A stretch of 64,000 nt of DNA, from the sequence record NC_018855.1; one strand, 5' to 3'. The stretch comes from Escherichia phage HX01. The translations under genes and the position numbers were made by a program. The number at the start of each line of letters is the position of its first letter. Within the stretch, counting starts at the first letter, position 1. A model generated the notes under the pieces. That model was not told where the DNA came from, made no database searches, and worked only from the letters and a program-made list of their open reading frames with translations. This document shows positions 1-64,000 of this stretch, in pieces.

Positions 1-561
1 AAACTTCTTGAAACAGAAAAACCATTTATTAAAGACGAAGTCATTGTTCTACAAGAGCCATTTACTAAGACATATAAGCTAGACGGTAAAAATATGACCG
101 AAATGCTTTTCAATAATGGGCAATTCGTTCGTATTCGAGATGCTGTAGAAACGTCTACATTCGTTAAAGCACGTGGTGTTTCAGGCGAATATATGATACG
201 ATACTGGAATCTTACAGTAGAAACATATGGTGATGATGAAGAATACGTCCGCGAAGATATAAAGGTTATTTCTTCTGAAGAAGAGCTTTATAAATTCAAT
301 TTGTTTTTGGCTAAGGCCGCAGAAACATACAAATTCTGGAATAAAGGTGGTAAAGCTCCATGGAGCGAATTCTGGGATGCTAAACGCATGTTCACTAAGG
401 TGAAGGCACTACCTGTATCAACCTTCCATAAGGCCCAGGGTATGTCTGTTGACACGGCCTTTGTTTATACACCGTGTATCCATTATGCCGATTCAGAATT
501 AGCTAAACAGTTATTGTATGTCGGCACAACTCGTGGTCGGTTTGACGTCCATTTTATTTGA
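1..561 (+). CDS. dda: Dda-like SF1B DNA helicase, C-terminal part (start lies upstream of window)
   Basis: Frame open from position 1; C-terminus ...HKAQGMSVD...YVGTTRGRFDVHFI resembles T4 Dda motifs V/VI; lies just upstream of dexA as in T4. Confidence 0.7.
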   Translation, partial: KLLETEKPFIKDEVIVLQEPFTKTYKLDGKNMTEMLFNNGQFVRIRDAVETSTFVKARGVSGEYMIRYWNLTVETYGDDEEYVREDIKVISSEEELYKFNLFLAKAAETYKFWNKGGKAPWSEFWDAKRMFTKVKALPVSTFHKAQGMSVDTAFVYTPCIHYADSELAKQLLYVGTTRGRFDVHFI

Positions 562-570
562 GAGAAAATT

Positions 571-1248
571 ATGAGCACTGATGTTATTATAGATTTTGAA
601 ACATTCGGCAATACATCAAAAGCGGCTGTTATTGACCTTGCGGTTATTGCATATAATTCCGACCCTGAAGTTGTTGAATCATTTGAAGAACTTGTTCAAC
701 GAGGTAAGCGAATTAAATTTAATTTAGCTTCTCAGAAAGGGAAGCGAGTTTTCGCTAAATCCACTATGAAATGGTGGAAAGAACAATCGGCTGAAGCGCG
801 TAAAAACTTGGCTCCGTCTGAAGACGATGTCACTACGCTTGAAGGCATTAAAATCTTTTTAGATTATTGCCGAGCTAATAAAGTTGACCAATGGAAATCA
901 CAGATGTGGTGTCGTGGTATGAGCTTTGACTTCCCAATCTTGGTCGATTTGATTCGTGACCTCTATCGTGATGAAGGTGTTCTTGAACCAGATATTGATA
1001 CTGATAAATTAGAACCTGTTAAATTCTGGGCTCAACGTGATATTCGTACGGCAATCGAAGCTTACTCGTTGACACGAGGATTAAGTATGTGTCCATTACC
1101 GATGGGTACGCTAAAAGGATTCGTTGCCCATGATAGTATTCATGATTGTGCTAAAGATATTTTGATGTTAAAATATGCTCAGCGTTATGCGCTTGGCCTT
1201 GAAGATGTCCCTGAGAATCCTGATCCGTTAAGTGTAAAACAGCGATAA
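571..1248 (+). CDS. dexA: Exonuclease A (DnaQ-like 3-5 exonuclease)
   Basis: 225 aa; N-terminus IIDFETFG and overall similarity to T4 DexA (227 aa) from memory; synteny. Confidence 0.8.
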   Translation: MSTDVIIDFETFGNTSKAAVIDLAVIAYNSDPEVVESFEELVQRGKRIKFNLASQKGKRVFAKSTMKWWKEQSAEARKNLAPSEDDVTTLEGIKIFLDYCRANKVDQWKSQMWCRGMSFDFPILVDLIRDLYRDEGVLEPDIDTDKLEPVKFWAQRDIRTAIEAYSLTRGLSMCPLPMGTLKGFVAHDSIHDCAKDILMLKYAQRYALGLEDVPENPDPLSVKQR

Positions 1249-1252
1249 AACA

Positions 1253-1282
1253 GTTTACAACCAAGGATGGTTGGAGTATAAT
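1253..1282 (+). promoter_or_regulatory. Early-type sigma70 promoter (GTTTAC-18-TATAAT)
   Basis: GTTTACAACCAAGGATGGTTGGAGTATAAT upstream of ORF 1314. Confidence 0.6.
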
Positions 1283-1313
1283 CTTTCTATCTTAACCAAA
1301 CAGGAAAAACATT

Positions 1314-1808
1314 ATGAATATCAATACTATGGCTACTTACATCCTGAAAGACGAAAAACAAATCAACTGGTACGGTGCTTCAGTGCGAGCTTATGAAAAG
1401 TTTTGTGAAATTTTAGGTGCCACTCAAGGTAATAGTTTCACTATTGTTAACTTCATCAAACAAGCTGAAGGCCCTTGGTTATTCTTAGAAATTAAAAATT
1501 CACACGGTACAATTTCTACTACCGCCCTTCCAAGCACTGACTTTGAACTGTTGATTGAAGAAGCACCTGTTAAAGATGGTCTCCACTTTGATATGGACAT
1601 CGCTTGTATGTACGGTACTCTGATTAAGCCTATTGAGCCTACTGATTTGTTGTGTAAAGCTGTTTCAATTCGACGTCCGTTCGCAGGACCAGTGAGTGGA
1701 TGGGTAACTGATCAGTGGATTGAAGACGGTGTTGAACTTCTGAACGTAGTTCATGCGGGTGATTTTAGTGTAGTTCCACGTAGTGCAGTAGTTAATATCC
1801 TTAATTAA
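1314..1808 (+). CDS. Hypothetical protein, paralog A of a tandem three-gene family (motB-region)
   Basis: 164 aa; C-terminal motif GWVTDQWIEDGVELLNVVHAGDFSVVP shared with the two downstream ORFs; own promoter upstream. Confidence 0.6.
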   Translation: MNINTMATYILKDEKQINWYGASVRAYEKFCEILGATQGNSFTIVNFIKQAEGPWLFLEIKNSHGTISTTALPSTDFELLIEEAPVKDGLHFDMDIACMYGTLIKPIEPTDLLCKAVSIRRPFAGPVSGWVTDQWIEDGVELLNVVHAGDFSVVPRSAVVNILN

Positions 1809-1810
1809 TG

Positions 1811-1840
1811 TTGTACATCCAAGGATGGATGGAGTATAAT
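1811..1840 (+). promoter_or_regulatory. Early-type promoter (TTGTAC-18-TATAAT)
   Basis: Near-copy of promoter at 1253 (spacer CATCCAAGGATGGATGGAG). Confidence 0.55.
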
Positions 1841-1872
1841 GAATTCAATTTAAACAAAGAGAGAGAGAAATT

Positions 1873-2337
1873 ATGATTACTATTGGTGAAATCCTTCGTG
1901 TATCTCCTGCTTCTCGTTCTAAAGCTGCAGGTCGTCTGGTTGAAGTAGCAGGGCTTCGTACTAACGGCATGGGACGTGTTAAAGAAGTTAAAGTTCGAAT
2001 CATCCCCAGTTTTGGCGGACAAGATGCCCAGTATGCTTACGTAAGTCCTAAATTCCTGGAAAAACATATACGAGTCCAATTTGCTTCAAGCGATATCGTT
2101 GAGCCTACTACACAGTTCAAATGGGCCCTTTGCAAAGGCGTTGAATTTATAACCGATAAAGAATTTGATTACATCGACGAATACGGATATCCAAGCAAAA
2201 CTGATATTATGTGTGGCTTCATTAGTGACCAATGGGTTGAAGATGGTGAAAAGTTATACAATATCGTATTCTTAGGTGACTTCCGAGTTGTTAAAGAATC
2301 TGAAATCACTCGCTATGTGTCTCCTCGTAAAGCTTAA
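1873..2337 (+). CDS. Hypothetical protein, paralog B of tandem family
   Basis: 154 aa; full-length similarity to ORF 2347-2766 (SPASRSKAAGRLVEV vs SVASRSKVAGKLVEV; FISDQWVEDGEKLYNIVF vs FISDRWVEDGVKLYNIVF). Confidence 0.6.
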   Translation: MITIGEILRVSPASRSKAAGRLVEVAGLRTNGMGRVKEVKVRIIPSFGGQDAQYAYVSPKFLEKHIRVQFASSDIVEPTTQFKWALCKGVEFITDKEFDYIDEYGYPSKTDIMCGFISDQWVEDGEKLYNIVFLGDFRVVKESEITRYVSPRKA

Positions 2338-2346
2338 GGAATTATT

Positions 2347-2766
2347 ATGAATATTGTAAATCTTTCTACAGGTGATTACGTATATGTATCTGTTGCTTCT
2401 CGCTCTAAAGTTGCCGGGAAGTTGGTTGAAGTTCTTTCTGTGAGTGATCCGGTTTTTGGACGTAACGAAGTTAAAGTTCGTGACGCCGATGGTAATATTG
2501 GTTACGTTAAAAGCCAATTCATTGAACCAGAAGAAAAGGCGTTCAAATGGGGACTATGCAGATCAGTTTCTGTTGAAAAAGACCACGAATTCACTATTGC
2601 TGCGGCAACCGATGGAACGCCATGGAAAACTAAGCAAATCGCCGGATTTATTAGCGACCGTTGGGTAGAAGATGGTGTTAAGCTTTATAACATCGTTTTC
2701 GCTGGTCAGTTCATGGTAGTTCCTGAATTCCAAATTAAAAAATATAGCCCAGCTGCTTTCGCATAA
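2347..2766 (+). CDS. Hypothetical protein, paralog C of tandem family
   Basis: 139 aa; paralog of ORF 1873-2337; RBS AAGGA upstream. Confidence 0.6.
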   Translation: MNIVNLSTGDYVYVSVASRSKVAGKLVEVLSVSDPVFGRNEVKVRDADGNIGYVKSQFIEPEEKAFKWGLCRSVSVEKDHEFTIAAATDGTPWKTKQIAGFISDRWVEDGVKLYNIVFAGQFMVVPEFQIKKYSPAAFA

Positions 2767-2770
2767 AGTT

Positions 2771-2799
2771 GTTTACTTCTCCTCTGGTTTTGATATTAT
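2771..2799 (+). promoter_or_regulatory. Early-type promoter (GTTTAC-17-TATTAT) inside an 11-bp inverted repeat
   Basis: CTCCTCTGGTT (2779-2789) and AACCAGAGGAG (2809-2819) flank the -10; right arm carries the RBS. Confidence 0.55.
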
Positions 2800-2825
2800 A
2801 GCCATATTAACCAGAGGAGAATAAT

Positions 2826-3350
2826 ATGTTAGTTTACCGCGTAGAACGTAGTTTTTGTACTCAACGTGAATCATTACCAGGAATTGCTATTGAAGACGGT
2901 AAAGCCGTCAGAATTTGGGAAACCTCTTGGAATAAAGAACCTCGCTCACCATACGGTTGGTCAGGCACCGACAACTCTGAAGAAACATGGGAGTTCCTTG
3001 ATAAACATGGAATACTCTCAGGTAACTTCTACCATCATGGCGACAACTATAATGTCCCTAATCGTCCTACAGTAAATGAAGACAAACTCCTTGAACAAAA
3101 TATCTTAAGATACTATAGAATTGAGCACACATTTGAATTGAGTGAAGATTGGGCTCAAGGGTTCTATTTTGGATTTGAAAGTGTTGACGCGGTTTATGCA
3201 TGGTTTGATGACCAGGTGGATGTTGAACTCCTGAAAGCTAAAGGATACTACATCGCCGTCTATGAAGCACCTGATTTCATCCTCGGAAGTTGTCAATTAA
3301 TGTTTAGACGTTCATTGGCAGAACAAGTTGATTTTATTTTGCTAAAATGA
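2826..3350 (+). CDS. Hypothetical early protein
   Basis: 174 aa ORF with strong RBS GAGGAGA 6 nt upstream and early promoter at 2771-2799. Confidence 0.55.
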   Translation: MLVYRVERSFCTQRESLPGIAIEDGKAVRIWETSWNKEPRSPYGWSGTDNSEETWEFLDKHGILSGNFYHHGDNYNVPNRPTVNEDKLLEQNILRYYRIEHTFELSEDWAQGFYFGFESVDAVYAWFDDQVDVELLKAKGYYIAVYEAPDFILGSCQLMFRRSLAEQVDFILLK

Positions 3351-3379
3351 TGTACAACAACTATGGTCTATGATACTAT
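3351..3379 (+). promoter_or_regulatory. Early-type promoter (TGTACA-17-TACTAT) with palindrome GGTCTAT/ATAGACC around -10
   Basis: Palindrome 3365-3384. Confidence 0.5.
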
Positions 3380-3407
3380 AGACCTATCAAAACAAGAGGA
3401 GAATATT

Positions 3408-3635
3408 ATGAAACGTCAAATCATTAAAAACGTAACTACTGATTCAAACATCGATGAGTTTGAAGATGTTCTGTTTAATCCTGATTTAGTTGTTGTACAG
3501 AAAAGCTGGACCGAATTTTTATGCTACACCGAAGTGGTTTACGTTTACGAAAAACTCGGTGATGAAATGCCTATCTATGGTATCTTCCGTGAAATCACTG
3601 AAAACGGTACAACTTATTGGAAGGAAACTTACTAA
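3408..3635 (+). CDS. Hypothetical protein (start moved to ATG with AGGAG RBS)
   Basis: ORF track 3363-3635; in-frame ATG at 3408 is preceded by AAGAGGAGAA; promoter at 3351-3379. Confidence 0.5.
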
Positions 3636-4045
3636 TGGCTAATAAATTTGAAGTTAATAAATGGTATCAGTTCATAGATAAACGTGCCCAAGAAGAGTTT
3701 ATTAAAGACCACACTGATAATGGGATTTATGCACGACGTCTTGGCATGGAGCCATTTAAAGTATTAGATGTTGACCATCTTGGACGTCCTACTAAACTTG
3801 TGACATCTACTGGCATGGTTGGATACGCAACAGGCGGTGATATCCTTGATGAAAACTTTATCTGGCTCTCCACAAATGAAGCAGAGTTCTTTGACGAAGT
3901 TGAAAATCCATATCAAGCGTCCGAAGAGCAAGATTCTGGTGAACTTGACGAATTGTCTGAATTTCCTGTGATGACGATTACTATCGAAAATAATGATCAG
4001 GCATGGTCTTTGTATCAAATGTTGAAAACACATTTTAAGGAATAA
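3635..4045 (+). CDS. Hypothetical acidic protein
   Basis: ORF track 3617-4045; ATG at 3635 overlaps the upstream stop (TAATG) and has an AAGGAAA RBS. Confidence 0.5.
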
Positions 4046-4047
4046 TA

Positions 4048-4227
4048 ATGCCATTATACGACTATAAATGTCAATCTGAAGATTGTGGCCATGAATATGA
4101 AAAAATTAAAAGAATTTCTGAACGAGAAAACGATGTTTGCCCTGAATGTCATCGTTTGTCTACTCGTCGGGTTTCTGCTCCTAAACATGTGAACGGTGGT
4201 TTTTACGACTTACTTAAGAAGGGTTAA
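4048..4227 (+). CDS. Small zinc-ribbon protein (CxxC...CxxC)
   Basis: 59 aa, below ORF-track cutoff; MPLYDYKCQSEDCGH...CPECH; tightly packed between neighbours. Confidence 0.45.
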   Translation: MPLYDYKCQSEDCGHEYEKIKRISERENDVCPECHRLSTRRVSAPKHVNGGFYDLLKKG

Positions 4228-4229
4228 TT

Positions 4230-4655
4230 ATGGCTTTTAAAGGTTTTGAAGTTGGTAAGAAATATCGTATTATCAAAGGACAGGAAGATAATTTCTTGAG
4301 AATTCTTAATACGACTGGTAAACGTCTTAATACTAATCTGCATACTACTTTGTTGTCCAAAGATTTTATTGTAGAAGAGATGATTGGTTACGGCGTTTCG
4401 GTTATTGCCGTAGAAGCCGTAGGCGATTATGGCCGAACTATTCATAGTATGCAAGGTGATATTCTGCTTTATGGTGCAGAATTTAAATTCTTTGAAGAAG
4501 TTCCGGAACCAGATACATCTGTCGATTTCAAAAAAGGCTCTGTAGAATTTGTTGATGGTTCGGTGATCGTATCAGGTGATGTGGTCATTACAGTTAAAAG
4601 TGAACAAGGGCGTTTGGCTGCAATTGATGCACTTCAGAAAATTAAATTTAAATAA
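4230..4655 (+). CDS. Hypothetical protein, positional and length equivalent of T4 goF (141 aa)
   Basis: 141 aa ORF followed directly by a UUCG hairpin terminator; sits upstream of gene 39 as goF does in T4; sequence identity not verified. Confidence 0.45.
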   Translation: MAFKGFEVGKKYRIIKGQEDNFLRILNTTGKRLNTNLHTTLLSKDFIVEEMIGYGVSVIAVEAVGDYGRTIHSMQGDILLYGAEFKFFEEVPEPDTSVDFKKGSVEFVDGSVIVSGDVVITVKSEQGRLAAIDALQKIKFK

Positions 4656-4673
4656 GGGCTTCGGCCCTTTTTG
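4655..4673 (+). terminator. Intrinsic terminator (GGGC-UUCG-GCCC plus T-run)
   Basis: AGGGCTTCGGCCCTTTTT immediately after ORF 4230-4655. Confidence 0.7.
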
Positions 4674-4696
4674 CTTTAGATTTCGGATGATAGAAT
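4669..4696 (+). promoter_or_regulatory. Putative MotA-dependent middle promoter
   Basis: MotA-box-like TTTGCTTTA at about -30, 12-nt spacer, TAGAAT -10; overlaps upstream terminator; precedes homing endonuclease. Confidence 0.45.
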
Positions 4697-4702
4697 ACCT
4701 TT

Positions 4703-5386
4703 ATGAAATACATAACATACTTAACAATATACACAGGCGATAAGTTGCCACCGTTTTATATAGGGTCTACTTATCTTGATAAACATACAAACAATTACTA
4801 TCATGGTACGGTAAAGTCGAAAAAATATAAACAAATTTATGATAAAGAGATAAAAGATAATCCTCATTTATTTGATTCATGTATTATTGGCGAATTTGAT
4901 ACACGGGAAGAAGCGACGTTTTGTGAGTTGTATTACCAGAAATTGCATAATGTGGTTAAATCTGAAAAATTTTTCAACATGTCTTATGCCACAGTTGATG
5001 GGTGCTTTGGTATGGATGTTTCAAAAGAGTTAAATCCATTTTATGGACATAATCACTCTGAAGAAACTATTGAACTACAATCCGTTATCAAGAAAGGCGA
5101 TCTTAATCCGATGTATGGAATTAAGCGCCCGGAACATTCTAAAGCAATGAGTGGCAAAAACAATCCATTTTATAATAAGAAACATACAAAGGAAGCGCTT
5201 ATAAAGTGTGGGCTTAAAAATCGTAAAAGTCCTGTATGGGAATATGAATCTGCTTTATATAAATTATGGTTAGAATTGGATAAACCAAAGGTTGGGAAAT
5301 TTGCTAAAGAAAGCATTAAACGTGGATTTCCGGAAGGTTCATACAAAAATATAGTCATGCAATTTGAGAGAAAATCTAATGATTGA
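4703..5386 (+). mobile_element. Free-standing GIY-YIG homing endonuclease (Seg-like) with NUMOD3-type repeats
   Basis: 227 aa; N-terminal YITYLTIYTGD...FYIGST (GIY-YIG); repeated NPFYG/NPMYG...HS(E/K) modules; 8-nt overlap with gene 39 start. Confidence 0.8.
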
Positions 5387-7199
5387 TAATAAAATTGAAA
5401 TGCTATCCGATAAAGAGCATTGTTTGAAGCGTCCTGGCATGTATATTGGAAGTGTTGCCAATGAAGAACAAGAACGTTTCCTATTCGGTGAATTTAAAAA
5501 GGTTAAATATGTTGCAGGTGTTCTCAAATTAATTGATGAAATTATTGACAACTCGGTAGACGAAGCTATTCGAACCAATTTCAAATACGCTAATAAAATT
5601 TCCGTTAGTATTGATTTAAATTCTAATAAAGTGACTGTTGAAGATAATGGTCGAGGTATTCCTCAAGAAACAGTTATTACTCCTGAAGGAGAAGAAATTC
5701 CAGGACCAGTTGCGGCGTGGACACGTACAAAAGCCGGTGGCAACTTTGGTGACGACAAAGAACGTGTTACGGGTGGACAAAACGGTGTCGGTTCTTCATT
5801 AACAAATATTTTTTCTGTCTCTTTTGTTGGCACTACTTCAGATTGTAAAAACGAATTGACAGTTAATTGTTCTAATAATGCTGATAATATTTCTTGGAAA
5901 TCTAAGCCGTCTAAAAACAACGGGACTAAGGTCGAGTTTATTCCTGATTTCTCTCATTTTGAAATGAATCAATTTGAAAAAATATACCAAGATATTACTA
6001 TAGACCGGCTCCAAACATTGGCAGTCGTTTATCCTGGCATTGAATTTAAATTTAATGGCAAAAAGATTCAAGGTAACTTTAAGAAGTTTGCTAAACAATT
6101 TGATGAAGAGGCCATCATTCAAGAACAAGACGGATGCTCTATTGCCATTGGTCGGTCACCAGATGGCTTCCGACATTTAACTTATGTTAATAACATCCAT
6201 ACCAAAAACGGCGGTCATCACATTGAATGTGTGATGGACGACATTTGCGAAGAATTAATTCCGGCTATTAAACGCAAATATAAAATCGACGTGACTAAAG
6301 CGCGCATCAAGGAATGTCTCACTCTCTTAATGTTCGTTCGTGGAATGAAGAACCTTCGTTTTGATTCCCAAACCAAAGAGCGTTTAACAAGTCCTTATGG
6401 CGAAATTCGGACGCATATTAAATTAGATACCAAAAAATTGGCAAAAAATATTTTGAATTCTGAAGCAGTTTTGATGCCTATAATTGAAGCAGCATTAGCT
6501 CGTAAATTGGCAGCAGAAAAGGCCGCAGAAACTAAAGCAGCTAAAAAGGCAACTAAAGCTAAGGTTCATAAGCATATTAAAGCTAACCAATGTGGTAAAG
6601 ATGCAGATACGACATTGTTTTTAACAGAAGGTGATTCGGCAATTGGTTATCTCATTGATGTTCGTGACCGTGAACTACACGGCGGATTCCCATTACGTGG
6701 TAAGGTGATGAATAGCTGGGGTATGTCATATGCTGATATGATGAAGAACAAAGAGCTCTTCGATATCTGTGCTATCACAGGTCTTATTCTTGGTGAAAAG
6801 GCAGAGAATACGAACTATCGTAATATTGCAATTATGACCGATGCCGATCATGATGGTCTTGGAAGTATTTATCCGGCTTTGCTTGCTTTCTTTAGTAATT
6901 GGCCTGAATTGTTTGAACAAGGACGTATTCGCTTTGTTAAAACGCCTGTAATTATTGCACAAATTGGCAAAACTCAAAAATGGTTTTATACTGTAGCTGA
7001 GTATGAAGAAGCTAAAGATACACTGCCTAAGCATAGTATTCGATACATCAAGGGATTGGGCTCCCTTGAAAAGTCAGAATATCGTGAAATGATTCAGAAC
7101 CCTGTGTACGACGTAGTTAAACTTCCTGAAAATTGGAAAGAACTCTTTGAAATGTTGTTGGGTGATGATTCAGAACTTCGTAAAGAATGGATGTCCTAA
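5379..7199 (+). CDS. 39: DNA topoisomerase II large subunit (GyrB-like ATPase), contiguous 39 plus 60-equivalent
   Basis: ORF track 5364-7199; start placed at MIDNKIEMLSD matching T4 gp39 N-terminus; GHKL ATPase and Toprim-like motifs; 606 aa with no split. Confidence 0.9.
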   Translation: MIDNKIEMLSDKEHCLKRPGMYIGSVANEEQERFLFGEFKKVKYVAGVLKLIDEIIDNSVDEAIRTNFKYANKISVSIDLNSNKVTVEDNGRGIPQETVITPEGEEIPGPVAAWTRTKAGGNFGDDKERVTGGQNGVGSSLTNIFSVSFVGTTSDCKNELTVNCSNNADNISWKSKPSKNNGTKVEFIPDFSHFEMNQFEKIYQDITIDRLQTLAVVYPGIEFKFNGKKIQGNFKKFAKQFDEEAIIQEQDGCSIAIGRSPDGFRHLTYVNNIHTKNGGHHIECVMDDICEELIPAIKRKYKIDVTKARIKECLTLLMFVRGMKNLRFDSQTKERLTSPYGEIRTHIKLDTKKLAKNILNSEAVLMPIIEAALARKLAAEKAAETKAAKKATKAKVHKHIKANQCGKDADTTLFLTEGDSAIGYLIDVRDRELHGGFPLRGKVMNSWGMSYADMMKNKELFDICAITGLILGEKAENTNYRNIAIMTDADHDGLGSIYPALLAFFSNWPELFEQGRIRFVKTPVIIAQIGKTQKWFYTVAEYEEAKDTLPKHSIRYIKGLGSLEKSEYREMIQNPVYDVVKLPENWKELFEMLLGDDSELRKEWMS

Positions 7200-7200
7200 G

Positions 7201-7225
7201 CTCCTTCTGGAGCTTCATTTTAATT
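7201..7225 (+). terminator. Possible terminator hairpin after gene 39
   Basis: GCTCCTTCTGGAGC then TTCATTTTAATTTT; weak T-run. Confidence 0.35.
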
Positions 7226-7241
7226 TTAATAAGGCTTAATT

Positions 7242-8342
7242 ATGAAAGTTATGTTTATCCCATCTCGTGCAGTCCCATTTAATCCTGACCGTGTACAAGG
7301 TGGTCTTGAAGCAGTACATTTAAATGTGTTGAAATATCTTGTGTCCATCGGTGCTGATATTGATTATATCGGCTTTGATAATGACACGTTTGGTGACTGG
7401 AAAGTTACACACCATCCTGTTGGTCATCTGACTAAATTTAGTCTAGGTATGAGTTATACTATGGCTCGTAAGATTGTTGAACTAGCCGGCATCCATGAAT
7501 ACGATTTTGTTGTTACTATGGAACCGACTAAACTAACCGTTCAGGCAATTAAAGACGCAGGTCTCTCTAAAGTTCATAAGAATTTTATGGCAACACCATT
7601 TGAACCGGTATCTCGTGGCATTGTTCAAATTTGGGACCAGACTATTCAAATTCATAAGAATGGTGGTAAGAGTTATGCTCCTACTAAAGCCTTCCGTGAA
7701 TTTGAACGCAAATATTGTTATATGACTTCAGGTCTGACTGACAAAATTGATTATGATTATTGGCGAGCAAATCCGTTGTTTGAAGCCGAAGATTATCCGG
7801 TTATTTGTTTGAATGAGAAACCTGAAGTTCTTCCGGCGACTGATCTGATTATTAGTGCACAACGTTATGACACTAAAATGCGTCGTACTGATGTTGCTCT
7901 TGAAGCGATTAAAGCACTAGGCGAAAATGGTGTAGGATACTGTCCAAGCAAATGGGCACCACCAGCTAAATATCCTGTTATTATTGATGCTCCACACAGT
8001 GAAATCATGGAACGTCTTAAAACAGCTAAAGCGCTTATTAATACGTGTCCTGACACAGGTACGGTAGAGAATAGTTCTATTGAAGCCATCTCTAAAGGTG
8101 TCCCTGTAATCCAGTTAGTTTTTAAGGATTATCCTCATGCGACATTCGAATACGACCCAGATACTGTGCGTGTAGAAATTGATTCCTCTACTCCTAAGAA
8201 AGAAGTAGTTGCGCTTTACACAAAAGCTGTATTAGAATTCACTGACACATACGAAGCTCGAGTTAAACGTGCTGAAGCAGTATGGAAGAAGTATAACCGA
8301 GATGCAGTTGTTGCGATGTGGGATAAAATCTTCACAGCGTAA
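7242..8342 (+). CDS. Glycosyltransferase-like protein (GT-B fold), candidate DNA hypermodification transferase
   Basis: 366 aa; N-terminal MKVMFIPS...GGLE Rossmann start and C-terminal ...TVENSSIEAISKGVPVI resembling the GT4 E-x-E region; occupies the slot between gene 39 and rIIA. Confidence 0.5.
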   Translation: MKVMFIPSRAVPFNPDRVQGGLEAVHLNVLKYLVSIGADIDYIGFDNDTFGDWKVTHHPVGHLTKFSLGMSYTMARKIVELAGIHEYDFVVTMEPTKLTVQAIKDAGLSKVHKNFMATPFEPVSRGIVQIWDQTIQIHKNGGKSYAPTKAFREFERKYCYMTSGLTDKIDYDYWRANPLFEAEDYPVICLNEKPEVLPATDLIISAQRYDTKMRRTDVALEAIKALGENGVGYCPSKWAPPAKYPVIIDAPHSEIMERLKTAKALINTCPDTGTVENSSIEAISKGVPVIQLVFKDYPHATFEYDPDTVRVEIDSSTPKKEVVALYTKAVLEFTDTYEARVKRAEAVWKKYNRDAVVAMWDKIFTA

Positions 8343-8358
8343 ATCCTGAATCGCCTGA

Positions 8359-8409
8359 GGCACTATTACACATAAGATGATAAATTATATGGTCTTTAGT
8401 AATAGTGCC
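8359..8409. repeat. 11-bp perfect inverted repeat with 29-nt loop in intergenic region
   Basis: GGCACTATTAC (8359-8369) and GTAATAGTGCC (8399-8409). Confidence 0.7.
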
Positions 8410-8434
8410 CTAGGAATCTACTGAAGAGAATATT

Positions 8435-8635
8435 ATGAGAACATATAACGTGGACTTGGAACTTTTTGATAAAGCAGTGCTCCGGGAATTCCGGCTTATC
8501 CAAAGATTTTTTGATATCGAATCAGCTGAAGCCTTTAAAGAACGCTTTAAGGAAATTCGATATAAAATACAAACCGATACAGCTACTAAAGAAGAACTTC
8601 TTGAAGTAGCAGAAATTTTTAAACGTAACTTGTGA
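8435..8635 (+). CDS. Hypothetical protein (rIIA.1 position)
   Basis: 66 aa ORF immediately upstream of rIIA. Confidence 0.5.
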   Translation: MRTYNVDLELFDKAVLREFRLIQRFFDIESAEAFKERFKEIRYKIQTDTATKEELLEVAEIFKRNL

Positions 8636-8647
8636 TGAGAGAAAAAT

Positions 8648-10861
8648 ATGATTATTGAAACGGCTAAAGAAACGATTATTGGTTCAGGCGGTAAGAGCAC
8701 AGCATTTACTATTCAAGGCAATAGCAAAGTTTATAAGATTTTGTCTAATGACCTTTATACAAACAAAGAATTGGCTTGTGTACGTGAATTAATCACAAAC
8801 TGTATTGATGGGCAAATTCTTAATGGTTGCACTGATAAGTTTATTGTTCAGGCTCCAGGTCGTTTAGACCCACGTTTTGTAGTTCGTGATTTTGGACCTG
8901 GTATGAGTGATTTCACTATTCGTGGTAATGACGAAGAGCCAGGAATTTATAACTCATATTTTGCTTCAACTAAAACATCGAGTAACGATTTCATTGGTGG
9001 ATTCGGACTCGGCTCTAAAGCTCCATTAGCATATACTGATACGTTTAACCTTACGTCTTATCATAATGGTGAAGTTCGTGGTTACGTAATCTACCAAGAT
9101 GACACAGGTCCACAGATTAAGCCGACCTTTGTAGATAAGATGGGTCCTGATGACCGTACGGGTGTAGAAGTAGTTGTACCGGTTAACCCGGAAGATTTTG
9201 AAAAGTTTGCATCCGAAATTGCATATGTTATGCGTCCTCTAGGTGATATTGCAGAAGTTCGTGGTGTTAAAGATATTAAATACTTCCCAGAATTTGATGA
9301 TGTATATTTGGCCAAGGAAGCTCCATGGGGTGAACGTGGTAATATCATGGCTGTTTATGGCGGTATTGTATATCCAATCGGAAGTGTTATTAAAGAACAA
9401 ACATGGATGATGACACGATGCACTACAGCTTATATTAAATTCCCAATGGGTGAACTAGATGTTGCTCCGTCTCGCGAAGCATTGTCATTTGATAAACGTA
9501 CAGTAGCAAATATCCATAAACGCGTTGCAGAAATCGATGCTAAATTGTTCGCTGAAGATTCTAAGAAATGGATTGATTGTAAATACCCACGACATGTGTT
9601 CCGCGAAATTGATTCTCTTGGCTATACCGCTCGTAAATACATGGAAAAGGCCGGGTCTAATATTGAATCACTGAAATACTCTAAAGAACAACTAACTTAT
9701 TCTGAGTTGTACAAACGTTTTAAAATGGGACCTGAGTGGTGTAATCTTGGTGTCGTATACGATATCGTTGAATCCCCTCGTCTTCGTCGTATTCGTGAAA
9801 GTGGTAGCTCATCATCAACCATTTCAATTAACAGCCTGATTGGCATTAACATTAAAAACGTTGAAATTGTTATTGACGATGTTAAGGGACGCGTTCCATT
9901 AATGCGAGCTCTTAATTCAATTGAAATGTCTAAAGACGAGGTTAAATTATCCGGTAAAGTTCCACGCGGTTTTGGTAAAAGCGTACTATTCGTTGACCCT
10001 ACAGACGAAGATGCAATGAAACTTCTGGAACGCCTTAAAGTTATCTTTGATGGCGATAGCATTAACATGTACAAGACTTCAGAGCTTTTACAAATCGTTA
10101 AGCCATGGATTGAAGTCAGGAAACGGACTAATGAGCCTCGTCCTAAATCCCCAAGTGCTCATCGGTTCTTTAAGAATGAAAAGGATGTTTGGGTATCAGA
10201 AGATCTCTTTATTCCAGCGAGTGAAGCTGATGAAATCCAAGGTTATGCTATAGTTCGTAATCGTTCTAATGCTGAATGTCTTGACGCAGATAAAGGTTGG
10301 TTAAACTATGACTCTAATTTCTTGACTCGTATTGCTGATTTGTCAGGTATTAAAGAGTTCACTGTAGTTCGCCCACAGATTGCTAAGAAAGTTCGTAAAC
10401 TTGGTGAAGTAGAATGCTTGTTCGAAAAATCAATTAATGACTATATTACGCTAATTGATAAAGTGGATTATGATGAGTATGTGTCACCAAGTCGTAGAGC
10501 ACAGCCTTATTTGAATCATATTACTCGTAATGAAGAGCTTAACTTCCTTAGTAAGTATTTTAGCTCTAAGAACAAAGAAATCAGTAAAGACTTTGCAAAA
10601 CTCTCAACAGTAAATAATCGTTGGGGATGGAATCGATTCGCAGGTGCTACTAATACAGACCTGAATAAGAAGTTAGAATTGTGTGCTAAAATTTTCGATA
10701 AGCTTAAAGATAATGCTTACGATAATGATGATAAAATGGTTATTGAATTCGAAACCAATTATCATATTGTGTCAGAATACATGGGACGACGTGGTACTCT
10801 TTCCAAAGAACAGGTCGCTCAAATCGTTAAATTCATGAAGGCCGTGGAAGCGGCCAAATAA
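8648..10861 (+). CDS. rIIA: rIIA lysis-inhibition/exclusion protein
   Basis: 737 aa (T4 rIIA about 725 aa); N-terminal GHKL-like ATPase motifs; followed by rIIB. Confidence 0.88.
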   Translation: MIIETAKETIIGSGGKSTAFTIQGNSKVYKILSNDLYTNKELACVRELITNCIDGQILNGCTDKFIVQAPGRLDPRFVVRDFGPGMSDFTIRGNDEEPGIYNSYFASTKTSSNDFIGGFGLGSKAPLAYTDTFNLTSYHNGEVRGYVIYQDDTGPQIKPTFVDKMGPDDRTGVEVVVPVNPEDFEKFASEIAYVMRPLGDIAEVRGVKDIKYFPEFDDVYLAKEAPWGERGNIMAVYGGIVYPIGSVIKEQTWMMTRCTTAYIKFPMGELDVAPSREALSFDKRTVANIHKRVAEIDAKLFAEDSKKWIDCKYPRHVFREIDSLGYTARKYMEKAGSNIESLKYSKEQLTYSELYKRFKMGPEWCNLGVVYDIVESPRLRRIRESGSSSSTISINSLIGINIKNVEIVIDDVKGRVPLMRALNSIEMSKDEVKLSGKVPRGFGKSVLFVDPTDEDAMKLLERLKVIFDGDSINMYKTSELLQIVKPWIEVRKRTNEPRPKSPSAHRFFKNEKDVWVSEDLFIPASEADEIQGYAIVRNRSNAECLDADKGWLNYDSNFLTRIADLSGIKEFTVVRPQIAKKVRKLGEVECLFEKSINDYITLIDKVDYDEYVSPSRRAQPYLNHITRNEELNFLSKYFSSKNKEISKDFAKLSTVNNRWGWNRFAGATNTDLNKKLELCAKIFDKLKDNAYDNDDKMVIEFETNYHIVSEYMGRRGTLSKEQVAQIVKFMKAVEAAK

Positions 10862-10870
10862 GGAAACATT

Positions 10871-11818
10871 ATGTACAATATTAAATGCTTGTCCCAAGAA
10901 GAACAGTTAGAAGCTTATGGCCTGGTTGAATCAGGCAAATGGACTCGTAAAGAAATTGCCGATTACTTCGACATTTCAACAGATACTCTTCGTAAGATTG
11001 TTAAGAATTTTAAAGCAGAAGGCGTTGTCCCTGAAGCAAACGATGCCTCTTATGTAATCGAAGAAGTTCCAGAAAATGATGAACCTATTATCGGCGGACA
11101 TCGTCCTGAAATCGTATGGAACGCGTCATCTAAATTTATTTCAATTATTGAAGGACGCGTAGCATACAATGCGACTCCATCAAGTCATGCAAATTTTGAA
11201 GAAATTAAAGCTAATCTGGTCGCAGGAAACCTTAATAAAGCTGTCGAACTTATTAACATCAAGAAAGCTATTAGTAAGTTTGTTGACGGTAATGTTGTTA
11301 TTGAAGGTGGTAGTTTATTTTATCAAGGTATAGAGATTCGTTCTGGTCTGGTTAATCGTATTATTGATTCTATGGAAAAAGGCGAAGACTTTAAATTCTA
11401 TCTACCGTTCCTTGAAAACCTGTTAGAAAACCCAAGCGAAAAAGCTGTACAACGTTTATTCGACTTCTTGGTTGCAAATGATATTGAAATCACTGAAGAT
11501 GGGCATTTCTACGCGTGGAAAGTAGTTCGTAAAGATTATTTAGATTGCTATAGCGGTACATTTGATAACTCACCAGGTAAAGTTGTTTCAATGCCTCGTA
11601 CTCGTGTTAACGATGATGATACACAAACCTGCTCCCGTGGTCTACATGTTTGCGCTAAATCGTATATTCGTTACTTTGGTTCTAGCTCAGATAAAGTTGT
11701 TAAGGTTAAAGTTCATCCACGTGATGTTGTGTCCATCCCAGTTGACTATGGCGATGCTAAGATGCGTACTTGTCGTTATGAAGTAATTTCAGACGTTACT
11801 GAATTATTTGCAGAATAA
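10871..11818 (+). CDS. rIIB: rIIB protein
   Basis: 315 aa (T4 312 aa), directly downstream of rIIA, followed by strong terminator. Confidence 0.85.
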   Translation: MYNIKCLSQEEQLEAYGLVESGKWTRKEIADYFDISTDTLRKIVKNFKAEGVVPEANDASYVIEEVPENDEPIIGGHRPEIVWNASSKFISIIEGRVAYNATPSSHANFEEIKANLVAGNLNKAVELINIKKAISKFVDGNVVIEGGSLFYQGIEIRSGLVNRIIDSMEKGEDFKFYLPFLENLLENPSEKAVQRLFDFLVANDIEITEDGHFYAWKVVRKDYLDCYSGTFDNSPGKVVSMPRTRVNDDDTQTCSRGLHVCAKSYIRYFGSSSDKVVKVKVHPRDVVSIPVDYGDAKMRTCRYEVISDVTELFAE

Positions 11819-11823
11819 TAATT

Positions 11824-11846
11824 GGGGACTTCGGTCCCCTTTTTTT
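11824..11846 (+). terminator. Intrinsic terminator after rIIB
   Basis: GGGGACTTCGGTCCCC followed by TTTTTTT. Confidence 0.8.
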
Positions 11847-11860
11847 CTTTAGGGGTAATT

Positions 11861-12148
11861 ATGATTCATCCATTTGACGTATCAGAATCCAAAATTGCTA
11901 ATCTTCGTGGTCATCATAAGTGTAAATCAGTTTATTGTGCTAAATTGGTAAAACATCCTGGCGATGCACACTACGGCTGGTTAGAATGCGACGAAGTTGT
12001 TATTGAAATTCCGCCTGTAGATGCAGAATATCTTGAAGAAGGAGACCGCATTTATTTTGGCGAACTACACATCAGAGGTATCTATGGTAAAGACGAACTT
12101 GGGGCTGTTGAGACTGAAGAATCTTCCGACATTTATCCTGTCGAATGA
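11861..12148 (+). CDS. Hypothetical Cys/His-containing protein
   Basis: ORF track 11822-12148; the first 13 codons are the translated terminator hairpin, so start moved to ATG 11861 (RBS AGGGG). Confidence 0.4.
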   Translation: MIHPFDVSESKIANLRGHHKCKSVYCAKLVKHPGDAHYGWLECDEVVIEIPPVDAEYLEEGDRIYFGELHIRGIYGKDELGAVETEESSDIYPVE

Positions 12149-12164
12149 GTTTTTGACTAGTGAA

Positions 12165-12641
12165 ATGAAGGTGAAGATTGCTGACACTGCTCGGTATTCC
12201 CTGAGCCAAAATCCTGATCAAAACAAAGAAGATGTAGTTCGACGTTGTAAGGTTGCGATCTTTGCAGAGTATGTAGTAGCAAATTGGCTAGACGGATATG
12301 TTAATAAAGGTATTGAAGACGTAGAAGACCCGTACACGTATGCATGGGACGTGTTAGCCCATCCCAAGTATTGTGGAATTCGTGTAGAAGTCAAGACACA
12401 CCAGATAGATTCTAAATGGATTTCTGTTACCACAGGATACAGTGGTGATTATCCAGGTGGCAACGGAATCAACATAGGGCCCTTCTTGAACCATCGAGTC
12501 GCAGATTGCATTATTATATTAGATGTCAAAGAAACCTCACCTGACGTCTTCTCTTATTCTATAAAGTTCGTGGGAGACCATGAAGACCTAAAGAAAATCG
12601 TCCGCAAGAGCAACTACAACGGGTGGTATCTTCATCTTTAA
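12165..12641 (+). CDS. Hypothetical protein in the denB position; start uncertain (12021, 12084 or 12165)
   Basis: ORF track 12021-12641; start at 12084 would give 185 aa, the T4 DenB length; identity with DenB not verified. Confidence 0.4.
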   Translation: MKVKIADTARYSLSQNPDQNKEDVVRRCKVAIFAEYVVANWLDGYVNKGIEDVEDPYTYAWDVLAHPKYCGIRVEVKTHQIDSKWISVTTGYSGDYPGGNGINIGPFLNHRVADCIIILDVKETSPDVFSYSIKFVGDHEDLKKIVRKSNYNGWYLHL

Positions 12642-12653
12642 TTTCATAAAAGT

Positions 12654-12683
12654 GTTTACAACTAAGTAGGTCTATGATATAGT
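12654..12683 (+). promoter_or_regulatory. Early-type promoter (GTTTAC-18-TATAGT)
   Basis: -10 flanked by inverted repeat TAGG...CCTA. Confidence 0.55.
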
Positions 12684-12709
12684 AGTCCTATCTAAAAGAG
12701 GATAACATC

Positions 12710-12973
12710 ATGAAATTTAAATTTTTCTACGCAAAACATAAAGTGACCGGTGAGTTTGTTTCAATGTACAACACCGCAGATGACGAAGGGATGATTTATA
12801 CTCATTTAGGTCTATCTCATTGGGACTCAGACGTGCCTTATATGTCATCTGAAGCCGAAATAACTCGTTTAGTTAATGGACATATGAACGACCATTTTAG
12901 TGTTATTCTTTCTAAAGACCTTAAAGAGGTTATCAACAAAGGATATATGGAACTCGCGGAAGTTGAGATATGA
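12710..12973 (+). CDS. Hypothetical protein
   Basis: 87 aa with RBS AGAGGA and promoter at 12654-12683. Confidence 0.5.
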   Translation: MKFKFFYAKHKVTGEFVSMYNTADDEGMIYTHLGLSHWDSDVPYMSSEAEITRLVNGHMNDHFSVILSKDLKEVINKGYMELAEVEI

Positions 12974-13056
12974 GCTCTAAAATGTGGATAGGAATATGGT
13001 TGCTTAGTATCCCTATGATTTGTATAGTATTTTCAATTGTATTGAGGTACTTATGA
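12970..13056 (+). CDS. Putative 28-aa hydrophobic peptide
   Basis: ATG overlaps upstream stop (ATGA); MSSKMWIGIWLLSIPMICIVFSIVLRYL, single predicted TM segment. Confidence 0.3.
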   Translation: MSSKMWIGIWLLSIPMICIVFSIVLRYL

Positions 13057-13163
13057 AAAATGCACTTATTATTGTACTAAGAACAATTTGTGATACGGGT
13101 TTTTACATCGCATGTTCGTTCACTGGAACATGGTTGGCTTTAACATATTTTAATGTAATTTAA
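13053..13163 (+). CDS. Putative 36-aa hydrophobic peptide
   Basis: ATG overlaps upstream stop; MKNALIIVLRTICDTGFYIACSFTGTWLALTYFNVI. Confidence 0.3.
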   Translation: MKNALIIVLRTICDTGFYIACSFTGTWLALTYFNVI

Positions 13164-13165
13164 TT

Positions 13166-13195
13166 GTTTACAACAAGGTAGGATTATGGTATAGT
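13166..13195 (+). promoter_or_regulatory. Early-type promoter (GTTTAC-18-TATAGT)
   Basis: -10 flanked by GTAGG...CCTAC. Confidence 0.55.
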
Positions 13196-13223
13196 AGTCC
13201 TACTGAAACATGAGGAACACAAA

Positions 13224-13424
13224 ATGGCTAAGCTTTTTAAAGATGTTGAAATTGGTGAAAAATTTGTTCTGAATAATGGTCAGCAGCTTATTCGTGTAGC
13301 TTCTATCGCCGGACAAACTCATAACTGTATCGCCCCAACGTGTTGGACTCGATTCTTTATTGAAGATGACACTGAATGTTTAACTGTTGAAGAGCTTTTT
13401 GAACGTTCTGATATAGCCGAATAA
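13224..13424 (+). CDS. Hypothetical protein
   Basis: 66 aa with RBS GAGGAA and promoter at 13166-13195. Confidence 0.5.
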   Translation: MAKLFKDVEIGEKFVLNNGQQLIRVASIAGQTHNCIAPTCWTRFFIEDDTECLTVEELFERSDIAE

Positions 13425-13426
13425 AA

Positions 13427-13456
13427 TTGTACAAACTCTTGAGAGCAGAGTATAAT
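13427..13456 (+). promoter_or_regulatory. Early-type promoter (TTGTAC-18-TATAAT) upstream of ndd
   Basis: -10 flanked by GAGAGCA...TGCTCTC; near-identical to element at 41819. Confidence 0.6.
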
Positions 13457-13500
13457 GCTCTCATGGATTACAAAAACATTAATCAATTGAGGAAATTAGC

Positions 13501-13947
13501 ATGTCCAAATATTTAACTCGTAAAGACCTTCTGGCAGTTGGCGGTGAAGTTGTTGCAGTAGTTCGTAATGGTGAATACGGTTCTGAAGTTTCTAAAGAGT
13601 TTCGTTCTCGTGAAGGTTTTTACTTCTTTGTTAAAGGTTCATCTGACTGGCGTCAAGTAGCAGCACGATTCTTTGTAGGACGTCAACGTTCTAAACAAGG
13701 GTTGGATGCAATTCTTTCTCACATTCGTCAAGGCCGTTCGCAACTAGCCCGTACTATGGGCACTAACAATATTGAATATGATGTAATCTTTGTTGCAGCT
13801 AAGAACATGAAACCACTGACTACTGGTTATGGTAAAGGACAATTGGCTCTGGCATTCACTCGCAATCATACATCAGAATATCAAACACTCACTGAAATGA
13901 ACCGTCTTCTGGCCGATAATTTCAAATTCATTCTGCAGAGTTACTAA
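13501..13947 (+). CDS. ndd: Nucleoid disruption protein Ndd
   Basis: 148 aa; C-terminal ...[38 protein letters not shown] matches T4 Ndd from memory. Confidence 0.8.
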
Positions 13948-13954
13948 TTTATAC

Positions 13955-13986
13955 AGGCCTAGCTTAATAGGCCTTTAATTTATTTT
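13955..13986 (+). terminator. Probable terminator after ndd
   Basis: AGGCCT-agcttaat-AGGCCT hairpin followed by T-rich tract. Confidence 0.5.
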
Positions 13987-13999
13987 TGAGGTAATTAAA

Positions 14000-14149
14000 A
14001 TGGTAGCATGGATTATTGCATTGCTGTGTTGGTCGTTTTTATTCGTTAACACTTTAGTTACAGGCGAAACAACAGTATTTCAACAGGCTGTGTCACAAGG
14101 TACCTTAGCGGTCTTAGCTCTTCTTAACGTATTAAAAGGCGAGCAATGA
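14000..14149 (+). CDS. Small membrane protein (ac-like position)
   Basis: 49 aa hydrophobic ORF, RBS GAGG upstream; T4 has small membrane genes (ac, 52.1) here. Confidence 0.4.
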   Translation: MVAWIIALLCWSFLFVNTLVTGETTVFQQAVSQGTLAVLALLNVLKGEQ

Positions 14150-14286
14150 TTAAGAAAATCTTAGCAGGAGCCTTCGGGCTCTTGTTGTTGCTTACGGTTC
14201 TGTACTACGGTGTGATGTTTGGGCTAATCCAAGTAGTGCTTTTCATTTCAGATGTTATAATGGTTATTCGTTCATTAATATGGTGA
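14146..14286 (+). CDS. Small membrane protein (52.1-like position)
   Basis: 46 aa hydrophobic ORF, ATG overlapping upstream stop. Confidence 0.4.
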   Translation: MIKKILAGAFGLLLLLTVLYYGVMFGLIQVVLFISDVIMVIRSLIW

Positions 14287-14290
14287 AAAT

Positions 14291-15616
14291 ATGCAATTGA
14301 ATTCTCGTAATCTAAAAAGTATTATTGATAACGAAGCCTTAGCATATGCGATGTACACCGTTGAAAACCGTGCAATCCCAAACATGATTGATGGATTTAA
14401 GCCGGTTCAACGTTTTGTGGTTCATCGTGCGTTAGATTTGGCTCGTGGTAATAAAGAAAAATTTCATAAACTTGCGTCAATTGCAGGAGGTGTTGCAGAT
14501 TTAGGTTATCATCATGGCGAATCTTCTGCACAAGATGCAGGTGCATTGATGGCTAACACATGGAACAACAACTATCCGTTGTTAGATGGCCAAGGCAACT
14601 TTGGTTCTCGAACAGTCCAAAAAGCTGCAGCATCTCGTTATATTTTTGCTCGTGTAAGTAAAAATTTCTATAACGTATATAAAGATACTGAATATGCTCC
14701 AGCTCATGAAGATAAAGAACACATTCCGCCAAAATTCTATCTTCCTATTATTCCGACAGTTCTTTTGAATGGCGTCTCTGGTATTGCAACCGGTTACGCA
14801 ACAAATATTCTGCCTCATAGTTTTAAATCAGTCAAAAAGGCTGTATTACAAGCTCTTCAAGGTAAAAATGTCACTAAGCCAAAAGTTGAATTCCCGGAAT
14901 TCCGTGGTGAAGTACATGAAGTTGATGGGCGTTATGAGATTCACGGAACATATAAGTTCACATCTCGCACTCAAATGCAGATAACTGAAATCCCATATAA
15001 ATTCGACCGTGAAACGTATGTGAGTAAGGTTCTTGACCCGTTGGAAGACAAAGGTCTAATCTCATGGGAAGATGATTGTGGTGAACACGGCTTTGGGTTT
15101 AAGGTGAAGTTCCGTAAAGAGTACTCGCTTCCTGATGATGAAGAGCTACGTCATGAAAAAATCATGAAAGATTTTAGTCTCATCGAACGTCGTTCACAAA
15201 ACATCACAGTGATTAATGAAAAGGGTAAATTAGCAGTCTACGATAACGTAGTGGACTTAATCAAAGATTTTGTTGAAGTCCGTAAGACTTACGTTCAGAA
15301 ACGTATTGACAACAAAATCCTTGAATCTGAAAAAGCGTTTAAACTTGCTTTTGCTAAGGCACACTTCATCAAAAAAGTTATTACAGGTGAAATTGTGATT
15401 CAGGGCAAGACTCGTAAAGCTTTGACTGAAGAGCTAGCACAAATCGAAATGTATAAAGAACATGTCGATAAACTGGTAGGTCTTAACATCTTCCATATCA
15501 CTTCCGACGAAGCACGTAAACTAGCAGAAGAAGCTAAAGCTAAGAAAGAAGAAAATGAGTATTGGAAGTCTACCGATGTTGTGACAGAGTACACTAAAGA
15601 CTTGGAGGCACTTTGA
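14291..15616 (+). CDS. 52: DNA topoisomerase II medium subunit (GyrA-like)
   Basis: 441 aa; N-terminal region ...AIPNMIDGFKPVQRFVVHRA is GyrA/ParC-like and matches T4 gp52. Confidence 0.92.
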   Translation: MQLNSRNLKSIIDNEALAYAMYTVENRAIPNMIDGFKPVQRFVVHRALDLARGNKEKFHKLASIAGGVADLGYHHGESSAQDAGALMANTWNNNYPLLDGQGNFGSRTVQKAAASRYIFARVSKNFYNVYKDTEYAPAHEDKEHIPPKFYLPIIPTVLLNGVSGIATGYATNILPHSFKSVKKAVLQALQGKNVTKPKVEFPEFRGEVHEVDGRYEIHGTYKFTSRTQMQITEIPYKFDRETYVSKVLDPLEDKGLISWEDDCGEHGFGFKVKFRKEYSLPDDEELRHEKIMKDFSLIERRSQNITVINEKGKLAVYDNVVDLIKDFVEVRKTYVQKRIDNKILESEKAFKLAFAKAHFIKKVITGEIVIQGKTRKALTEELAQIEMYKEHVDKLVGLNIFHITSDEARKLAEEAKAKKEENEYWKSTDVVTEYTKDLEAL

Positions 15617-15692
15617 GTGCCCTAGCCTTAGGATTTCTCGGTGCAATAGCTGCACTAGTGATTTGGCTGTATTGGTTGGACAAACATGATTA

Positions 15693-15713
15693 GGGAGCTT
15701 CGGCTCCCTTTTG
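15693..15713 (+). terminator. Intrinsic terminator after gene 52
   Basis: GGGAGCTTCGGCTCCC plus TTTT. Confidence 0.75.
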
Positions 15714-15733
15714 TGCATTTTTCTCACAAAACA

Positions 15734-15762
15734 GTTTACATGTGCTTCAAACATGATATTAT
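15734..15762 (+). promoter_or_regulatory. Early-type promoter (GTTTAC-17-TATTAT) with MotA-box-like GCTTCA
   Basis: Part of a repeated promoter-leader module. Confidence 0.55.
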
Positions 15763-15801
15763 AGACCTATCAAAACAAAACAACCAAATTGGAGAAATAA
15801 A

Positions 15802-16017
15802 ATGTCTAAAATGAAATTAACCCAAAACACAACTACTCGTTTTGGTAAAGTTAAACCTGGTATGAATGCTCCCCGTAAAGCACTTGTTGAAGAATTAAAT
15901 TTCTTAGAAGTTGAAATCAATTCTTTAGTGGTTCGCGGTTCAAATGGACATCGTTTAGAAAAGCTTCGTTCTAAAAAGGCAAAACTTATTGGCCTTATTA
16001 AAGAAATGAGTTTGTAA
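15802..16017 (+). CDS. Hypothetical basic protein
   Basis: 71 aa; driven by a copy of the motA promoter-leader module. Confidence 0.5.
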   Translation: MSKMKLTQNTTTRFGKVKPGMNAPRKALVEELNFLEVEINSLVVRGSNGHRLEKLRSKKAKLIGLIKEMSL

Positions 16018-16055
16018 ATTTTACCAGGGCTTTTGGAAAAAGAGCCCAAAATAAA

Positions 16056-16084
16056 GTTTACTTTTGCTTCAAACATGATATTAT
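16056..16084 (+). promoter_or_regulatory. motA promoter (GTTTAC-17-TATTAT)
   Basis: Second copy of the module; 38 nt upstream of motA ATG. Confidence 0.6.
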
Positions 16085-16121
16085 AGACCTATCAAAACAA
16101 ATACTAATTTGGAGAAATAAA

Positions 16122-16754
16122 ATGTCTAAAGTTACTTATATCATCAAAGCTTCTGAAAACGCTCTGAATGAAAAAACTGCTGCAATAATGGTTTATATCA
16201 TTAAGAACAACTTCACCACTGCTGCCAATGTCCGTGAAGCTCTGGAAGCGGAATACAATGCATCGGTTGTTAACTCTAACATTGGTGTATTGATTAAGAA
16301 AGGTTTAGTCGAAAAATCTGGTGATGGACTTATAGCAACAGGCGAAGCAATGGATATTATCCAAAAAGCTGCAGACCTCTTTGCCCAAGAAAATGCTCCA
16401 GAACTTCTTCAGAAACGTAACACTAGAAAAGCACGTGGAGTTACTCCTGAAATGCATGAATTAGCAAACTTTGTTTTTGAAAATATTAAAGATAAAGTTG
16501 AAGTTAAAGAAATTGGTGAAAACCGTAGTAACTTGGAAGTTCGATTTGCAAAACGAGTTCTAGGTATTCGTCAGATCGAAATTCGTCGAAATGGTTCTCT
16601 TAGAATCTTTGCATACAACATGTCAGAAACCGAATCAAAGCTGTTTACTTCTCTTGAAAATGATGTTAAGATTAAGATCGGTGGTAAATATACTTACATT
16701 GACTTCCCTAATGTGTCCAAAGAAATCATTACCCTTGTAACTAACGTACTGTGA
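16122..16754 (+). CDS. motA: Middle transcription activator MotA
   Basis: 210 aa; MSKVTYIIKAS...NSNIGVLIKKGLVEKSGDGLI matches T4 MotA (211 aa) from memory. Confidence 0.92.
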   Translation: MSKVTYIIKASENALNEKTAAIMVYIIKNNFTTAANVREALEAEYNASVVNSNIGVLIKKGLVEKSGDGLIATGEAMDIIQKAADLFAQENAPELLQKRNTRKARGVTPEMHELANFVFENIKDKVEVKEIGENRSNLEVRFAKRVLGIRQIEIRRNGSLRIFAYNMSETESKLFTSLENDVKIKIGGKYTYIDFPNVSKEIITLVTNVL

Positions 16755-16764
16755 GGAATACATA

Positions 16765-17109
16765 ATGAATAAGCTGAATATTATTAACGAACTTCGTAAA
16801 TGTGCAGAACCTACTCAGGAAGGATGGGATATTTGGTACCACGGGGCTTATCTTGGAACTATAGTTAAAGTTAAAGCTGGGTTATATTTAATTATTCGCG
16901 AAAATTCTGAATTCCCTAATGGAGTAGCTCCTGGCGGTATACGTAAAAACTTTATGGCAGCGATCAGTTCATTTGTTGATGCCGCTTACGAAATCTATAA
17001 AGAAGATTATAAAGAATATCAGCAGTCACAACCGGTTATTCGTTCGATTGGTGTAAATAAACAAGCACAAAAATCTATTTGGCAACGTATTAAGGAATGG
17101 TTTAAATGA
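16765..17109 (+). CDS. Hypothetical protein
   Basis: 114 aa ORF, RBS GAGGAA. Confidence 0.55.
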
Positions 17110-17567
17110 AATCATTTAAAGAACGTTTAGAGCTATTAGATTTGGCCTTGTCTCGTGAGACTCCTGAAAGTCTAGCAGAAAAATTACAGTCCTACGGTTA
17201 TAATTATTCTGCTGATGATGTAATGAATGAAGTTCCTGAAATCTGTTGGCAAACGTGCTATTGGAATAATGACCAAAAAGTTCAACGTGTTATAGTATGT
17301 GCAGCTAATAGGTTTAAATTGAAGAGTGGTGGAACTCTGGTTATTCCTGGAGTTCGTCATTACTCTAAAGATATGGCTGAAGTACTTGATATAGTTGGTC
17401 CTCAATTAGTCTCGCAACAAGTTTGTGGTGACGATCAAGGCTTTATCGACCAATACTCTAATTACTGGACTCGTGAAGAAGCAATGGTTATTGCAACGTA
17501 TGCTGGACAGGTACGTATTGAACGTGGCGGAAGCGAGAAAGAACTTTATTCAGAGGACCTTTATTAA
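17106..17567 (+). CDS. Hypothetical protein
   Basis: 153 aa, ATG overlapping upstream stop. Confidence 0.55.
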
Positions 17568-17848
17568 TGAATATTAAACAACTCCAGAAAGATGCTATTG
17601 AATCACGCATCCAAGATATCAAACGTCTTAATCATATGATGGAAGAAAACTATGGTATGTATGCTAATCAGCCTGGTTGGGACGCTTTAGACCATCCTTA
17701 TTTGGTTAATTTATGTAAAGGTGATACGTTAGCAATTATTCGTGATGGGTTAAAACCTTTCTTACGCGACATGTATATTAAAATGAACGAAGAAATTATT
17801 AGCTCGTTGCAATATCAATTAAGGAAATTAGATGATGAGAATAATTGA
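17567..17848 (+). CDS. Hypothetical protein
   Basis: 93 aa, start overlaps upstream stop (TAATG). Confidence 0.5.
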   Translation: MNIKQLQKDAIESRIQDIKRLNHMMEENYGMYANQPGWDALDHPYLVNLCKGDTLAIIRDGLKPFLRDMYIKMNEEIISSLQYQLRKLDDENN

Positions 17849-18050
17849 TTCTAAAGCAGATTATTTTAATTCTGTTAATGATAAGAATAAAGCTTTAATT
17901 CGCCACTTTATTACTGAGATGGGATACACTGACTCTAAAGATTTGAAAGAGCACATTATCGAATGTTCTGTGGCTAAAAAGTTTTCTTTTACCGATAAAT
18001 GTTTAAACGAGGTTATAAAGCATTATGAACAATCTTGTAGCAAAACATAA
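17832..18050 (+). CDS. Hypothetical protein
   Basis: 72 aa with RBS AAGGA. Confidence 0.45.
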   Translation: MMRIIDSKADYFNSVNDKNKALIRHFITEMGYTDSKDLKEHIIECSVAKKFSFTDKCLNEVIKHYEQSCSKT

Positions 18051-18133
18051 TTTCAATAAGGCTTCTGTTCATAAGGACAAGAAGAAATCAGAACTTCAAT
18101 CTAAACGTAAACAAAAACATAAGGGTAAAGACT

Positions 18134-18433
18134 ATGCTTATTAAAATCAAAGAAAATCCTGCAACTGAACTTGTTATTCGATGCGAAGAACTTGCAGAGC
18201 TTTATCAGGTTAACCGAGAAGTATATCGTAGTGTTGTTGCAGATATGGCAGACGAAGTATGTTCTCGTATTCCTTTTAGTGTTGATTTCAATCACATGAA
18301 GCCTGGTGAAATCACTATCGTCTTTGGTTCTGACTATACTGAAGAACGGGCTCTTAATGCCCTAGAATATGAAATGTCGTTCTTCGACATACAGGACTAT
18401 ATTGATAGTTATAAGGAACGATATGAGTCATAA
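18134..18433 (+). CDS. Hypothetical acidic protein
   Basis: 99 aa ORF between motA and asiA. Confidence 0.5.
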   Translation: MLIKIKENPATELVIRCEELAELYQVNREVYRSVVADMADEVCSRIPFSVDFNHMKPGEITIVFGSDYTEERALNALEYEMSFFDIQDYIDSYKERYES

Positions 18434-18584
18434 TCTTCAGAACGTAGTAGAGGCCGAACGTGAGCGTGAGGCTTTAGTCTATAATGAACTATTAGTTCCG
18501 TTCTTGGCCTTACACTCGTACGAACAGGAAGACTACACCAATTACGTTAAAAGCGTAGAAAAAGCCATTTACAATCAACACTGA
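18422..18584 (+). CDS. Hypothetical small acidic protein
   Basis: ORF track 18369-18584; start moved to ATG 18422 overlapping upstream stop. Confidence 0.4.
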
Positions 18585-18630
18585 TAATGGTACTATATCC
18601 ATATCAACTAAGTGGAATGAATAAAACGTT

Positions 18631-18903
18631 ATGAATAAAGACATTGAAATCGTACGTGAAATTATTACTATTGCTTCTATTTTGATTAAATTCTCTAGGG
18701 AAGATATTGTTGAAGACCGAGCAAGTTTCATCGGATTCTTGAATGAGATTGGAATTAAAAAAGATGGTCGGCAGCTAAATCAGAATTCGTTCAGAAAACT
18801 AATTACAAATTTAACTGCCGAAGAAAAGAAAACACTGATTAGTGAATTCAACGAAGGTTTTGAAAATATTTATCGTCATTTAGCGATGTATTCTAACAAC
18901 TAA
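18631..18903 (+). CDS. asiA: Anti-sigma-70 factor AsiA
   Basis: 90 aa; MNKDIEIVREIITIASILIKFSREDIVE...NQNSFRK matches T4 AsiA. Confidence 0.92.
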   Translation: MNKDIEIVREIITIASILIKFSREDIVEDRASFIGFLNEIGIKKDGRQLNQNSFRKLITNLTAEEKKTLISEFNEGFENIYRHLAMYSNN

Positions 18904-19563
18904 TTATTTGGCCCTTCCTAGTATTCGGACCGCTTGGTTGCATATAGCCGCTAAGCGATCCTCCTCAAGTATATTATTCCCCTTATACCAATACATCGTC
19001 ACAGTTCCAGCATAGATGTTATCCAAATTAAAGTATGGACAACTATACATATAAGAAAGTTCGGCAGTCTTAGATTTTGTAGGCAAAAATGCAAATTCTG
19101 ATTTAGATGAGAAATGACGGCCACTTAAATGAATTATATATTCATTGGCCGTTTTATCCACCGGGAATCCACCAAGGGACTTTTCAGAAATTGTGCTAGG
19201 TAGTTTGCCTTCATAAGCTATAAGGTCGACAAAATAATTTAAGTTTTTAGGTCTGAAAGAATACACAGCACTAAAATCTGCACCAGATGAGATATGAACT
19301 ATTTGCAGTTGTTCTAGAGCCGCAGATTCAAAACGTAAAGCTCGTTCTTTTTGGATTATTTCAGTATAAGTATCATACTTAGCTCTTACGTAATAATCCA
19401 GCAAAATACTTCCTTTGTACCATATTAGTGCCATTAGGAACAAAAGAATAATTACCGCTACTCGTGACATTAAAACCTTTCCAGTAGCGTTATCTTTGAA
19501 AATACGATCTAGCAACCCAAATAGAATATCACTAGGTGAAAATGACACTTTTGGTGTTGCCAT
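18904..19563 (-). CDS. t: Holin T
   Basis: 219 aa; MATPKVSFSPSDILFGLLDRIFKDNATGKVL... matches T4 holin (218 aa). Confidence 0.92.
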   Translation of the reverse strand: MATPKVSFSPSDILFGLLDRIFKDNATGKVLMSRVAVIILLFLMALIWYKGSILLDYYVRAKYDTYTEIIQKERALRFESAALEQLQIVHISSGADFSAVYSFRPKNLNYFVDLIAYEGKLPSTISEKSLGGFPVDKTANEYIIHLSGRHFSSKSEFAFLPTKSKTAELSYMYSCPYFNLDNIYAGTVTMYWYKGNNILEEDRLAAICNQAVRILGRAK

Positions 19564-19572
19564 AATACCTCC

Positions 19573-20124
19573 TTACTTAAAGATATTTATAATCGCTTTG
19601 AAAATAGATTTGTTTTCAAGGTCAGGGAATTTAGGGAATTCGCCGCCAAGATGTTCATGTTTTTCTAAAAGGGCAAAGAATTTTTTGAGCTCTTTAAATT
19701 TTCGTTTTTCTTCTCTATTAGCAACCTCTGCGTCAATAAGAGAACTTAAAACACCGAATAATTTATAGAGTTCATGAATTTTCTTGTCACGTTGAACTAC
19801 GCGTTTATATGCTTCATCTTCCTTCCACCCGTCACCGGACCAAATGTCAAATTCACCAGGTTCTTCTGTAGTAACATTTTGAAGAGTACCTGGAGTGTCA
19901 ATAACAATTTTTTGCTTATCATAAGTCCATACTGTTTTTCCACGATGGTCTTCGACATATACCCATTCTTGTTCGCGTTCATCAAATACAACAGCATAGC
20001 CTTCTTTAGGGTCTAAAGGTTTTTTTGGTGTCGAATGAGCCGGAAATCCTACGCCTTTTAATGGTTTATAATTTTCTTCTTTGTAAAATTCTTTAGTGTC
20101 AAAATAATAGTGATAGAGTTTCAT
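19573..20124 (-). CDS. 38: gp38, tail fibre assembly chaperone (T4-type, 183 aa)
   Basis: 183 aa; MKLYHYYFDTKEFYKEENYKP... as in T4 gp38. Confidence 0.9.
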   Translation of the reverse strand: MKLYHYYFDTKEFYKEENYKPLKGVGFPAHSTPKKPLDPKEGYAVVFDEREQEWVYVEDHRGKTVWTYDKQKIVIDTPGTLQNVTTEEPGEFDIWSGDGWKEDEAYKRVVQRDKKIHELYKLFGVLSSLIDAEVANREEKRKFKELKKFFALLEKHEHLGGEFPKFPDLENKSIFKAIINIFK

Positions 20125-20128
20125 ATTA

Positions 20129-20148
20129 TAAAAAGGGACCGAAGTCCC
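20129..20148 (-). terminator. Intrinsic terminator downstream of gene 37 (- strand)
   Basis: - strand reads GGGACTTCGGTCCC then TTTTTATAAT. Confidence 0.65.
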
Positions 20149-20154
20149 TTCTCC

Positions 20155-23100
20155 TTATGCTAAACGAACGATATAGTTAAAAGCAACGTTTTTAACTGTG
20201 TTTTCTGTATTTCCTGTGGCATTTACAGTTATTGTATGTCCATGGGAACCAATTGCAACAGTATGAGAATGAGCACCAATACCCACAGTATGCGTATGAG
20301 CACCAATACCCACAGTATGAGCATGGTTACCCGTAGCGCTAGTAGTTCCTGACCAACTATGAGTGTGGGCACCATCTGAAGAAGTTTTGGCTATATTCGA
20401 CCCTGCAGTAGCACCATTCACGGTTCCAGTGAATTTAGCGTTGGCGTTTGCACCTACACTATTATATCCGTCATAGAATATGTTATTGGGTATGCCGGCT
20501 TGTATCTGAGGGCCTGAACGCGCGTGTTGGTGCGCACCGGCGGAACTAGTATTACCGCTCACTGTATGGTTATGGTTACCAGTGGTATTACTGGTCTTAG
20601 TACCATAATCAAAGCTTGAAGTCGTTTTGCTACCGTAATCAAAACTAGAAGTGGTCTTAGTACCCAAATCCGTGTTTGATGCACTTGCACTATGGCTATG
20701 TGACTTAACACCGTCTGCTTCTGTACTTAATACAGCACGCCCAGATGGTTTACCCTTGATAGTTTGACCACGCATATCAGGCAGAGAGCCGGAAGGATAC
20801 ACAGCAGCTAACTTAGGATACAAGCCAGCATCAAATGTTTGACCTTCCATTATGGCGTAACCTTCAGGAGGTGTATCAGTAGGCCAAGGAATCGGAGCAC
20901 CAATTGGATAACTTGAGACAATATCCGTCTTAAGGTTATTTATTGTGGTATTCAAGTTAGCAAAATTGCCAGAACCACCGGTGATATTACCATCAGTACC
21001 AATACGAACATTACCAGCGCCTAATTTACCAGGAGAGTAAAAATCACCGTTTTTATTAAATTCCCAACCTAAATCCTTTATAATTGCGCCAGTAGAACCG
21101 CCATCGCCACCTTCGTGATAATGAACTCTAAAGTTACCACCATTAATTAAAGTACCAATAGAATAGCAACTATTATTTTGAACGTATCTTTGTTTCACAA
21201 TAGGAACATAAGTGCTTGTATCTGTTCTATCAATATTCATATAGAAAGGAGCACGAACGTTTTCATTATTTTGTGAAGCAAAAGAACCGGCTCCAGCTGG
21301 GCGAACAGCATCAGTACATTCTGCATCAATGTACGCCGACTGACCTATCTGCATTCTGAAATTAGGAGAAATGCGACTATTACTAGTAACAACAACAAGT
21401 TTGTTATCGTTGTCCACAGTAATCATATTACCACCAGCACCATCATCGCCTAACGTAACAGAATGACGCATTTGCACCATACCATTATTAAGGCTAATAC
21501 TAAGCGGGCGGAGATTACTTATTCCACCACTTTCACCTGCATCTTTAAGTGTAGGTATAATATACAAAGACGCTTCAGAACGACGGAAAATAGCTCCATA
21601 TTCAGCATTGTAAATACGGAAAGCATCTGCGGTATTACCGATTTTAACTTGACCTGTAATAGAACCACCGCCGGATAAAACAAGCCCGTTATCCATAGTA
21701 ACTTGTCCGGATAATGTACTTAATCCATTAACTCTAAGACTTCCATCGGTGATAATGCTCCCTCTTGCATTCAGTTGTCCATTAATTTGTGTTACAACAG
21801 GTCCCACAGTTTCTGAACCGGTTGGAGCCACACGCTGTGAATAAAAATAATATCCTTGTCCGTCAGCTACTTCAAAAACTGTTTCACGATTACGATCGCC
21901 GGATGCGTTAAATGAATTACCCCATGCTTTAACAGTTACATAACTCTTATTCTGACCTGCTCGAGTACCGCCTTCCCACATGATTTGCTTAGTGCCGTCA
22001 ATACCTGAAGCTGCTTTAAAAACTAGAGAAGCATTAGTTCCATCACCATTAAAATATAATCCATTATTAAGCTTTAACGTTTGAACAGAAGCGACGGTAC
22101 CATCAGCACGCAAACTTAATGTATTTGAACTAGTTTTAATATCTAAAATTCCTGGTTCAACAATAAGTCCTTCGGCCATGCCAACAGCCATACGACCTGT
22201 ACCACGGAAATAGTGATACATCTTGGCATTGCTGCTATAACCTATATGAGTCTGACCATCGCCGTTATTATTACCATCAATATCGGTGCGTGCGGTAAAC
22301 ATTGCTTGGTTGTTATTTGGAAAATCCCAGGTAGAACCGGAATCTCGACTATAACCAACCATCAATTTTTTAGTACTGTTAATACCGTTATTAAGAATAG
22401 TGCCGGCAGAAATACCATTCGCAACTAAATCGATAACCCCGTCACGAACCCATTTAATACCAGTATCATTGTCACCAATTGCAATACCTTTACCAAACGA
22501 AACCAATGGATAACGTCCTTGGTCACCAACATCAGCAAGACCTATACCTATCGAATTAGCAACAGACATACGCCCATCTGTGGTATAAGACCATTGATAA
22601 ACTTCAGCATTACGTCCCGTCCAATACGAAATATTCTGTGGTTTACCTGAACGAGCATCAGCAACTTCATGGAAAATAGCAGAAGAAACATGTCCGCGGA
22701 ATTTACGAAGGTAGTTTATACCATTAGTATCCAAATCCGTTTCGGTTGGAGTATACTGCCAAGTCGGTAATGAAACTAAATCATATGCAGTATCAATATT
22801 AGTGTCCCAAGATTTAGTGCTCACATTGATATTTTTGGTAATAACTTTAGGACCAATTAAAGAACCAGCTTTAGTTTCAATATTACTTTGAGTAACTAAA
22901 TATCCATTAGATACTAATAAACTTCCGGAATCAACTTGAAAATTACCGTTTCGATTAAAAGTCCAGTATTTTGAAGTCCCGGTTTCATCAATATAATGGA
23001 ATTTAAAACTACCTTCGTTTACTAATGTACCAGCAGAAAAAGTTCCATCTTTATAGCGTTGTTTAATCAGCGGATGGTATTCTGAAACAGAAGTAGTTGA

Positions 23101-23448
23101 ACTTAAATCTGTAAAGATAGGGGCTTTATTCAAATGTTGGTTGGCCCAACGAGCACCATTTCCAGCGGTTTTAGGTAAAAATTCAATATACTTACCGGCG
23201 TAAACGAACATATTACCATTGAGGTTAAATGTGCCGTTTTGTAAATAATCACCATTTTGAGTTACATTACCGTTAATATCCCCGCCCTTAGCAAAGCCTA
23301 GGCTAATAATATTACCGAGGTCATCTTTAGTAAAAAGAGTTCGATCTTTTAAGTTTATCGCTAATTCGCCTTCGGCTAATTGTGCCGCAGTAGGATTAAC
23401 TCCTGCTACTTTGCTTCTTTTAAATTGTATCTGTTTTAATGTAGCCAT
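20155..23448 (-). CDS. 37: gp37, long tail fibre distal subunit with C-terminal His-box receptor-binding tip
   Basis: 1097 aa; N-terminus [16 protein letters not shown]... as T4 gp37; C-terminal HxH repeats. Confidence 0.93.
20244..20324 (-). repeat. Tandem 27-nt repeats encoding His-box (HxH) units in gp37 C-terminal tip
   Basis: GAGCACCAATACCCACAGTATG(C/A)G(T/C)AT repeated twice plus a degenerate third copy; encodes GAHTHTVGI-type units. Confidence 0.75.
20593..20665 (-). repeat. Tandem about 30-nt repeats in gene 37 encoding KTTSSFDYG(S/T)
   Basis: Direct nucleotide repeat; protein shows [21 protein letters not shown]. Confidence 0.7.
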
Positions 23449-23456
23449 AAGTCCTC

Positions 23457-24119
23457 TTAATAATAGCCGAAATCTTGAACAGAATCTTTAATTACAATCT
23501 GGTCGAAACGAGGAACATGATTAGCCTCGGATGCCGGATTCTGTGAGAAAAAGTTTGGTGCTGTTAAAGTACCAGTCATGGTGTCGCCTTTACGCAATAC
23601 ACGGGAATTTGCGTTATCCGTAACAATATTTATTCGTCCATCAACATAGTCCTTTCTAGTAAGGTCATTCGCTGCTACAGGAGCAGTAGCGTTAGAACGA
23701 ACAGGACCGGTTGCATAAAAACCGCCCTTAGTGCTGACATCACCGGTACGAGCGTTAATAACAACAGTTCGTTCTGCTGAACCTTGTGATGATTTAAAAC
23801 CAATACCATTCCATGAAACGATGTCAATATTTGCCATAGCAAAAGTAGCTGCATCACCGTTACCTGGATAAACACCGCACTGTTGACTACTACCTATAGT
23901 AGGAACATGTACGCCTCCATTAAATCGAACGGTCGCGCCGTAAGTACCACCATTAGCTTTAGAAACGAAATCGTTATCAGCCGCTTGTGGTTTATTATAT
24001 TCTGAATAGAGTTTAAACGTTTTATACAGGACGTCATCACCTGCTGGCATTAAAGGGAAATTACCTTGATGCCATATGACAGCACCGCCAGTTGTACTAC
24101 CAGCTTTTAAATCGGCCAT
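23457..24119 (-). CDS. 36: gp36, long tail fibre hinge/distal connector
   Basis: 220 aa (T4 221 aa); position between 35 and 37. Confidence 0.9.
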
Positions 24120-24143
24120 AGTTGTCTCCTTATATGTATACCA

Positions 24144-24151
24144 TATTTATA
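24144..24151 (-). promoter_or_regulatory. Late promoter (TATAAATA) for gene 36-37 transcript
   Basis: TATAAATA on - strand about 25 nt upstream of gene 36 ATG. Confidence 0.6.
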
Positions 24152-24152
24152 C

Positions 24153-24176
24153 AAAAATGGGAGACCGAAGTCTCCC
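24153..24176 (-). terminator. Intrinsic terminator downstream of gene 35 (- strand)
   Basis: - strand reads GGGAGACTTCGGTCTCCC then ATTTTTG. Confidence 0.65.
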
Positions 24177-24181
24177 TAAAT

Positions 24182-25309
24182 TTATTCCGATGCTTCTTTA
24201 AATTCTTGTCCAAATACCTTACCAGTATCAGTTGAAGATTGAGTAGGTAATGTCATTATGTCTGGGGCACTTAAAGATTCTGAAACATAATTTACACGAA
24301 TACCATTTACACCAAACTCAGCAGGTTTTGAAACGCTTCCATTACATGATACTTCAGTGAATATAATGTTTCTTAATCCACCTTGCCCGACTGGAGCTGT
24401 ACGATAACAATAAATCGTGAACCCGTCAGCACCAGCAGGAATTTCTATGTAGTCTTCATATATCTTCCATTCACCTGCAGCCCCATCAAAGTTTATATCC
24501 TTAAATGAAATAGGTGAAGTAGAAGGAGATTTAAAGAAACGAATAGAAAGTCGTGTCGTCCCTTGTGCTAACAAATCAGCATCGGCCATTAGTTGGAATT
24601 TCATATAAAGGAAATCTCCAGGCTTCAATTTATACCCAGCGAGAGGTGTAATAAGGGATGTTGTAGGCATCCTTTTAATTTCATTATTAGTACCTCCAAC
24701 GGCAGATAAAAATGTGTCTGTCGATTCATACGTACGACTAGGGAAGCCGGTAGCACCAATATCGTCGATCGTGTCATACACAACATCAAGTGGTGTACTA
24801 TAGTCGGTTGAAGTTTTCTTATTACTATACTTAATATGTTCTAGTGCTATAGCATTCTTACCAGAAATATAAAATGCCGAATAAGAAATGTCCACTATAT
24901 TTAAAACTTGTTGAGCTAATGGAATAGCAGAACTTCCGGCTTTATTAAACCATGTAAGAACTTCAGGCGGAAAGTTTGTTTTAGCGTTAGTAACAAGAGC
25001 AAATATAAAATTTGAAGCATATGTGTCCATGAAAGTAACAAATGCACTTGACGTTGTGTCGTTTTCAGTAGAGAAATTATATGACTTAGATTCAACTACT
25101 GCACCTGTTGTAGGATTTATTACACGAACGTTTAATCCAACGGAAAAAACCTGGGACCCAAGTGGATTATCTTGGAACTTAATATAAGCAGGAGATGTTG
25201 ATAGCGGGCAAGAGCCCGCTATGCTTAATTTAAATCGTACTGAATTGCTTTCCGATAAAAATGGCGTTTGGACGTATCCTTGTCCGAACTTAGCCATAAA
25301 TTTTTCCAT
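24182..25309 (-). CDS. 35: gp35, long tail fibre hinge protein
   Basis: 375 aa (T4 372 aa); synteny. Confidence 0.9.
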   Translation of the reverse strand: MEKFMAKFGQGYVQTPFLSESNSVRFKLSIAGSCPLSTSPAYIKFQDNPLGSQVFSVGLNVRVINPTTGAVVESKSYNFSTENDTTSSAFVTFMDTYASNFIFALVTNAKTNFPPEVLTWFNKAGSSAIPLAQQVLNIVDISYSAFYISGKNAIALEHIKYSNKKTSTDYSTPLDVVYDTIDDIGATGFPSRTYESTDTFLSAVGGTNNEIKRMPTTSLITPLAGYKLKPGDFLYMKFQLMADADLLAQGTTRLSIRFFKSPSTSPISFKDINFDGAAGEWKIYEDYIEIPAGADGFTIYCYRTAPVGQGGLRNIIFTEVSCNGSVSKPAEFGVNGIRVNYVSESLSAPDIMTLPTQSSTDTGKVFGQEFKEASE

Positions 25310-25317
25310 AATACCTC

Positions 25318-28300
25318 TTATTCAATCCACTCAAATTTAACAGTTTTATTCACAGGGTCTGGAATAATGCGAACATTACCAATCCTTAAGAAATCCCTTA
25401 TTGTCAAGTTTCCGATTGTTGCATTATCAGAAGGTAAAGCGCCAATATCAGAAGGTTGAGGAGGGTTTCCGCCATCAAATACCTGAACAAAACTCGACCA
25501 AGAATTTTTAGTTTTCTGCCATGTACGTGTCCAACGGGTTGTACGTGCTTCTGGAGTTGTTGGATAAGTAATCCAATCTTGGTAAAGTGAATCAAGTGTA
25601 TTACCAAACTGAGTCAATGTACCAGGAGATTTAACTTCTTCGCCACGTTCTAAGTATGGAAGCCCAGTCACTTCATTAGTTTTTTCAACCATTTTAAAAT
25701 AACCCGGGAATTGGTTATAAGTAGCTGAATCATTAATGTCAATTGACCAGAATCCTACAGTATCAGATGTCGGTGCACGGGTGTATAAATCAGCGGTTTT
25801 AGTGCCCTGAGAACGAATTCTCGAGTTAACAGTTAAACCACCTGAATTTATAGTAGCACCTTTGGCAATGATTAAGCTTTCACCAATCGTTACTTGGCCG
25901 GATGCATTATTAATAGCTAAAGGACGTAATCCATTAAATCCGCCAGTCTGATCACCTGATGCAGTAAGCATAAAATAGGTATTAGCAGCATCATTACGAA
26001 TAAAGAATCCGTAATTACCACTAATTGCTCTGAATGCGTTTGCACTATAGGTTATAAATTCACCCTGTGCTGTCACCGAACGTCCAAATGTTGCCGCACC
26101 ATTAGCATTCAATGTTCCGGATGCATTAACATTAATCGGCCGAACTGTACCGTTGATGCTGAAAGTAATATTACCAAGGTTATCCCGTTGTGAATAAAAG
26201 TGGTTAGATGTTTCATCACCAACTTCAAATATCGTAGCACGAGATGTATCAGAACCGCCGGCGAATTGGTTACCCCATACACGGATATTCATCGCCTGAG
26301 CAGGGTTGTTTCCAGTTTGTGGACCTTTTTCAAATATTAAGCGAGTTGAAGCACCTGTATTAGAAATAGTTAATGTACTATTAGCAGATACCGAACCACC
26401 AAACGTAGCCGTACTAGATGATACAAGAGGGGCACTCAGATTCGTTTGTTGGGTTAAGGTTAGTGAACCATTAACCGTCTGTGCAATGTCCCTACGAATG
26501 AACTGAGATGAATCTAGGCCATCTAATAAATTTGCGTCAGCAGCTTTTGCTTTTAATGGCAAGTAATTTGCCAATACACGGTTTAATTCATACGGTGATA
26601 CTGCATAGCTATTTTTCTCGTATAGCTCTAAGTTTTGTGTAGAACCGACTGTATCATTACCAACGAATGTAATAGAACCGGATGAAGTTTTAACGAATCC
26701 GCGAATTGCTGTAGTAGCAGCCCATGTTGGTTCACTCTGCACAATCCATTTTAAATTCTTAGGAGATACAGCAGTGTTCGCTGACGTTCCAGTCACAGTT
26801 TCAGACTGGGTTGCAACCTTGATTACACCTTCAGACGTTTCAGTGGACTTAGTCCCTAAAAGCTTTTTAGGAGTAATAAGAACATCATCTAAAGTTCCTG
26901 CATTAGATTCTGCCTGGGTCGCTACGCGAAGTGTACCACGTTGTGTTTCATTTGCTTTAGAAATATCAAGAGTATAATGGTTCCACAAGGTTCCTTCTTC
27001 AATAAGTCCGGAATCAGAATTAACACTGGTACGGTCAGAAGAATCAAAATGAGTTTTAATTTTCAGTGGAGTCGAGATACGAGTATCATCAGTTCCAGTA
27101 TCAAATTCAACTTGCGTAGCAATTTCGGCTATGCCGGATAATCCTTCCGTCGCTCTCCTATCATTTAACGTCTTAGGCGTTACTGCACGTGTATAATCAG
27201 TCCCAGCATTAGTTTCTGCTTGCGTAGCAATTTCAATTAAACCAATACGTCCATCAGTAGAAGTTTTCTTATGTAGTGTTTCAGGAGTTACTACAGCATG
27301 AGAGTATCCAGACTGAGATTGTCCAGCAATTACTTCACTATCAATAGCTAAAATTACTGCACCTTGTTGGGCGTAAGTTGCTTTATATTGGTCAAGGGCT
27401 TTAGGAGAAATAGTTAAATTATTTACGGTTTTATTATAAACATTAGTGCCTGCAGCCCCACGAGTTTCGGCAGGAGTAGCAGAAGTAGTTGATACATATT
27501 TAACTATACCCGATAGTGTTTCGGAACCCTGACGTGCCTGTAATTTCTTAGGCGTAATAATCGTTGTGTCATCAAGACCAGCATCGGTTTCAGTCTGAGT
27601 AGCAATTTCAGCAAGACCGCGACGAGTTTCAGTTGCTGTACGCTCATTTAGTTTTTTAGGCGTAACAATAGTATCGTCCACAAATGATGCTGTGGAATTC
27701 TGGTTAACTTGTGCTGTTGTAGCAATTTTAGCGATACCACGTCGAGCTTCAGTTGCTGTACGATTTGCCAACGTTTCAGGAGTAATAGCAACTTCTTTAG
27801 CCGGAGTATTCTCTAAATCAACATTTGCTTGCGCTTGAGTAGCAAGAGCAATAACACCTAAACGAGCTCGTGTAGCATCAGTTCCAGCATCAACACGTTC
27901 TACCGTAGGGACATTCTGTTGCACAACCCAATAATGGGTGTCAGAATCGGTATCTTCAATATATGCTAATTCTAATACAGGAACATATGAATTAGTACCA
28001 TTGAATTCCAATTCAGTAACAGAAACCCATTGAGCATCAGGTGGATATTCAGAACGTTTAGGGAACTGAAGCAATGCAACAGAAGAAGCAATTGTATCAC
28101 CAGTAGCTGCTTTAATTTTTACTGTTTGGCCTTTACGCATGTAGTTCATTGAAATTTTAACAGTGTCACCACTCAAAATTCCAGTAGGCAGCGTAAGATT
28201 AATAGTTCCGGTTGTAGCGTTATTTGTGCCAAAAATAAGAACTTCTTCATTTGGACGAATATTTGAATCAGCACGGATAATACGAAGACGCGATTTCTGG

Positions 28301-29193
28301 TCGCCTTCCCATATACGCCATAAACTATTTGAAGCATCAAAAACAAAAAACGCGTCAGAGTCATTTCTGCCTTCGGCAATATGAGTCCCGACTTCACCAA
28401 TAGACGTTGTATCATCAAATGTTTTAACAATTGTATGATACAGTGGGTTTAATTTATCTAAATCGACTAGGGTGATTATATCACCATTGTTAGCATTACG
28501 TGGAAGTGTAATGTTGATTGGTGCTGCACTAGTAAAACGACGAACGATAAAATCATTTGCTTGTGCTTGATATGGTGTCGCAGGTGTAACAGTGATTGAT
28601 TCTTTACCGTAATCAATGATATACATCTGCCACAAACGATTACTAAACACAAACACTAGTTGTGAACGTGGGCGCGTCATTAAAACTGTACGAACTTGTT
28701 CACCTCTAAAGTTTAAAATACTCTGCACAGATGCGTTAATCTGTACTTTAACTGTCCCGGTTCTTCCACCAATATCAGCCAAAACAACAGTATCACCATC
28801 AACTGGTGCACTTGGCAACGTGAAAACCATATCATTGCCGGCACCAGTGTTAACCGAAATCGATTCACCTGAAGAAAGTTGATAAGTCCCAGAAGCGACA
28901 GTTATCCATTGTGCATCAGTACGAACTGCACGCCATTGTAAAAGGTTAAATGCCCCGGAAGGAGACACGATATCATTTATTGCTTGATATAATCGGTTGT
29001 CATAAAGAACAACAAATCCTTTGTTATATCCACGCGTAGAATCATATACTTGAACGGTGTTTTCTTGTACCAGGAAGTCAACGTTTACGCCATCAGTACC
29101 TACTGTACGGTCGGCTAATGCTACGTTAACAATCTTGTCGCCACCGGCGTCCAGACCGTCTTCGGCTCTGAACTTACGTTTGATGTCGGCCAT
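25318..29193 (-). CDS. 34: gp34, long tail fibre proximal subunit
   Basis: 1291 aa; near-colinear with T4 gp34 (1289 aa), e.g. C-terminal ...TRWTRTWQKTKNSWSSFVQVFDGGNPPQPSDIGALPSDNAT. Confidence 0.95.
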   Translation of the reverse strand: MADIKRKFRAEDGLDAGGDKIVNVALADRTVGTDGVNVDFLVQENTVQVYDSTRGYNKGFVVLYDNRLYQAINDIVSPSGAFNLLQWRAVRTDAQWITVASGTYQLSSGESISVNTGAGNDMVFTLPSAPVDGDTVVLADIGGRTGTVKVQINASVQSILNFRGEQVRTVLMTRPRSQLVFVFSNRLWQMYIIDYGKESITVTPATPYQAQANDFIVRRFTSAAPINITLPRNANNGDIITLVDLDKLNPLYHTIVKTFDDTTSIGEVGTHIAEGRNDSDAFFVFDASNSLWRIWEGDQKSRLRIIRADSNIRPNEEVLIFGTNNATTGTINLTLPTGILSGDTVKISMNYMRKGQTVKIKAATGDTIASSVALLQFPKRSEYPPDAQWVSVTELEFNGTNSYVPVLELAYIEDTDSDTHYWVVQQNVPTVERVDAGTDATRARLGVIALATQAQANVDLENTPAKEVAITPETLANRTATEARRGIAKIATTAQVNQNSTASFVDDTIVTPKKLNERTATETRRGLAEIATQTETDAGLDDTTIITPKKLQARQGSETLSGIVKYVSTTSATPAETRGAAGTNVYNKTVNNLTISPKALDQYKATYAQQGAVILAIDSEVIAGQSQSGYSHAVVTPETLHKKTSTDGRIGLIEIATQAETNAGTDYTRAVTPKTLNDRRATEGLSGIAEIATQVEFDTGTDDTRISTPLKIKTHFDSSDRTSVNSDSGLIEEGTLWNHYTLDISKANETQRGTLRVATQAESNAGTLDDVLITPKKLLGTKSTETSEGVIKVATQSETVTGTSANTAVSPKNLKWIVQSEPTWAATTAIRGFVKTSSGSITFVGNDTVGSTQNLELYEKNSYAVSPYELNRVLANYLPLKAKAADANLLDGLDSSQFIRRDIAQTVNGSLTLTQQTNLSAPLVSSSTATFGGSVSANSTLTISNTGASTRLIFEKGPQTGNNPAQAMNIRVWGNQFAGGSDTSRATIFEVGDETSNHFYSQRDNLGNITFSINGTVRPINVNASGTLNANGAATFGRSVTAQGEFITYSANAFRAISGNYGFFIRNDAANTYFMLTASGDQTGGFNGLRPLAINNASGQVTIGESLIIAKGATINSGGLTVNSRIRSQGTKTADLYTRAPTSDTVGFWSIDINDSATYNQFPGYFKMVEKTNEVTGLPYLERGEEVKSPGTLTQFGNTLDSLYQDWITYPTTPEARTTRWTRTWQKTKNSWSSFVQVFDGGNPPQPSDIGALPSDNATIGNLTIRDFLRIGNVRIIPDPVNKTVKFEWIE

Positions 29194-29223
29194 TCGTTTT
29201 TCCTTTATTGTTTCAATAATACT

Positions 29224-29231
29224 TATTTATA
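29224..29231 (-). promoter_or_regulatory. Late promoter (TATAAATA) for gene 34
   Basis: TATAAATA on - strand about 30 nt upstream of gene 34 ATG. Confidence 0.6.
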
Positions 29232-29234
29232 CCA

Positions 29235-29264
29235 GTTTACGCTTTCAAATGAGTGTGTTACTAT
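29235..29264 (+). promoter_or_regulatory. Early-type promoter for rnh (GTTTAC-18-TACTAT)
   Basis: In the divergent 34/rnh intergenic region. Confidence 0.5.
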
Positions 29265-29296
29265 AGACAAGTTGACTAACTGAACAAGAGGTTCAT

Positions 29297-30214
29297 ATGG
29301 ATTTAGAAATGATGTTAGATGAAGATTACAAAGAAGGTATTGCACTTGCCGACTTTAGTAACATTGCATTGGCCGCCGCATTAAACAACTTTGAAGACGG
29401 CGATAAAATTACTGTTCCGATGGTTCGCCATGTAATCTTGAATTCAATTCGTAAAAACGTGGTGATGTTCCGTAAGCAAGGCTATACAAAATTTGTATTG
29501 TGTATGGATAATGCTACTTCAGGTTATTGGCGTCGTGACTTTGCTTACTATTACAAGAAAAATCGTAAAACCGATCGTGAAGCTTCAAAGTGGGATTGGG
29601 AAGGATATTTTACTGCACTCCATCAAGTTGTTGATGAGATTAAGAAATACATGCCATACGTTGTAATGGATATTGACAAGTATGAAGCGGATGACCATAT
29701 CGGTGTATTAACTAAATATTTGTCATTAGCTGGACATAAGGTGTGTATTGTTGCATCAGATGGTGACTTTACACAATTACACAAATACCCTAACGTTAAA
29801 CAGTGGTCGCCACCACAGAAAAAATGGGTTAAAATTAAGAACGGTTCTGCTGAAATTGATTGCATGACTAAAATTCTTAAAGGTGACCGTAAAGATGGCG
29901 TTGCATCTGTTCGAGTTCGTGGTGACTTCTGGTTTACTCGAGTTGATGGTGAACGAACTCCGAGCATGAAAACAACGATTATTGAAGCAATTGCCAATGA
30001 CCGTTCTCAAGCCGAAGTATTATTAAGTGCAGAAGAATATAAACGGTATCAAGAAAATTTGGTTCTCATTGATTTTGATTATATCCCTGATAATATTGCT
30101 TCAACCATTATAGAGTATTATAACTCATATAAACCACAACCTAAAGGCAAGATTTATTCATACTTTGTAAAATCTGGTCTTTCTAAATTAACAAGTGTAA
30201 TTAATGAATTCTGA
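29297..30214 (+). CDS. rnh: RNase H (5-3 exonuclease/flap endonuclease)
   Basis: 305 aa; MDLEMMLDEDYKEGI... and ...GYWRRDFAYYYKKNR... match T4 RNase H. Confidence 0.95.
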   Translation: MDLEMMLDEDYKEGIALADFSNIALAAALNNFEDGDKITVPMVRHVILNSIRKNVVMFRKQGYTKFVLCMDNATSGYWRRDFAYYYKKNRKTDREASKWDWEGYFTALHQVVDEIKKYMPYVVMDIDKYEADDHIGVLTKYLSLAGHKVCIVASDGDFTQLHKYPNVKQWSPPQKKWVKIKNGSAEIDCMTKILKGDRKDGVASVRVRGDFWFTRVDGERTPSMKTTIIEAIANDRSQAEVLLSAEEYKRYQENLVLIDFDYIPDNIASTIIEYYNSYKPQPKGKIYSYFVKSGLSKLTSVINEF

Positions 30215-30221
30215 GGTAAAC

Positions 30222-30491
30222 ATGGCTAAGAAAGAAGCAGTTGAATTTAATCAAGATGTGCATGGTGAAGAACTGGCTAAACTAGTCAAAGAAGCTTCCG
30301 ATAACAAACTTAAAATTTCTGGTTATAATGAACTGATTAAAGACATTCGTACTCGTGCTAAAGAAGAGCTTGGCGTCGATGGAAAAATGTTTAATCGTTT
30401 GTTAGCTCTTTATCATAAAGACGCACGTGACCAATTTGAAGCTGAAAACGAAGAGGTAGTCGAGCTTTATGACACAGTTTTCACTAAGTGA
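30222..30491 (+). CDS. dsbA: dsDNA-binding late transcription enhancer DsbA
   Basis: ORF track 30204-30491; start moved to MAKKEAVEF (89 aa as in T4), RBS GAGGT. Confidence 0.88.
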   Translation: MAKKEAVEFNQDVHGEELAKLVKEASDNKLKISGYNELIKDIRTRAKEELGVDGKMFNRLLALYHKDARDQFEAENEEVVELYDTVFTK

Positions 30492-30807
30492 TATTAAACC
30501 GGTTGATGAGACCGGTTTATCTGAACAAGAATTAGCAGTAAAACACGATAAAGATGATATCGCTAAATTGCTTGACCGACAAGAAAATGGATTCATTATC
30601 GAATCCATGGTTGAACAATTTGGTATGTCTTATTTAGAAGCAACAACTGCTTTCTTGGAAGAAAATTCTATTCCAGAAACACAATTTGCTAAATTTATTC
30701 CTACAGGAATTGTTGAAAAAATTACAAGCGAAGCAATTGACGAAAATATGCTTCGCCCATCAGTTGCTCGTGGTGAAAAAACTAATACGTTAGATTTCTT
30801 ATTATGA
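30469..30807 (+). CDS. 33: gp33 late transcription co-activator
   Basis: 112 aa (T4 112 aa), synteny dsbA-33-59-32. Confidence 0.85.
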   Translation: MTQFSLSDIKPVDETGLSEQELAVKHDKDDIAKLLDRQENGFIIESMVEQFGMSYLEATTAFLEENSIPETQFAKFIPTGIVEKITSEAIDENMLRPSVARGEKTNTLDFLL

Positions 30808-31457
30808 TTAAAATACGCATGCCTCCTGATGGAGAACGTTATATTAACGGAAAATCGGTATACAAACTATACTTGATGTGCAAACAACATTTTAATGGTC
30901 GGTATGACGTAATCAAATATAACTGGTGCATGCGTGTTTCGGATAATGCGTATCAAAAACGCCGAGATAAATATTTCTTTGAAAAACTAGCAGAGAAATA
31001 TAAATTGAAGGAACTCACCTTGATATTCATAAGCAACTTAGTTGCTAACCAAGACGCATGGATTGGTGAGATATCAGACGCTGATGCATTAGTTTTCTAT
31101 AGGGAATATATTGGACGTCTCAAACAAGCCAAGGAGACGTTTGCTGAAGATGTACGTAACATCTACTATTTCGGTAAGAAAGTTGAAGTTAGCGCGCTTC
31201 AAGAGATATTTGATTATAATAATAAAGTTCAGTCGAGCTACATATTTAAATTGCTACAAAGCAATATAATTTCATTTGAAACCTTCTTGTTGTTAGATTC
31301 ATTTTTGAATATTATAGATAAGCACGACGAACTCACCGATAACTTAGTCTGGCAAAATTATTCTACCAAATTAAAGGCATATCGAAAAATACTTCAAATC
31401 GATGGAAATGCTGCTAAGAAATTGTTCATAGAAACAATCAAATCATGTAAGTATTAA
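30804..31457 (+). CDS. 59: gp59 helicase loader
   Basis: 217 aa (T4 217 aa), synteny. Confidence 0.88.
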   Translation: MIKIRMPPDGERYINGKSVYKLYLMCKQHFNGRYDVIKYNWCMRVSDNAYQKRRDKYFFEKLAEKYKLKELTLIFISNLVANQDAWIGEISDADALVFYREYIGRLKQAKETFAEDVRNIYYFGKKVEVSALQEIFDYNNKVQSSYIFKLLQSNIISFETFLLLDSFLNIIDKHDELTDNLVWQNYSTKLKAYRKILQIDGNAAKKLFIETIKSCKY

Positions 31458-31486
31458 GCTTTATTTCTTGTGTGTTAAAATTACTT

Positions 31487-31494
31487 TATAAATA
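31487..31494 (+). promoter_or_regulatory. Late promoter (TATAAATA) upstream of gene 32
   Basis: TATAAATA 86 nt upstream of gene 32 ATG. Confidence 0.5.
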
Positions 31495-31504
31495 AATCAT
31501 ACCA

Positions 31505-31579
31505 GCTACGAGGTATAAGTGTCGTAGCAACCAACTGTAAGTAAATAAATTAAATAATCTAAATAAAAGGTAATAATCC
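31505..31579 (+). promoter_or_regulatory. Gene 32 5-prime leader: candidate autoregulatory translational operator
   Basis: 7-bp stem GCTACGA/TCGTAGC (31505-31528) then AU-rich unstructured stretch (AAATAAATTAAATAATCTAAATAAAAGG) to the ATG. Confidence 0.5.
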
Positions 31580-32482
31580 ATGTTTAAACGTAAATCTACT
31601 GCTGACCTCGCTGCTCAAATGGCTAAACTGAATGGTAACAAAGGTTTCTCTTCAGAAGATAAAGGCGAATGGAAGCTGAAGCTAGATGCATCCGGTAATG
31701 GTCAAGCGGTAATTCGTTTCTTGCCAGCAAAAACTGATGATGCACTACCATTTGCAATTCTTGTTAACCACGGTTTCAAGAAAAATGGTAAATGGTATAT
31801 TGAAAATTGCTCTTCTACACATGGTGATTACGACTCTTGTCCTGTATGTCAGTACATTAGTAAAAATGACCTGTACAATACCAACAAAGCTGAATATTCT
31901 CAACTGAAACGTAAAACTTCTTATTGGGCTAATATTCTGGTTGTTAAAGACCCTCAAGCTCCAGATAACGAAGGTAAAGTATTTAAATATCGTTTCGGTA
32001 AAAAGATTTGGGACAAAATCAATGCAATGATTGCAGTTGATACCGAAATGGGTGAAACTCCAGTTGATGTTACTTGTCCGTTTGAAGGTGCTAACTTCGT
32101 TCTGAAAGCTAAGCAGGTTTCTGGTTTTAGCAACTATGACGAATCTAAATTCTTGGGTCAATCTGAAATTCCTCGTATTAATGATGAAGCATTCCAGAAA
32201 GAACTATATGACCAGATGGTAGACCTTACCACTTTGACGGCTAAAGACCAGTTCAAATCCTTTGAAAAATTAAATGAATCTTTCGCTAAGGTTCTTGGTA
32301 CTGCCGCTCTTGGTGGTGCAGCAGCCGCAGCAGCTTCTGTTGCAGATAAAGTTGCTTCTGACCTTGACGATTTTGATAAAGACATGGAAGCCTTTAGTTC
32401 TGCAAAAACTGAAGATGACTTCATGAGCTCTACCTCATCCTCTGATGATGGTGACCTCGATGACCTGTTAGCCGGTCTATAA
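31580..32482 (+). CDS. 32: gp32 single-stranded DNA-binding protein
   Basis: 300 aa; [36 protein letters not shown]... with acidic C-terminal tail as T4 gp32. Confidence 0.95.
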
Positions 32483-32488
32483 TAAATC

Positions 32489-32511
32489 GGGAGACTTCGG
32501 TCTCCCTTTTG
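32489..32511 (+). terminator. Intrinsic terminator after gene 32
   Basis: GGGAGACTTCGGTCTCCC plus TTTT. Confidence 0.8.
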
Positions 32512-32537
32512 AGTATCTGTAAATTGCCGAAAAAGTT

Positions 32538-32566
32538 GTTTACTTCTTCCCTGGATGTGTTAGTAT
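32538..32566 (+). promoter_or_regulatory. Early-type promoter (GTTTAC-17-TAGTAT)
   Basis: Followed by TATAGACCTATCAA box seen at several other promoters. Confidence 0.5.
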
Positions 32567-32595
32567 AGACCTATCAACAACATGAGGAAATCAAA

Positions 32596-33000
32596 ATGGA
32601 AATCGGAAAATCTTATATCATTAACCCTTTATTTAAAGATGACTTTGTTCAAGAAGCACCACACAATAACGCTAAGATGTTAAAATTGATTGAACTCCAC
32701 GGGCCTAGTTTTGTTGTAAACGGAATGGAACCTGATTATGATAGCGATACGTCAAACGTAGTAAGTGTAACTATGGAAGATGGTACTGTATGTTCTGCCG
32801 GTGGTGAAATTGAAACTTATTTTGAGATTTATCCTGACGAGTTCAAATACTTTATTGAGTACTTTACTGAGGTAACTTTAGAAAAGCCTCAACCTACTAA
32901 CGAAGGTATAACTTTAGGTGTAACAAAAATCCATTGTATCGTAGATGAAACCAACGTCGACGAAATCATCAAACTTTTGCAAAAAACTTTTAAAAAGTAG
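32596..33000 (+). CDS. Hypothetical protein (frd.x region)
   Basis: 134 aa with promoter at 32538-32566 and RBS GAGGAAA. Confidence 0.55.
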   Translation: MEIGKSYIINPLFKDDFVQEAPHNNAKMLKLIELHGPSFVVNGMEPDYDSDTSNVVSVTMEDGTVCSAGGEIETYFEIYPDEFKYFIEYFTEVTLEKPQPTNEGITLGVTKIHCIVDETNVDEIIKLLQKTFKK

Positions 33001-33030
33001 TGTACAATCAGATAGGGTTATGTTATAGTA
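33000..33030 (+). promoter_or_regulatory. Early-type promoter (GTGTAC-19-TATAGT)
   Basis: -10 flanked by GATAGGG...CCCTATC. Confidence 0.5.
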
Positions 33031-33064
33031 GCCCTATCAAATCAAAAGTGAAGCGGAGAATAAA

Positions 33065-33313
33065 ATGAGATTGCAACGCCAGAGCATCAAAGATTCGGAA
33101 GTTAGAGGTAAATGGTACTTCAACATCGTCGGTAAAGACGCTGAACTCCTTGAACAAGCTGAAGAAGCTTTACGAGAAATGGGTTGGAACGAAGAATGTG
33201 ATGGATGTCCACTCTACGAAGATGGTGAAAGTGCAGGATTCTGGATTTATCATTCTGACGTCGATCAGTTTAAAGCTGATTGGAAAGTTGTTAAGAAAAA
33301 TCTGAGGAAATAA
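33065..33313 (+). CDS. Hypothetical protein
   Basis: 82 aa, promoter at 33000-33030. Confidence 0.5.
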   Translation: MRLQRQSIKDSEVRGKWYFNIVGKDAELLEQAEEALREMGWNEECDGCPLYEDGESAGFWIYHSDVDQFKADWKVVKKNLRK

Positions 33314-33315
33314 TT

Positions 33316-35001
<1,686 letters not shown>

Positions 35002-35002
35002 A

Positions 35003-35257
35003 ATGATTTTACGTTTTATTAATTCATATGGCACCACAATTTTTGAAATGAAAAATCCTACAGAACTAGATATCCCTTCGCCAAATAGTGAAATCACAGT
35101 TAAAGGTGAACGATTCATTTGCTATTCACATGAACGAATTTATGAATATCGTGAATTTTGTGGTGGTTACGGTATGGAAAAAGAACCATTGGTTTATTTC
35201 GATATCACAGTTTTGACTCCTAAAGAATACAAAGAAATTATTGCTAAGAATAATTAA
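35003..35257 (+). CDS. Hypothetical protein (nrdA.1 position)
   Basis: 84 aa ORF between td and nrdA. Confidence 0.5.
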   Translation: MILRFINSYGTTIFEMKNPTELDIPSPNSEITVKGERFICYSHERIYEYREFCGGYGMEKEPLVYFDITVLTPKEYKEIIAKNN

Positions 35258-35344
35258 CGCTTCAGTTTAAAAGTGTATAATAAATTAACGGGATAAATAC
35301 TATCCCGTTTGGAGTAATGTCTATCAACCTATACTGAGGAATAT

Positions 35345-37600
35345 ATGCAAGTAACTAAGAGCAGTGGTGTATCCCAAAATTTTGATGCACAGAAAATTAT
35401 TCAAGTATTAACTTGGCAATGTGAAGGAACACAAATCGACCCATATGAATTGTACGAAGAAATTAAGACCCATCTTGTCGATGGGATGAGCACCAAAGAT
35501 ATTCAGAAGATTTGTATTAAAGTTGCAGCTAACTCGATTTCTGTCGAAGAACCCGATTATCAATATGTTGCCGCTAAAGGATTAATGTTTGCACTTCGTA
35601 AAGATGTATATGGACAGTTTGAACCTCCTGCTTTTATCGACCATATTTCTTACTGTGTTAATGAAGGCAAATACGATCCCGAGTTGTTGTCTAGATATTC
35701 TGCAGAAGAAATCATTTATCTTGATTCTCAGATTAAACACGAGCGAGATTTCGACCTGACTTATGCTGGTGCTATGCAGCTTAAAGAAAAATACCTGGTT
35801 AAAGATAAAACAACTGGTAAGATTTATGAAACTCCCCAGTTTGCTATCATGGCTATTGGTATGGCCTTACATCAAGACGAAACTCATGACCGTTTGAAAC
35901 ATATTATTCGTTTTTATGATGCCGTTTCTACTCATCAAGTTTCATTGCCTACTCCAATTATGGCAGGTGCTCGTACTCCAACTCGCCAGTTCTCTAGTTG
36001 TGTAGTTATTGAAGCCGGTGATTCGTTAAAATCTATTAACAAAACTTCAGCATCAATTATTGAATATATTTCTAAACGAGCTGGTATAGGTATCAACGTT
36101 GGTATGCTTCGTGCAGAAGGTTCTAAGATCGGTATGGGTGAAGTTCGACATACGGGTGTTATTCCATTCTGGAAACATTTCCAAACTGCAGTAAAATCTT
36201 GTTCTCAAGGTGGTATTCGTGGTGGTGCTGCTACAGCGTATTATCCGATGTGGCACTTAGAAGTAGAGAACCTATTAGTTCTGAAAAATAACAAAGGCGT
36301 GGATGAAAACCGTATTCGACATATGGACTACGGAATTCAAATTAATGACCTTATGATGGAACGCCTTGGTAAAAATGATTATATTACTTTATTTAGCCCT
36401 CACGAAATGTCAGGCGAACTATACTACTCGTTCTTTGAAGATCAAGATAAATTCCGTGAGCTTTATGAGAAAGCTGAAAAAGACCCGACAATCAGAAAGA
36501 AAAGAATTAAAGCACTAGAACTCTTTGAATTGTTCATGACTGAACGTTCTGGTACTGCTCGAATTTATCCACAGTTTGTTGATAACACGAATAACTACAC
36601 TCCATTTATTCGTGAAAAAGCTCCAATTCGTCAGAGTAACTTATGTTGTGAAATCGCTATTCCAACTAATGATGTGAATGGCCCTGATGCTGAAATTGGT
36701 TTATGCACATTATCTGCTTTTGTATTAGATAAATTTGATTGGCAAGACCAGGATAAAATTAATGAACTTGCTGAAGTGCAAGTACGTGCACTTGATAACC
36801 TGTTAGACTATCAAGATTATCCGGTTCCAGAAGCTTTAAAAGCTAAAAAGCGTCGTAATCTTGGTGTTGGTGTTACGAACTATGCCGCGTGGTTAGCTTC
36901 TAACTTTGCTTCATATGAAGACGCTAACGATTTGACTCATGAATTGTTTGAGAGATTGCAATATGGCCTTATCAAAGCTTCAATCAAACTCGCCAAAGAA
37001 AAAGGATGTTGCGAGTATTATTCAGACACTAAATGGTCTAGAGGCGAATTACCTATCGACTGGTACAATAAAAAGATTGACCAAATCGCAGCCCCGAACT
37101 ACGTCTGTGACTGGGAAGAACTTCGAGCTGAACTCAAAGAACATGGAATTCGTAACTCAACGTTGTCTGCACTCATGCCTTGTGAGTCAAGCAGTCAAGT
37201 ATCAAACTCTACAAACGGGATTGAGCCCCCGCGCGGTCCAGTAAGTATTAAAGAATCTAAAGAAGGCAACTTCCGTCAGGTTGTTCCTAATATAGAACAT
37301 AACATGAGTCTTTACGACTACGCGTGGAAACTTGCTAAGAAAGGTAATAAACCTTATTTGACCCAAGTTGCTATCATGTTGAAATGGGTGTGCCAATCTG
37401 CTTCTGCTAATACTTACTATGACCCTGCAGTATTTGAGAAAGGTAAAGTGCCAATGTCAGTAATGCTTGACGATCTGCTTTACTTCTGGTACTTTGGCGG
37501 AAAAAATCTCTACTATCATAACACTCGTGATGGGTCAGGTACAGATGACTATGAATTAGAAACACCTAAAGCTGAAGATTGTTCTGCTTGTAAGCTTTAA
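35345..37600 (+). CDS. nrdA: Ribonucleotide reductase large subunit
   Basis: 751 aa; near-colinear with T4 NrdA, e.g. C-terminal ...DGSGTDDYELETPKAEDCSACKL. Confidence 0.95.
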   Translation: MQVTKSSGVSQNFDAQKIIQVLTWQCEGTQIDPYELYEEIKTHLVDGMSTKDIQKICIKVAANSISVEEPDYQYVAAKGLMFALRKDVYGQFEPPAFIDHISYCVNEGKYDPELLSRYSAEEIIYLDSQIKHERDFDLTYAGAMQLKEKYLVKDKTTGKIYETPQFAIMAIGMALHQDETHDRLKHIIRFYDAVSTHQVSLPTPIMAGARTPTRQFSSCVVIEAGDSLKSINKTSASIIEYISKRAGIGINVGMLRAEGSKIGMGEVRHTGVIPFWKHFQTAVKSCSQGGIRGGAATAYYPMWHLEVENLLVLKNNKGVDENRIRHMDYGIQINDLMMERLGKNDYITLFSPHEMSGELYYSFFEDQDKFRELYEKAEKDPTIRKKRIKALELFELFMTERSGTARIYPQFVDNTNNYTPFIREKAPIRQSNLCCEIAIPTNDVNGPDAEIGLCTLSAFVLDKFDWQDQDKINELAEVQVRALDNLLDYQDYPVPEALKAKKRRNLGVGVTNYAAWLASNFASYEDANDLTHELFERLQYGLIKASIKLAKEKGCCEYYSDTKWSRGELPIDWYNKKIDQIAAPNYVCDWEELRAELKEHGIRNSTLSALMPCESSSQVSNSTNGIEPPRGPVSIKESKEGNFRQVVPNIEHNMSLYDYAWKLAKKGNKPYLTQVAIMLKWVCQSASANTYYDPAVFEKGKVPMSVMLDDLLYFWYFGGKNLYYHNTRDGSGTDDYELETPKAEDCSACKL

Positions 37601-37653
37601 GACTTTTGATTATAATTTACTCATGGATGAGTTAAACTAAGTGAGAAAATATA

Positions 37654-38793
37654 ATGAGTACAGTTTTTAACACACAACAAGTCGATGTTTTGAATGAACC
37701 GATGTTCTTTGGTTCCGGTCTTGGCCTCGCACGTTACGATATTCAGCGTCATAAAGTTTTTGAAGAACTTATAGAAAAATCCTTGTCATTTTTCTGGCGT
37801 CCTGAAGAGGTAAACTTGATGTTGGACTCTGCGCAGTTCAATAAGCTTCCTCAGTTCCAACAGGACATCTTTACAAACAATCTTAAGTATCAATCATTAT
37901 TAGATTCTATCCAAGGCAGGGCCCCATCTGCGGTACTTATGGCACTGATTTCCGACCCTTCATTAGATACATGGGTTGCAACATGGACATTCAGTGAAAC
38001 TATTCACTCTCGTTCGTATACTCATATTATGCGAAATCTTTATACAGACCCATCTAAGGTATTTGATGAAATTGTATTAGACGAAGCAATCATGAAACGA
38101 GCTGAATCAATAGGTAAATATTACGATGATGTTCTAGTCAAGACTCGCCTTTACCGGAATGCTTTAGAAGAATATCACGAGTTTAGCGAAGGCGTAAAAC
38201 AGGCTAAATATGAACTAATGCGTTCTCTTTACCTCTGTCTGCACGTAATCAACGCACTGGAAGCTATTCGTTTTTACGTATCATTTGCATGTACTTTCAA
38301 CTTCCATAAAAATATGGAAATTATGGAAGGTAATGCAAAGATTATGAAGTTCATTGCTCGTGACGAACAACTCCATCTCAAGGGTACTCAGTACATTATC
38401 CGTCAACTTCAATCTGGTACTGATGGTGATGAGTGGGTTCAAATTGCTAAAGAATGTGAACAAGAAGCAGTTGACATTTTTATGGAAGTAAATAGACAAG
38501 AGAAGGAATGGGCTGCACACCTCTTTAAAGACGGTACATGTCCAGGTATCAATACGCAGAGTATGTGTGCTTTTGTTGATTACTTGACTGTGTCTCGTAT
38601 GAAACAGTGTGGTTTACCATGCCCAATCACTGATGCTCCGTCCAAGCATCCATATCCTTGGATTCGTGAATATCTGAACTCTGATTTAGTTCAAGCAGCT
38701 CCTCAGGAAGTTGAAATCAGTTCTTATCTTGTCGCACAAATTGATAATGATGTAGACCAAAATGTAATCAATTCATACAAAAAATATTTCTAA
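37654..38793 (+). CDS. nrdB: Ribonucleotide reductase small subunit, uninterrupted
   Basis: 379 aa contiguous ferritin-like R2 protein; no intron or I-TevIII-like ORF. Confidence 0.92.
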   Translation: MSTVFNTQQVDVLNEPMFFGSGLGLARYDIQRHKVFEELIEKSLSFFWRPEEVNLMLDSAQFNKLPQFQQDIFTNNLKYQSLLDSIQGRAPSAVLMALISDPSLDTWVATWTFSETIHSRSYTHIMRNLYTDPSKVFDEIVLDEAIMKRAESIGKYYDDVLVKTRLYRNALEEYHEFSEGVKQAKYELMRSLYLCLHVINALEAIRFYVSFACTFNFHKNMEIMEGNAKIMKFIARDEQLHLKGTQYIIRQLQSGTDGDEWVQIAKECEQEAVDIFMEVNRQEKEWAAHLFKDGTCPGINTQSMCAFVDYLTVSRMKQCGLPCPITDAPSKHPYPWIREYLNSDLVQAAPQEVEISSYLVAQIDNDVDQNVINSYKKYF

Positions 38794-38797
38794 GGAC

Positions 38798-38818
38798 GGG
38801 ACTTCGGTCCCACTTTAT
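38798..38818 (+). terminator. GC hairpin (UUCG loop) after nrdB, weak T-run
   Basis: GGGACTTCGGTCCC then ACTTTATTA; overlaps denA start region. Confidence 0.45.
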
Positions 38819-38819
38819 T

Positions 38820-39230
38820 ATGAAAGATATCGCCGCCGAATATTCCTTTATTAAATATACAGAATTGGAGCTATTAGAAGATGCAACAATTAAAACAGTT
38901 GATGTCCCTAATAAGAAAAATGTCATATATGCTATTGCTATAGATGACGAACTTGTGTATATTGGTAAAACCAAGAATTTAAAGAAACGCATTAACTATT
39001 ATCGAACAGCCATAAATCGAAAAGACCAGACTTCAGATTCAAGAAAATCACTTATGATTTTGGATGCCTTAATGCAAGGCAAAAAGGTTGAATTCTGGGC
39101 CCGCCAATGTTTTGACCTTTCAGTCACCAACGAACTTGGTTCAATGACCATCGCAACAATGGACCTTGAAGAACCGCTTTTTATCAAAAAGTTCAACCCG
39201 CCTTGGAATATCCAACATAAGAAAAAGTAG
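38820..39230 (+). CDS. denA: Endonuclease II (GIY-YIG family)
   Basis: 136 aa (T4 136 aa); ...VIYAIAIDDELVYIGKTKNLKKRINYYR... GIY-YIG-like core. Confidence 0.85.
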   Translation: MKDIAAEYSFIKYTELELLEDATIKTVDVPNKKNVIYAIAIDDELVYIGKTKNLKKRINYYRTAINRKDQTSDSRKSLMILDALMQGKKVEFWARQCFDLSVTNELGSMTIATMDLEEPLFIKKFNPPWNIQHKKK

Positions 39231-39259
39231 TTTACACACCACAAGGATTGTGGTACAAT
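39230..39259 (+). promoter_or_regulatory. Early-type promoter for rnlA (GTTTAC-18-TACAAT)
   Basis: Spacer contains CCACAA...TTGTGG inverted repeat. Confidence 0.55.
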
Positions 39260-39276
39260 TTAAAAAAACTAACTGA

Positions 39277-40410
<1,134 letters not shown>

Positions 40411-40412
40411 TG

Positions 40413-40442
40413 GTTTACAAACACCAAGGAAGGTGTTACTAT
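40413..40442 (+). promoter_or_regulatory. Early-type promoter for alc (GTTTAC-18-TACTAT)
   Basis: Spacer ACACC...GGTGT inverted repeat; lies in the apparent N-terminal extension of the alc ORF. Confidence 0.55.
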
Positions 40443-40472
40443 GGCTTTTATCAACATCACGAGGAGAAAATT

Positions 40473-40973
40473 ATGAATATGCAATTGATTACTAACGATA
40501 TGGTTGTGGCAGCATTCGGTGATTCTACAGATGGAATCCGGGTCTTTAAGAAAGGACGTCCAGTTGGTTATCTTACTGACCTACGTGTTACACTGGCCAA
40601 AAATCTTAAAAAGAAGTTAAAGCAAAAGGAATATTCAACACGTTACACCGAAGAGAAACGCGAAGCGATGCCGGAAGCAGTTAATGCCATGGTAGAATTT
40701 CTTCAAAATAATTTGACTAAATATGACGCTAATGTGTTCATTAATATTAGTCAACCAAACGTACATATCGCAGGTATAAAATTCTACATTATTTGCGACC
40801 CTCTTACCGACAAATTCAACCGTCTCGGAATCTCAAGTCCGTATCATACAGCAGAAGAGTTGTGTGTATTGTTTGAATCGTACAAAATCCAGTGTGATGG
40901 TCCGAAAACCGTTCTTATCAATGGATTATCCCGAGATGAAATCATTGAGATTATTAAAACATGCTTAAAGTAA
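40473..40973 (+). CDS. alc: Alc (host transcription elongation inhibitor)
   Basis: ORF track 40410-40973; first 21 codons contain a promoter, so start moved to ATG 40473 (RBS GAGGAG); about 166 aa as T4 Alc. Confidence 0.8.
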   Translation: MNMQLITNDMVVAAFGDSTDGIRVFKKGRPVGYLTDLRVTLAKNLKKKLKQKEYSTRYTEEKREAMPEAVNAMVEFLQNNLTKYDANVFINISQPNVHIAGIKFYIICDPLTDKFNRLGISSPYHTAEELCVLFESYKIQCDGPKTVLINGLSRDEIIEIIKTCLK

Positions 40974-41317
40974 ATCCGATTTATGCTATAGTAGCAGCTT
41001 TTGCTCTAGTTTCTACGGCAACAATAGTTGTCTTAAACAACAAAGTTGATTCGTTGAATACTGAATTAGCTTCTGTCAAAGAGACTGCTAAAAACAATGC
41101 TAAAGTATTAGACGACTTCAAGGTTCAGTATCAGTCAATCGAAGAAATGACTTATAAGAACCGTGTTTTAGTTGACCAACTTAAGGCCGAAAATGAAAAG
41201 CTCCGTAAGGATTCGAAGAAGAAGAACGTGGTGGCAAGTAAACCAGGATTGGTCGAAAAACAAATCAACAAGTCCTTCGATTCCTTTGCAGAAGACCTCA
41301 GGAAGCTCTCAGAATGA
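40961..41317 (+). CDS. pseT.3: i-spanin (Rz-like inner-membrane spanin subunit)
   Basis: 118 aa; N-terminal TM segment then coiled-coil periplasmic domain; T4 i-spanin PseT.3 lies here. Confidence 0.7.
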   Translation: MLKVNPIYAIVAAFALVSTATIVVLNNKVDSLNTELASVKETAKNNAKVLDDFKVQYQSIEEMTYKNRVLVDQLKAENEKLRKDSKKKNVVASKPGLVEKQINKSFDSFAEDLRKLSE

Positions 41318-41604
41318 TTAAATTAACCGCAGTTGTATTATCTATTAGTATTTTGGCTGGATGTGCCCAGGATGTGCCCTTAAGCCCTAAAGAAACTTTA
41401 CATCCGCCATGGCCTGAATCTATTGTTGAATATAACCAGAAATGGCAAGTAAAGGTTATTGATGGTAATCCGTGGGTTGGAATGCCGTTTGAAGACTCTC
41501 AAGAATTTCGTATCTGGTTAAACGATGTAAAAAGATATGTACATGACCAGAAGACTATGATATGTTATTATCGTAGTGGTTTAAAAGAGGAAAAATGCCA
41601 ATGA
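41314..41604 (+). CDS. pseT.2: o-spanin (Rz1-like outer-membrane lipoprotein)
   Basis: 96 aa; signal peptide with lipobox ILAGC; follows i-spanin with overlapping start. Confidence 0.7.
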   Translation: MIKLTAVVLSISILAGCAQDVPLSPKETLHPPWPESIVEYNQKWQVKVIDGNPWVGMPFEDSQEFRIWLNDVKRYVHDQKTMICYYRSGLKEEKCQ

Positions 41605-41819
41605 CTAAAGAACAACATGAATACATTAAAGGGCTTATCTATGAATCTGAAATGGCGGCTATGATTTATGGGCGCCAGATTCAACGATTAGAATCTTTGC
41701 CTCCGACTAATGACCGATTGTTAGTTCAGTCTCGTGCTAATCTGAAAAATGAATATCAGAATAAGTGGGCAGTAGCGACTAAAGCTCTTCACGAGTATAT
41801 TGAATCTTTAGTAAAATAG
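41595..41819 (+). CDS. Hypothetical protein
   Basis: 74 aa, overlapping start with upstream gene. Confidence 0.5.
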   Translation: MPMTKEQHEYIKGLIYESEMAAMIYGRQIQRLESLPPTNDRLLVQSRANLKNEYQNKWAVATKALHEYIESLVK

Positions 41820-41848
41820 TTTACAAACTCTCAGGAGCAGAGTATAAT
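41819..41848 (+). promoter_or_regulatory. Early-type promoter (GTTTAC-18-TATAAT)
   Basis: -10 flanked by AGGAGCA...TGCTCCT. Confidence 0.6.
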
Positions 41849-41876
41849 GCTCCTATGGATAATTGAGGAAATCTAA

Positions 41877-42175
41877 ATGAAAACATTACTAGAGAATTAC
41901 ATCAAACGGTCTGATGAGTATATTGATATCTGTCGTGGAATGTCACTCGGCAATTATGACAAAGATGCAGCAAAGGCACTAGATGAAGCAGGTAAAGCTC
42001 TTCGTAAAGCTGCTAAAGAAAAAGGGTTGGATTTGCAACAACTCAAAAGTCATATGATTAAATTTATTTCTTCAAACGTTAGAAGTACGTCAATTAATAA
42101 AAACGTTGCTGAAATTAATAAAGACCGGCGCGAGCATAACATTCGTATTCTTGAAATTTTCTTAGGAATAAAATA

Positions 42176-42176
<1 letters not shown>
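41877..42176 (+). CDS. Hypothetical protein
   Basis: 99 aa; promoter at 41819-41848, RBS GAGGAAA. Confidence 0.5.
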
Positions 42177-43262
<1,086 letters not shown>

Positions 43263-43263
<1 letters not shown>

Positions 43264-43454
43264 TGAAACGATTATATGAAGTGATTGAGGCCATCGAACA
43301 GCATAAAGAATATTTGTTTGTAGTATGGCCTTTAGTAAATGGACGGTTCGGTATTGATGTGCTGGACTATGAACATGAAGAATGGTTGGACGGCAGTATA
43401 TTTGATAACGTCGACCAGGCAATTGAATGGTTAAATGAAAACTATGTACGATAA
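43263..43454 (+). CDS. Hypothetical protein
   Basis: 63 aa. Confidence 0.5.
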
Positions 43455-43659
43455 ACATCATGAAATCGAAGATGAAGCATACAAAATGCTTCGTAAACTA
43501 GTGGGACTTAATATGAGTCCTACATTAATCAACAAACTCGCAGGAATTCGTAATGATCTGAATACTCGTTACAAAGGTGAATATCATGTAGAGTTTGTTC
43601 CTGTAGGTGAACCAACCGAGCGATTTGTTGTTCGAGTTAAAGTAAATACTGTACACTGA
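43435..43659 (+). CDS. Hypothetical protein
   Basis: 74 aa. Confidence 0.5.
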   Translation: MKTMYDKHHEIEDEAYKMLRKLVGLNMSPTLINKLAGIRNDLNTRYKGEYHVEFVPVGEPTERFVVRVKVNTVH

Positions 43660-43666
43660 GGTAATT

Positions 43667-43942
43667 ATGTTCCCAACTTATTCTGAAATTGTAAAGGTAG
43701 TCTTCAGTCAGATTATTGCTAATAATATGTTTGAAGTGCTTGATAATGCAGCCGAACTCAGAGTTCATGCTCAACTAACTCATGTACTCAATGCTTTGCT
43801 CCCAGACCAAGTAGATTCTATTGCTATTACTCTTCTCCCTGGGTCTGCACACGTCATAGTGGTATTTGATCTTGACGGCGATTTAGTTATCCAATGTGAT
43901 ATCAATTTCGGTACACAAAAAATTGAATGCAAAGCAATTTAA
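43667..43942 (+). CDS. Hypothetical protein
   Basis: 91 aa, RBS GAGG. Confidence 0.5.
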   Translation: MFPTYSEIVKVVFSQIIANNMFEVLDNAAELRVHAQLTHVLNALLPDQVDSIAITLLPGSAHVIVVFDLDGDLVIQCDINFGTQKIECKAI

Positions 43943-43944
43943 TG

Positions 43945-43974
43945 GTTTACAACATGGTGGAGTTGTGATACTAT
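43945..43974 (+). promoter_or_regulatory. Early-type promoter (GTTTAC-18-TACTAT)
   Basis: GTTTACAACATGGTGGAGTTGTGATACTAT. Confidence 0.5.
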
Positions 43975-44002
43975 AACTCTACCAACAAATGAGGAAATAG
44001 AA

Positions 44003-44239
44003 ATGCTAAGTGAAAACCCAATTACAGTACACGAATTTCAGATTAAAGTAAAAGAATTTGCTCAAGCACTCATCAATAAAGTGTCTGAACGTTTCCAAGA
44101 TGCAACATTACGAGTTATTCAAGAATCTCCACGTTCTTTTCTCATAATCGTTAATCCTAAAGATGGTGACCAAATTACTAATCTTAAATTAGGCAGTGAT
44201 GGTCTTGTTGAAGCAACTCGAGTATATGGAACACTATAA
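44003..44239 (+). CDS. Hypothetical protein
   Basis: 78 aa; promoter 43945-43974; RBS GAGGAAA. Confidence 0.5.
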   Translation: MLSENPITVHEFQIKVKEFAQALINKVSERFQDATLRVIQESPRSFLIIVNPKDGDQITNLKLGSDGLVEATRVYGTL

Positions 44240-44359
44240 TGAGAGCTATCTCATTACTATCGAGAATGGTCATAAATCTGAGCACTACCAACTTAGCCTG
44301 TCTAATCCGGTTAAAGGTATTGTTGAATCAGAATCTGTTTATATCTCCTAAGGATTGTT

Positions 44360-45352
44360 ATGTTACCTGTCATCAGAAAACTTATTTCTCCAAAAGAACT
44401 GGCTGAGATTATTCCTTTGTCGGAAGCTTACGCATCACAAGTGGCTTCTCATCGCGAACAAGTTAATTCGATTATGAATGGTGAAGACCCACGCAAACTT
44501 ATTGTTGTAGGTCCTTGTTCAATTCATGACCCTATTGCTGCTGTTGAATACGGCAAACGTCTGGCTGAACTTCAAACTCGTCTTCCTAATGTTCTGTTAG
44601 TGATGCGCGTTTATTTTGAAAAGCCTCGAACTACCGTAGGTTGGAAAGGTCTTGTAAATGATCCATATCTTGACGGAAGTTTTGATATGAACCACGGTCT
44701 TATAGTTGCACGAACATTGTGTCGTAAACTTCTACGTATGGGACTTCCATTAGCAACTGAAGTATTAGACCCATTCACGATTAAGTATCTTTCTGGTATT
44801 TTCTCATGGGTTGCTATTGGCGCCCGTACGACTGAAAGTCAGACACATCGTGAAATTGCTTCAGGTCTACCGATGTGCGTAGGCTTCAAGAACGCAACCA
44901 ATGGTTCTATTAAAGTAGCTACAGACGCGATGTATAGTGCCGCCTGGCCTCATCGGTATATGGGTATGGACGTCGATGGTACTGTAGGCATTGTTGAAGC
45001 TGAAGGTAATCAGAATACGCATATCGTATTGCGTGGCGGGACTAACGGCCCGAACTATCATTCTTCTGATATTCAAGAAGCTTCTAACAAAGCAAGTGCA
45101 GTAGGTCTGAATCATTATGTAATGGTTGACTGTAGCCATGCAAACGCTGATGGGTATTATAGCAATCAAATTGGTATTGGTAAAAATTTAGCAGCTAATG
45201 ATTTGGTCAAAGGAATTATGATAGAATCATTCCTACATGAAGGAAATCAAAAAATTTCTGATAATATGTCCTATGGCGTTTCCGTTACCGATGCGTGCAT
45301 CGGTTGGGAACAAACTAAAGAGCTGTTAACTTATATTAATAAGGTTCAATAA
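44360..45352 (+). CDS. 3-deoxy-D-arabino-heptulosonate-7-phosphate (DAHP) synthase homolog, class I AroG/F/H-like
   Basis: 330 aa; motifs LIVVGPCSIHD, KPRTTVGWKGL, GARTTESQTHRE, VGFKNATNG, DCSHAN, IMIESFLHEGNQ, SVTDACIGWE align with E. coli AroG active-site segments; RBS AAGGA. Confidence 0.85.
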   Translation: MLPVIRKLISPKELAEIIPLSEAYASQVASHREQVNSIMNGEDPRKLIVVGPCSIHDPIAAVEYGKRLAELQTRLPNVLLVMRVYFEKPRTTVGWKGLVNDPYLDGSFDMNHGLIVARTLCRKLLRMGLPLATEVLDPFTIKYLSGIFSWVAIGARTTESQTHREIASGLPMCVGFKNATNGSIKVATDAMYSAAWPHRYMGMDVDGTVGIVEAEGNQNTHIVLRGGTNGPNYHSSDIQEASNKASAVGLNHYVMVDCSHANADGYYSNQIGIGKNLAANDLVKGIMIESFLHEGNQKISDNMSYGVSVTDACIGWEQTKELLTYINKVQ

Positions 45353-45933
45353 TGAAAGCTAGCACATATCTTCAAATTGCTTATTTGATTTCTCAAGAAT
45401 CAAAATGTTGTTCATGGAAAGTTGGTGCCGTCATTGAAAAAGATGGACGCATTATCTCTACTGGATATAATGGCTCACCCGCAGGTGGCGTTAACTGTTG
45501 TGAACATGCATCCGAAAATGGTTGGTTGAAGAATAAACCAAGCCCGGTCATCGTTGCTGGACATAAAGAAGGCACTACAGCATTTGGACGGGCAGATAAT
45601 TTTGTTTTGGCTAAAGAACATCGGGCCGCTCATAGTGCATGGTCTGCTAATAATGAAATCCATGCAGAATTGAATGCAATTTTGTTTGCAGCTCGTAAAG
45701 GTAATTCTATTGAAGGTGCTACGTTATATACTACGCTTTCTCCATGTCCTGATTGCACTAAAGCTATTACGCAGTCAGGTATTAAAAAGGTTGTATACGC
45801 AGAATTATACGATCGATCTCCTGAAAATTGGGCAGACATTCTAAAACAAGCCGGTATTGAAGTAATTCAGTACTCTCGTAATAATCTTCGTTCTCTGAAT
45901 TGGGAACAAATCCGAAACTTTTGTGGTGAATAA
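45352..45933 (+). CDS. cd: dCMP deaminase
   Basis: 193 aa (T4 193 aa); zinc motifs HAELNA and PCPDC. Confidence 0.92.
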   Translation: MKASTYLQIAYLISQESKCCSWKVGAVIEKDGRIISTGYNGSPAGGVNCCEHASENGWLKNKPSPVIVAGHKEGTTAFGRADNFVLAKEHRAAHSAWSANNEIHAELNAILFAARKGNSIEGATLYTTLSPCPDCTKAITQSGIKKVVYAELYDRSPENWADILKQAGIEVIQYSRNNLRSLNWEQIRNFCGE

Positions 45934-45934
45934 T

Positions 45935-46231
45935 ATGATTTTAACTGAACAAGAAACTATGGTTCTTCGTGAACGTATTAAAACTATTCTGTCTGTAGGC
46001 GTTCATTGTGTTGTATTTGAAAAGGCTAACGGCGAGGTACGCACTATGTTTGCTTCGCGCGATGAACTTGAAGTCAAATATGAAAATAACAATCCAGCAA
46101 CAGAAGTTCGTTATGAACCTCGTGAATCAGTTCGAGCATTCGATACCAAGTTAGGCCAGTGGCGTTCTTTCCGCCTTGATAAAGTAATTTCGGTTGATGG
46201 TACTCCGGCGGAACGTTTGCTTCTTATGTAA
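45935..46231 (+). CDS. Hypothetical protein
   Basis: ORF track 45923-46231 (GTG start); ATG at 45935 used. Confidence 0.5.
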   Translation: MILTEQETMVLRERIKTILSVGVHCVVFEKANGEVRTMFASRDELEVKYENNNPATEVRYEPRESVRAFDTKLGQWRSFRLDKVISVDGTPAERLLLM

Positions 46232-46258
46232 TATGCTTTACGAATAGTATGGTATTAT
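46231..46258 (+). promoter_or_regulatory. Putative MotA-box middle promoter upstream of gene 31
   Basis: ATGCTTTA, 12-nt spacer, then TATTAT. Confidence 0.35.
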
Positions 46259-46288
46259 TAATCTATCGTCAAACAACAAGGAAATAAG

Positions 46289-46621
46289 ATGTCTGAAGTA
46301 CAACTCCCAATTCGTGCTGTTGGTGAATATGTCATTCTGGTTTCTGAACCCGCTCAAGCAGGTGATGAAGAAGTTACAGAATCAGGACTTGTGATTGGTA
46401 AACGTGTTCAAGGTGAAGTTCCTGAACTATGTGTAGTTCATTCTGTAGGTCCTGATGTTCCTGAAGGTTTTGTTGAAGTCGGTGATTTGACTCCACTACC
46501 AGTTGGACAAATTCGAAATGTTCCACATCCATTTGTGGCTTTGGGACTTAAACAACCTAAAGAAATTAAACAGAAATTCGTAACATGCCACTATAAAGCT
46601 ATTCCGTGTCTTTATAAGTGA
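46289..46621 (+). CDS. 31: gp31 co-chaperonin (GroES analogue)
   Basis: 110 aa; [21 protein letters not shown]... matches T4 gp31 (111 aa). Confidence 0.92.
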
Positions 46622-46629
46622 TATAAATA
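46622..46629 (+). promoter_or_regulatory. Possible late promoter (TATAAATA) between 31 and rIII
   Basis: TATAAATA on + strand 117 nt upstream of rIII. Confidence 0.3.
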
Positions 46630-46745
46630 ACTATATGAAGAGAACACTCTTCTAAGCGGTAGCCTACAACTGAGAGACTTGTCGAAAGAAGGTGAAATTC
46701 AGACGAACGTGGCTACTAAATATTATCTCGAATTGAGAATTTAAA

Positions 46746-46994
46746 ATGATTAAACAATTACAACACGCTCTTGAACTGCAACGAAACGCATGGAATAACG
46801 GTCACGAAAACTACGGTGCGTCAATTGATGTTGAAGCCGAAGCACTGGAAATCCTGCGATATTTCAAACATCTGAATCCTGCTCAGGCTACTCTGGCTTC
46901 TGAACTGGAAGCTAAAGATGAATTGAAATATGCTAAGCCTCTGGCTTCTGCAGCACGCAAAGCAGTTCGTCATTTTGTTATTACCCTGAAGTAA
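46746..46994 (+). CDS. rIII: rIII lysis inhibition accessory protein
   Basis: 82 aa (T4 rIII 82 aa); position downstream of gene 31. Confidence 0.75.
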   Translation: MIKQLQHALELQRNAWNNGHENYGASIDVEAEALEILRYFKHLNPAQATLASELEAKDELKYAKPLASAARKAVRHFVITLK

Positions 46995-47256
46995 GTTAAA
47001 TCGAGGAGCCGTCGAATTGTCTGATTATCGATTTGCGAATCGGTATGTTTTAGAAGTACCGCCCCGACAATTTTACGGTGTACCTCTTGAATGTTACTAT
47101 CATGCGTCAGAAAAGTGTTATCTGTGTAAGTCTTGGTGGTATGATGACGAGGTTTATGGTTATCCTGTCGTTAAATATCCAAAACCTATGTTCCCCTTGA
47201 GGGCTTGAGCAGGCAATGTCAATAAGTCCTGCATTTTCATTTAAAGAGAATTTATA

Positions 47257-47436
47257 ATGGCAAAACAAGCTAAAGCAAAGAAAGCAGTTGAAAAGAAAGT
47301 TGATGGTACCTCTAAACGCGCTGGATACAAGCGTGGGTCGAACTCTCGTATTAATCAAACAGTTGAGAAGATCATGCGCAGAGCACGTGCAGTTCTTCGA
47401 GATGATGCTTCTCGTTTTGGAAAGGTTGTTGCATAA
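47257..47436 (+). CDS. Small Lys/Arg-rich protein (59 aa)
   Basis: Below ORF-track cutoff; MAKQAKAKKAVEKKVDGTSKRAGYKRGSNSRINQ...; followed by UUCG hairpin terminator. Confidence 0.4.
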   Translation: MAKQAKAKKAVEKKVDGTSKRAGYKRGSNSRINQTVEKIMRRARAVLRDDASRFGKVVA

Positions 47437-47441
47437 TTTTA

Positions 47442-47464
47442 GGGAGACTTCGGTCTCCCTTTTG
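47442..47464 (+). terminator. Intrinsic terminator after small basic ORF
   Basis: GGGAGACTTCGGTCTCCC plus TTTT; stem identical to 32489-32506. Confidence 0.8.
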
Positions 47465-47496
47465 TGCGTTTAGGGCAGAAAAAGTTTAAAAAAGAT

Positions 47497-47525
47497 GTTT
47501 ACTCTCCTGTAGGATGTGTTACTAT
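47497..47525 (+). promoter_or_regulatory. Early-type promoter (GTTTAC-17-TACTAT)
   Basis: GTTTACTCTCCTGTAGGATGTGTTACTAT. Confidence 0.5.
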
Positions 47526-47566
47526 AGACTTGTACCACCTAATCAATAAAACAATCGGAGAATAAA

Positions 47567-47935
47567 ATGAAAATCAATCTGAACTCATACATCAAATGTA
47601 AAGACCACGACGGTTATAAAGCTATCGAAATTAAAGAATTCCAGTGGATGTTATACAAAGAGCAATTTGAGTTCGTAGGTTGTATGACCCCTGAAGGTCC
47701 TTCAGATGATTTCTCTTGGAAAATTGTGCTAGCAAACTTTTTCACAGGTGACACATATGAATTAAAAACTATTATTACCGGTAAAATTCGTTCAGAAACA
47801 TATGTTGACGAAGAAACTGGTTACTCTGAAGATGTTACATGGTATCAAAATGGACGCATTACAGCAGATAACCTGATCGAAAAAATGAAAGCCAAAGGTG
47901 TTTTAAATTTAGACAATTGGATTAAAGTTGCATAA
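47567..47935 (+). CDS. Hypothetical protein
   Basis: 122 aa; promoter 47497-47525; RBS GGAGAA. Confidence 0.55.
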   Translation: MKINLNSYIKCKDHDGYKAIEIKEFQWMLYKEQFEFVGCMTPEGPSDDFSWKIVLANFFTGDTYELKTIITGKIRSETYVDEETGYSEDVTWYQNGRITADNLIEKMKAKGVLNLDNWIKVA

Positions 47936-47939
47936 AACA

Positions 47940-47969
47940 GTTTACTTTGGTACAGGTTATGTTATTATA
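47940..47969 (+). promoter_or_regulatory. Early-type promoter (GTTTAC-18-TATTAT) inside a 9-bp perfect inverted repeat
   Basis: GGTACAGGT (47949-47957) and ACCTGTACC (47971-47979) flank the -10. Confidence 0.55.
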
Positions 47970-48009
47970 GACCTGTACCAACAAACAACTTAAACATCTG
48001 GAGAATAAA

Positions 48010-48375
48010 ATGAACTACACCAACTTCGAACGCAAATATGTTTCTAACGGTATCGCTGGTTCTATCGATATGGTTTGTTTGTGGAAGCATAAAAATGGTT
48101 CAGTATGTGAAATTGAGCAGTGCATGACTCCTAATTATGTTTATATGCGATTTGAAAATGGCATCACGGTTTCAATCACGACGGAAGGTTCAAATTTTAA
48201 AATTGCATTAGATGATGATTTCCGTCAGCGTGATTTAGGTACTCATCCTTGCTGGAACGGCGTTAATCGTAAACTTCTGGTTAAAACTTGGATTCGTCAT
48301 ATCCTGAGTAACCGAGCTAAACCTGAACATCTCGAAGCAATCTTTGATGTAGTTCTTAACGAATTCGATATCTAA
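48010..48375 (+). CDS. Hypothetical protein
   Basis: 121 aa; promoter 47940-47969; RBS GGAGAA; followed by GC hairpin. Confidence 0.55.
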   Translation: MNYTNFERKYVSNGIAGSIDMVCLWKHKNGSVCEIEQCMTPNYVYMRFENGITVSITTEGSNFKIALDDDFRQRDLGTHPCWNGVNRKLLVKTWIRHILSNRAKPEHLEAIFDVVLNEFDI

Positions 48376-48382
48376 TTTAACT

Positions 48383-48398
48383 GGGAGCTTCGGCTCCC
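48383..48398 (+). other. GC hairpin with UUCG loop, no T-run (RNA stability or processing element?)
   Basis: GGGAGCTTCGGCTCCC directly before RBS of ORF 48411. Confidence 0.4.
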
Positions 48399-48410
48399 AC
48401 TGAGGAAATT

Positions 48411-49025
48411 ATGTTTAAAGTTAATACTTTTTATAAAATGAATTTTAAAAATGGGGATATTACTCCACGCCTTAAAAACATGTTCTCATATGACCTTATC
48501 GAGCCTTTTGAAGTTTTAGAAGTTACTGATGCCGGCTCGGTTTGTGAAATTAGAACTTCTGAAGGTAAAATTTATCAGGCAGGTGTTGGTAAATTTAGTA
48601 ATTGTTTTACTTTAATATTCTCGACCGATTTAGATGAGCATTTTATTGAATGTCCTAGCCCTAAGGTCTACGAAGTTCCACATCAAGAAACTAAGAAAAA
48701 TGGCCCACACGAATATACGAAGGTTGAAACTCCTCATGGCGTGATGTGGCGTCATAACTCTCCTTTTGGAAGTAAAGGAACATTTGCTCAACCGTCTAAA
48801 CCGTATGATGATGAAAAATACATCGTCGTCTTTTTATCTGAACAGGGTACTCAAGACCGTGGATGCCAACGAAGTGGTTTACTAAGTGAACTTGAAGCTC
48901 ATAACCAAGCACGTGAATTCGTTGAGAAAAATCCTGGTTCTGAAGCTCTAGTCATGAAAGCAATTACTCAATATATCACTGCTCAACCTGTTGTTCATCC
49001 GGTAGAAATTAATTTCGTTAAGTAG
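48411..49025 (+). CDS. Hypothetical protein
   Basis: 204 aa; RBS GAGGAAA. Confidence 0.55.
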   Translation: MFKVNTFYKMNFKNGDITPRLKNMFSYDLIEPFEVLEVTDAGSVCEIRTSEGKIYQAGVGKFSNCFTLIFSTDLDEHFIECPSPKVYEVPHQETKKNGPHEYTKVETPHGVMWRHNSPFGSKGTFAQPSKPYDDEKYIVVFLSEQGTQDRGCQRSGLLSELEAHNQAREFVEKNPGSEALVMKAITQYITAQPVVHPVEINFVK

Positions 49026-49053
49026 TTTACATCCAAGGACGGATTAGAGTATA
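49024..49053 (+). promoter_or_regulatory. Early-type promoter (GTTTAC-18-TATAAC)
   Basis: Spacer CATCCAAGGACGGATTAGAG resembles promoters at 1253 and 1811. Confidence 0.5.
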
Positions 49054-49079
49054 ACGATTTCTTTAGTAAGTGGAAAAAT

Positions 49080-49277
49080 ATGAAATTTTTAATAGCACAA
49101 ACAGTCCAATTAAAAGGTGTTGGAATTCCTGGGGTGATTTTTAAAGTTCTCCCTGAATTTAAAACCGCCGCTGGAATTATCAATGAAGCGTATGCTGTTC
49201 AATGGGTTGATTGGACTTCTGACATACGTATGGGTAAAGAGTTATCTCCTATTAAAGGGTTGAAACATGTTGAATAA
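49080..49277 (+). CDS. Hypothetical protein
   Basis: 65 aa; promoter 49024-49053. Confidence 0.5.
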   Translation: MKFLIAQTVQLKGVGIPGVIFKVLPEFKTAAGIINEAYAVQWVDWTSDIRMGKELSPIKGLKHVE

Positions 49278-49479
49278 ATTAATCCAGAAATTGTTAGGTA
49301 CAGAAATGGTTGAAGTTACGTATCGTGTGACTGACTGCTCGCCTATTCATCCACAGGATGAACCATTTATCAAGACAATTAAAATGCTTAAAAACGATGG
49401 TGGTTTATCTATTGAAGACCGTCTGCCTAGTTACGGTCATTGGGCTGATGTTGAAATTATAAGTGTTAAAGATGTCTGA
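49267..49479 (+). CDS. Hypothetical protein
   Basis: 70 aa overlapping neighbours. Confidence 0.5.
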   Translation: MLNKLIQKLLGTEMVEVTYRVTDCSPIHPQDEPFIKTIKMLKNDGGLSIEDRLPSYGHWADVEIISVKDV

Positions 49480-49930
49480 ATTAGAAATAAGAAGCAATTT
49501 CAAATGGCCGTCATGCGCATTAAGTAATTTCGCCCAATGGCCTTTTGTTATGGATGGTATTCAATTCGGAGGACTTGAAGGATTTCTCCAAGGATGTAAG
49601 GTGAAAAACGTTGAACAACAAAAACGTATATTTGGGTTGTCTGGATTGGCTGCACAGCAAGCTGGAAGGTCTTATGCAAGAGCTCAGGACCGTGGGACTC
49701 TCTTCTGGTTAGGAGTTCCATTTTCAAGATACTCTGAAGCGTGGAAAGAATTATACACAAATGCATATTTTGAAGCCGCGATCCAAAACAAGGGGTTTCG
49801 TGATGCCTTACAAGCCTCTAAAGGAAAAATTTTGAAGCACAGCATGGCCAGCCACCTAACAAAAGATGATACAATATTAACCGAAGCTGAATTTATTGAT
49901 GTGTTAAACCTATTAAGAGACTCTTTATGA
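49472..49930 (+). CDS. NADAR (YbiA/DUF1768)-like protein
   Basis: ORF track 49463-49930 (GTG); ATG 49472 used; segment ALSNFAQWPFVMDGIQFGGLEGFLQGCK resembles the NADAR signature (SNF..PF..DG..F...E.FQA.K). Confidence 0.45.
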   Translation: MSELEIRSNFKWPSCALSNFAQWPFVMDGIQFGGLEGFLQGCKVKNVEQQKRIFGLSGLAAQQAGRSYARAQDRGTLFWLGVPFSRYSEAWKELYTNAYFEAAIQNKGFRDALQASKGKILKHSMASHLTKDDTILTEAEFIDVLNLLRDSL

Positions 49931-50763
49931 AACCTACTATTTTGACTGATATTGATGGTGTATGTTTAAGCTGGCAATCTGGACTTCCTTATTTTGCCCA
50001 AAAATATAATCTTCCATTAGAACATATTTTAAAAATGATTCAGGACGAAAAATTTATTTCTCCTGGTAAACTATTCAATACCGACGATGACCTCGGTAAA
50101 CAATTAATAGAAAAATATAATCGCTCTGATTTTATTCGTTACTTAGCGCCTTATTCGGATGCTCTTCGAGTTATCAATAAACTAAAAGAAGACTATAATT
50201 TTGTAGCCGTGACGGCGCTAGGTGATTCAATTGATGCTCGATTGAATAGACAATTTAATTTGAATGCTTTGTTCCCAGGCGCTTTCTCTGAAGTAATGAT
50301 GTGTGGTCATGATTCTTCAAAGGAACAATTATTCGAACTAGCTAAAACAAAATATAACGTGATTTGTTACGTTGACGATTTAGCTCATCACTGTGACCAT
50401 GCAGCAGAAATTCTTAATGTACCGATTTATTGGTTGGCTCGTGGTGAACGTGATGATATTCCTCGCACTGCACAACGTGTACACACGTGGGATGATATTG
50501 AATCTCGTTTGGTTCTACCAGAGCATAATTCAGATTCAGATCGTGAAGACCTTTTAAAACGATTGGCGGATTTGCTTAAAGAATCTGGTGCAACAAGTCC
50601 AGGTGCATGGCCTAATCAAATTGGCGCTCCGTCGAATCCGTACACCTGGCGAACTCCAGGACCAACCGATATGCTGCCTCATTGGCGATACACTAATGTA
50701 GGCGAACATCCTGTTCCTCCGTATTGGGCAGTTCCACAAGGTTACGGCACAACTAAGGGTTAA
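49927..50763 (+). CDS. HAD-superfamily hydrolase-like protein
   Basis: 278 aa; N-terminal LTDIDGV (HAD motif I) and YVDD (motif IV); equivalent to T4 30.2 region. Confidence 0.55.
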   Translation: MKPTILTDIDGVCLSWQSGLPYFAQKYNLPLEHILKMIQDEKFISPGKLFNTDDDLGKQLIEKYNRSDFIRYLAPYSDALRVINKLKEDYNFVAVTALGDSIDARLNRQFNLNALFPGAFSEVMMCGHDSSKEQLFELAKTKYNVICYVDDLAHHCDHAAEILNVPIYWLARGERDDIPRTAQRVHTWDDIESRLVLPEHNSDSDREDLLKRLADLLKESGATSPGAWPNQIGAPSNPYTWRTPGPTDMLPHWRYTNVGEHPVPPYWAVPQGYGTTKG

Positions 50764-50765
50764 TT

Positions 50766-51035
50766 ATGTTTGTAGTTCATGATATTACAGATGGCAAAAA
50801 CACCACACGTGACTACGGTCACGTTAACATGTTCTTTCGAGACTGGCCATTGTTTCGTTCAGTAAAAGACGCAGAAATATTTAAAGAGTGTGTTGAACAA
50901 GGGTTCATCTACATTTCAGAATACTATGTTGAAGGACTCGGTAAATGGATTACCACTTATCAGAAAACGCTGAAATCGCTTCTAGATGAAGTGGCTTATA
51001 ATAGAACCGTAACCAAAATCGAGGACATCAAATGA
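50766..51035 (+). CDS. Hypothetical protein
   Basis: 89 aa directly upstream of ligase. Confidence 0.5.
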   Translation: MFVVHDITDGKNTTRDYGHVNMFFRDWPLFRSVKDAEIFKECVEQGFIYISEYYVEGLGKWITTYQKTLKSLLDEVAYNRTVTKIEDIK

Positions 51036-52525
51036 TTTTAGATATTTTAAACCAAATAGCTGCGATCGGTTCTACTAAAACAAAACAAGAAATCCTTAAG
51101 AAAAATAAGGACAACAAATTACTTGAACGTGTGTATCGTTTAACATATGCACGTGGTATCCAGTATTATATTAAGAAATGGCCAGGACCAGGTGAAAGGT
51201 CTCAAGCGTATGGTCTTCTTGAATTAGATGACATGTTGGATTTTATTGAGTTCACATTAGCCACTCGTAAACTCACTGGTAATGCTGCAATTAAAGAGCT
51301 CATGGGTTATATCGCTGACGGTAAACCTGATGATGTAGAAGTCCTTCGTCGTGTAATGATGCGAGACCTTGAAGTAGGTGCTTCAGTGTCTATCGCGAAT
51401 AAGGTGTGGCCTGGACTTATTCAATTGCAACCACAGATGTTAGCATCTGCATATGATGAGAAATTGATTACTAAAAATATTAAATGGCCCGCATTTGCCC
51501 AATTAAAAGCAGATGGTGCTCGTTGTTTCGCTGAAGTTCGCGATGATGGTGTTCAATTCTTTTCTCGTGCCGGTAATGAATACCATGGTCTTACTCTATT
51601 AGCTGATGAACTAATGGAAATGACTAAAGAAGCTCGTGAAAGACACCCTAATGGGGTTTTAATCGACGGTGAATTAGTTTATCATTCATTTGATATTAAA
51701 AAGGCTGTGAGCTCAGGAAATGACCTGTCGTTCTTATTTGGTGATAATGAAGAATCCGAAGAAGTACAAGTTGCAGACCGTAGCACTTCAAATGGTTTAG
51801 CAAATAAATCTCTTCAAGGGACTATTTCTCCTAAAGAAGCGGAAGGTATGGTTCTTCAAGCCTGGGACTATGTTCCTTTAGATGAAGTCTATTCTGATGG
51901 CAAAATTAAAGGTCAGAAATACGATGTTCGTTTTGCTGCTCTTGAAAATATGGCTGAAGGCTTTAAGCGAATTGAGCCAATTGAAAATCAGTTAGTTCGT
52001 AATCTTGACGAAGCTAAAGTGGTTTATAAAAAATATGTTGACCAAGGTCTTGAAGGTATTATCCTTAAAAACCGTGATTCATACTGGGAAAACAAACGCT
52101 CTAAGAACCTAATTAAATTTAAAGAAGTTATTGATATCGCTTTAGAAGTTGTAGGATACTATGAACACTCTAAAGACCCTAACAAATTAGGTGGTGTCGA
52201 ACTCGTATCACGTTGTCGTCGTATTACAACCGATTGTGGTTCAGGGTTTAAAGATACAACTCATAAAACAGTTGATGGTGTAAAGGTTCTTATTCCTTTA
52301 GATGAGCGTCATGATTTGGACCGTGAACGATTAATGACCGAAGCTCGTGAAGGTAAATTGATTGGACGTATTGCTGATTGTGAATGCAATGGTTGGGTTC
52401 ATTCTAAAGGACGTGAAGGCACTGTAGGTATTTTCCTTCCAATTATTAAAGGGTTCCGTTTTGATAAAACAGAAGCGGATTCGTTTGAAGACGTATTTGG
52501 ACCGTGGTCCCAGACAGGTTTATAA
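51032..52525 (+). CDS. 30: ATP-dependent DNA ligase
   Basis: 497 aa; MILDILNQIAAIGSTKTKQEILKKNKDNKLLERVYRLTY... and adenylation motif LKADG match T4 gp30. Confidence 0.95.
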   Translation: MILDILNQIAAIGSTKTKQEILKKNKDNKLLERVYRLTYARGIQYYIKKWPGPGERSQAYGLLELDDMLDFIEFTLATRKLTGNAAIKELMGYIADGKPDDVEVLRRVMMRDLEVGASVSIANKVWPGLIQLQPQMLASAYDEKLITKNIKWPAFAQLKADGARCFAEVRDDGVQFFSRAGNEYHGLTLLADELMEMTKEARERHPNGVLIDGELVYHSFDIKKAVSSGNDLSFLFGDNEESEEVQVADRSTSNGLANKSLQGTISPKEAEGMVLQAWDYVPLDEVYSDGKIKGQKYDVRFAALENMAEGFKRIEPIENQLVRNLDEAKVVYKKYVDQGLEGIILKNRDSYWENKRSKNLIKFKEVIDIALEVVGYYEHSKDPNKLGGVELVSRCRRITTDCGSGFKDTTHKTVDGVKVLIPLDERHDLDRERLMTEAREGKLIGRIADCECNGWVHSKGREGTVGIFLPIIKGFRFDKTEADSFEDVFGPWSQTGL

Positions 52526-52713
52526 TGAAAGCTTATTTAGAAACAGTTATTGTAGCTAAGAAGGATGGTGGAGATGTTTCCACCTCTTGCTCTCAGATTA
52601 TATTAGATTTTCCTAATGAAAATTCGTATCGGGTTTTCGTAGATAACGTTAATGGGTACGAAAAAGGCCCTAATTTTGAAGTTTATCGTACTTTGCTCCC
52701 GATTGTGGATTAA
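52525..52713 (+). CDS. Hypothetical protein
   Basis: ORF track 52504-52713; ATG 52525 overlaps ligase stop; followed by terminator. Confidence 0.45.
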   Translation: MKAYLETVIVAKKDGGDVSTSCSQIILDFPNENSYRVFVDNVNGYEKGPNFEVYRTLLPIVD

Positions 52714-52733
52714 GAGCCTTCGGGCTCTTTTTG
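52713..52733 (+). terminator. Intrinsic terminator upstream of alt
   Basis: AGAGCCTTCGGGCTCT plus TTTT. Confidence 0.7.
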
Positions 52734-52768
52734 GCATAAATATAAATTATTACTAAAAGGAAAACACT

Positions 52769-54856
52769 ATGTCTGAACAATTAAATGAAGTGTTTGAATC
52801 TGAAGGCAGTCTTCCTGTCGTCAATTTGAACCCTAAAGCTAAAGTTCCACAAGTCTGGAAAATTGGTGATATCGATACAAACATCGTAGTTCGCTTATTC
52901 TCTTACCTTTCTGAAGGCGATGCTGTAAAACAAGTTAAACTTGGCGACAAATACGCTCATGTTGTTATTATGAGTCTGTCTGAAAAGGGTAATCTCGCTG
53001 AATTGAAAAATGGCCTTGGTCCTGCTCCTATTGATGCAATCAACACCATTTTCAATACAGTATATGAACAGGTTAAAGCTCTTCGTATGGATGCAGTTCT
53101 GTTCCGATTCCCTACCAAGAAATTGAAAGGACGTGGACAACAACTTCAAACTCTTCTTGCTCGTTTAGTTTCTACTAAAACCGGTGGACGTTTTAAAGTA
53201 TTGTCGGCAATGTATCAATTCACAGGTAAACACACCTATGTGATGATGGTTCGTAAAAATGCCAACATTGACGATATTAAAGGCATCCCTAACATTAACA
53301 CAGAGTTGTACACGAAAGTAGATTCTGATGTTGGTGAAGTTTATGTGAGTAAAAAGACCGGCGAAACGGTCACCAAAGAAACGGCTATCGCTGGTTCTAT
53401 TGCTGCTGTAGAAGAAAAACGTAAAGATAAGCCTGTTATTGCTCGTACTAAAATTTCTCGTCGTGCTATTGCAGCAAGTCAATCTTTAGAAGCTGACCGT
53501 CAAGAAGGTGAGTTATTCCAGAAATACGAAAATTCTGCTAAAGAAGTTAGTGGCCCAGCTACAGCCGAATTACTTCCTGAAGCATATGAAATCGTACTAG
53601 CCCAAGCATCGTCCACAGCAAAAGGCACTTTAGTTGCTGATATCGAAAATAAGATTTATAATCGTATTGATGAATCCTTTAGATTTGCTGATGAAGTTTC
53701 TTATGGTAGTGTTATTAAGCCAACTTTAGAAAAGTTTGCTAAGAAAATTAAAACTGAAAAAACAACATCTGTTAAAGCATTAGCTGCTTTTGTTGAAGCT
53801 GCAAATGAAATTGCAGACTCTATTAAAGACGAATGGTTTGAAGATTTTAGACGTGATAATTTCCAACTGGCTGACGACGTTTTAGCTGAAGTATCTGAAA
53901 AAACTTGGAAACAACGTAAATCAGCGTTCTTGTCTAATGTGATGTATACTTATGCACGAGAATCGGCTAGAGGCACCTTTAATATAACAATGAATCGGGA
54001 CCCTAAACAATACTCTGTTGCTGAAAAACGAGCTATTCGTGAATATGCCTCTTCTGCGTATACCGATATCAATAATATGTTGTTAGGTCGTTATAAACCA
54101 GATTTTTACGATGTTGCAGATGAAGATGAAGTTAAACGCGCTATTGATGGTCTTGATTCGGCGTTCTTAAATGGAGACCGTTTACCTGAAGGACTAACGT
54201 TATATAGAGCTCAGTCTATCAGAATGCCTATTTACGAAGCAATGGTTAAAAATAAGGTATTCTACTTCAGAAACTATGTTTCCACTTCACTAGCTCCTAT
54301 TATTTTCGGTGGGTTTAAAGAGAACGTTGCCCTTGGACTTGCTCCTGAAGAAGTTCGCAAAGAGCTTAACATTGACAATAATGACGAAGGTGTTACTATT
54401 TCTCCTAGTCAAGTAAGAACAGCTATGCATGCACCAGACCAAATCCGTGTTAACGTTGGATGGGCTATTGATGGCGCCCATAAAGTTAACGTGATTTATC
54501 CTGGACAGTTGAGTAATCACCCTAATGAGCAAGAAATTATTTTGCCTAGAGGCATTCTCTTGCAGATAAATAAAATTACGGATGCGTCATCTGACACTGG
54601 TGCAGGTTTAGAATCCAACCTTAAATTTATTCAAGCTGAAGTTATGTCCTCAGACCAGTTGGACGAAGCTGTCATTTACGATGGTGATGTTCTCATGGAA
54701 ACAGGTGAGGTGGTTGCTATGACTGGTGAAATCGAATCAGATGAACCGATATCGTTCTCTTCATTTGTAGAAAAAACTAGTGCTCCTAAAGGATTGAAAT
54801 TGTTAGCATCTTTAATGGATTTAGAATCAGTTCCGTTTAAATTTGTCCAAGGATAG
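52769..54856 (+). CDS. alt: Alt, packaged ADP-ribosyltransferase
   Basis: 695 aa (T4 Alt 682 aa); position downstream of gene 30. Confidence 0.8.
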   Translation: MSEQLNEVFESEGSLPVVNLNPKAKVPQVWKIGDIDTNIVVRLFSYLSEGDAVKQVKLGDKYAHVVIMSLSEKGNLAELKNGLGPAPIDAINTIFNTVYEQVKALRMDAVLFRFPTKKLKGRGQQLQTLLARLVSTKTGGRFKVLSAMYQFTGKHTYVMMVRKNANIDDIKGIPNINTELYTKVDSDVGEVYVSKKTGETVTKETAIAGSIAAVEEKRKDKPVIARTKISRRAIAASQSLEADRQEGELFQKYENSAKEVSGPATAELLPEAYEIVLAQASSTAKGTLVADIENKIYNRIDESFRFADEVSYGSVIKPTLEKFAKKIKTEKTTSVKALAAFVEAANEIADSIKDEWFEDFRRDNFQLADDVLAEVSEKTWKQRKSAFLSNVMYTYARESARGTFNITMNRDPKQYSVAEKRAIREYASSAYTDINNMLLGRYKPDFYDVADEDEVKRAIDGLDSAFLNGDRLPEGLTLYRAQSIRMPIYEAMVKNKVFYFRNYVSTSLAPIIFGGFKENVALGLAPEEVRKELNIDNNDEGVTISPSQVRTAMHAPDQIRVNVGWAIDGAHKVNVIYPGQLSNHPNEQEIILPRGILLQINKITDASSDTGAGLESNLKFIQAEVMSSDQLDEAVIYDGDVLMETGEVVAMTGEIESDEPISFSSFVEKTSAPKGLKLLASLMDLESVPFKFVQG

Positions 54857-54885
54857 TTTACAAACACATGGATGTGTGATACTAT
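54856..54885 (+). promoter_or_regulatory. Early-type promoter (GTTTAC-18-TACTAT)
   Basis: Spacer ACACAT GG ATGTGT palindrome. Confidence 0.5.
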
Positions 54886-54914
54886 CATCCCATCAACAAC
54901 ATGAGGAAAACGTT

Positions 54915-55208
54915 ATGAAATCTATGCTTCGCTTTAATGGTCAAGAACTAGTAGTTGAAGATGTTATCCCAGCGGATGATGCTTTTAACGAAGCTGTGAT
55001 TGACGAATTGAATCGAGTATTCCCAGGTGCATTCCATATTGCTATGGAACCTCTTAAAAACTTTCGTGACCCTGAGCACACTGATCAAATTTTTGTCGGT
55101 GTAGTGACAGGTCATTTAGAAACAGAGGTACCAATGGTCGTATTAGTTAAATACTCTAAAGATGATACTCCATTCCGAGCACCAGCATTCCTTTCATTCC
55201 GTAAATAA
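54915..55208 (+). CDS. Hypothetical protein
   Basis: ORF track 54843-55208; start moved to ATG 54915 downstream of promoter 54856-54885 (RBS GAGGAAAA). Confidence 0.5.
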   Translation: MKSMLRFNGQELVVEDVIPADDAFNEAVIDELNRVFPGAFHIAMEPLKNFRDPEHTDQIFVGVVTGHLETEVPMVVLVKYSKDDTPFRAPAFLSFRK

Positions 55209-55217
55209 ACCCCTAAA

Positions 55218-55240
55218 GGGAGACGTTGTCTCCCTTTTTC
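55218..55240. terminator. Terminator hairpin between convergent + early and - late genes
   Basis: GGGAGAC-GTTG-GTCTCCC followed by TTTTT on + strand; only a short T-run on - strand. Confidence 0.65.
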
Positions 55241-55241
55241 T

Positions 55242-56204
55242 TTATAGTCCTAAAACTCTTGACGCAGAATTCACCACACCTGTCAATGTGTTTATATTAG
55301 ACACACCTCCAGCAGTCCCACCTAATCTAGAAAGTCTTGATACTGCACTTCCTAGACCAGAATCATTCTGATTATTTCCAAACATTCCTGAAACACTACT
55401 AATAAGTCCTGATTCCAGCCATTCTAAAGCAGCCTGTCTATTTACAGCACCTGATTGCATAACGCGATAAGCAAATGTTACATCAAAAACTGTTATCTGA
55501 TTATCACCGTCATACGTTAACTCAGGAGAAGAGACACTAACAGGAATACATCCAGTGAACATGACAGCGGTATGTGGTAAACCATTTCGTGCATGTAAAT
55601 TAACCTGAATATCTGCTTCGACGTCTTGTGGTAAAGCGCGAAGACCTGTTACAGGGTCTTGGACTGAGTTTACCCAGTCTTGCATTGCTCTAAAGTTAGA
55701 TGCTTCAGAATCCATTCTAAAGCTTATTACTAACGGGTCCATTTCACGGCCGGTAATTCGGATGTTCGGTGAGTTATAGTTGAAATCTGTTTCATAAGAT
55801 AATCGGTTCTCAGGCATTTTTACAGAATAAATCATTAAACCTGTATTATTATATGCCATATTGAAGAAGTCTATCAGATAAGCTCCTACTGTGAACTCGC
55901 CTAACAAGCTTTGTACCGTACGTTGACTCATTGCTCCAATCAGATATTTACTTACACCTGATTTTCGAATTAATTTCTGTGTCCCTGCTGTAATCAGGGT
56001 TGTTACGCCCTGATTGATATCACCTTGAGTCAATCCTAGCCAATCGGAATCCAACCCTAAGTTATTATAAGCAAAACTACCAATTGACGAAATTAGTGAA
56101 GACGATTTGGTTGATGGTGTAGTAGCAAATACACAACTAAACATATTGTTTCGTTGGAAATCTGCATTTATAGCTTGGTTATTAAATTCTTCTAAAGAGT
56201 ACAT
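55242..56204 (-). CDS. 54: gp54 baseplate tail-tube initiator
   Basis: 320 aa; MYSLEEFNNQAINADFQRNNMFSCVFATTPSTKSSSLISS... matches T4 gp54. Confidence 0.93.
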   Translation of the reverse strand: MYSLEEFNNQAINADFQRNNMFSCVFATTPSTKSSSLISSIGSFAYNNLGLDSDWLGLTQGDINQGVTTLITAGTQKLIRKSGVSKYLIGAMSQRTVQSLLGEFTVGAYLIDFFNMAYNNTGLMIYSVKMPENRLSYETDFNYNSPNIRITGREMDPLVISFRMDSEASNFRAMQDWVNSVQDPVTGLRALPQDVEADIQVNLHARNGLPHTAVMFTGCIPVSVSSPELTYDGDNQITVFDVTFAYRVMQSGAVNRQAALEWLESGLISSVSGMFGNNQNDSGLGSAVSRLSRLGGTAGGVSNINTLTGVVNSASRVLGL

Positions 56205-57313
56205 TAGAAAGTCCCCGCATAAAGTGAAGAACGGTTTAATGTAATAATTTCTCGCATTGTTATCTCTAACGTAAATGTTGATGGTAAGTTAGGAGCAATA
56301 GCGAGACCATTAAATTGACCATTTGGAGTTTTATCAAAACGTACGCTTTGAATTTGGCATGGGCCAAATACGTCAGTTAATCCATCAAATTTAGACGTAT
56401 AACCAAAGTTTTTAACCATCCAAATTGTAGGGTTGCTTACAACTAATACGTTTGTTAATGACGCAGTAATCTTTTCAAACAATGTCTTATTTTTTACTGC
56501 ATCATCCGGCGTCATAGGCTCAATAAACGTTGAACGGTACCATTCGTCTAAATAACTTTTAATCTCTTGGGCGTACTGTGATTTACCGGTCTCACCATAT
56601 GAGAAATAGTTAAAATACTGGTAAATGTTTATAATAGCCATAAGGTCTTCAGTTGAACGTGGAGTTAAATCCCATGTAAAGACTTTAGTACGGTTCTCAG
56701 CACCGCCATACATACTACGAGAAGTCGTATAAATCTGTTCATTATTATCAGCCATAAGCCCTTGAGTAATAGAATCTAATGCACCAAAAACTGCAGTAGA
56801 AGCAATGTTACTTAAAACACCCGTAGCAGTACCTCCACCTTTAGTAATAAGGCTATCACCGATATCATTAAAACGATGTGAAGTTGTATCAACGTCAGAT
56901 TTGGAACGTGGCAAAAGTATATTAGCAACAGGAGTTTTATTTATAGTAGGTTTATTAGCTCCGGCAGGAAGCAACCCATTAGAGAATTTAGTCACTGCAT
57001 CTTTCACATTATCAGTTAAATCTGATATGATACCATTAGATGAAGTGCCGGCGTATGCCGGACGTAAATTCCTGAGGGATCCTGAATCGCGTGCAGACAT
57101 ATTGTACGCGGTAAATAATAATCCATTCTTATAAAGGTCTGTTACCTGGAAGTCTCCTGCGGAGTCATTTCCGGCTGCTCTTCCTGTAGGAAATTGAGCA
57201 ACGTAAGTTTTAGTAGTTGTTTCGGTTTTAGTGCTTTGCCCAGCACTTTCTGAGACTGGGATTGCTTTATTTAAATCCTTTGCATCTACTACTATTTCTT
57301 TTACACTAATCAT
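56204..57313 (-). CDS. 48: gp48 baseplate tail-tube cap
   Basis: 369 aa (T4 364 aa), synteny 29-48-54. Confidence 0.9.
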   Translation of the reverse strand: MISVKEIVVDAKDLNKAIPVSESAGQSTKTETTTKTYVAQFPTGRAAGNDSAGDFQVTDLYKNGLLFTAYNMSARDSGSLRNLRPAYAGTSSNGIISDLTDNVKDAVTKFSNGLLPAGANKPTINKTPVANILLPRSKSDVDTTSHRFNDIGDSLITKGGGTATGVLSNIASTAVFGALDSITQGLMADNNEQIYTTSRSMYGGAENRTKVFTWDLTPRSTEDLMAIINIYQYFNYFSYGETGKSQYAQEIKSYLDEWYRSTFIEPMTPDDAVKNKTLFEKITASLTNVLVVSNPTIWMVKNFGYTSKFDGLTDVFGPCQIQSVRFDKTPNGQFNGLAIAPNLPSTFTLEITMREIITLNRSSLYAGTF

Positions 57314-57321
57314 AATAATCC

Positions 57322-59094
57322 TTAATTAACACCGGTGGCATGGAAAATTCCAGGAGCCGTTGTACTTGTTACAGGGGTCATATTCTGGACTACGGTATTC
57401 TTTTTGACGACATTATTTGTGTTACTAATCGCCGCTACCGGTTGCTGTTGTTTAGATTCAGAAGCACGTCCTTTCTCTATTGACTGAACTTGTTTTGCTT
57501 CCGGAGATTTAGTCGAAGATTCAGGCTTAACTGTTGTCTGAGCCTTTTTGGCTTCAGCCATTTTATTATTTAGCTTTTCAAATCTAGCATCTAATTCCTT
57601 TTTAACAACAGGAGTTTTATTAAGTTCAGGGTCTTTAATAAGTTTACTTAAATCGGCATAAGACTTCTCGACGTTTTTAGCATTTTCCGGATTAGTCATA
57701 TCGATTTTATCGATATAATCCTCAAATCTAACTAGTGCCGCACGAGTTTCATTAGCTTTTATATACGCCTCTTTACGCTCCTCTTCAGGTAACTCTTTTA
57801 ATTTTGCCGATTCCGCAGCACGCTCATCGCTTGTACTAAACTCTTCTTTATTGTCATTACCACGAACCCAGTTGGTAACGAATGTTTTGCCGCGTTGTAA
57901 CATATCAAGACCTTTAGAAACGGTTCCTAATTCCCCATCATCACGCTTCATTTGATATTTAGCGACTTTCTCTTGGTCTTCTTTCTTTAATTTGTTCCCA
58001 GTAGTTTCTTGGAATCCTTCCAAAGCACGTCCTTCTATTTCATCCGCGGTATCACCAAAACCTATAGCACGCAATATAGACGCGGAGAGTTTAGCCATTC
58101 CTAATTGAATTAGTTCACCTAAGTTCATTAATGCTGTTCCTACACCTTTGACAATAGCAACGGTTAAACCACCCCAGTCTCCAGCTTCCCACAATTGTTT
58201 TATAGAGTCAATGGAAGTGAATATATCACTTAAGAATTTACCCCACTCTTTAGCTTCATCGGAGAATTTAGTAAAGTTTTCATCAAATAAATCCCAGGCA
58301 GAAGTGAACTTGTCTGTCCAATATTTGAAATGGACTATCAATAAATCAATACCGATAACAATACCAAGAATAAGTGCGGCCATTTTTGCTGCTTCAATAG
58401 CAGCCGTTATAGTGTATTTGAAAAGCATTCCAGCAATTCTGTCCGAAATTGATATTGATTTATTAAACCCGGCTTGAACTGTTTTGGTGAGCATTGCAAT
58501 TTTATCGCTCAATTTAAAGCTAATTCCGCCTTTAGAATCAGAAGTAGAATTAGCACTTTCTTGAACCGGGGCTGGGAAGAAATCTTCGTCTGGCTTATTA
58601 TCAATCTTTTCAGGTGTAGGTAATGCTTTAAACAGCTCATCATAAGTTTCATTCTCAACCACTTTAACAGGTATTGCGTTCTCAATTACTTCAAGAGAGG
58701 TGCCTCCTGTATTTTGAATAGCGGTAGATGTTTGTAATTTTTGCTCTAATAATGTAGCTAATCGGTCTAACTTGGAGCTTATTGCACTAGAAACTTCGTT
58801 TATACTTTTAGTGACTTCAGTTTGTTTTTCAATAACTTCTGCGATAAGCTCTGTGCCTTCAGCAGTATTATCTGTCGAATTCTTTAAGTCTCCAATTGAT
58901 TCAATAATTCCATTGCCTTTATCTTCTACACTTTGTGATGTGAGTTCAGACGCGGCTTGGACATCGTCTAGTTTTGATGAAATATCATTCAATGCTTCTA
59001 ATGAATCAGTAGCTGCTGTTGCAGCTACTTTTTGTGGTTTATTATCGGCAATGACCTTATTTCTACGCATGGATTTCATTTCTTCAGGTTTCAT
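57322..59094 (-). CDS. 29: gp29 tail tape-measure/baseplate hub protein
   Basis: 590 aa (T4 590 aa), synteny. Confidence 0.9.
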   Translation of the reverse strand: MKPEEMKSMRRNKVIADNKPQKVAATAATDSLEALNDISSKLDDVQAASELTSQSVEDKGNGIIESIGDLKNSTDNTAEGTELIAEVIEKQTEVTKSINEVSSAISSKLDRLATLLEQKLQTSTAIQNTGGTSLEVIENAIPVKVVENETYDELFKALPTPEKIDNKPDEDFFPAPVQESANSTSDSKGGISFKLSDKIAMLTKTVQAGFNKSISISDRIAGMLFKYTITAAIEAAKMAALILGIVIGIDLLIVHFKYWTDKFTSAWDLFDENFTKFSDEAKEWGKFLSDIFTSIDSIKQLWEAGDWGGLTVAIVKGVGTALMNLGELIQLGMAKLSASILRAIGFGDTADEIEGRALEGFQETTGNKLKKEDQEKVAKYQMKRDDGELGTVSKGLDMLQRGKTFVTNWVRGNDNKEEFSTSDERAAESAKLKELPEEERKEAYIKANETRAALVRFEDYIDKIDMTNPENAKNVEKSYADLSKLIKDPELNKTPVVKKELDARFEKLNNKMAEAKKAQTTVKPESSTKSPEAKQVQSIEKGRASESKQQQPVAAISNTNNVVKKNTVVQNMTPVTSTTAPGIFHATGVN

Positions 59095-59624
59095 TCAAGC
59101 AATCCAATAATTTCTGCTATACCCTTAATAGGACCATTAGGGCCTGGAATAGCAATAGTTGTCGAAAGGTCTTCTGCCCATTTGATTACAAAAGCAGGCA
59201 TCTCAAGGAAAGAAATTTCTTTCTCTTCGTCATTAACTTTTATTAAGCAATTTGATAGCATTTCACTGATTGTAGCGAATTGTTCAAATTTGCCTGGGGG
59301 TCTAAAATAAAAAGTATTACCTTGAAATTGGAATTCTGTTCGTTGGCATACATAGACGTCATCTAGTTTATAAGTGAATCCATCTTTTTCAACTTCAGAC
59401 TTAAGTTTGTTATTAAATTCCAATATGTGTAGACATGCAAAATCAAAATCCGCTGGACTCATATTTTTACAAATAGAATCAGCTAAGATTTTCATGTTTT
59501 CGTCAGGGCCTTTAACGTCCTTTAAAAGATTATAATGTTTGAGCCCTAATTTGGGAATCATTACCTTTTTATTAGACTGTGGTAGAATTATTTTCTTTAG
59601 AGGTAGAATCAGATTTAAGTTCAT
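59091..59624 (-). CDS. 28: gp28 baseplate hub distal subunit
   Basis: 177 aa (T4 177 aa); overlaps 3-prime end of gene 27 by about 50 nt, start not certain. Confidence 0.82.
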
Positions 59625-60744
59625 TTTTAACCTTAACTGGGTTAACAGGTTCTAACACCATTGAGTTGGTAAACATGTACAGATGAGTTTGTGAGTTGTT
59701 ATTTGATAACTCATGAATAACTTCATCCACGTAAAATTCGGATTTGAATTGGTTCTTTTGGTCAACAAATATAATTTTAGTAGCAGGCGTTATGTTAAAA
59801 TTACCTGTAGTAGTGCATTTAGCATATCCGTCATATTGAGCCATTGTCTGAAGACGACTTGCTTCTTCAAATCCATTACGATAGGTCATTTCGGAATATC
59901 CACCTGATCTTGACACAAGAATAGCATTATCACCATCACCTGTAACAATAACCGGAATAGATGTATCTAAAAATGAATGAGCGAATATCGTGGCGTTTTT
60001 AATAGGGTCTCTTGTAAATTGGTTAGCTTTAGTCATCCAGGTGAAATCCCATACTAATGGATACTCAAGCTCTTGAATATACTGACCTACAGTATTTGGC
60101 TCGCCTACAATCATCTTAATGCCTTCCTGACCAATAAGAGTATCATAGTCAATCATGTTTACGCCTAAAATATCTTGCCATACGAATACGAACTTATCAC
60201 TCGCTGTAGCAAGTCCTAATTCTCTGACATATGCCAAATAATCATCAAACGTGCTTGTCCAAGGAATATCAGGAACATAAGCATTAATAGTGTTTATTGG
60301 CGGAGTAATTAACGTACGGTCTTTATATATGACACCTAACATTTCACGTATAGATTCTCCTGCGTCTGAGAAGAATGGTCGCCCAAATTTAAGATTCTCT
60401 ATAGAATGTATTGTTCCAAGCTCAATTGCAATAATATTGTCACCTTTTGAGTCTACAGACACAGAATAATGTCTACATCCGTAAATTCGAGTTCTAACTT
60501 GGAGAGGTGTGTTTGAATTTGAAACAGAGATTTGGACTATCTGTCTACCATCCATTTTAGTGTGGATGTTTTTAGTGTCATAAAATTGAAGAATCCCTTC
60601 ATTTCTTCCATATAGTGAATCTCGCATGGTTAAAGTTGTTATTGTTGCGGCGAGTTCAACGTATCTATTTTCTTGCCAAGCCGAATAATCTTGATATAAT
60701 TTAACGCTTAAGTTAGGATATCCTGGACGTTGGAATACTGTCAT
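59572..60744 (-). CDS. 27: gp27 baseplate hub subunit
   Basis: 390 aa (T4 391 aa), synteny. Confidence 0.9.
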
Positions 60745-61493
60745 TTTTTATGGTCCTTTTCTACTAATGTTAAAGCAATACCACGTTCAACAGGAATCAT
60801 TTGCATAATAGAATCCAATGTGTATTGACTCTTTACTAGTGAATGGTTTATCTGATAGAATGTAAAAATCTCATCAGGGTTAACTAACAATTTAAAAACC
60901 TCTAAGATATCAGTATATGTTTTAACATGACGTTCACAACAACCTAATCTAAGGGTCAAATTAATAGGGTTCATAGAAGCAATAACCTTCTCGAGAGAGT
61001 CAATGTCTATTGCTTCTATTACTTGGATTTGGTTCTCTTCAGTCAAATCATTCCATGGGTACCATTCATCATTATAATATATTTCTTTTATGTTTTCACT
61101 TATCATTAATGCTTTATTATCATAAAACTTTTCAGGGAAAGAAAAACGTATTTTTATACCAGCAACATCAAGTTCAGGTTCGACTAGTTCTTTTTGATAT
61201 ATCTCAAATGGTGCAGTTTTTTCTTTAGAGCATTTAGGGCAAGTGAAAATAACGGGAACTTTTGTTTTGCCTATAGAGCCTGCAAAAACTTGCAGGAATA
61301 TAAATGGTTGCCATGTTTTAGGGTACTCGCCAAAATAATCATCAATCAGATCGGCAATTATTTCTTTTTGTTCTTGTGGCGAACGATGTTCGATATCATT
61401 TCTAACTAGTAAAAAGTCTCTATAATCCGCCACGGTGAACGGCTTGAAACGATGAACACCATCCGGTAATTTACAACGAATTATATTAGCCAT
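60741..61493 (-). CDS. 51: gp51 baseplate hub assembly catalyst
   Basis: 250 aa (T4 249 aa), divergent from gene 26. Confidence 0.88.
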
Positions 61494-61510
61494 AATTACT
61501 CCTTTTCTAT

Positions 61511-61522
61511 TATTTATAAATA
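61511..61522. promoter_or_regulatory. Overlapping divergent late promoters for genes 51 (-) and 26 (+)
   Basis: TATTTATAAATA reads TATAAATA on both strands. Confidence 0.6.
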
Positions 61523-61540
61523 CACAATAAAGGAGTTAAC

Positions 61541-62167
61541 ATGTACAAATATACGTTTACCGTACGTTTAGGCGATAAAGAAGTGAATTGTAGAGCCTTT
61601 ACTTTAAAAGAATATTTAGGACTCATAGGTGCGCGGGCTACCGGTACTATTGAATCAGCAGTGAACAATATTATCACTAATTGCTCTAACGCTAAAAACT
61701 TGACTAAACAAGAAGCCGAGTTATTGTTGGTAAATCTATGGGCACATTCGTTAGGTGAAGTGAATCAAGAACACACCTGGAATTGTTCCTGTGGGCATTC
61801 ATTTCAAGTCTATATGAATTTATTGCACACTCAATTGGATGAACAGGCCGACCCCTGGTATTCGTTTAATGGTATTAAAATTAAGTTCCGACAACCTAAA
61901 TTATTTGACGATAAAAATATCGCATTAATGATTGCTTCATGTATTGAGGCCGTTTTTGTCAATGGAGAGTCCATCCCTGTTGAAGATTTAACTGAAGCAG
62001 AAATAAACGACCTTTACGGCCTTATAACAGAAGATGACATGATCAATATTAAAAATCTTTTGGTATCGCCATCAATTTATCTGGCAACCCCTATTAAATG
62101 TCCCAAATGTGGGGCGTCACACGTTCACACAATACGAGGCCTCAAAGAATTCTTTGAGTTACTATAA
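61541..62167 (+). CDS. 26: gp26 baseplate hub subunit
   Basis: 208 aa (T4 208 aa). Confidence 0.88.
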   Translation: MYKYTFTVRLGDKEVNCRAFTLKEYLGLIGARATGTIESAVNNIITNCSNAKNLTKQEAELLLVNLWAHSLGEVNQEHTWNCSCGHSFQVYMNLLHTQLDEQADPWYSFNGIKIKFRQPKLFDDKNIALMIASCIEAVFVNGESIPVEDLTEAEINDLYGLITEDDMINIKNLLVSPSIYLATPIKCPKCGASHVHTIRGLKEFFELL

Positions 62168-62565
62168 TGTCTAATATCAATAAACTTTATTCAGATATCG
62201 ACCCAGAAATGCGTATGGATTGGAACAAGGACGTTGCTCGTTCTGTAGGACTTCGTTCTATTAAAAATAGTCTTCTTGGCATAGTGACAACTAGAAAAGG
62301 CTCACGCCCCTTCGACCCTGAATTTGGATGCGATTTGGTCGACGAACTTTTCGAGAACATGACACCACTTACAGCCGATACGATTGAGCGTAATATCCAG
62401 GCAGCCGTCCGTAACTATGAGCCGCGCATCGACAAACTTTCTGTAAGTGTAACGCCAGTATATGATGACTATACAGTTATAGTAGAGATTAGATTTTCGG
62501 TCGTAGATAACCCTGATGATATCGAACAAATCAAACTTCAGTTAGCATCAAGCAATAGAGTGTAA
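62167..62565 (+). CDS. 25: gp25 baseplate wedge/sheath initiator
   Basis: 132 aa; MSNINKLYSDIDPEMRMDWNKDVARSVGLRSIKNSLLGIVTTRKGSRPFDPEFGCDL... matches T4 gp25. Confidence 0.93.
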   Translation: MSNINKLYSDIDPEMRMDWNKDVARSVGLRSIKNSLLGIVTTRKGSRPFDPEFGCDLVDELFENMTPLTADTIERNIQAAVRNYEPRIDKLSVSVTPVYDDYTVIVEIRFSVVDNPDDIEQIKLQLASSNRV

Positions 62566-62645
62566 TGCTTCAAGGCAACCTATGTATAATGGTTTTAGGT
62601 CCTTCCGATACAGCCGGGAGATTATTAGTTAAAAGAGAGAATATT

Positions 62646-63059
62646 ATGAAGCTGGAAGATTTACAGGAAGAGTTAGACGCAGACTTAGCTATTGATACGA
62701 CAAAGTTGCAATATGAGACGGCGAATAATGTTAAGTTATACAGCAAATGGCTACGTAAGCACTCATTTATTCGTAAAGAAATGTTGCGTATAGAGACTCA
62801 GAAGAAAACTGCTCTAAAAGCAAGATTAGACTACTACTCGGGACGAGGTGACGGTGATGAATTCAGTATGGACCGATACGAGAAATCTGAAATGAAAACT
62901 GTCCTGGCTGCAGATAAAGATGTGCTTAAAATAGAGACTACTTTACAATACTGGGGAATTTTACTTGAGTTCTGTAGTGGTGCACTTGACGCAGTTAAGT
63001 CTCGTAGTTTTGCACTTAAACATATCCAGGATATGCGAGAATTTGAAGCGGGGCAATAA
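62646..63059 (+). CDS. uvsY: UvsY recombination mediator
   Basis: ORF track 62565-63059; start moved to MKLEDLQEEL (137 aa as T4 UvsY), RBS AAAGAGAGA. Confidence 0.92.
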   Translation: MKLEDLQEELDADLAIDTTKLQYETANNVKLYSKWLRKHSFIRKEMLRIETQKKTALKARLDYYSGRGDGDEFSMDRYEKSEMKTVLAADKDVLKIETTLQYWGILLEFCSGALDAVKSRSFALKHIQDMREFEAGQ

Positions 63060-63283
63060 TGCGTTATTCAATTGAAGATGCCTTTAATAATGATGAAGAA
63101 TTTGAAACTGAAATTAAATTCTTAATGGAAAAGTATCGTCTGCGTCGCCAGGATATTCGTATTCTGGCAGACCATCCTTGTGGCGAAGACGTCCTTTATA
63201 TTAAAGGGAAGTTTGCCGGGTACATCGACGAGTATTTTTATACAAAAGATATGGGTATCGATATGTGCATGCGAATGGTATAA
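63059..63283 (+). CDS. Hypothetical protein (uvsY.-1 position)
   Basis: 74 aa, TAATG overlap with uvsY. Confidence 0.6.
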   Translation: MRYSIEDAFNNDEEFETEIKFLMEKYRLRRQDIRILADHPCGEDVLYIKGKFAGYIDEYFYTKDMGIDMCMRMV

Positions 63284-63286
63284 ATA
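63279..63286 (+). promoter_or_regulatory. Possible late promoter (TATAAATA) upstream of uvsY.-2
   Basis: TATAAATA overlapping the stop of the uvsY.-1 ORF. Confidence 0.35.
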
Positions 63287-63315
63287 GATATGTAATTTCA
63301 ACTTAGGAGGCAATC

Positions 63316-63483
63316 ATGTCAGATAAGATTTGTGTTGTCTGTAAAACTCCAATCGATTCTGCATTGGTTGTTGAAACAGACAAAGGTCCAGCACATCCTG
63401 GTCCTTGTTATAATTATGTCCAACAATTACCGGTTTCAGAAAGTTCAGAAGAGCAATTGAACGAAACCCAACTTTTACTATAG
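63316..63483 (+). CDS. Hypothetical Cys-containing small protein (uvsY.-2 position)
   Basis: 55 aa, below ORF-track cutoff; RBS AGGAGG 6 nt upstream; followed by terminator. Confidence 0.5.
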   Translation: MSDKICVVCKTPIDSALVVETDKGPAHPGPCYNYVQQLPVSESSEEQLNETQLLL

Positions 63484-63507
63484 TGTTACCTTTTTTGCCT
63501 ATGGTTT

Positions 63508-63538
63508 TGGCCCTTCCAAAAAGGTCGGGCCTTTTTTA
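63508..63538 (+). terminator. Terminator after uvsY operon
   Basis: GGCCC...GGGCC hairpin followed by TTTTTT. Confidence 0.55.
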
Positions 63539-63539
63539 A

Positions 63540-63773
63540 TTAGAAGTCTTCTTCCTCATCCTCATCATCGTCGCCTTCAAGTTCGGCACGCTTACCTGCT
63601 AAGGCATCCCTGACAGAAATATCATCTGTATCTTTTAATTCCGTTTCTTTTATACGTTTCTTATAATAAGCTTCCAATTCTTCAAGCCCTTCTAAGGTAT
63701 GACAACTAGCAATTTTACCCATGAATTCGTCAATAGATGCTTCGTATAAAAATTGTTTAAATTCAAGTACCAT
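63540..63773 (-). CDS. uvsW.1: UvsW.1-like small acidic protein
   Basis: 77 aa with acidic C-terminal tail; position next to uvsW as in T4. Confidence 0.6.
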   Translation of the reverse strand: MVLEFKQFLYEASIDEFMGKIASCHTLEGLEELEAYYKKRIKETELKDTDDISVRDALAGKRAELEGDDDEDEEEDF

Positions 63774-63798
63774 TTTTATCTCCTAAGGGCCGAAGCCC

Positions 63799-64000
63799 TT
63801 ATAAATTAATTGTTTTCATTACATAGTTAAATTTCTCATCAGCGTAACGTTGGATACGATCAATACCGTGTTTTAACAAGTAATTAAGATGAGTATACTT
63901 CTTTTTAGTATTTAATGATTTAGGTTTTACACCTGCGTCATCGATTAGATCCCAAACTGTGGCAACAGCTTTAGAACCATGCTTACGAAGCACGCGACCT
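63799..64000 (-). CDS. uvsW: UvsW helicase, C-terminal fragment (continues beyond window end)
   Basis: Stop at 63799 and frame open to window edge; position consistent with T4 uvsW; identity inferred from synteny only. Confidence 0.5.
   Translation of the reverse strand, partial: GRVLRKHGSKAVATVWDLIDDAGVKPKSLNTKKKYTHLNYLLKHGIDRIQRYADEKFNYVMKTINL

Follow-up and report, generated by a model that had tools for sequence, protein, structure and literature searches.

The distal tip of the long tail fibre of phage T4 is the closest described counterpart of the locus considered here. The structure of this tip (2XGF, the gp37 fragment 785-1026; Bartual et al. 2010; D10/D11 of Islam et al. 2019) is laid out as a collar, a descending stem, a head and an ascending stem, with boundaries placed at residues 811-881 and 1010-1026 for the collar, 882-931 and 960-1009 for the stem and 932-959 for the tip subdomain (Islam 2019). 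The T4 needle carries seven iron atoms, and the pair H929/H931 forms one iron site that is essential (Islam 2019). More recently, cryo-EM of the long and short tail fibre tips of the felixounavirus Bas63 (2025) has revealed a T4-like collar, needle, head and di-histidine repeats, and the paper restates that the needle has six strands, because the chain turns back on itself at the head, and that Fe is coordinated by the di-histidine motifs; its authors found 6 versus 7 motifs and suggested that the number scales with needle length. The protein itself, its HxH boxes, their iron-binding role and the variation of box number with needle length are already known. The same C-terminal region of gp37 is also one in which repeat-mediated rearrangement is described as altering adhesin properties: duplications within T4 gene 37 are reported to bring Yersinia into the host range (Tetart 1996), and recombination reportedly takes place at His boxes and other conserved motifs of tail-fibre genes (Tetart et al. 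1998).

The window analysed here is a 64,000-nt stretch of Escherichia phage HX01 (NC_018855.1). Within it, gene 37, for the distal subunit of the long tail fibre, occupies 20155-23448 on the minus strand as an open reading frame translated into 1097 residues, with Pfam Collar and Gp34_trimer domains and with the adhesin tip in the same chain. Its upstream partner, gene 36, lies at 23457-24119 (minus strand; Pfam Phage_T4_gp36, E=3.5e-33), and downstream of gene 37 come gene 38 at 19573-20124 (minus strand, 183 residues; Pfam Caudo_TAP) and then holin T. Gene 38 encodes a tail fibre assembly chaperone of the T4 or Tfa type and not an adhesin of the T2 gp38 type, and its orthologues in phage DCP548 and others carry the annotation "tail fiber assembly protein". 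The nearest genome over positions 18000-26000 is that of Escherichia phage PNJ-6, at 96.6% identity, and gp37 of the mosigvirus DCP548 (PQ671645) is 100% identical over the last 201 residues. Taken together, the context of gp36, gp38 and holin T and the matches to PNJ-6 and DCP548 identify a T-even gene 37 of the T4 type, with its tip in gp37. Some 110 other T-even isolates share this tip type with DCP548, and the remainder of gene 37 is mosaic among them. The 64-kb window holds no tRNA genes.

Near the 3' end of gene 37 lies the strongest tandem repeat of the whole window, for which Tandem Repeats Finder (TRF) reports a period of 27, 2.5 copies, 90% matches and a score of 115 at 20258-20325, all other repeats scoring 55 or less. 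A direct-repeat search recovers four in-register copies at 27-nt spacing across 20235-20344. In the protein these correspond to four 9-residue units, each opening with HxH (20218-20325, minus strand, residues 1042-1077): u1, HAHTVGIGA (20325-20299); u2, HTHTVGIGA (20298-20272); u3, HSHTVAIGS (20271-20245); and u4, HGHTITVNA (20244-20218). The first two units are identical at 25 of 27 nt, including an exact run of 24 nt at an offset of 27 that is the longest among the phages compared, and identity to u1 falls to 21/27 in u3 and 15/27 in u4. A preliminary description of this DNA had flagged 20244-20324, which corresponds to residues 1042-1068 and units u1-u3, as a run of HxH motifs generated by tandem 27-nt repeats at the C-terminus of gp37, and that run is indeed present there, on the minus strand. 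All of the motifs it quoted exist, but its listing omitted the first box of the tip, SHSHS at residues 917-919. In total the tip contains eight HxH boxes, with their first histidines at residues 917, 959, 973, 1028, 1042, 1051, 1060 and 1069.

A phmmer search of the PDB confirms that the protein is a T4-type gp37 with its His boxes in the needle domain, as had been proposed: residues 24-301 of the query align with residues 2-242 of chain 2xgf_A at E=9e-89. The alignment is nearly free of gaps in the collar and the C-terminus, and the conserved 18-residue C-terminus, like the downstream gp38 chaperone gene, is common to the window and T4. The collar, from which the needle hairpin originates, covers residues 850-897 (20758-20901, minus strand; Pfam PF07484, 42 bits against a cut-off of 24, E=9.3e-11) and directly precedes the stem. 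On the descending strand, box 1 (SHSHS, H917/H919; 20692-20700, minus strand) is proximal to the collar and aligns with T4 H883/H885. It is followed by an array of three 10-residue units without histidine boxes, repeated at a spacing of 30 nt (20581-20670, minus strand, residues 927-956), where T4 has two such units, and then by box 2 (NHNHT, H959/H961; 20566-20574, minus strand), and box 3 (AHQHA, H973/H975; 20524-20532, minus strand), the final descending box before the head and the equivalent of T4 H929/H931. The largest gap between HxH boxes, residues 976-1027 (20368-20523, minus strand), is the equivalent of the receptor-contacting tip subdomain. This head is the variable part of the tip: it aligns poorly to T4, to which it is non-homologous, it is longer, at 55 residues from box to box against 37 in T4, and the homologues collected here comprise 73 head families. 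Box 4 (AHTHS, H1028/H1030; 20359-20367, minus strand) is the first of the ascending strand and lies 14 residues before box 5, with which the 27-nt array begins.

The hairpin arrangement of T4 is thereby reproduced, with descending boxes, a variable head and ascending boxes spaced by 14 and 9 residues. Spacings between successive boxes are [42,14,55,14,9,9,9] in the window and [32,14,37,14,9,9] in T4, so that there are 8 boxes in the former and 7 in the latter, and the only stem indels relative to T4 are 10 additional residues in the descending strand and 9 in the ascending strand, the latter being one VGIGAHxHT unit. Counting by these spacings from H929, the T4 boxes stand at 883, 915, 929, 966, 980, 989 and 998; all seven fall within the stem segments and none within the tip subdomain at 932-959. 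The 27-nt array aligns with T4 980-1000 plus one inserted unit. By the T4 boundaries, then, the array would form the end of the returning stem strand, beside the collar and outside the receptor-contacting head. [quoted passage not shown] An AlphaFold2 model of the tip, calculated for the monomer only from a 36-sequence alignment, was poor (pLDDT 50.4, pTM 0.20), as is expected for an intertwined, chaperone-dependent trimer.

Very probably, what the 27-nt repeat encodes is the stretch of the ascending needle beta-strand nearest to the collar, within a stem of matched modules whose number is fixed by the match between the two strands. If the chain follows the same path as in T4, it would exit the collar, descend the needle, form the receptor-binding head and return upward, and three chains would together build a six-stranded needle. 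At each HxH box, again by analogy with T4, the three chains would contribute six histidines coordinating one iron octahedrally on the fibre axis, and the eight boxes of the window gp37 predict eight iron sites, against seven in T4. The array would then set the length and rigidity of the needle in quantised steps and would make no contact with the receptor.

Support for the match between strands comes from the spacings of HxH boxes in about 520 homologues, although the sets from which these were drawn overlap and the sequences are phylogenetically non-independent. The first set comprised 371 needle proteins, namely the hits of two word-indexed searches and of one exhaustive representative search together with the loci fetched first and that of the window; the second comprised 147 metagenome and genome loci, derived from DNA and parsed separately. 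With k as the number of 9-residue steps and m as the number of 14-residue steps, the boxes are spaced as [10k+12, 14×m, head, 14×m, 9×k], k ranging from 1 to 6 and m from 0 to 2. In this formula each k module couples a descending unit of 10 residues without a histidine box to an ascending HxHTVxIGx unit of 9, and each m module has an HxH unit of 14 residues on both strands. The window has k=3 and m=1, T4 k=2 and m=1. Descending spacers in the first set were 21-22 residues at k=1 (3 proteins), 32 at k=2 (199), 41-42 at k=3 (159), 52 at k=4 (6), 62 at k=5 (1) and 73 at k=6 (1), and m was equal on the descending and ascending strands in every intact case. The second set gave the same series, with 22 at k=1 (12 loci), 31-32 at k=2 (23), 41-42 at k=3 (91), 52 at k=4 (17) and 62 at k=5 (1). 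The descending spacer is built of 10-residue (F)DYGTKxxSS units, which in the window form the 30-nt repeat, and in all intact sequences but one an extra ascending 9-residue unit is accompanied by an extra descending 10-residue unit some 400 nt upstream. From this coupling of lengths, we suggest that the 10- and 9-residue units would face each other in the needle. The stem is nested in topology, as collar [k [m [head] m] k] collar, and has 3+k+2m boxes, with a range observed of 4-10.

Several sequences that at first appeared to depart from the formula proved not to be true exceptions. Three loci (L141, L161 and L183) were explained by a 6-nt deletion, in the copy of Candidatus Erwinia dacicola, by 12-residue m-units present on both strands, in a Rahnella protein, and by an H-to-Y substitution. 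Phage N2 is a frameshifted pseudogene, and four proteins (P0125, with 3 descending and 7 ascending boxes, P0136, P0075 and P0171) were misparsed, owing either to an additional, partial needle segment or to mutation of the GTK motif. Eight homologous head families sit on stems that differ in k, and in these too the spacer matches k, except in a single metagenomic contig, L001, discussed below. It is worth considering, however, that cassettes inherited as wholes, and not selection acting on every single change, could be behind part of the coupling.

The same architecture extends beyond T4. The C-terminus of the lambda side tail fibre Stf (orf-314) and gp37 of the T-even phage TuIa (X55190; Montag et al. 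1990) share with the window an identical k=3 and m=1, the spacings [42,14,head,14,9,9,9] and the same 8-box layout. Their four ascending units also agree in kind and position with those of the window, on heads that differ from it in sequence. Lambda Stf differs further in having another N-terminal shaft, a Tfa chaperone and more diverged units (u1/u2 identity 19/27). Relative to the window, T4 has one fewer 9-residue ascending unit, one fewer 10-residue descending unit and a shorter, unrelated head. Bas63, introduced above, is represented by distant sequences, and the paper describing it does not contain a strand-matching rule.

If the stem is indeed a set of matched modules, the number of units would evolve only by a joint change of both strands or by recombination that swaps whole nested cassettes, and a one-sided slip would put the strands out of register, with counter-selection as the expected result. 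The second of these routes bears on the most durable of the alternative explanations, which we treat as complementary to the matched stem rather than opposed to it, after the model of Tetart and Krisch: that His-box DNA serves mainly as short patches of homology for recombination in tail-fibre genes, through which head and stem cassettes are exchanged, and that changes in copy number are an occasional by-product of misaligned crossovers. As a main role for this DNA we consider the proposal plausible, if somewhat short of probable. The core GGTATTGGTGCTCAT is conserved in 7/7 T-even tips aligned, and lambda differs from it at one base, but such conservation is also explained by a strong amino-acid constraint on the iron site. 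In keeping with the proposal, stems that differ in k carry homologous heads, and collars and C-termini that are nearly identical carry different ones.

Evidence for such exchange also comes from the one intact sequence in which the strands do not match. Contig L001 (IMG/VR 3300030021_000020) has three descending units and only two 9-residue steps, and its array is shorter than in its nearest relatives by exactly one 27-nt unit. In block-wise alignment it is 97-100% identical to phage TH54 over most of the descending strand, the head and the first ascending box, and from the array through gene 38 it is identical to the window at 39-40/40 nt per block. The switch from TH54-like to window-like sequence falls inside the 27-nt array, and one unit has been lost. 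This single junction comes from a metagenome assembly: L001 may have arisen in nature by an unequal crossover at the His boxes, or it may be a chimera assembled from two phages present together. Its gp37 frame, gp38 and holin are all intact, and this apparent integrity in spite of the mismatch suggests that a mismatch of one unit may be tolerated. In addition to its structural role, His-box DNA may be a site at which recombination joins sequences, in line with the proposal of Tetart and Krisch.

Far less favoured is the explanation offered by the preliminary description, in which the array is a hypermutable in-frame repeat whose slippage or unequal recombination tunes host range or stability within a lineage; we regard this as very improbable. 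The exact 24-nt run shared by u1 and u2 would be a plausible substrate for slippage, copy number does differ between T4 (k=2) and the window (k=3), contig L001 is short by exactly one unit, and the reported duplications in T4 gene 37 provide a precedent for a wider host range through rearrangement of this gene. Against these points must be set the constancy of the array in close relatives. Among the roughly 100 listed that share the tip type, no variation in copy number was seen: the tip is at least 80% identical to that of the window in 111 records, all of those listed spanning the same 603 nt, and in 58 of 60 listed isolates the alignment across the array is 27 nt longer than in contig L001. 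For TH54, whose alignment breaks off within the array, the sequence itself has three 9-residue steps. A span 117 nt longer in O157 typing phage 13 was considered as a possible duplication and rejected on account of runs of N/X in the record. Within the Tevenvirinae, k=2 was found in T4, G2285 and N2, and k=3 in the window, DCP548, JQD51, UGJNEcP1, TuIa, TH54, mogra and BCH953P4, in a census that samples the phage nucleotide collection without exhausting it; the protein homologue search gave few full-length T-even gp37 sequences, even with a 538-residue query.

The units are, moreover, old. Position by position they are orthologous in T-even phages and in lambda Stf, and u1/u2 identity within genomes (21-25/27) does not exceed identity between genomes, whether at the same or at another position, which argues for an ancient duplication; this comparison gave no signal of concerted evolution or of a recent u1-u2 duplication. 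Neither of two marks of a hypermutable repeat was found, since the sole variant seen is a mosaic metagenomic contig and the units within a genome are not highly homogeneous. Considering also that the array lies off the head, aligning instead to the collar-proximal stem, and that its copy number is tied, in every intact sequence except one, to a second repeat at a distance of some 400 nt, there is little support for a host-range switch driven by slippage. A unit that is matched on the opposite strand and constant in close relatives is better seen as an ordinary structural feature. The preliminary description was nevertheless right that the array is expandable, in so far as the number of 9-residue units ranges from 1 to 6 across the wider family; what does not hold is free expansion, each unit being matched by a descending 10-residue unit. 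It had also named as grounds for abandoning its proposal that the boxes correspond one-to-one with those of T4 and are invariant across relatives: the correspondence is not one-to-one, but the number is invariant in the listed close relatives. No duplication of the head segment of the Tetart type is present in the window gp37. Such duplications reportedly involve the region about the head, delimited by His boxes, and not the collar-proximal 9-residue array.

That the repeat is an artefact of chance or composition, or a feature of the plus strand, is hardly credible, as no support for it was found, the TRF score of 115 was reached in 0/100 first-order Markov simulations of the window (best simulated score 70), gene 37 on the minus strand is the only open reading frame of at least 60 residues covering the array, and the encoded 9-residue units are conserved across hundreds of homologues.

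For a needle of matched modules, the practical value of the rule lies in what can be read directly from a translated gene. From sequence alone it predicts how many iron sites there are and how long the stem is, and it also locates the receptor-binding head between the last descending and the first ascending HxH box, and points to indels that are likely to be tolerated, for use in the engineering and annotation of fibres. A broader claim is that the needle is a quantised molecular ruler made of two kinds of strand-matched module, under a rule not explicitly described before; we put this forward as a possibility, and a rather doubtful one. The formula was not found in the accessible literature, among which the key structural paper is not included, and its novelty is uncertain. 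Were the ruler real, the number of iron sites would equal 3+k+2m (4-10) and stem length would be fixed accordingly, needle length might be tuned to the depth of the surface layer of the host, the engineering of chimeric fibres would need matched k and m, and contig L001 would be a natural example of how unequal crossover within the array can undo that match. For the window itself the consequences are small: it encodes a standard T4-type gp37 stem, iron-binding by homology with T4, and identical tips are already in GenBank, where the record of phage mogra annotates a repeat_region equivalent to window positions 20242-20310, inside the array.

Among intact sequences, the strand-matching rule of the needle, by which the HxH spacings follow the order 10k+12, 14×m, head, 14×m, 9×k, is broken by a single homologue, the metagenomic contig L001 (IMGVR_UViG_3300030021_000020). 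Its T-even gp37 is a mosaic, with a 5' part resembling that of phage TH54 and a 3' part resembling that of the window, and the breakpoint falls inside the 27-nt His-box array itself (locus ~2230-2310), where one unit is missing. Either unequal crossing-over truly took place here or the contig is a chimera produced during assembly. In a 938-aa prophage tail fibre protein of Shigella sonnei (P0125), a partial needle start (aa 410-456, with HxH spacings of 32 and 14) is followed 324 aa further on by a complete needle with k=2; the arrangement looks like a recombination scar or the fusion of two fibre genes.

Other homologues carry altered boxes or units. In Rahnella perminowiae (L161), the HxH units next to the head measure 12 aa rather than 14, on the descending and ascending strands alike, a further sign of joint length change in both strands. 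Candidatus Erwinia dacicola, the olive-fly symbiont, holds at least five copies of needle-tip genes with k=4 (L131, L133, L141, L156 and L176), and in one of these (L141) the first ascending HxH box has been destroyed by a 6-nt deletion in an HTHT-coding stretch, which is a small in-frame slip; the host element is probably a decaying prophage. In Escherichia albertii NBRC 107761 (L183), Tyr replaces the first His of one ascending box (AYSHS) with the spacing kept, and one iron site of the resulting needle is predicted to be absent or changed.

The gene 37 3' end of Escherichia phage N2 (L028, ON645936) has a frameshift in the head region, reflecting either a sequencing error or a defective long tail fibre tip in the isolate, and the gene carries only a misc_feature annotation. 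In E. coli O157 typing phage 13 (L030, KP869111), where gene 37 lacks annotation in the record, a duplication in the tip was considered and rejected: the apparent 117-nt length difference is an assembly gap, because two stretches of the tip sequence consist of undetermined bases (X in translation). In the genome contig search, matches of the lambda Stf type, all alike (735 nt, 63% identity), came from low-coverage contigs in assemblies of unrelated bacteria (L115-L125 and L165; Pseudomonas, Shewanella, Neobacillus, Paenibacillus, Chromatium, Kitasatospora, Leeuwenhoekiella and Desulfosporosinus). Some of these contigs are ~48.4-48.5 kb long with a coverage of ~1, and the whole set of matches looks like contamination with phage lambda DNA, rather than real prophages.

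Repetition at this site has been annotated before, as the GenBank record of phage mogra (L032, MN850579) bears a repeat_region at locus 388-456, equivalent to window ~20242-20310, inside the array. For moha, teqhad, teqdroes and teqskov, from the same study, a repeat_region is listed among the features underlying the matches to this portion of gene 37. Elsewhere in the window, TRF detected two weak tandem repeats, at 11774-11814 and 35781-35818, with a period of 20-21 or 19, ~2 copies and scores of 52-55, which fall within the range obtained from simulated sequences (maximum 70).

Follow-up and report, generated by a model that had tools for sequence, protein, structure and literature searches.

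Tandem FDYG decapeptides in gene 37 of Escherichia phage HX01 as a probable old building block of the fibre-tip needle

We analysed a window of 64,000 nucleotides from Escherichia phage HX01 (sequence record NC_018855.1), in which the C-terminal part of gene 37 carries an in-frame tandem pair of decapeptides. Sequence comparison suggests that this repeat is an old, widespread building block of the needle and not a recent duplication. It also indicates that the number of layers in the needle stem is an old, quantised polymorphism across the family (n=2 to 7), with the units of the ascending and descending strands almost always matched. According to this analysis HX01 most likely has a four-layer stem with eight HxH (metal) sites, as against three layers and seven sites in T4. 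The features of the region, all on the minus strand, are listed below from the gene itself towards its 3' end and the gene that follows.

20155-23448, minus strand: gene 37, long tail fibre distal subunit, 1097 amino acids (open reading frame; match to 2XGF; gp37 annotation in the closest phages)
20758-20901, minus strand: collar domain, residues 850-897 (Pfam PF07484 Collar, E=2.5e-11, 43.8 bits against a cut-off of 24)
20692-20700, minus strand: HxH motif 1, HSH, residues 917-919, predicted start of the ascending stem (aligned to T4 H883/H885)
20656-20685, minus strand: predicted ascending stem unit U1, TDLG-type (xxxxTDLGTK), residues 922-931, third member of the 30-nt family
20626-20655, minus strand: copy 1, predicted ascending stem unit U2, FDYG decapeptide, residues 932-941
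20596-20625, minus strand: copy 2, predicted ascending stem unit U3, FDYG decapeptide, residues 942-951, directly after copy 1
20566-20595, minus strand: decamer carrying HxH motif 2, residues 952-961
20359-20532, minus strand: variable, predicted receptor-contacting head between HxH 3 (HQH, residue 973) and HxH 4 (HTH, residue 1028), equivalent to T4 tip 932-959
20311-20337, minus strand: predicted descending unit D1, ATGNHAHTV, residues 1038-1046, HxH 5
20284-20310, minus strand: predicted descending unit D2, GIGAHTHTV, residues 1047-1055, HxH 6, in the 27-nt tandem repeat
20257-20283, minus strand: predicted descending unit D3, GIGAHSHTV, residues 1056-1064, HxH 7, in the 27-nt tandem repeat
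20230-20256, minus strand: predicted descending unit D4, AIGSHGHTI, residues 1065-1073, HxH 8
20158-20235, minus strand: C-terminal tail, predicted to return to the collar, of invariant length (29 residues from the last HxH to the C-terminus)
19573-20124, minus strand: gene 38, T4-type tail-fibre assembly chaperone, 183 amino acids (Pfam PF02413 Caudo_TAP, E=4.2e-05)

The two FDYG decapeptides lie about 150 residues before the C-terminus of the gene 37 product and are identical at 9 of 10 residues and at 23 of 30 nucleotides. A repeat search with a 6-nt seed returned three members of a family with period 30 (100, 77 and 70% identity), the weakest of which (70%) is the decapeptide at 20656-20685, just before copy 1. 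The 30-nt array is missing from the list produced by Tandem Repeats Finder at a minimum score of 30, because the copies are too diverged. When the residues of gp37 were shuffled 2000 times, the best identity between adjacent decapeptides never rose above 7/10, compared with the 9/10 observed, and the repeat is therefore not a product of chance. Neither decapeptide contains histidine; the nearest HxH motifs lie 15 residues upstream and 8 residues downstream of the pair.

Next to these local features, we found that the last 281 residues of the gene 37 product match PDB 2XGF, the crystallised, trimeric receptor-binding tip of T4 gp37, with E=5.3e-89 (phmmer; query residues 4-281, in stretches), and that the 10-residue gap in T4 falls exactly on one FDYG unit. 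By its sequence the HX01 tip qualifies as a T4 gp37-type tip on four counts, namely homology, the Collar domain, the HxH series with the C-terminus, and the chaperone gene downstream. Its eight HxH motifs are at residues 917, 959, 973, 1028, 1042, 1051, 1060 and 1069, the conserved gp37-type C-terminal sequence is found at the end of the protein, and gene 38 is the next open reading frame, directly downstream of gene 37, and is annotated as a tail fibre assembly protein in all sampled relatives. T4 gp37 shares with HX01 the collar, the order of the HxH motifs, the 29-residue C-terminal tail and a gp38-type chaperone gene downstream. The two tips differ in that T4 has one FDYG unit and one GIGAHxHTV unit whereas HX01 has two of each, and the HxH spacings are 42, 14, 55, 14, 9, 9 and 9 in HX01 (eight motifs) compared with 32, 14, 37, 14, 9 and 9 in T4 (seven motifs). 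The head sequence of HX01 is unrelated to that of T4. The 14-residue repeat of Pfam PF03335 (Phage_fiber) was found in a single stretch of the 281-residue query, at query residues 96-109 around HxH 1, and not over the FDYG units at 116-135.

Previous structural work places these motifs. The T4 tip holds seven irons for its seven HxH motifs (PMC6957217), and its receptor-contacting part, residues 932-959 (PMC9603124, PMC6957217), lies between H929 and H966 (PMC6957217). The chain folds back on itself, so that the needle has six strands, and a longer needle has been proposed to go with more HxH motifs (PMC12609058). A review of the T4 tail (PMC3004832) gives the dimensions of the needle but no further detail of it. 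A sequence-only reading of this DNA had described an in-frame 30-nt tandem repeat in gene 37 at 20593-20665, and this is borne out, as that interval spans both copies. It had placed the repeat in the distal fibre shaft; we found it instead in the stem of the C-terminal needle of the receptor-binding tip. The same reading had set the repeat in a region that determines host range, a link that holds only indirectly, since the repeat sits in the conserved stem below the T4 receptor-contacting tip and not in the variable head.

A second repeat, with a period of 27 nt, was found at 20230-20337, about 100 codons downstream of the FDYG pair, by Tandem Repeats Finder together with the repeat search; Tandem Repeats Finder listed the array at 20258-20325, and about 300 nt separate the two repeat sites. 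Within it, the pair of GIGAHxHTV nonapeptides occupies 20257-20310, and D2 and D3 are identical at 24 of 27 nucleotides. T4 is without one GIGAHxHTV unit, just as it is without one FDYG unit.

This correspondence extends to a counting rule. Tips were gathered from the best 120 matches of a search of 5.8 billion proteins, 147 representatives at 50% identity, 160 IMG/VR loci, 34 loci from GTDB species genomes and 16 GenBank phages; duplicates were removed and only tips with 29 residues after the last HxH were kept, which left 291 unique complete tips. A distance of 29 residues from the last HxH to the C-terminus was seen in almost every complete tip, with 28 in a distant Pseudomonas locus (L129). 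If n counts the C-terminal HxH motifs that follow one another at intervals of exactly 9 residues, the first and second HxH in the 291 tips are 10n+2 residues apart (n=2-7). The classes were populated as follows.

spacing 22-23, n=2: 6 unique tips
spacing 32, n=3: 127 unique tips
spacing 41-42, n=4: 133 unique tips
spacing 52, n=5: 19 unique tips
spacing 62, n=6: 1 unique tip
spacing 73, n=7: 1 unique tip

The rule was followed directly by 287 tips, by 3 more after allowing for an extra or missing HxH, and was truly broken by 1; as the tips are related and the region recombines, such counts exceed the number of independent events and overstate the strength of the association. Independent events are fewer because a double crossover that exchanges the head would leave both stem halves linked even in the absence of selection. 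The three apparent exceptions have an extra HxH in the linker (9+33 with n=4; 19+33 with n=5) or lack the second HxH (69 with n=3). Many prophage tips obey the rule as well. The composition of the alleles is consistent with counting by units: n=2 alleles have the TDLG unit only, with the FDYG unit wholly missing, and n=5 alleles have a two-unit block doubled on both strands, TDLG-FDYG-TDLG-FDYG against AIG...-VMG...-AIG...-VMG... (20 residues against 18). The distal 14-residue HxH units showed the same symmetry between ascending and descending strands, being 0/0 in 135 tips, 1/1 in 108 and 2/2 in 2, with zero mismatches; a 12/12 variant of these units was also found. Furthermore, stems of two or three different n were found for each of 13 head-domain clusters, with heads of one cluster on n=3, 4 and 5 stems, and all are matched except for one metagenomic locus, L002. 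Two clades fixed by descent would not give such a pattern. We also computed the type of ascending unit (xDLG or FDYG) against the residue (A/V or G) that begins the facing nonapeptide; this pairing is confounded with stem position and relatedness and is not used as evidence.

To place the two kinds of unit relative to each other we used T4, in which the stem comprises residues 882-931 and 960-1009 and is mostly extended (PMC9603124), and in which G921 contacts F970 and G964 contacts H929 of the neighbouring chain (PMC6957217). The stem limits and these contacts all give i+j = 1891-1893, in a calculation in which each residue is taken to rise by the same amount on either strand. Numbering was based on a T4 record from a mutant clone that has head substitutions; the record served for the stem only, and its numbers agree with H929/H931 in PMC6957217. 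With that register, the T4 FDYG unit 898-907 lies opposite V984-GIGAHTHTV993, and the TDLG unit lies opposite AIGSHGHTI. The unit present twice on the ascending strand is therefore level with the one present twice on the descending strand.

These data can be combined in a model of the stem. The chain would run from the collar to the head and then double back, with the three decapeptide units (TDLG-type, then FDYG twice) forming the ascending strand of the proximal gp37 needle stem and each ascending decapeptide level with one descending His-box nonapeptide. In each layer one metal ion in the core would be bound by the HxH motifs of the three chains. The extra FDYG, matched by the extra GIGAHxHTV, would give one added stem layer relative to T4, and by analogy with T4 each layer would add one His6 metal site; with nine extended residues per layer, the stem would become longer by at most about 3 nm each time. 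Selection would act against mismatched alleles, as the chain has to come back to the collar; most likely the ascending and descending units match because a mismatched hairpin cannot close onto it. We consider it probable that this explanation is correct as a whole, that is, a matched-layer needle stem in which the repeat supplies ascending units and in which a fourth layer and an eighth metal site are predicted.

The sequence-only reading had taken the repeat for a recent duplication. On that explanation a lineage-specific, in-frame event, by slippage or unequal crossing-over, produced the second copy, possibly as a fresh host-range adaptation. The copies are indeed adjacent, in frame and nearly identical in protein, T4 is without one of them, and tandem duplications in gene 37 are known from T4 host-range mutants obtained in the laboratory (Tetart et al. 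1996, cited in PMC7002106 and PMC9603124). However, of the 7 differences between the 30-nt copies, 6 are synonymous steps over about 6.3 synonymous sites, which gives a saturated pS of 0.95 (over ten codons only), while conserved flanks compared between HX01 and slur14, GiZh, Ozark, T4 and SP18 gave pS values of 0.19-0.47. The closest database phages belong to Mosigvirus and Tequatrovirus, and HX01 and phage DCP548 are 100% identical from the PDMR motif to the stop codon. In DCP548, phi25-307, KAW3E185, pEK20 and slur14, whose tips are 83-100% identical to the HX01 tip, both copies match their HX01 counterparts at 30 of 30 nucleotides, and throughout these the two copies differ from each other exactly as in HX01. 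Since the same diverged pair is carried by these five phages, it is older than the spread of the allele among the two genera. Both this and the divergence of the copies contradict a recent origin. Among 16 phage genomes picked at even steps down the BLAST ranking, a sample that leans towards relatives of HX01, 14 have two stem units at this place, 12 of them as two FDYG copies, identical or nearly so. The two-copy genomes include TuIb and lambda (in Stf), as well as SP18 with a diverged pair, and only T4 and BYEP01 are in the one-copy state. Two copies are also present in 133 of the 291 unique tips, in many genera, which contradicts restriction to one lineage. Alignment of orthologues, which had been proposed as a check, thus did uncover alleles lacking a copy, in T4 and BYEP01, but the second copy is not confined to one lineage; conversely, both copies are carried by many orthologues and not, as had been envisaged for an ancient structural repeat, by all of them, as one-copy alleles exist. 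Finally, after a lone event the descending strand would lack one unit, but the partner unit is found there as well. Taken together, we regard a recent duplication as highly improbable. At larger distance the history of the copies appears less simple, since copy 2 of HX01 is nearer to copy 1 of GiZh and Ozark (26-27 of 30 nucleotides), a likeness that points to gene conversion or to repeated gain and loss. Copy-by-copy orthology holds among closer relatives only, and we make no claim as to whether n=3 or n=4 was ancestral.

A different explanation is that shared descent and the geometry of recombination alone make the unit numbers co-occur, with repeat number being neutral. The region is known to be mosaic, the relatives of L002 switch along the tip, the sequences are not independent samples, and one mismatch allele exists, all of which fit such an origin. 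Against this, six different states of n follow the same arithmetic, the n=5 state arose by a two-unit block on both strands, and the 14-residue units are symmetric independently of the others. Moreover, single crossovers have homologous DNA to use in the heads shared between n=3, 4 and 5 stems, and still a mismatch occurs in only 1 of 291 tips; the T4 register also sets the two units face to face. We therefore consider neutral co-occurrence rather unlikely, though clearly less so than a recent duplication. The locus might also act as a contingency locus whose variable copy number makes needle length change often among the phages of one population, given in-frame tandem repeats of 30 and 27 nt in a host-recognition gene and unit numbers that vary among related phages. 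But the copies (77% and 89% identical) have diverged too far for frequent slippage, and several genomes carry them fixed and without change. Switching would also take two changes, coordinated and about 300 nt apart, and single-strand variants were not seen among close relatives, so that this idea carries very little weight. The matched-layer stem is thus the reading that we prefer.

The one true mismatch to the matching rule is contig IMGVR_UViG_3300030021_000020 (locus L002, the same as L194), which has a spacing of 42 with n=3, that is, two FDYG units and three tightly spaced HxH motifs. Its single GIGAHTHTV unit is identical to that of T4 at 27 of 27 nucleotides, and its nearest relative switches every few tens of bases along the tip. 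Either the locus arose by natural recombination or the metagenome assembly is chimeric. Unless the contig is chimeric, its existence means that a mismatch may be tolerated.

Comparison with other systems places the HX01 repeat among known fibre tips. Lambda Stf belongs to the same tip family and has the same n=4 stem, with two FDYG units and four HxH motifs spaced 9 residues apart (L096); it differs from HX01 in its N-terminal fibre and head, its copies are more diverged (20 of 30 nucleotides), and its tip is 68% identical in nucleotides to that of HX01. Other prophage or Mu/P2-type fibre C-termini with Tfa chaperones group with lambda Stf in this tip family. Tetart and colleagues reportedly described, in 1996, laboratory-selected duplications in T4 gene 37 that expand host range, and in 1998 are said to have described recombination at a 'His box' (GXHXH), as cited in PMC3157838, PMC7002106 and PMC9603124. 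The junctions of duplications of this type are reported to lie in GXHXH His boxes. Like the HX01 repeats, these duplications are in tandem and in frame and affect the C-terminal part of the gene 37 product, and the descending 27-nt unit of HX01 is itself a His box; the two differ in that the T4 duplications are recent and laboratory-selected, whereas the HX01 units are old, diverged and fixed, and form a matched pair on two strands. A His-box-bounded duplication of this kind was rejected for the FDYG pair, whose decapeptides are without histidine.

The tips of the long and short tail fibres of Felixounavirus Bas63 have a T4-like collar, needle and head with HxH motifs and are distant in sequence from HX01. 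By cryo-EM they contain six to seven HxH motifs, and the number was suggested to scale with needle length (PMC12609058). That paper does not describe a rule for counting units or a coupling between ascending and descending strands. Among the papers open to searching, which do not include the key ones, none was found to state the 10n+2 coupling; the motif SSFDYG gave no paper in a full-text literature search, and nothing relevant came up for 'His box' together with gp37. Already established are the fold, the iron sites at the HxH motifs and the mosaicism of this region.

The HX01 allele is an ordinary, common four-layer form of a well-characterised fibre tip, and T4 is a shorter variant. As a fresh host-range mutation the repeat is a false lead. 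It is conceivable, at rather long odds, that the stem is a quantised length module whose two strands have to change together and in which n is tuned adaptively so that the head reaches receptors at different LPS/O-antigen depths; if true, needle length would be a host-range variable independent of the head and would supply a design rule for chimeric fibres. According to the matching rule itself, chimeric gp37/Stf fibres should keep both stem halves from the same layer class. The coupling between strands is a small, testable addition that follows naturally from the hairpin-like fold and is tidy more than surprising, and it predicts that most T4-type fibres would have eight, not seven, metal sites.

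In the window, the FDYG decapeptide repeat of the ascending strand of the gp37 tip stem (two units, 20596-20655) turned out to have a structural partner within gene 37, namely a second tandem repeat that encodes histidine-box units:

20230-20337, minus strand: 27-nt tandem repeat, four His-box nonapeptides (36 residues)

T4 has one nonapeptide unit fewer than the window. Among the 291 unique complete tips parsed, only one (1/291) had different numbers of ascending and descending units. This tip, L002 (1501-2106; IMGVR_UViG_3300030021_000020, also parsed as L194), carries two FDYG units against three tight HxH motifs, the C-terminal histidine motifs spaced 9 residues apart. Its single GIGAHTHTV unit is identical to that of T4 at 27/27 nt, and which relative is nearest varies from one part of the tip to the next. 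L002 arose either by natural recombination or through chimeric assembly.

From the PDMR motif to the stop codon, the window tip is 100% identical to that of phage DCP548, while the 846 nt at 20155-21000 are only 98.0% identical. Thus, all of the approximately 17 differences must lie in the 219 nt that encode the collar (20782-21000), a distribution which suggests a mosaic junction near PDMR.

Short contigs assigned to Sulfoacidibacillus thermotolerans (L112 and L118) and to Bacillota metagenome-assembled genomes (L098 and L100) contain fibre tips of the enterobacterial-phage type, which are 80-88% (in matched segments) and 50-57% identical to the window protein, respectively. These contigs are probably contamination of the non-enterobacterial assemblies. 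In Klebsiella sp. WOUb02, two plasmid records and the regions near either end of the chromosome record carry one and the same fibre tip, with two tight HxH motifs (L123-L126), and this recurrence may reflect a repeated prophage or phage-plasmid, or assembly duplication.

Compared with 2XGF, the T4 record MZ375356.1 (clone T4_583L) has head changes, with AWSGTG/AVSHRAG in place of AWNGTG/AISYRAG; these are receptor-contact substitutions of a laboratory mutant. Two protein representatives, P0225 and P0232, are alone among the tips in having an additional HxH within the linker of the ascending strand, which splits the spacing into 9+33 and 19+33, respectively; through these motifs, the ascending strand may supply further metal sites. 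The distal stem is built from a 14-residue unit, GAHTHSxSGTxxSA, of which 12-residue variants occur. Ascending and descending counts of this unit are equal (0/0, 1/1 or 2/2) in P0081, P0243, L104, L129 and many other tips, and this equality gives the needle a second, independent symmetry.

Follow-up and report, generated by a model that had tools for sequence, protein, structure and literature searches.

A T4-type two-component spanin pair between alc and pseT in Escherichia phage HX01, distant from the holin gene t

Two adjacent genes on the plus strand of Escherichia phage HX01 (NC_018855.1) occupy positions 40961-41604 of the 64,000-nucleotide stretch analysed here, referred to below as the window. 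The first, at 40961-41317 (+), encodes a 118-aa protein that starts MLKVNPIYAIVAAFALVSTATIVVLNNKVDSLNTE (from the list of open reading frames and the sequence) and is the orthologue of T4 pseT.3 according to BLASTP, a match to PHROG 739 and RefSeq annotation; we refer to it as the i-spanin gene. The second, at 41314-41604 (+), is the orthologue of T4 pseT.2 and encodes a 96-aa precursor, starting MIKLTAVVLSISILAGC / MIKLTAVVLSISILAGCAQDVPLSPKE in the same two sources, of a predicted mature lipoprotein of ~80 aa, the o-spanin. The original prediction had called an i-spanin-like reading frame and an overlapping, lipoprotein-encoding o-spanin-like frame at this site. The coordinates of both are exact, but the 'overlap' is merely 4 nt, comprising a single ATGA (41314-41317) shared by the i-spanin gene's stop codon and the start codon of the o-spanin gene. 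Even an 8-bp overlap is counted as 'separated' spanin architecture by Kongari et al. (2018; PMC6139136), and an overlap of only 4 nt therefore places this pair in the 'separated' rather than the 'overlapped' class. Inside the i-spanin gene there is one open reading frame in the +1 frame (41172-41321, with a TTG start), and it is without a lipobox, while the minus strand across the spanin interval contains only short open reading frames of 31-46 aa.

The immediate upstream neighbour of the pair is alc (40473-40973, +; Pfam ALC, E 1.2e-41), which encodes a host transcription inhibitor and is not a lysis gene, and the end of which extends 13 nt into the i-spanin gene. We place the start of alc at 40473, where residue 1 of T4 Alc aligns and where the RefSeq start of the homolog in Shigella phage phi25-307 is identical; the longest-ORF start at 40410 is probably not used. 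Upstream of alc is rnlA (RNA ligase 1, 39286-40410). Downstream of the o-spanin gene are pseT.1 (41601-41819), again joined through a shared ATGA at the pseT.2/pseT.1 junction, and, after two further open reading frames, pseT itself, encoding polynucleotide kinase (42364-43263). The order in the window is thus rnlA-alc-i-spanin-o-spanin-pseT.1-(2 ORFs)-pseT, as compared with rnlA, alc, pseT.3, pseT.2, pseT.1, pseT in T4, where the spanin genes are found at 135.1-135.8 kb. The same rnlA-(alc)-i-spanin-o-spanin-...-pseT order recurs in phages of Citrobacter, Klebsiella, Serratia and Aeromonas and in Slopekvirus KP15. In all six loci that we compared (T4, Ursula from Citrobacter, K65_evo8 from Klebsiella, PS2 from Serratia, avDM12-TAAL from Aeromonas, and KP15 from Klebsiella) the pair is encoded on one strand with the i-spanin first and a junction overlap of 4-10 nt, downstream of rnlA (and of alc where it is present) and upstream of pseT. 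The ATGA coupling of pseT.1 to the o-spanin gene raised the possibility of a third spanin component, which we rejected: PseT.1 is without a signal or a membrane segment, and unrelated genes replace pseT.1 in the Citrobacter, Klebsiella and Aeromonas phages.

Both proteins were compared directly with the T4 pair. The 118-aa protein is 48% identical to T4 PseT.3 over 108 aa (BLASTP, E 2e-33) and the 96-aa protein 68% identical to T4 PseT.2 over 99 aa (E 7e-50); each is also matched over its full length by a spanin family, PHROG 739 (E 8.6e-35) and PHROG 812 (E 3.1e-43), respectively, both of them named 'Rz-like spanin, lysis'. RefSeq names both T4 pseT.3 and pseT.2 'Rz-like spanin', and the predicted spanin identity of the pair is borne out by all three of these sources. 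Pfam returned nothing for the o-spanin and only sub-threshold coiled-coil or DUF matches for the i-spanin, and an NCBIfam scan of both proteins returned nothing; as neither collection offers a usable model, the family assignment rests on the PHROGs and the direct T4 comparison. None of the Pfam matches of either protein, at E up to 0.01, was to the lambda Rz or Rz1 families. At the DNA level, searching with 2 kb around the locus retrieves 240 T4-like phage records and gives 99.0% identity to Shigella phage phi25-307 (Straboviridae, Tevenvirinae, Mosigvirus), while an o-spanin homolog is carried by 1318 phage records, those sampled being large T4-like genomes with Escherichia, Klebsiella, Shigella, Enterobacter, Aeromonas, Yersinia and others as hosts. 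In phi25-307 the corresponding genes (gp183/gp184, 'Rz-like spanin'; NC_055734) stand in the same order, the o-spanin is 100% identical, and we noted no notable difference in the spanin region.

The remainder of the lysis system is dispersed or lies elsewhere. The holin gene t is located at 18907-19563 (-), its product 75% identical to T4 T over 219 aa (Pfam Phage_holin_T, E 4.2e-92), at a distance of 21.4 kb from the spanin pair, in keeping with the ~22 kb anticipated. The lysis-inhibition accessory gene rIII, 93% identical, is found at 46746-46991 (+), 5.1 kb downstream of the spanins. Neither T4 endolysin e nor rI has a tblastn match in the window below E 0.7. The annotation of the corresponding 64 kb of phi25-307 likewise contains no endolysin, and 96% of the window (61.4 of 64 kb) aligns collinearly with that genome, in reverse orientation; the three largest gaps in this collinearity hold open reading frames for a MotB-related protein, one of unknown function and an HNH homing endonuclease. 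One 164-aa open reading frame (1314-1808) has the length of T4 lysozyme and was considered as an endolysin candidate, but it belongs with PHROG 2333 / MotB-related proteins and has no similarity to e. The original prediction, that the window is without an endolysin and that the lysis functions are dispersed as in T4, is upheld on each of these grounds, with the pair between alc and pseT at exactly its T4 position.

The 62-nt spacer between rnlA and alc carries GTTTACA-N-GTGTTACTAT, in which we recognize by motif match an early-type, sigma-70 promoter-like site with an extended -10 (40413-40442, +), consisting of TTTACA, a spacing of 17 nt and TACTAT, with TG ahead of the second hexamer. T4, Ursula, K65_evo8 and PS2 share the GTTTACA and GTG-TA-T positions without variation in their own rnlA-alc spacers. 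The genes alc, pseT.3, pseT.2 and pseT.1 form a tightly coupled block (the 13-nt overlap followed by two ATGA junctions), and it is likely, judging from these motifs, that the site at 40413-40442 drives this block as a whole; another strong site of the early type is found after pseT.1, at 41820-41848. The T4 late-promoter motif TATAAATA is absent from the plus strand between 31487 and 46622. It does occur at 19584-19591 (-), 21 nt upstream of t, and upstream of rIII at 46622-46629 (+). A literature search on pseT.3, pseT.2 and the T4 spanin found no time-resolved expression data for these genes, and the 'early' timing therefore rests on promoter motifs. These support the label of 'early' that had been given to the pseT-alc region, and suggest that the spanin genes would be made early in infection.

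How an early-type promoter might be compatible with a function in the last step of lysis is suggested by the model set out for spanins in PMC6139136, with reference there to Berry 2012 and Rajaure 2015. In that model the i- and o-spanins bind one another via their periplasmic C-terminal parts and the complexes are threaded through the peptidoglycan mesh, where they are inert for as long as the wall has not been removed by holin and endolysin; after its removal they diffuse, undergo a conformational change and fuse the membranes (PMC6139136). If spanin complexes are inert before wall degradation, their expression together with alc from an early-type promoter could be tolerated. The pair might alternatively be a true spanin with a second, early role, be it in envelope remodelling, in resistance to lysis from without, or in the control of superinfection or of lysis inhibition, which would account for its being transcribed from an early promoter together with alc and not with the late holin. 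The conserved early-type promoter and the tight translational coupling of alc, pseT.3, pseT.2 and pseT.1 are what such a role would lead one to expect, as are the lack of a late-promoter motif upstream of the spanins, a placement conserved across at least six phage groups, and the position of rIII only 5.1 kb downstream. No data point to a second function, however, and inertness until the wall is degraded explains early synthesis well enough (the model of PMC6139136), while the conserved position may just mirror the general collinearity of T4-like genomes; we accordingly regard a second role as very improbable. In its more specific form, the complex would bridge the membranes before lysis, stabilizing the cell during lysis inhibition or helping it to resist lysis from without, and this too we would give only a slim chance of being correct. 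Were it true, the placement of the spanins would be more than a harmless accident of genome history.

Returning to the pair as a spanin of the T4 type, the proteins themselves have the parts expected of its two subunits. We based the calls of the i-spanin membrane segment and of the o-spanin lipobox on hydropathy and pattern matching. The i-spanin contains a single strongly hydrophobic segment, IYAIVAAFALVSTATIVVL at residues 7-25 (40979-41035, +), with a 19-residue Kyte-Doolittle mean of 2.43, which we take as a predicted N-terminal transmembrane segment; Lys3 on its N-terminal side fits an N-in, C-out (type II) topology. The protein has no cysteine, and residues 7 to 94 are free of proline and glycine. 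Hydrophobic residues recur with the periodicity of heptad a/d positions, the best window being residues 25-62 with a score of 0.70, as compared with 0.48 +/- 0.10 for shuffled sequences, 2.35% of 2000 of which reach 0.70 in what is a crude test. A single-sequence AlphaFold2 model (pLDDT 84.9) consists of a helix over residues 6-87, of which the membrane segment forms part, and another over residues 96-117, the two being separated by a break at 88-95. The transmembrane segment and coiled coil originally proposed for this reading frame thus both find support, in the hydropathy, the heptad periodicity and the modelled helix 6-87. That the N-terminal segment is instead a cleavable signal peptide, and the product a soluble periplasmic coiled-coil protein and not an i-spanin, we consider almost certainly wrong: MLKVNP-IYAIVAAFALV-STA does resemble the charged, hydrophobic and cleavage regions of such a peptide, with a possible S-T-A / T site after residue 20, but the hydrophobic run goes on past that site (TIVVL) to 19 residues, enough for a span, homologs keep a similar hydrophobic length without a conserved A-x-A type site, the AlphaFold2 model runs through the site as one continuous helix, and T4 PseT.3 works as an i-spanin (PMC6139136).

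As a membrane-anchored i-spanin, the protein is conserved very unevenly along its length. Across an alignment of seven sequences from seven phages, including members of Mosigvirus, Tequatrovirus, Muldoonvirus, Chrysonvirus and Slopekvirus, the membrane segment and the first helix show free variation, the membrane segment keeping its hydrophobicity but little of its sequence. The most conserved part is the KPGLVEKQIN motif at the junction of linker and second helix (41240-41269, +), where K-P-G-L-V-E-K-Q-I-N-x-S is nearly invariant at the start of the second helix and K94, P95, L97, E99, I102, N103 and S105 are invariant in all seven. Being the best conserved, this region is also the best candidate for a contact with the o-spanin.

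The o-spanin signal has a charged start (K3), a hydrophobic core (LTAVVLSISIL) and a lipobox, L14-A15-G16-C17 (41353-41364, +; PROSITE-style pattern match), at the end of the signal peptide. The original prediction had given the lipobox as ILAGC, and these residues are present, although the lipobox proper consists of LAGC. The mature protein would begin with Cys17, which would carry the lipid. The junction reads MIKLTAVVLSISILAG|C-A-Q-D, and as the +2 residue is Ala and not Asp there is no inner-membrane retention signal, so that sorting to the outer membrane is predicted. The pattern is rare in the window: among 498 ATG-started candidate open reading frames of at least 50 aa, taken from all six frames of the whole window, two match, the o-spanin and one implausible antisense frame (30596-30402, -), which we dismiss as a chance match that lacks a hydrophobic core and runs antisense to the local gene strand. 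The highest 19-residue hydropathy window of the o-spanin is the signal peptide itself (residues 1-19, mean 1.74), and the C-terminus, KTMICYYRSGLKEEKCQ, is charged and polar. Besides Cys17 the protein has two cysteines, Cys84 (41563-41565) and Cys95 (41596-41598), which together delimit a C-terminal pair at 41563-41598 (+) and align in BLASTP with Cys87 and Cys98 of T4 PseT.2. L14, G16, C17, Cys84 and Cys95 are invariant in seven homologs. A single-sequence AlphaFold2 model of the o-spanin (pLDDT 49) is unreliable and too poor for a fold search.

These properties can be set against what is known of the T4 pair by experiment. T4 pseT.3/pseT.2 complement a lambda Rz(am)Rz1(am) mutant, and substitution of either PseT.2 cysteine (C87S or C98S) is lysis-defective (Kongari et al. 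2018; PMC6139136). T4 PseT.3 forms no disulfide-linked dimer, and a disulfide-linked dimer of PseT.2 is found only when PseT.3 is present (PMC6139136). The plan of T4 PseT.3 is helix 1, a very short linker and helix 2, with the coiled coil in helix 1 only, and the genes of the T4 pair are separated and not near t and e (PMC6139136). The pair in the window resembles that of T4 in length (118 versus 117 aa for the i-spanin, 96 versus 99 aa for the o-spanin), in the 4-nt ATGA junction and the site between alc and pseT.1/pseT, in the i-spanin succession of membrane segment, helix 1, linker and helix 2 with no cysteine, in the type of o-spanin lipobox and its two C-terminal cysteines, and in the distance of the spanins from holin t as well as from endolysin e. 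The differences are that the membrane segment and first helix of the i-spanin have diverged in sequence from those of T4 PseT.3, that the o-spanin is shorter than T4 PseT.2 by three residues in the linker region, and that pseT.1 and pseT are set apart by two extra small open reading frames and a promoter, which T4 lacks there. The description of T4 PseT.3/PseT.2 as a two-component spanin of separated architecture reportedly goes back to Summer et al. in 2007.

Lambda Rz/Rz1 and T1 gp11 serve as the comparison spanins of the two-component and unimolecular kinds. The pair in the window is predicted to share with lambda Rz/Rz1 a protein of the inner membrane whose periplasmic part forms a coiled coil, a partner that is an outer-membrane lipoprotein, and the fusion of membranes by their complex following wall degradation, but there is no detectable sequence relationship. 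Rz1 is embedded in Rz, whereas the genes in the window are side by side and, unlike those of lambda, neither belong to a lysis cassette nor follow a late promoter. Whereas Rz1 is proline-rich and disordered, the o-spanin is a larger protein that is predicted to be structured; the disulfide pattern also differs from that of lambda, with no cysteine in the i-spanin and two in the o-spanin, both of them essential in T4. The pair would be a functional analogue of Rz/Rz1 that is neither a member of its sequence family nor embedded. T1 gp11 has in common with it an outer-membrane lipoprotein signal and the predicted part in the final step of lysis, but combines this signal with a membrane segment at the C-terminus of one protein, as opposed to two proteins, and the lipoprotein of the window shows no second hydrophobic segment, as a unimolecular spanin of the gp11 type would have.

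We are highly confident that the pair serves a T4-like (Mosigvirus) phage as its two-component spanin and is orthologous to T4 pseT.3/pseT.2. As far as sequence can tell, it displays every testable trait of the T4 PseT.3/PseT.2 family with separated architecture, and we found nothing that contradicts this reading. The arrangement is one that is already known, being annotated in RefSeq and with the separation from t and e stated in the literature.

What we infer for HX01 regarding localisation, complex formation, membrane fusion and the timing of expression would then run as follows. The N-terminal segment of the i-spanin would anchor it in the inner membrane, with a helical, partly coiled-coil rod extending into the periplasm, while the o-spanin would undergo export and receive its lipid at Cys17. 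Through their C-terminal parts the two proteins may then bind each other, giving a complex that spans the periplasm through the peptidoglycan mesh and that, with the wall intact, would be kept in position and do no harm. Holin t, the gene of which lies 21 kb away behind a late promoter, would open the inner membrane late in infection, and endolysin e, encoded outside the window, would degrade the wall. The freed complexes could then cluster and change shape, perhaps stabilized by disulfide-linked o-spanin dimers via Cys84/Cys95, and the spanins would fuse the inner and outer membranes, so that no further barrier would stand in the way of phage release.

The pair is a textbook component of T4-type lysis, and its recognition matters little beyond correct annotation. 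Since the primary GenBank records of many close relatives still label both spanin genes 'hypothetical protein', propagating the spanin annotation is nonetheless worthwhile. Across distant T4-like genera the diagnostic features, namely the lipobox, the two C-terminal cysteines and the KPGLVEKQIN motif, are invariant, and a conserved early-type promoter is now documented upstream of alc that, going by its motif and position, probably drives the spanin genes.

The spacer between rnlA and alc carries an early-type promoter motif, GTTTACA...GTGTTACTAT (40413-40442, + strand), whose core positions show no variation among T4-like phages from five genera of host; it probably directs transcription of alc and of the two spanin genes, the pseT.3 and pseT.2 orthologues. 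A longest-ORF call starts alc at 40410 (+), overlapping the rnlA stop, whereas T4 Alc and the RefSeq annotation both place the start at 40473. The 21 extra codons of the longer frame (40410-40472, +) cover this promoter-like spacer, and are probably untranslated.

Downstream of the spanin pair, the interval between pseT.1 and pseT, empty of genes in T4, holds two small ORFs whose function is unknown (within 41820-42367, +): one of 99 aa (41877-42176, +; PHROG 2364) and one of 63 aa (42176-42367, +; PHROG 8683). Among the sigma-70-like sites of the region, the best (TTTACA-17-TATAAT, 11/12; 41820-41848, +) precedes both, and an inverted repeat, AGGAGCA...TGCTCCT, has the -10 hexamer of this site in its loop. 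In the T4 reference record (NC_000866) the codon for residue 86 of PseT.2 (135174-135176, or 5175-5177 of the T4 locus L003) is ambiguous, giving X ('Ile or Thr'), and this residue adjoins the essential Cys87; the matching position of the o-spanin in the window is Ile.

Just 5.1 kb downstream of the spanins lies rIII, a lysis-inhibition accessory gene (46746-46994, +; 93% identity to T4 RIII), which gives the window a second gene connected with lysis, one absent from the original prediction. Its late-promoter motif, TATAAATA, is at 46622-46629 (+).

Collinearity with the Shigella phage phi25-307 is interrupted by a 730-bp stretch lacking a counterpart there and filled by an HNH/homing endonuclease ORF (4703-5386, +; PHROG 10820, E 2.4e-44), which adjoins the gene for the large subunit of topoisomerase and probably represents a mobile insertion. 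It is also broken at a 164-aa ORF with a MotB-like C-terminus (1314-1808, +; PHROG 2333), adjoined by two MotB-like paralogues, and at a 174-aa ORF of unknown function (2826-3350, +; PHROG 1106).

Between pseT and cd, where T4 has only small cd.x ORFs, the window holds a DAHP synthase gene (44360-45352, +; 330 aa; Pfam DAHP_synth_1, E 1.5e-74), annotated as aroF in phi25-307. This is a phage-borne gene of the aromatic amino-acid pathway, that is, an auxiliary metabolic gene.

Follow-up and report, generated by a model that had tools for sequence, protein, structure and literature searches.

Why a T4-like phage should carry the enzyme that controls flux into the shikimate pathway is the question raised by a 330-codon reading frame of Escherichia phage HX01 (NC_018855.1), of which a stretch of 64,000 nucleotides, referred to below as the window, was analyzed. 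DAHP synthases (DAHPS) are a textbook enzyme family and the gene is annotated in well over 100 T4-like phage genomes, so that its presence alone is not news. A preliminary description of the DNA suggested that the enzyme boosts aromatic amino-acid flux, bypasses host feedback inhibition or feeds an unusual sugar pathway. The reading favored here, with a probability of about 0.4, is that a deregulated DAHPS keeps prephenate available for an oxygen-independent hydroxylation of cytosine.

Local Layout and Expression

The gene lies between pseT and cd, where the preliminary description had placed it, and the good ribosome-binding site reported there is also found. The elements of the locus are:

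44360–45352, + strand: DAHPS coding sequence (type I-alpha, 330 aa, phage clade), an ATG-to-TAA reading frame identified by profile, sequence and fold matches
44350–44354, + strand: Shine-Dalgarno sequence AAGGA, 5 nt 5' of the DAHPS ATG, read from the sequence
42364–43263, + strand: pseT (polynucleotide kinase/phosphatase), which marks the upstream side of the conserved slot
45352–45933, + strand: cd (dCMP deaminase), directly downstream of the DAHPS gene and in the same transcription unit
43946–43974, + strand: sigma-70-like promoter candidate (TTTACA-17-TACTAT with TG), from a consensus scan only
42956–42980, + strand: MotA-box-like site, further upstream of the DAHPS gene, from a consensus scan only

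The Shine-Dalgarno sequence overlaps the TAA of a small upstream reading frame, which ends at 44351, and the DAHPS stop codon shares one base with the cd start (TAATG). The adjacency of DAHPS and cd is also kept in PEi20 and Marfa, and on the upstream side some 10 kb separate the DAHPS gene from frd and td. Early expression, as expected in the preliminary description, is plausible: DAHPS shares its strand with pseT and cd, promoter-like sites lie upstream, and the three genes belong to a common run in which the scan finds no + strand terminator between 41500 and 47200. MotA-like sites are overrepresented across the whole window, at 17 against an expected 6.4. The timing is inferred from this context, since the scans for sigma-70 promoters and terminators give no enrichment over shuffled sequences.

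Identity and Active Site of the Enzyme

The profile, sequence and fold matches all agree on a class I enzyme of the AroF/AroG/AroH type, as first supposed, and the assignment as a type I-alpha DAHP synthase with an intact active site is confirmed. The translation contains all of the motifs originally singled out (LIVVGPCSIHD, KPRTTVGWKGL, GARTTESQTHRE, DCSHAN, IMIESFLHEGNQ and SVTDACIGWE). Pfam PF00793 (DAHP_synth_1) is matched with E=1.5e-74 and 250.8 bits (cut-off 25.5), and the NCBIfam models TIGR00034 (aroFGH) and NF009395 with 427 and 454.5 bits (cut-offs 173.2 and 343, respectively), while the score stays below the cut-offs of the NCBIfam models for single isozymes (AroG, 365 bits vs. 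568; AroH, 385 bits vs. 463). E. coli AroF (6agm) matches the reading frame with E=2.9e-104, and DAHP synthases account for 21 of the 21 PDB sequence matches and for all of the top 50 fold matches. The AF2 model (pLDDT 93.6) aligns in Foldseek with 5cks, 1gg1 and 1kfl at a TM of 0.96 and an rmsd of 1.3–1.4 Å; it predicts a (β/α)8 barrel with the extra strands at residues 198–214 (the β6a/b hairpin) and a shortened N-terminal extension.

Over its full length the phage enzyme is 51, 48, and 45% identical to E. coli AroF, AroG, and AroH (6agm, 1kfl, 1gg1, 5cks), with which it shares the fold, the regulatory β-hairpin and the residues for metal, PEP and erythrose-4-phosphate (E4P). It differs from them in an N-terminus that is some 8–11 residues shorter, in the replacement of the inhibitor contacts and in its phage-like codon usage. 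A Gly at the position of AroG Ser211 is common to the phage enzyme and the Tyr-type AroF lineage. The principal active-site elements, with the metal ligands placed by alignment with AroG, AroF, and AroH, are:

44516–44518, + strand: codon of metal ligand Cys53 (AroG Cys61)
44621–44635, + strand: KPRTT motif, residues 88–92 (AroG 97–101), binding the PEP carboxylate and E4P
45137–45139, + strand: codon of metal ligand His260 (AroG His268)
45224–45226, + strand: codon of metal ligand Glu289 (AroG Glu302)
45290–45292, + strand: codon of metal ligand Asp311 (AroG Asp326)

These Cys, His, Glu, and Asp ligands, already named as conserved in the preliminary description, do not vary among the 27 phage and 95 bacterial sequences compared. 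The KPRTT motif is the same in 27 of the 27 phage-clade sequences, as are the PEP ligands (AroG R92, K97, G163-A164-R165, K186 and R234) and the catalytic residues altogether, 20-plus in number; the PEP and E4P roles of these AroG residues and of KPR(T/S) are those known from the AroG structures. The enzyme is predicted to be catalytically competent, converting PEP and E4P to DAHP. Among the checks that the preliminary description had proposed, a Pfam profile search, an alignment with AroG, AroF, and AroH and a structure prediction all support the identification; in the alignment the metal and PEP ligands are without substitution and the inhibitor site is altered.

Distribution and Evolution

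Annotated genes of Mosigvirus phages match the window gene at 99.8% identity, about 140 GenBank phage records annotate a near-identical gene, and Mosigvirus ST0 is 96–99% identical to the window over the shared region. Homologues are retrieved by tblastn from 211 phage records (by organism and host, Escherichia 123, Klebsiella 25, Shigella 12, Proteus 7, Serratia 6, Enterobacter 4, and Edwardsiella 3), and the gene is intact in about 197. None of the 211 is a Tequatrovirus (T4-type) record, which agrees with the stated absence from the canonical T4 gene set. The survey of T4-like genomes once suggested for this locus finds the gene in the pseT–cd slot of at least six genera, including Mosigvirus, Kanagawavirus, Marfavirus, and Bragavirus; the location given in the preliminary description thus stands, but the label "hyperplastic" holds only with a reservation, since in these four genera the gene occupies the same slot. 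Copies from two genomes in IMG/VR, one of them EcS1, have the same flanks. The annotated phage homologues (e.g., ST0 YP_009608453, HY126, JS09, PEi20, Marfa, CHI14, Pm5461 and KLB31), which range from 99.8 to 56% identity, occupy this slot as well, and the window gene belongs to them. Their database labels are phospho-2-dehydro-3-deoxyheptonate aldolase, AroF, AroG or DAHP synthase. Phage DAHPS has been mentioned as an auxiliary metabolic gene (PMC8022965; PMC11845039); in the full-text literature searched such mentions stay at the level of annotation, and no paper investigates the function of a phage DAHP synthase, its regulation or its links to other phage genes.

The phage clade is monophyletic in 200 of 200 NJ bootstraps and about 50–55% identical to any bacterial homologue, with overall identities of 53–77% between its genera. 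Between genera dN/dS is 0.17–0.20, indicating purifying selection. The 138 Mosigvirus records are all at least 98.7% identical, with about 10 differences per pair (2 synonymous vs. 7–8 non-synonymous), too few for dN/dS to be informative within the genus. The GC3 of the gene (0.29) is like that of the neighboring phage genes and below that of E. coli aroF and aroG (0.50–0.57). The gene is an auxiliary metabolic gene of cellular origin that has been ameliorated and kept by selection. In phage G53 it is interrupted by a frameshifting 55-bp duplication, meaning that DAHPS is dispensable in the laboratory.

The Remodeled Inhibitor Site

Comparison of 27 phage-clade with 95 bacterial homologues over 330 positions identifies only seven positions at which the phage clade has a fixed residue and bacteria conserve another. 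These substitutions (P150I, Q151K, D155G, L156I, S180P, F209Y, and T223A in AroG numbering) all fall in the feedback-inhibitor site. The phage residues I, K, P, Y, and G at AroG P150, Q151, S180, F209, and D155 are present in 26–27 of 27 sequences; on the bacterial side P150, Q151, S180, and F209 are kept in 88–93 of 95, and D155 in at least 85%. The changes map as follows:

44780–44800, + strand: allosteric segment I141-K142-Y-L-S-G146-I147 (AroG P150-Q151...D155-L156), with four of the seven clade-specific substitutions
44870–44872, + strand: Pro171 codon (AroG Ser180), Pro in 27 of 27 phage and Ser in 92 of 95 bacterial sequences
44957–44959, + strand: Tyr200 codon (AroG Phe209), from the alignment
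44999–45001, + strand: Ala214 codon (AroG Thr223), from the alignment
44360–44392, + strand: shortened N-terminus, about 10 residues ahead of the AroG Pro19 position, in which the arm formed by AroG residues 1–8 is absent

Up to the AroG Pro19 position all 27 phage sequences have 8–12 residues, whereas 98 of 98 bacterial sequences, including AroG, AroF, and AroH, have at least 16. As judged from these alignments, the conserved site for aromatic amino-acid inhibitors, closed by an N-terminal arm, appears to be absent from the phage clade.

The altered positions are familiar from enzymes selected or engineered for resistance. In AroG, Q151 and S180 bind the main chain of the inhibitor, and D155 is a salt-bridge residue that stabilizes the site (PMC9529685). 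P150L renders AroG fully feedback-resistant, and S180F and F209A/S are likewise resistant; the phage changes fall at the same positions as these mutations, as the Q151 variants and as E154/P155 of C. glutamicum AroF (PMC9529685). By contrast with such variants, which carry single point mutations, the phage enzyme joins several changes to an N-terminal truncation and conserves them across genera, and its resistance is a prediction. From the substitutions together with the truncated arm, a deregulated or re-regulated enzyme is expected; loss of feedback inhibition is the probable outcome, giving in silico support to the earlier idea that host feedback inhibition is bypassed. Ten of the 13 pocket positions are at least 95% conserved in the phage clade, compared with 133 of 330 positions overall (p=0.007), and such strong conservation of a rebuilt pocket could mean a new effector instead of none. 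The rebuilding of the site appears to be undescribed in the literature searched. Two bacterial sequences with a similarly altered pocket (P0094 and P0114) are sister to the phage clade in a first tree, a placement that could be due to long-branch attraction.

The U32 Protein and Its Gene Cluster

Beside the TS-homologue that acts as 5hodCMP synthase and the arabinose genes, ST0 encodes a protein of the Pfam family Peptidase_U32 (PF01136, 42.4 bits vs. a cut-off of 22.4). UbiU is its sole NCBIfam match, with 19 bits where the cut-off is 440, and it is very divergent from the E. coli U32 paralogues (18–19% identical). The U32 hydroxylases have a conserved Glu and Cys residues that hold an Fe-S cluster. 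In the alignment E185 and C192 of the phage protein correspond to E161 and C169 of RlhA, and C209 to the third Cys of the RlhA motif; a Tyr occupies the position of RlhA C176, and an extra CX4C...CX2C cluster is present at the C-terminus. The missing Cys at the position of C176, which is essential in RlhA, counts against the role proposed below. ST0, HY126 and some 150 Mosigvirus records carry the protein at 99% identity or more. The cluster lies outside the 64-kb window, about 60 kb from DAHPS, and its presence in the genome of the window is deduced from near-identical genomes.

The U32 gene is found by tblastn in 220 phage records (Escherichia 135, Klebsiella 26, Shigella 14, Proteus 7, Serratia 7, Enterobacter 4, and Edwardsiella 3), and the counts by organism or host are nearly superimposable on those for DAHPS. 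On these counts, and with the comparison consisting of counts and sampled records among related genera, DAHPS appears to be confined to genera with a Peptidase_U32 protein in the 5-hydroxycytosine modification cluster, a confinement that appears to be undescribed in the literature searched. No U32, chorismate mutase or DAHPS is found by tblastn among records of Acinetobacter phages, which infect a strict aerobe and make the same modified base (PMC13326640). The arabinose-5-phosphate isomerase, on the other hand, is found in 57 Acinetobacter records, and Klebsiella is not among the ten organism names listed for it. A scan of IMG/VR with the DAHPS profile yields 80 loci, and of these just 10 are T4-like and flanked by pseT/cd; the others are in bacterial-type aroF-tyrA neighborhoods or on giant-virus MAG contigs, with no U32 nearby. 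A search with E. coli TrhP for other U32-bearing phages returns only short faecal or contaminant fragments. Neither of these searches yields a second, independent instance in which DAHPS and U32 occur together.

Entb_45 encodes a chorismate mutase of the AroQ type (Pfam CM_2, 40.9 bits), whose gene is placed between those for U32 and the 5hodCMP synthase, an arrangement shared by many sister genera. Homologues of this mutase are found in 51 records, from Kanagawavirus, Marfavirus-type Klebsiella phages, Serratia/Erwinia phages, Tegunavirus, EcS1, and Shewanella, Providencia, and Morganella phages; they adjoin the synthase gene wherever that gene is annotated, and U32 where the record shows U32. 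No chorismate mutase is recognizable in Mosigvirus, where the corresponding slot is occupied by a frame of 79 codons that contains an in-frame stop. This frame has no CM_2 or other Pfam match even at E<=10, so that a relic homologous to chorismate mutase is unproven. The three genes do not always occur together: RB69 has U32 and lacks DAHPS, Tegunavirus phiR1-RT and PM2 have U32 and chorismate mutase without DAHPS, and Mosigvirus has no recognizable mutase.

A Proposed Role in Prephenate Supply

Phages of this lineage replace cytosine with glycosylated 5-hydroxycytosine; their 5hodCMP synthase uses flavin and O2, and RB69 gp50 is listed as a U32 protein with no role given (PMC13326640). Among bacterial U32 proteins, RlhA makes 5-hydroxycytidine and needs Fe-S clusters, the aro genes and a pheA/tyrA chorismate mutase (PMC5727448), TrhP is prephenate-dependent and O2-independent and is paired with the O2-dependent TrhO (PMC6599085), and for UbiU/V prephenate is the oxygen donor (PMC10990095). 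The distribution of DAHPS, which follows U32, suggests a purpose other than those given in the preliminary description. The enzyme would be made from the early/middle pseT–cd transcription unit of a JS09-like Mosigvirus and would keep carbon entering the shikimate pathway while the host AroF, AroG, and AroH are repressed and inhibited, for example in gut contents rich in aromatic amino acids. With the active site unchanged, the feedback site rebuilt and the N-terminal arm missing, it should continue to push shikimate flux. Its purpose would be to keep chorismate, and hence prephenate, available, and prephenate would feed a U32-dependent, O2-independent hydroxylation of cytosine beside the O2-dependent 5-hydroxy-dCMP synthase. 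Since Mosigvirus has no recognizable chorismate mutase of its own, host PheA/TyrA would have to serve the mutase step. Prephenate supply for an anaerobic route to 5-hydroxycytosine is put forward here as a possibility short of even odds. More tentatively, DAHPS, the mini chorismate mutase of the sister genera and the U32 Fe-S protein might together form a viral "oxygen-donor supply line," by which T4-like phages that infect facultative anaerobes would hydroxylate every cytosine without O2, with prephenate as donor and alongside the O2/flavin-dependent synthase; the rebuilt allosteric pocket would in that case have lost its function or respond to a product of the pathway.

As with the bacterial TrhO and TrhP, which form ho5U, an O2/flavin-dependent enzyme (the 5-hydroxy-dCMP synthase) and a U32 protein occur together, here in one cluster, and the chemistry proposed for the phage U32 protein, hydroxylation of cytosine at C5, is that of RlhA (ho5C). 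The phages also carry genes for making prephenate (DAHPS, plus chorismate mutase in the sister genera). RlhA and TrhP act on single RNA positions, whereas the phage substrate would be a deoxynucleotide or DNA, with every genomic cytosine modified. A further parallel is the CmoA/CmoX carboxymethylcytosine of Synechococcus phage S-B43, likewise a genome-wide cytosine modification that consumes prephenate as co-substrate (PMC12783734). It relies on Cx-SAM chemistry and not on U32 hydroxylation, and the paper reports no phage-encoded shikimate-pathway gene; its authors flag the availability of prephenate as a question (PMC12783734). No paper joining U32, prephenate and phage is found in the literature searched, the coverage of which is incomplete. 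The TS-homologue alone gives 5hodC aerobically, with 18O2 incorporation (PMC13326640), and because it is sufficient under these conditions the second hydroxylation route is hypothetical. The co-distribution, moreover, extends across related genera that are not phylogenetically independent, and may reflect one or a few ancestral acquisitions.

Alternative Explanations

The main rival is a general supply of aromatic amino acids, in which DAHPS would raise Phe, Tyr, and Trp for phage protein synthesis after host transcription shut-off and be unrelated to DNA modification. These three residues make up 9.95% of the window reading frames that are 150 aa or longer, a little over the 8% or so of E. 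coli. Genome papers give this reading (PMC11845039; PMC8022965), and a deregulated DAHPS is a classical means to raise aromatic flux (PMC9529685). Aromatic demand, however, is common to all T4-like phages, yet the sampled homologue-bearing records include no T4-type phage, while PseT homologues are present in 2,895 phage records, and by the organism and host counts DAHPS appears to be restricted to U32-bearing lineages. The stand-alone chorismate mutase is embedded in a DNA-modification cluster and not among amino-acid genes, about 102 kb of the 170-kb ST0 annotation contains no enzyme of the Phe, Tyr or Trp branches, and the host imports aromatics in amino-acid-rich habitats, so that extra synthesis is least needed where deregulation matters. 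A general amino-acid role is on balance rather unlikely. It is improbable that the product is another derivative of chorismate, either folate made via p-aminobenzoate for the phage dTMP/folate enzymes or quinones for energy, although chorismate is the common precursor of both (PMC5727448) and the nucleotide-metabolism neighborhood, with cd adjoining and frd and td upstream, would suit it. Folate and quinones act catalytically, so that small amounts suffice, T4 possesses frd, td, and cd as well but no DAHPS, and the chorismate mutase of the sister genera commits chorismate to prephenate and away from those branches.

The sugar pathway raised in the preliminary description, in which PEP would be joined to another aldose phosphate such as arabinose-5-phosphate, can draw on the unusual sugar donor that this phage lineage makes from arabinose-5-phosphate (PMC13326640), on the arabinose-5-phosphate isomerase of ST0 and on the single Pfam family to which DAHPS and KDO8PS belong. 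It is disfavored to the point of being very improbable, as KPRTT and all E4P, PEP and metal residues are invariant, the best matches are all DAHPS with a TM of 0.96 to AroG, and consumption of arabinose-5-phosphate would compete with arabinosylation. KDO8PS carries its own substrate motif where DAHPS has KPRT. The distribution of DAHPS tracks U32 and not the isomerase: Klebsiella phages (mostly Marfa/F48-like) have DAHPS, U32, and chorismate mutase and are missing from the isomerase organism names listed, whereas Acinetobacter phages have the isomerase without DAHPS. Identity as a KDO8P synthase was rejected on these grounds of motif and distribution. That the gene is a decaying or functionless passenger is hardly credible; its absence from RB69, its disruption in G53 and the few differences within Mosigvirus, which do not show selection, are outweighed by the intact copies in about 197 records, the constant slot across at least six genera, the low dN/dS, the invariant catalytic residues and a codon composition that is fully phage-like. 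A new effector, such as prephenate, chorismate or a phage nucleotide, might still regulate the enzyme through the conserved Ile-Lys/Pro/Tyr pocket. The pocket substitutions are nearly invariant across genera that are 53–77% identical overall, the β6a/b hairpin is kept in the AF2 model, and the change from Gln to Lys adds a positive charge that would fit an anionic ligand. The pocket residues, on the other hand, sit at the tight-dimer interface and could be conserved for structural reasons alone, and the phage enzyme lacks the N-terminal arm by which the AroG site is completed. The probability of a new effector is small.

Implications

The phage enzyme represents a natural, multi-site "feedback-resistant" design of the flux-controlling enzyme of the shikimate pathway, and its sequence is a candidate deregulated DAHP synthase, ready for metabolic engineering. 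If the prephenate proposal is true, these phages would be the first seen to reprogram the shikimate pathway in order to hypermodify DNA, and their U32 protein the first hydroxylase of its family with a DNA precursor as substrate. The sole demonstrated route to 5-hydroxy-dCMP in this lineage needs O2, and its hosts largely live without it. A second, prephenate-dependent route would account for three orphan genes together, and would answer the question of the source of prephenate that has been raised in the phage-modification literature.

Locus and gene organization

The DAHP synthase (DAHPS) gene lies among small ORFs between pseT and cd, where the preliminary description had placed it. Four or five of these ORFs separate it from pseT, and the order downstream is cd, gene 31, rIII. 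The main features are:

42364-43263, pseT, upstream of DAHPS
42956-42980, MotA-box-like site, upstream of DAHPS
43946-43974, sigma-70-like site, upstream of DAHPS
44360-45352, + strand, DAHPS ORF read from ATG to TAA, 330 aa
45352-45933, cd (dCMP deaminase), directly downstream of DAHPS

The ribosome binding site, called good in the preliminary description, is AAGGA, located 5 nt 5' of the ATG and overlapping the stop codon of the preceding small ORF; the TAA shares one base with the ATG of the next gene (TAATG). No + strand terminators are found between 41500 and 47200. JS09-like Mosigvirus genomes match the window, with phage ST0 aligned at 96-99% over ~52-116 kb of its genome. Directly 3' of rIII, in an intergenic stretch or a region of small ORFs, an indel distinguishes the two: ~100 bp (46995-47093) are missing from ST0. 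Across the whole window, the MotA-box-like middle-promoter pattern TGCTTNA-N10-14-TANNNT has 17 copies (6.4 expected; 17 reached in 0 of 100 shuffles), for example at 42956-42980 and 46234-46258, and one copy is located just 5' of gene 31.

Protein identity and active site

The earlier identification as an AroF/G/H-type DAHP synthase is borne out by profile, structure match and ligands. The protein matches Pfam DAHP_synth_1 (E=1.5e-74) and the NCBIfam aroFGH equivalog TIGR00034 (427 bits, cut-off 173), has E. coli AroF (6agm) as its best solved relative (E=2.9e-104), and is 48, 51 and 45% identical to E. coli AroG, AroF and AroH, respectively. All six peptide motifs quoted in the preliminary description are present in the translation. 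An AlphaFold model (87 homologues, mean pLDDT 93.6) superposes on the AroG and Neisseria DAH7PS structures with a TM score of 0.96 and an rmsd of 1.3-1.4 A. The metal ligands C61, H268, E302 and D326 (AroG numbering), already thought to be conserved, are invariant in an alignment of 27 phage-clade sequences, 95 bacterial homologues and AroG/F/H, as are the PEP ligands R92, K97, G163-A164-R165, K186 and R234 and the erythrose-4-phosphate motif KPRTT; these roles are those seen in AroG structures. Partial backing for them in AroG is available (PMC9529685).

On in silico evidence, purifying selection acts on the gene and the 330-aa product is an intact DAHPS, very likely active as an enzyme. A dead gene is contradicted by the invariant residues and by a dN/dS of 0.17-0.20 between genera (Mosigvirus copies differ too little from one another for this test). 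In phage vB_EcoM_G53 (MK327943), the equivalent of window 44360-45352 (L099 201-1248) contains, 3' of nt 693 of the CDS, a perfect tandem duplication of 55 bp, which frameshifts the protein after ~residue 249, with loss of His260, Glu289 and Asp311; the record annotates only a misc_feature here. Either this duplication is natural and knocks out the gene, or the assembly is wrong here.

The feedback site

Only 7 of 330 positions are clade-specific, with one residue fixed among the phage sequences (>=95%) and another conserved among the bacterial ones (>=85%): P150->I, Q151->K, D155->G, L156->I, S180->P, F209->Y and T223->A in AroG numbering. On sequence comparison, the fixed differences from bacterial homologues cluster at the feedback site. 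In AroG, resistance to feedback is conferred by P150L, S180F and F209A/S, the side chains of Q151 and S180 hold the main chain of bound Phe or Tyr, and a salt bridge of D155 stabilises the inhibitor site (PMC9529685). The position of AroG-Pro19 is preceded by 8-12 residues in 27 of 27 phage proteins and by at least 16 in 98 of 98 bacterial sequences, AroG/F/H included. This N-terminal arm supplies Asp6, Asp7 and Ile10 to the adjacent subunit's inhibitor site (AroG-Phe structure, AroF N-terminal mutants). The phage protein also scores below both the AroG- and the AroH-specific NCBIfam cut-offs. Classical feedback by Phe, Tyr or Trp has probably been lost in the phage enzyme.

Two bacterial metagenome DAHP synthases (P0094, P0114) have an altered inhibitor pocket too (S180P, Q151G, F209H) and are placed by NJ as sister to the phage clade; this may reflect a related unregulated lineage or long-branch attraction.

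Distribution and age of the phage gene

The gene was found by megablast in 144 phage records, 138 of these at least 98.7% identical, and by tblastn in 211. The usual labels are phospho-2-dehydro-3-deoxyheptonate aldolase, AroF, AroG and DAHP synthase, and two genome papers list a domain or an auxiliary metabolic gene (AMG) of this kind, without functional work (PMC8022965, PMC11845039). With annotations already in place, finding the gene is in itself unremarkable. The pseT-cd slot is common to Mosigvirus, Kanagawavirus PEi20 (77% aa identity), Marfavirus (67%) and Bragavirus (58%), and the same flanks occur in IMG/VR contigs (CHI14-like, Serratia; EcS1-like, E. coli). The phage sequences form one clade in 200/200 NJ bootstraps and are ~50-55% identical to any bacterial homologue, so that there is no recent donor. 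GC3 is 0.29, similar to adjacent phage genes (E. coli aroF/aroG, 0.50-0.57). DAHPS is an old, maintained and previously annotated phage gene.

About 14 matches in the phage collection fall outside the clade ('Bacteriophage sp.' faecal contigs, MD-2021a contigs and a 2.4-kb 'S.Kent' record); to judge from the canonical TrhP-like genes in the same record types, their DNA looks bacterial. Bacterial-type aroF and yegQ/trhP occur in MT83xxxx 'Bacteriophage sp.', CAKLQ* 'Acinetobacter phage MD-2021a' and OR85xxxx 'S.Kent' records, and some contigs of this kind filed as phage are 150-300 kb. These records are probably host DNA, inflating counts of phage 'AMGs'. Among IMG/VR contigs, several of them giant-virus MAGs, DAHP-synthase ORFs reach ~650 aa, twice the usual length (L052, L063, L066, L075, L076, L079, L082-L084, L086, L091, L093), which implies fusion with another domain.

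Association with the DNA-modification cluster

The ST0 annotation shows a gene cluster adjoining the DNA polymerase gene, outside the window, with these members (ST0 annotation and Pfam):

SIS-domain protein annotated arabinose-5-phosphate isomerase
nucleotidyltransferase/kinase fusion
ST0 35097-36257, Peptidase_U32 protein (U32), Pfam 42 bits, cut-off 22
thymidylate-synthase (TS) homologue

In RB69 and its relatives, HY126 among them, this cluster makes the arabinosylated 5-hydroxycytosine that takes the place of cytosine; the TS homologue uses flavin and O2 to make 5-hydroxy-dCMP, and U32 (RB69 gp50) is given no role beyond 'sugar or heterocycle reductase', with no mention of prephenate, shikimate or DAHP (PMC13326640, 2026). 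The DAHPS gene of HY126 is 99.5% identical to that of the window. Related bacterial proteins depend on prephenate. RlhA, a U32 protein, makes 5-hydroxycytidine in 23S rRNA, for which it depends on aroB/D/E/A/C, on the biogenesis of Fe-S clusters and on the chorismate mutase (CM) of PheA or TyrA, i.e., prephenate (PMC5727448); TrhP is the O2-independent, prephenate-dependent partner of the O2-dependent TrhO (PMC6599085), and UbiU/UbiV take their oxygen from prephenate (PMC10990095). Phage U32 is strongly divergent and one motif cysteine is missing. Across genera, U32 is 81-89% identical and DAHPS 56-77%, with PseT at 45-66% in the comparable genera sampled; for U32, a protein without assigned function, this constraint is unusually strong.

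With ST0 U32 as tblastn query, 220 phage records were found, all at least 80% identical.

Records with U32 and DAHPS, by first word of the organism name
Escherichia: U32 135, DAHPS 123
Klebsiella: U32 26, DAHPS 25
Shigella: U32 14, DAHPS 12
Proteus: U32 7, DAHPS 7
Serratia: U32 7, DAHPS 6
Enterobacter: U32 4, DAHPS 4
Edwardsiella: U32 3, DAHPS 3

Organism and host profiles nearly coincide, with equal tallies for E. coli O157:H7 (13), LF82 (13), K. pneumoniae (11), Serratia ATCC 39006 (6), K-12 MG1655 (5) and S. sonnei (4). By these counts, DAHPS appears confined to U32-bearing lineages. Arabinose-5-phosphate isomerase is distributed differently (57 Acinetobacter records; Klebsiella not among the ten organism names listed), so that DAHPS follows U32 and not the arabinose pathway. 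Phages of the strict aerobe Acinetobacter have the same modified base, yet lack U32, CM and DAHPS. The exceptions are RB69, with U32 but no DAHPS, phiR1-RT and PM2, with U32 and CM but no DAHPS, G53 with its frameshifted DAHPS, and Mosigvirus as regards CM (see below). The association, drawn from counts and sampled records, may reflect very few independent events, because the genera are related; neither IMG/VR nor a TrhP query yielded an independent viral lineage with DAHPS adjoining U32.

In Enterobacter phage Entb_45 (Kanagawavirus), a 79-aa AroQ CM (Pfam CM_2, 40.9 bits, cut-off 27) is encoded between U32 and the TS homologue, the 5-hydroxy-dCMP (5hodCMP) synthase. The three genes (L012 3989-6092) overlap stop to start (…5161/5158…5397/5394…), which suggests translational coupling. 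CM homologues occur in 51 records, from Kanagawavirus, Marfavirus-type Klebsiella phages, Serratia/Erwinia/Kosakonia phages, PM2, Yersinia Tegunavirus phages, EcS1, Shewanella Thanatos, and Providencia and Morganella phages, and CM adjoins the synthase gene wherever the latter is annotated. Mosigvirus has no recognisable CM. Its slot between U32 and synthase (ST0 36254-36493) holds a 79-codon frame with one in-frame TAA and no Pfam match, where other genera have a 75-79 aa AroQ CM; this could be a decayed CM or an unrelated small gene.

Proposed function

DAHPS would be made early from a pseT-cd unit, as the shared strand, the lack of + strand terminators and the sigma-70-like and MotA-box-like sites suggest. 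Insensitive to aromatic amino acids, it would push carbon via host shikimate enzymes to chorismate, which phage CM (sister genera) or host PheA/TyrA (Mosigvirus) would convert to prephenate. Prephenate would then feed U32 in an O2-independent hydroxylation toward 5-hydroxycytosine, backing up the O2-dependent synthase. We tentatively assign a probability of about 0.4 to prephenate supply for U32 as the purpose of DAHPS. With ~64,000 cytosines per genome (169 kb, 37.7% GC) and a burst of 100-200, a rough estimate gives ~10^7 hydroxylations per cell. Set against all the aromatic flux in a growing E. coli cell, this would be a noticeable share, and it would far exceed the output of a repressed, feedback-inhibited shikimate pathway in rich medium; a deregulated entry enzyme would therefore make sense.

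General aromatic amino-acid supply, the published guess, fits both deregulation and a somewhat Tyr-/Phe-rich phage proteome (9.95% F+Y+W), but leaves unexplained why DAHPS is restricted to U32-bearing lineages and why CM lies inside the DNA-modification cluster. Other chorismate products, such as folate and quinones, are required just catalytically, and phage CM leads away from both. It is also possible that the pocket binds a new allosteric effector, as the substituted residues show high conservation of their own (>=95% at 10 of 13 pocket positions, 133 of 330 overall; p=0.007), although interface constraints could also cause this conservation. The unusual sugar pathway raised speculatively in the preliminary description, a KDO8P-like role, is contradicted by the invariant KPRTT and by a distribution unlike that of arabinose-5-phosphate isomerase.

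The feedback-site changes, together with the association of DAHPS with U32 and CM, point to a testable connection between reprogramming of the shikimate pathway and hypermodification of DNA under anaerobic conditions.
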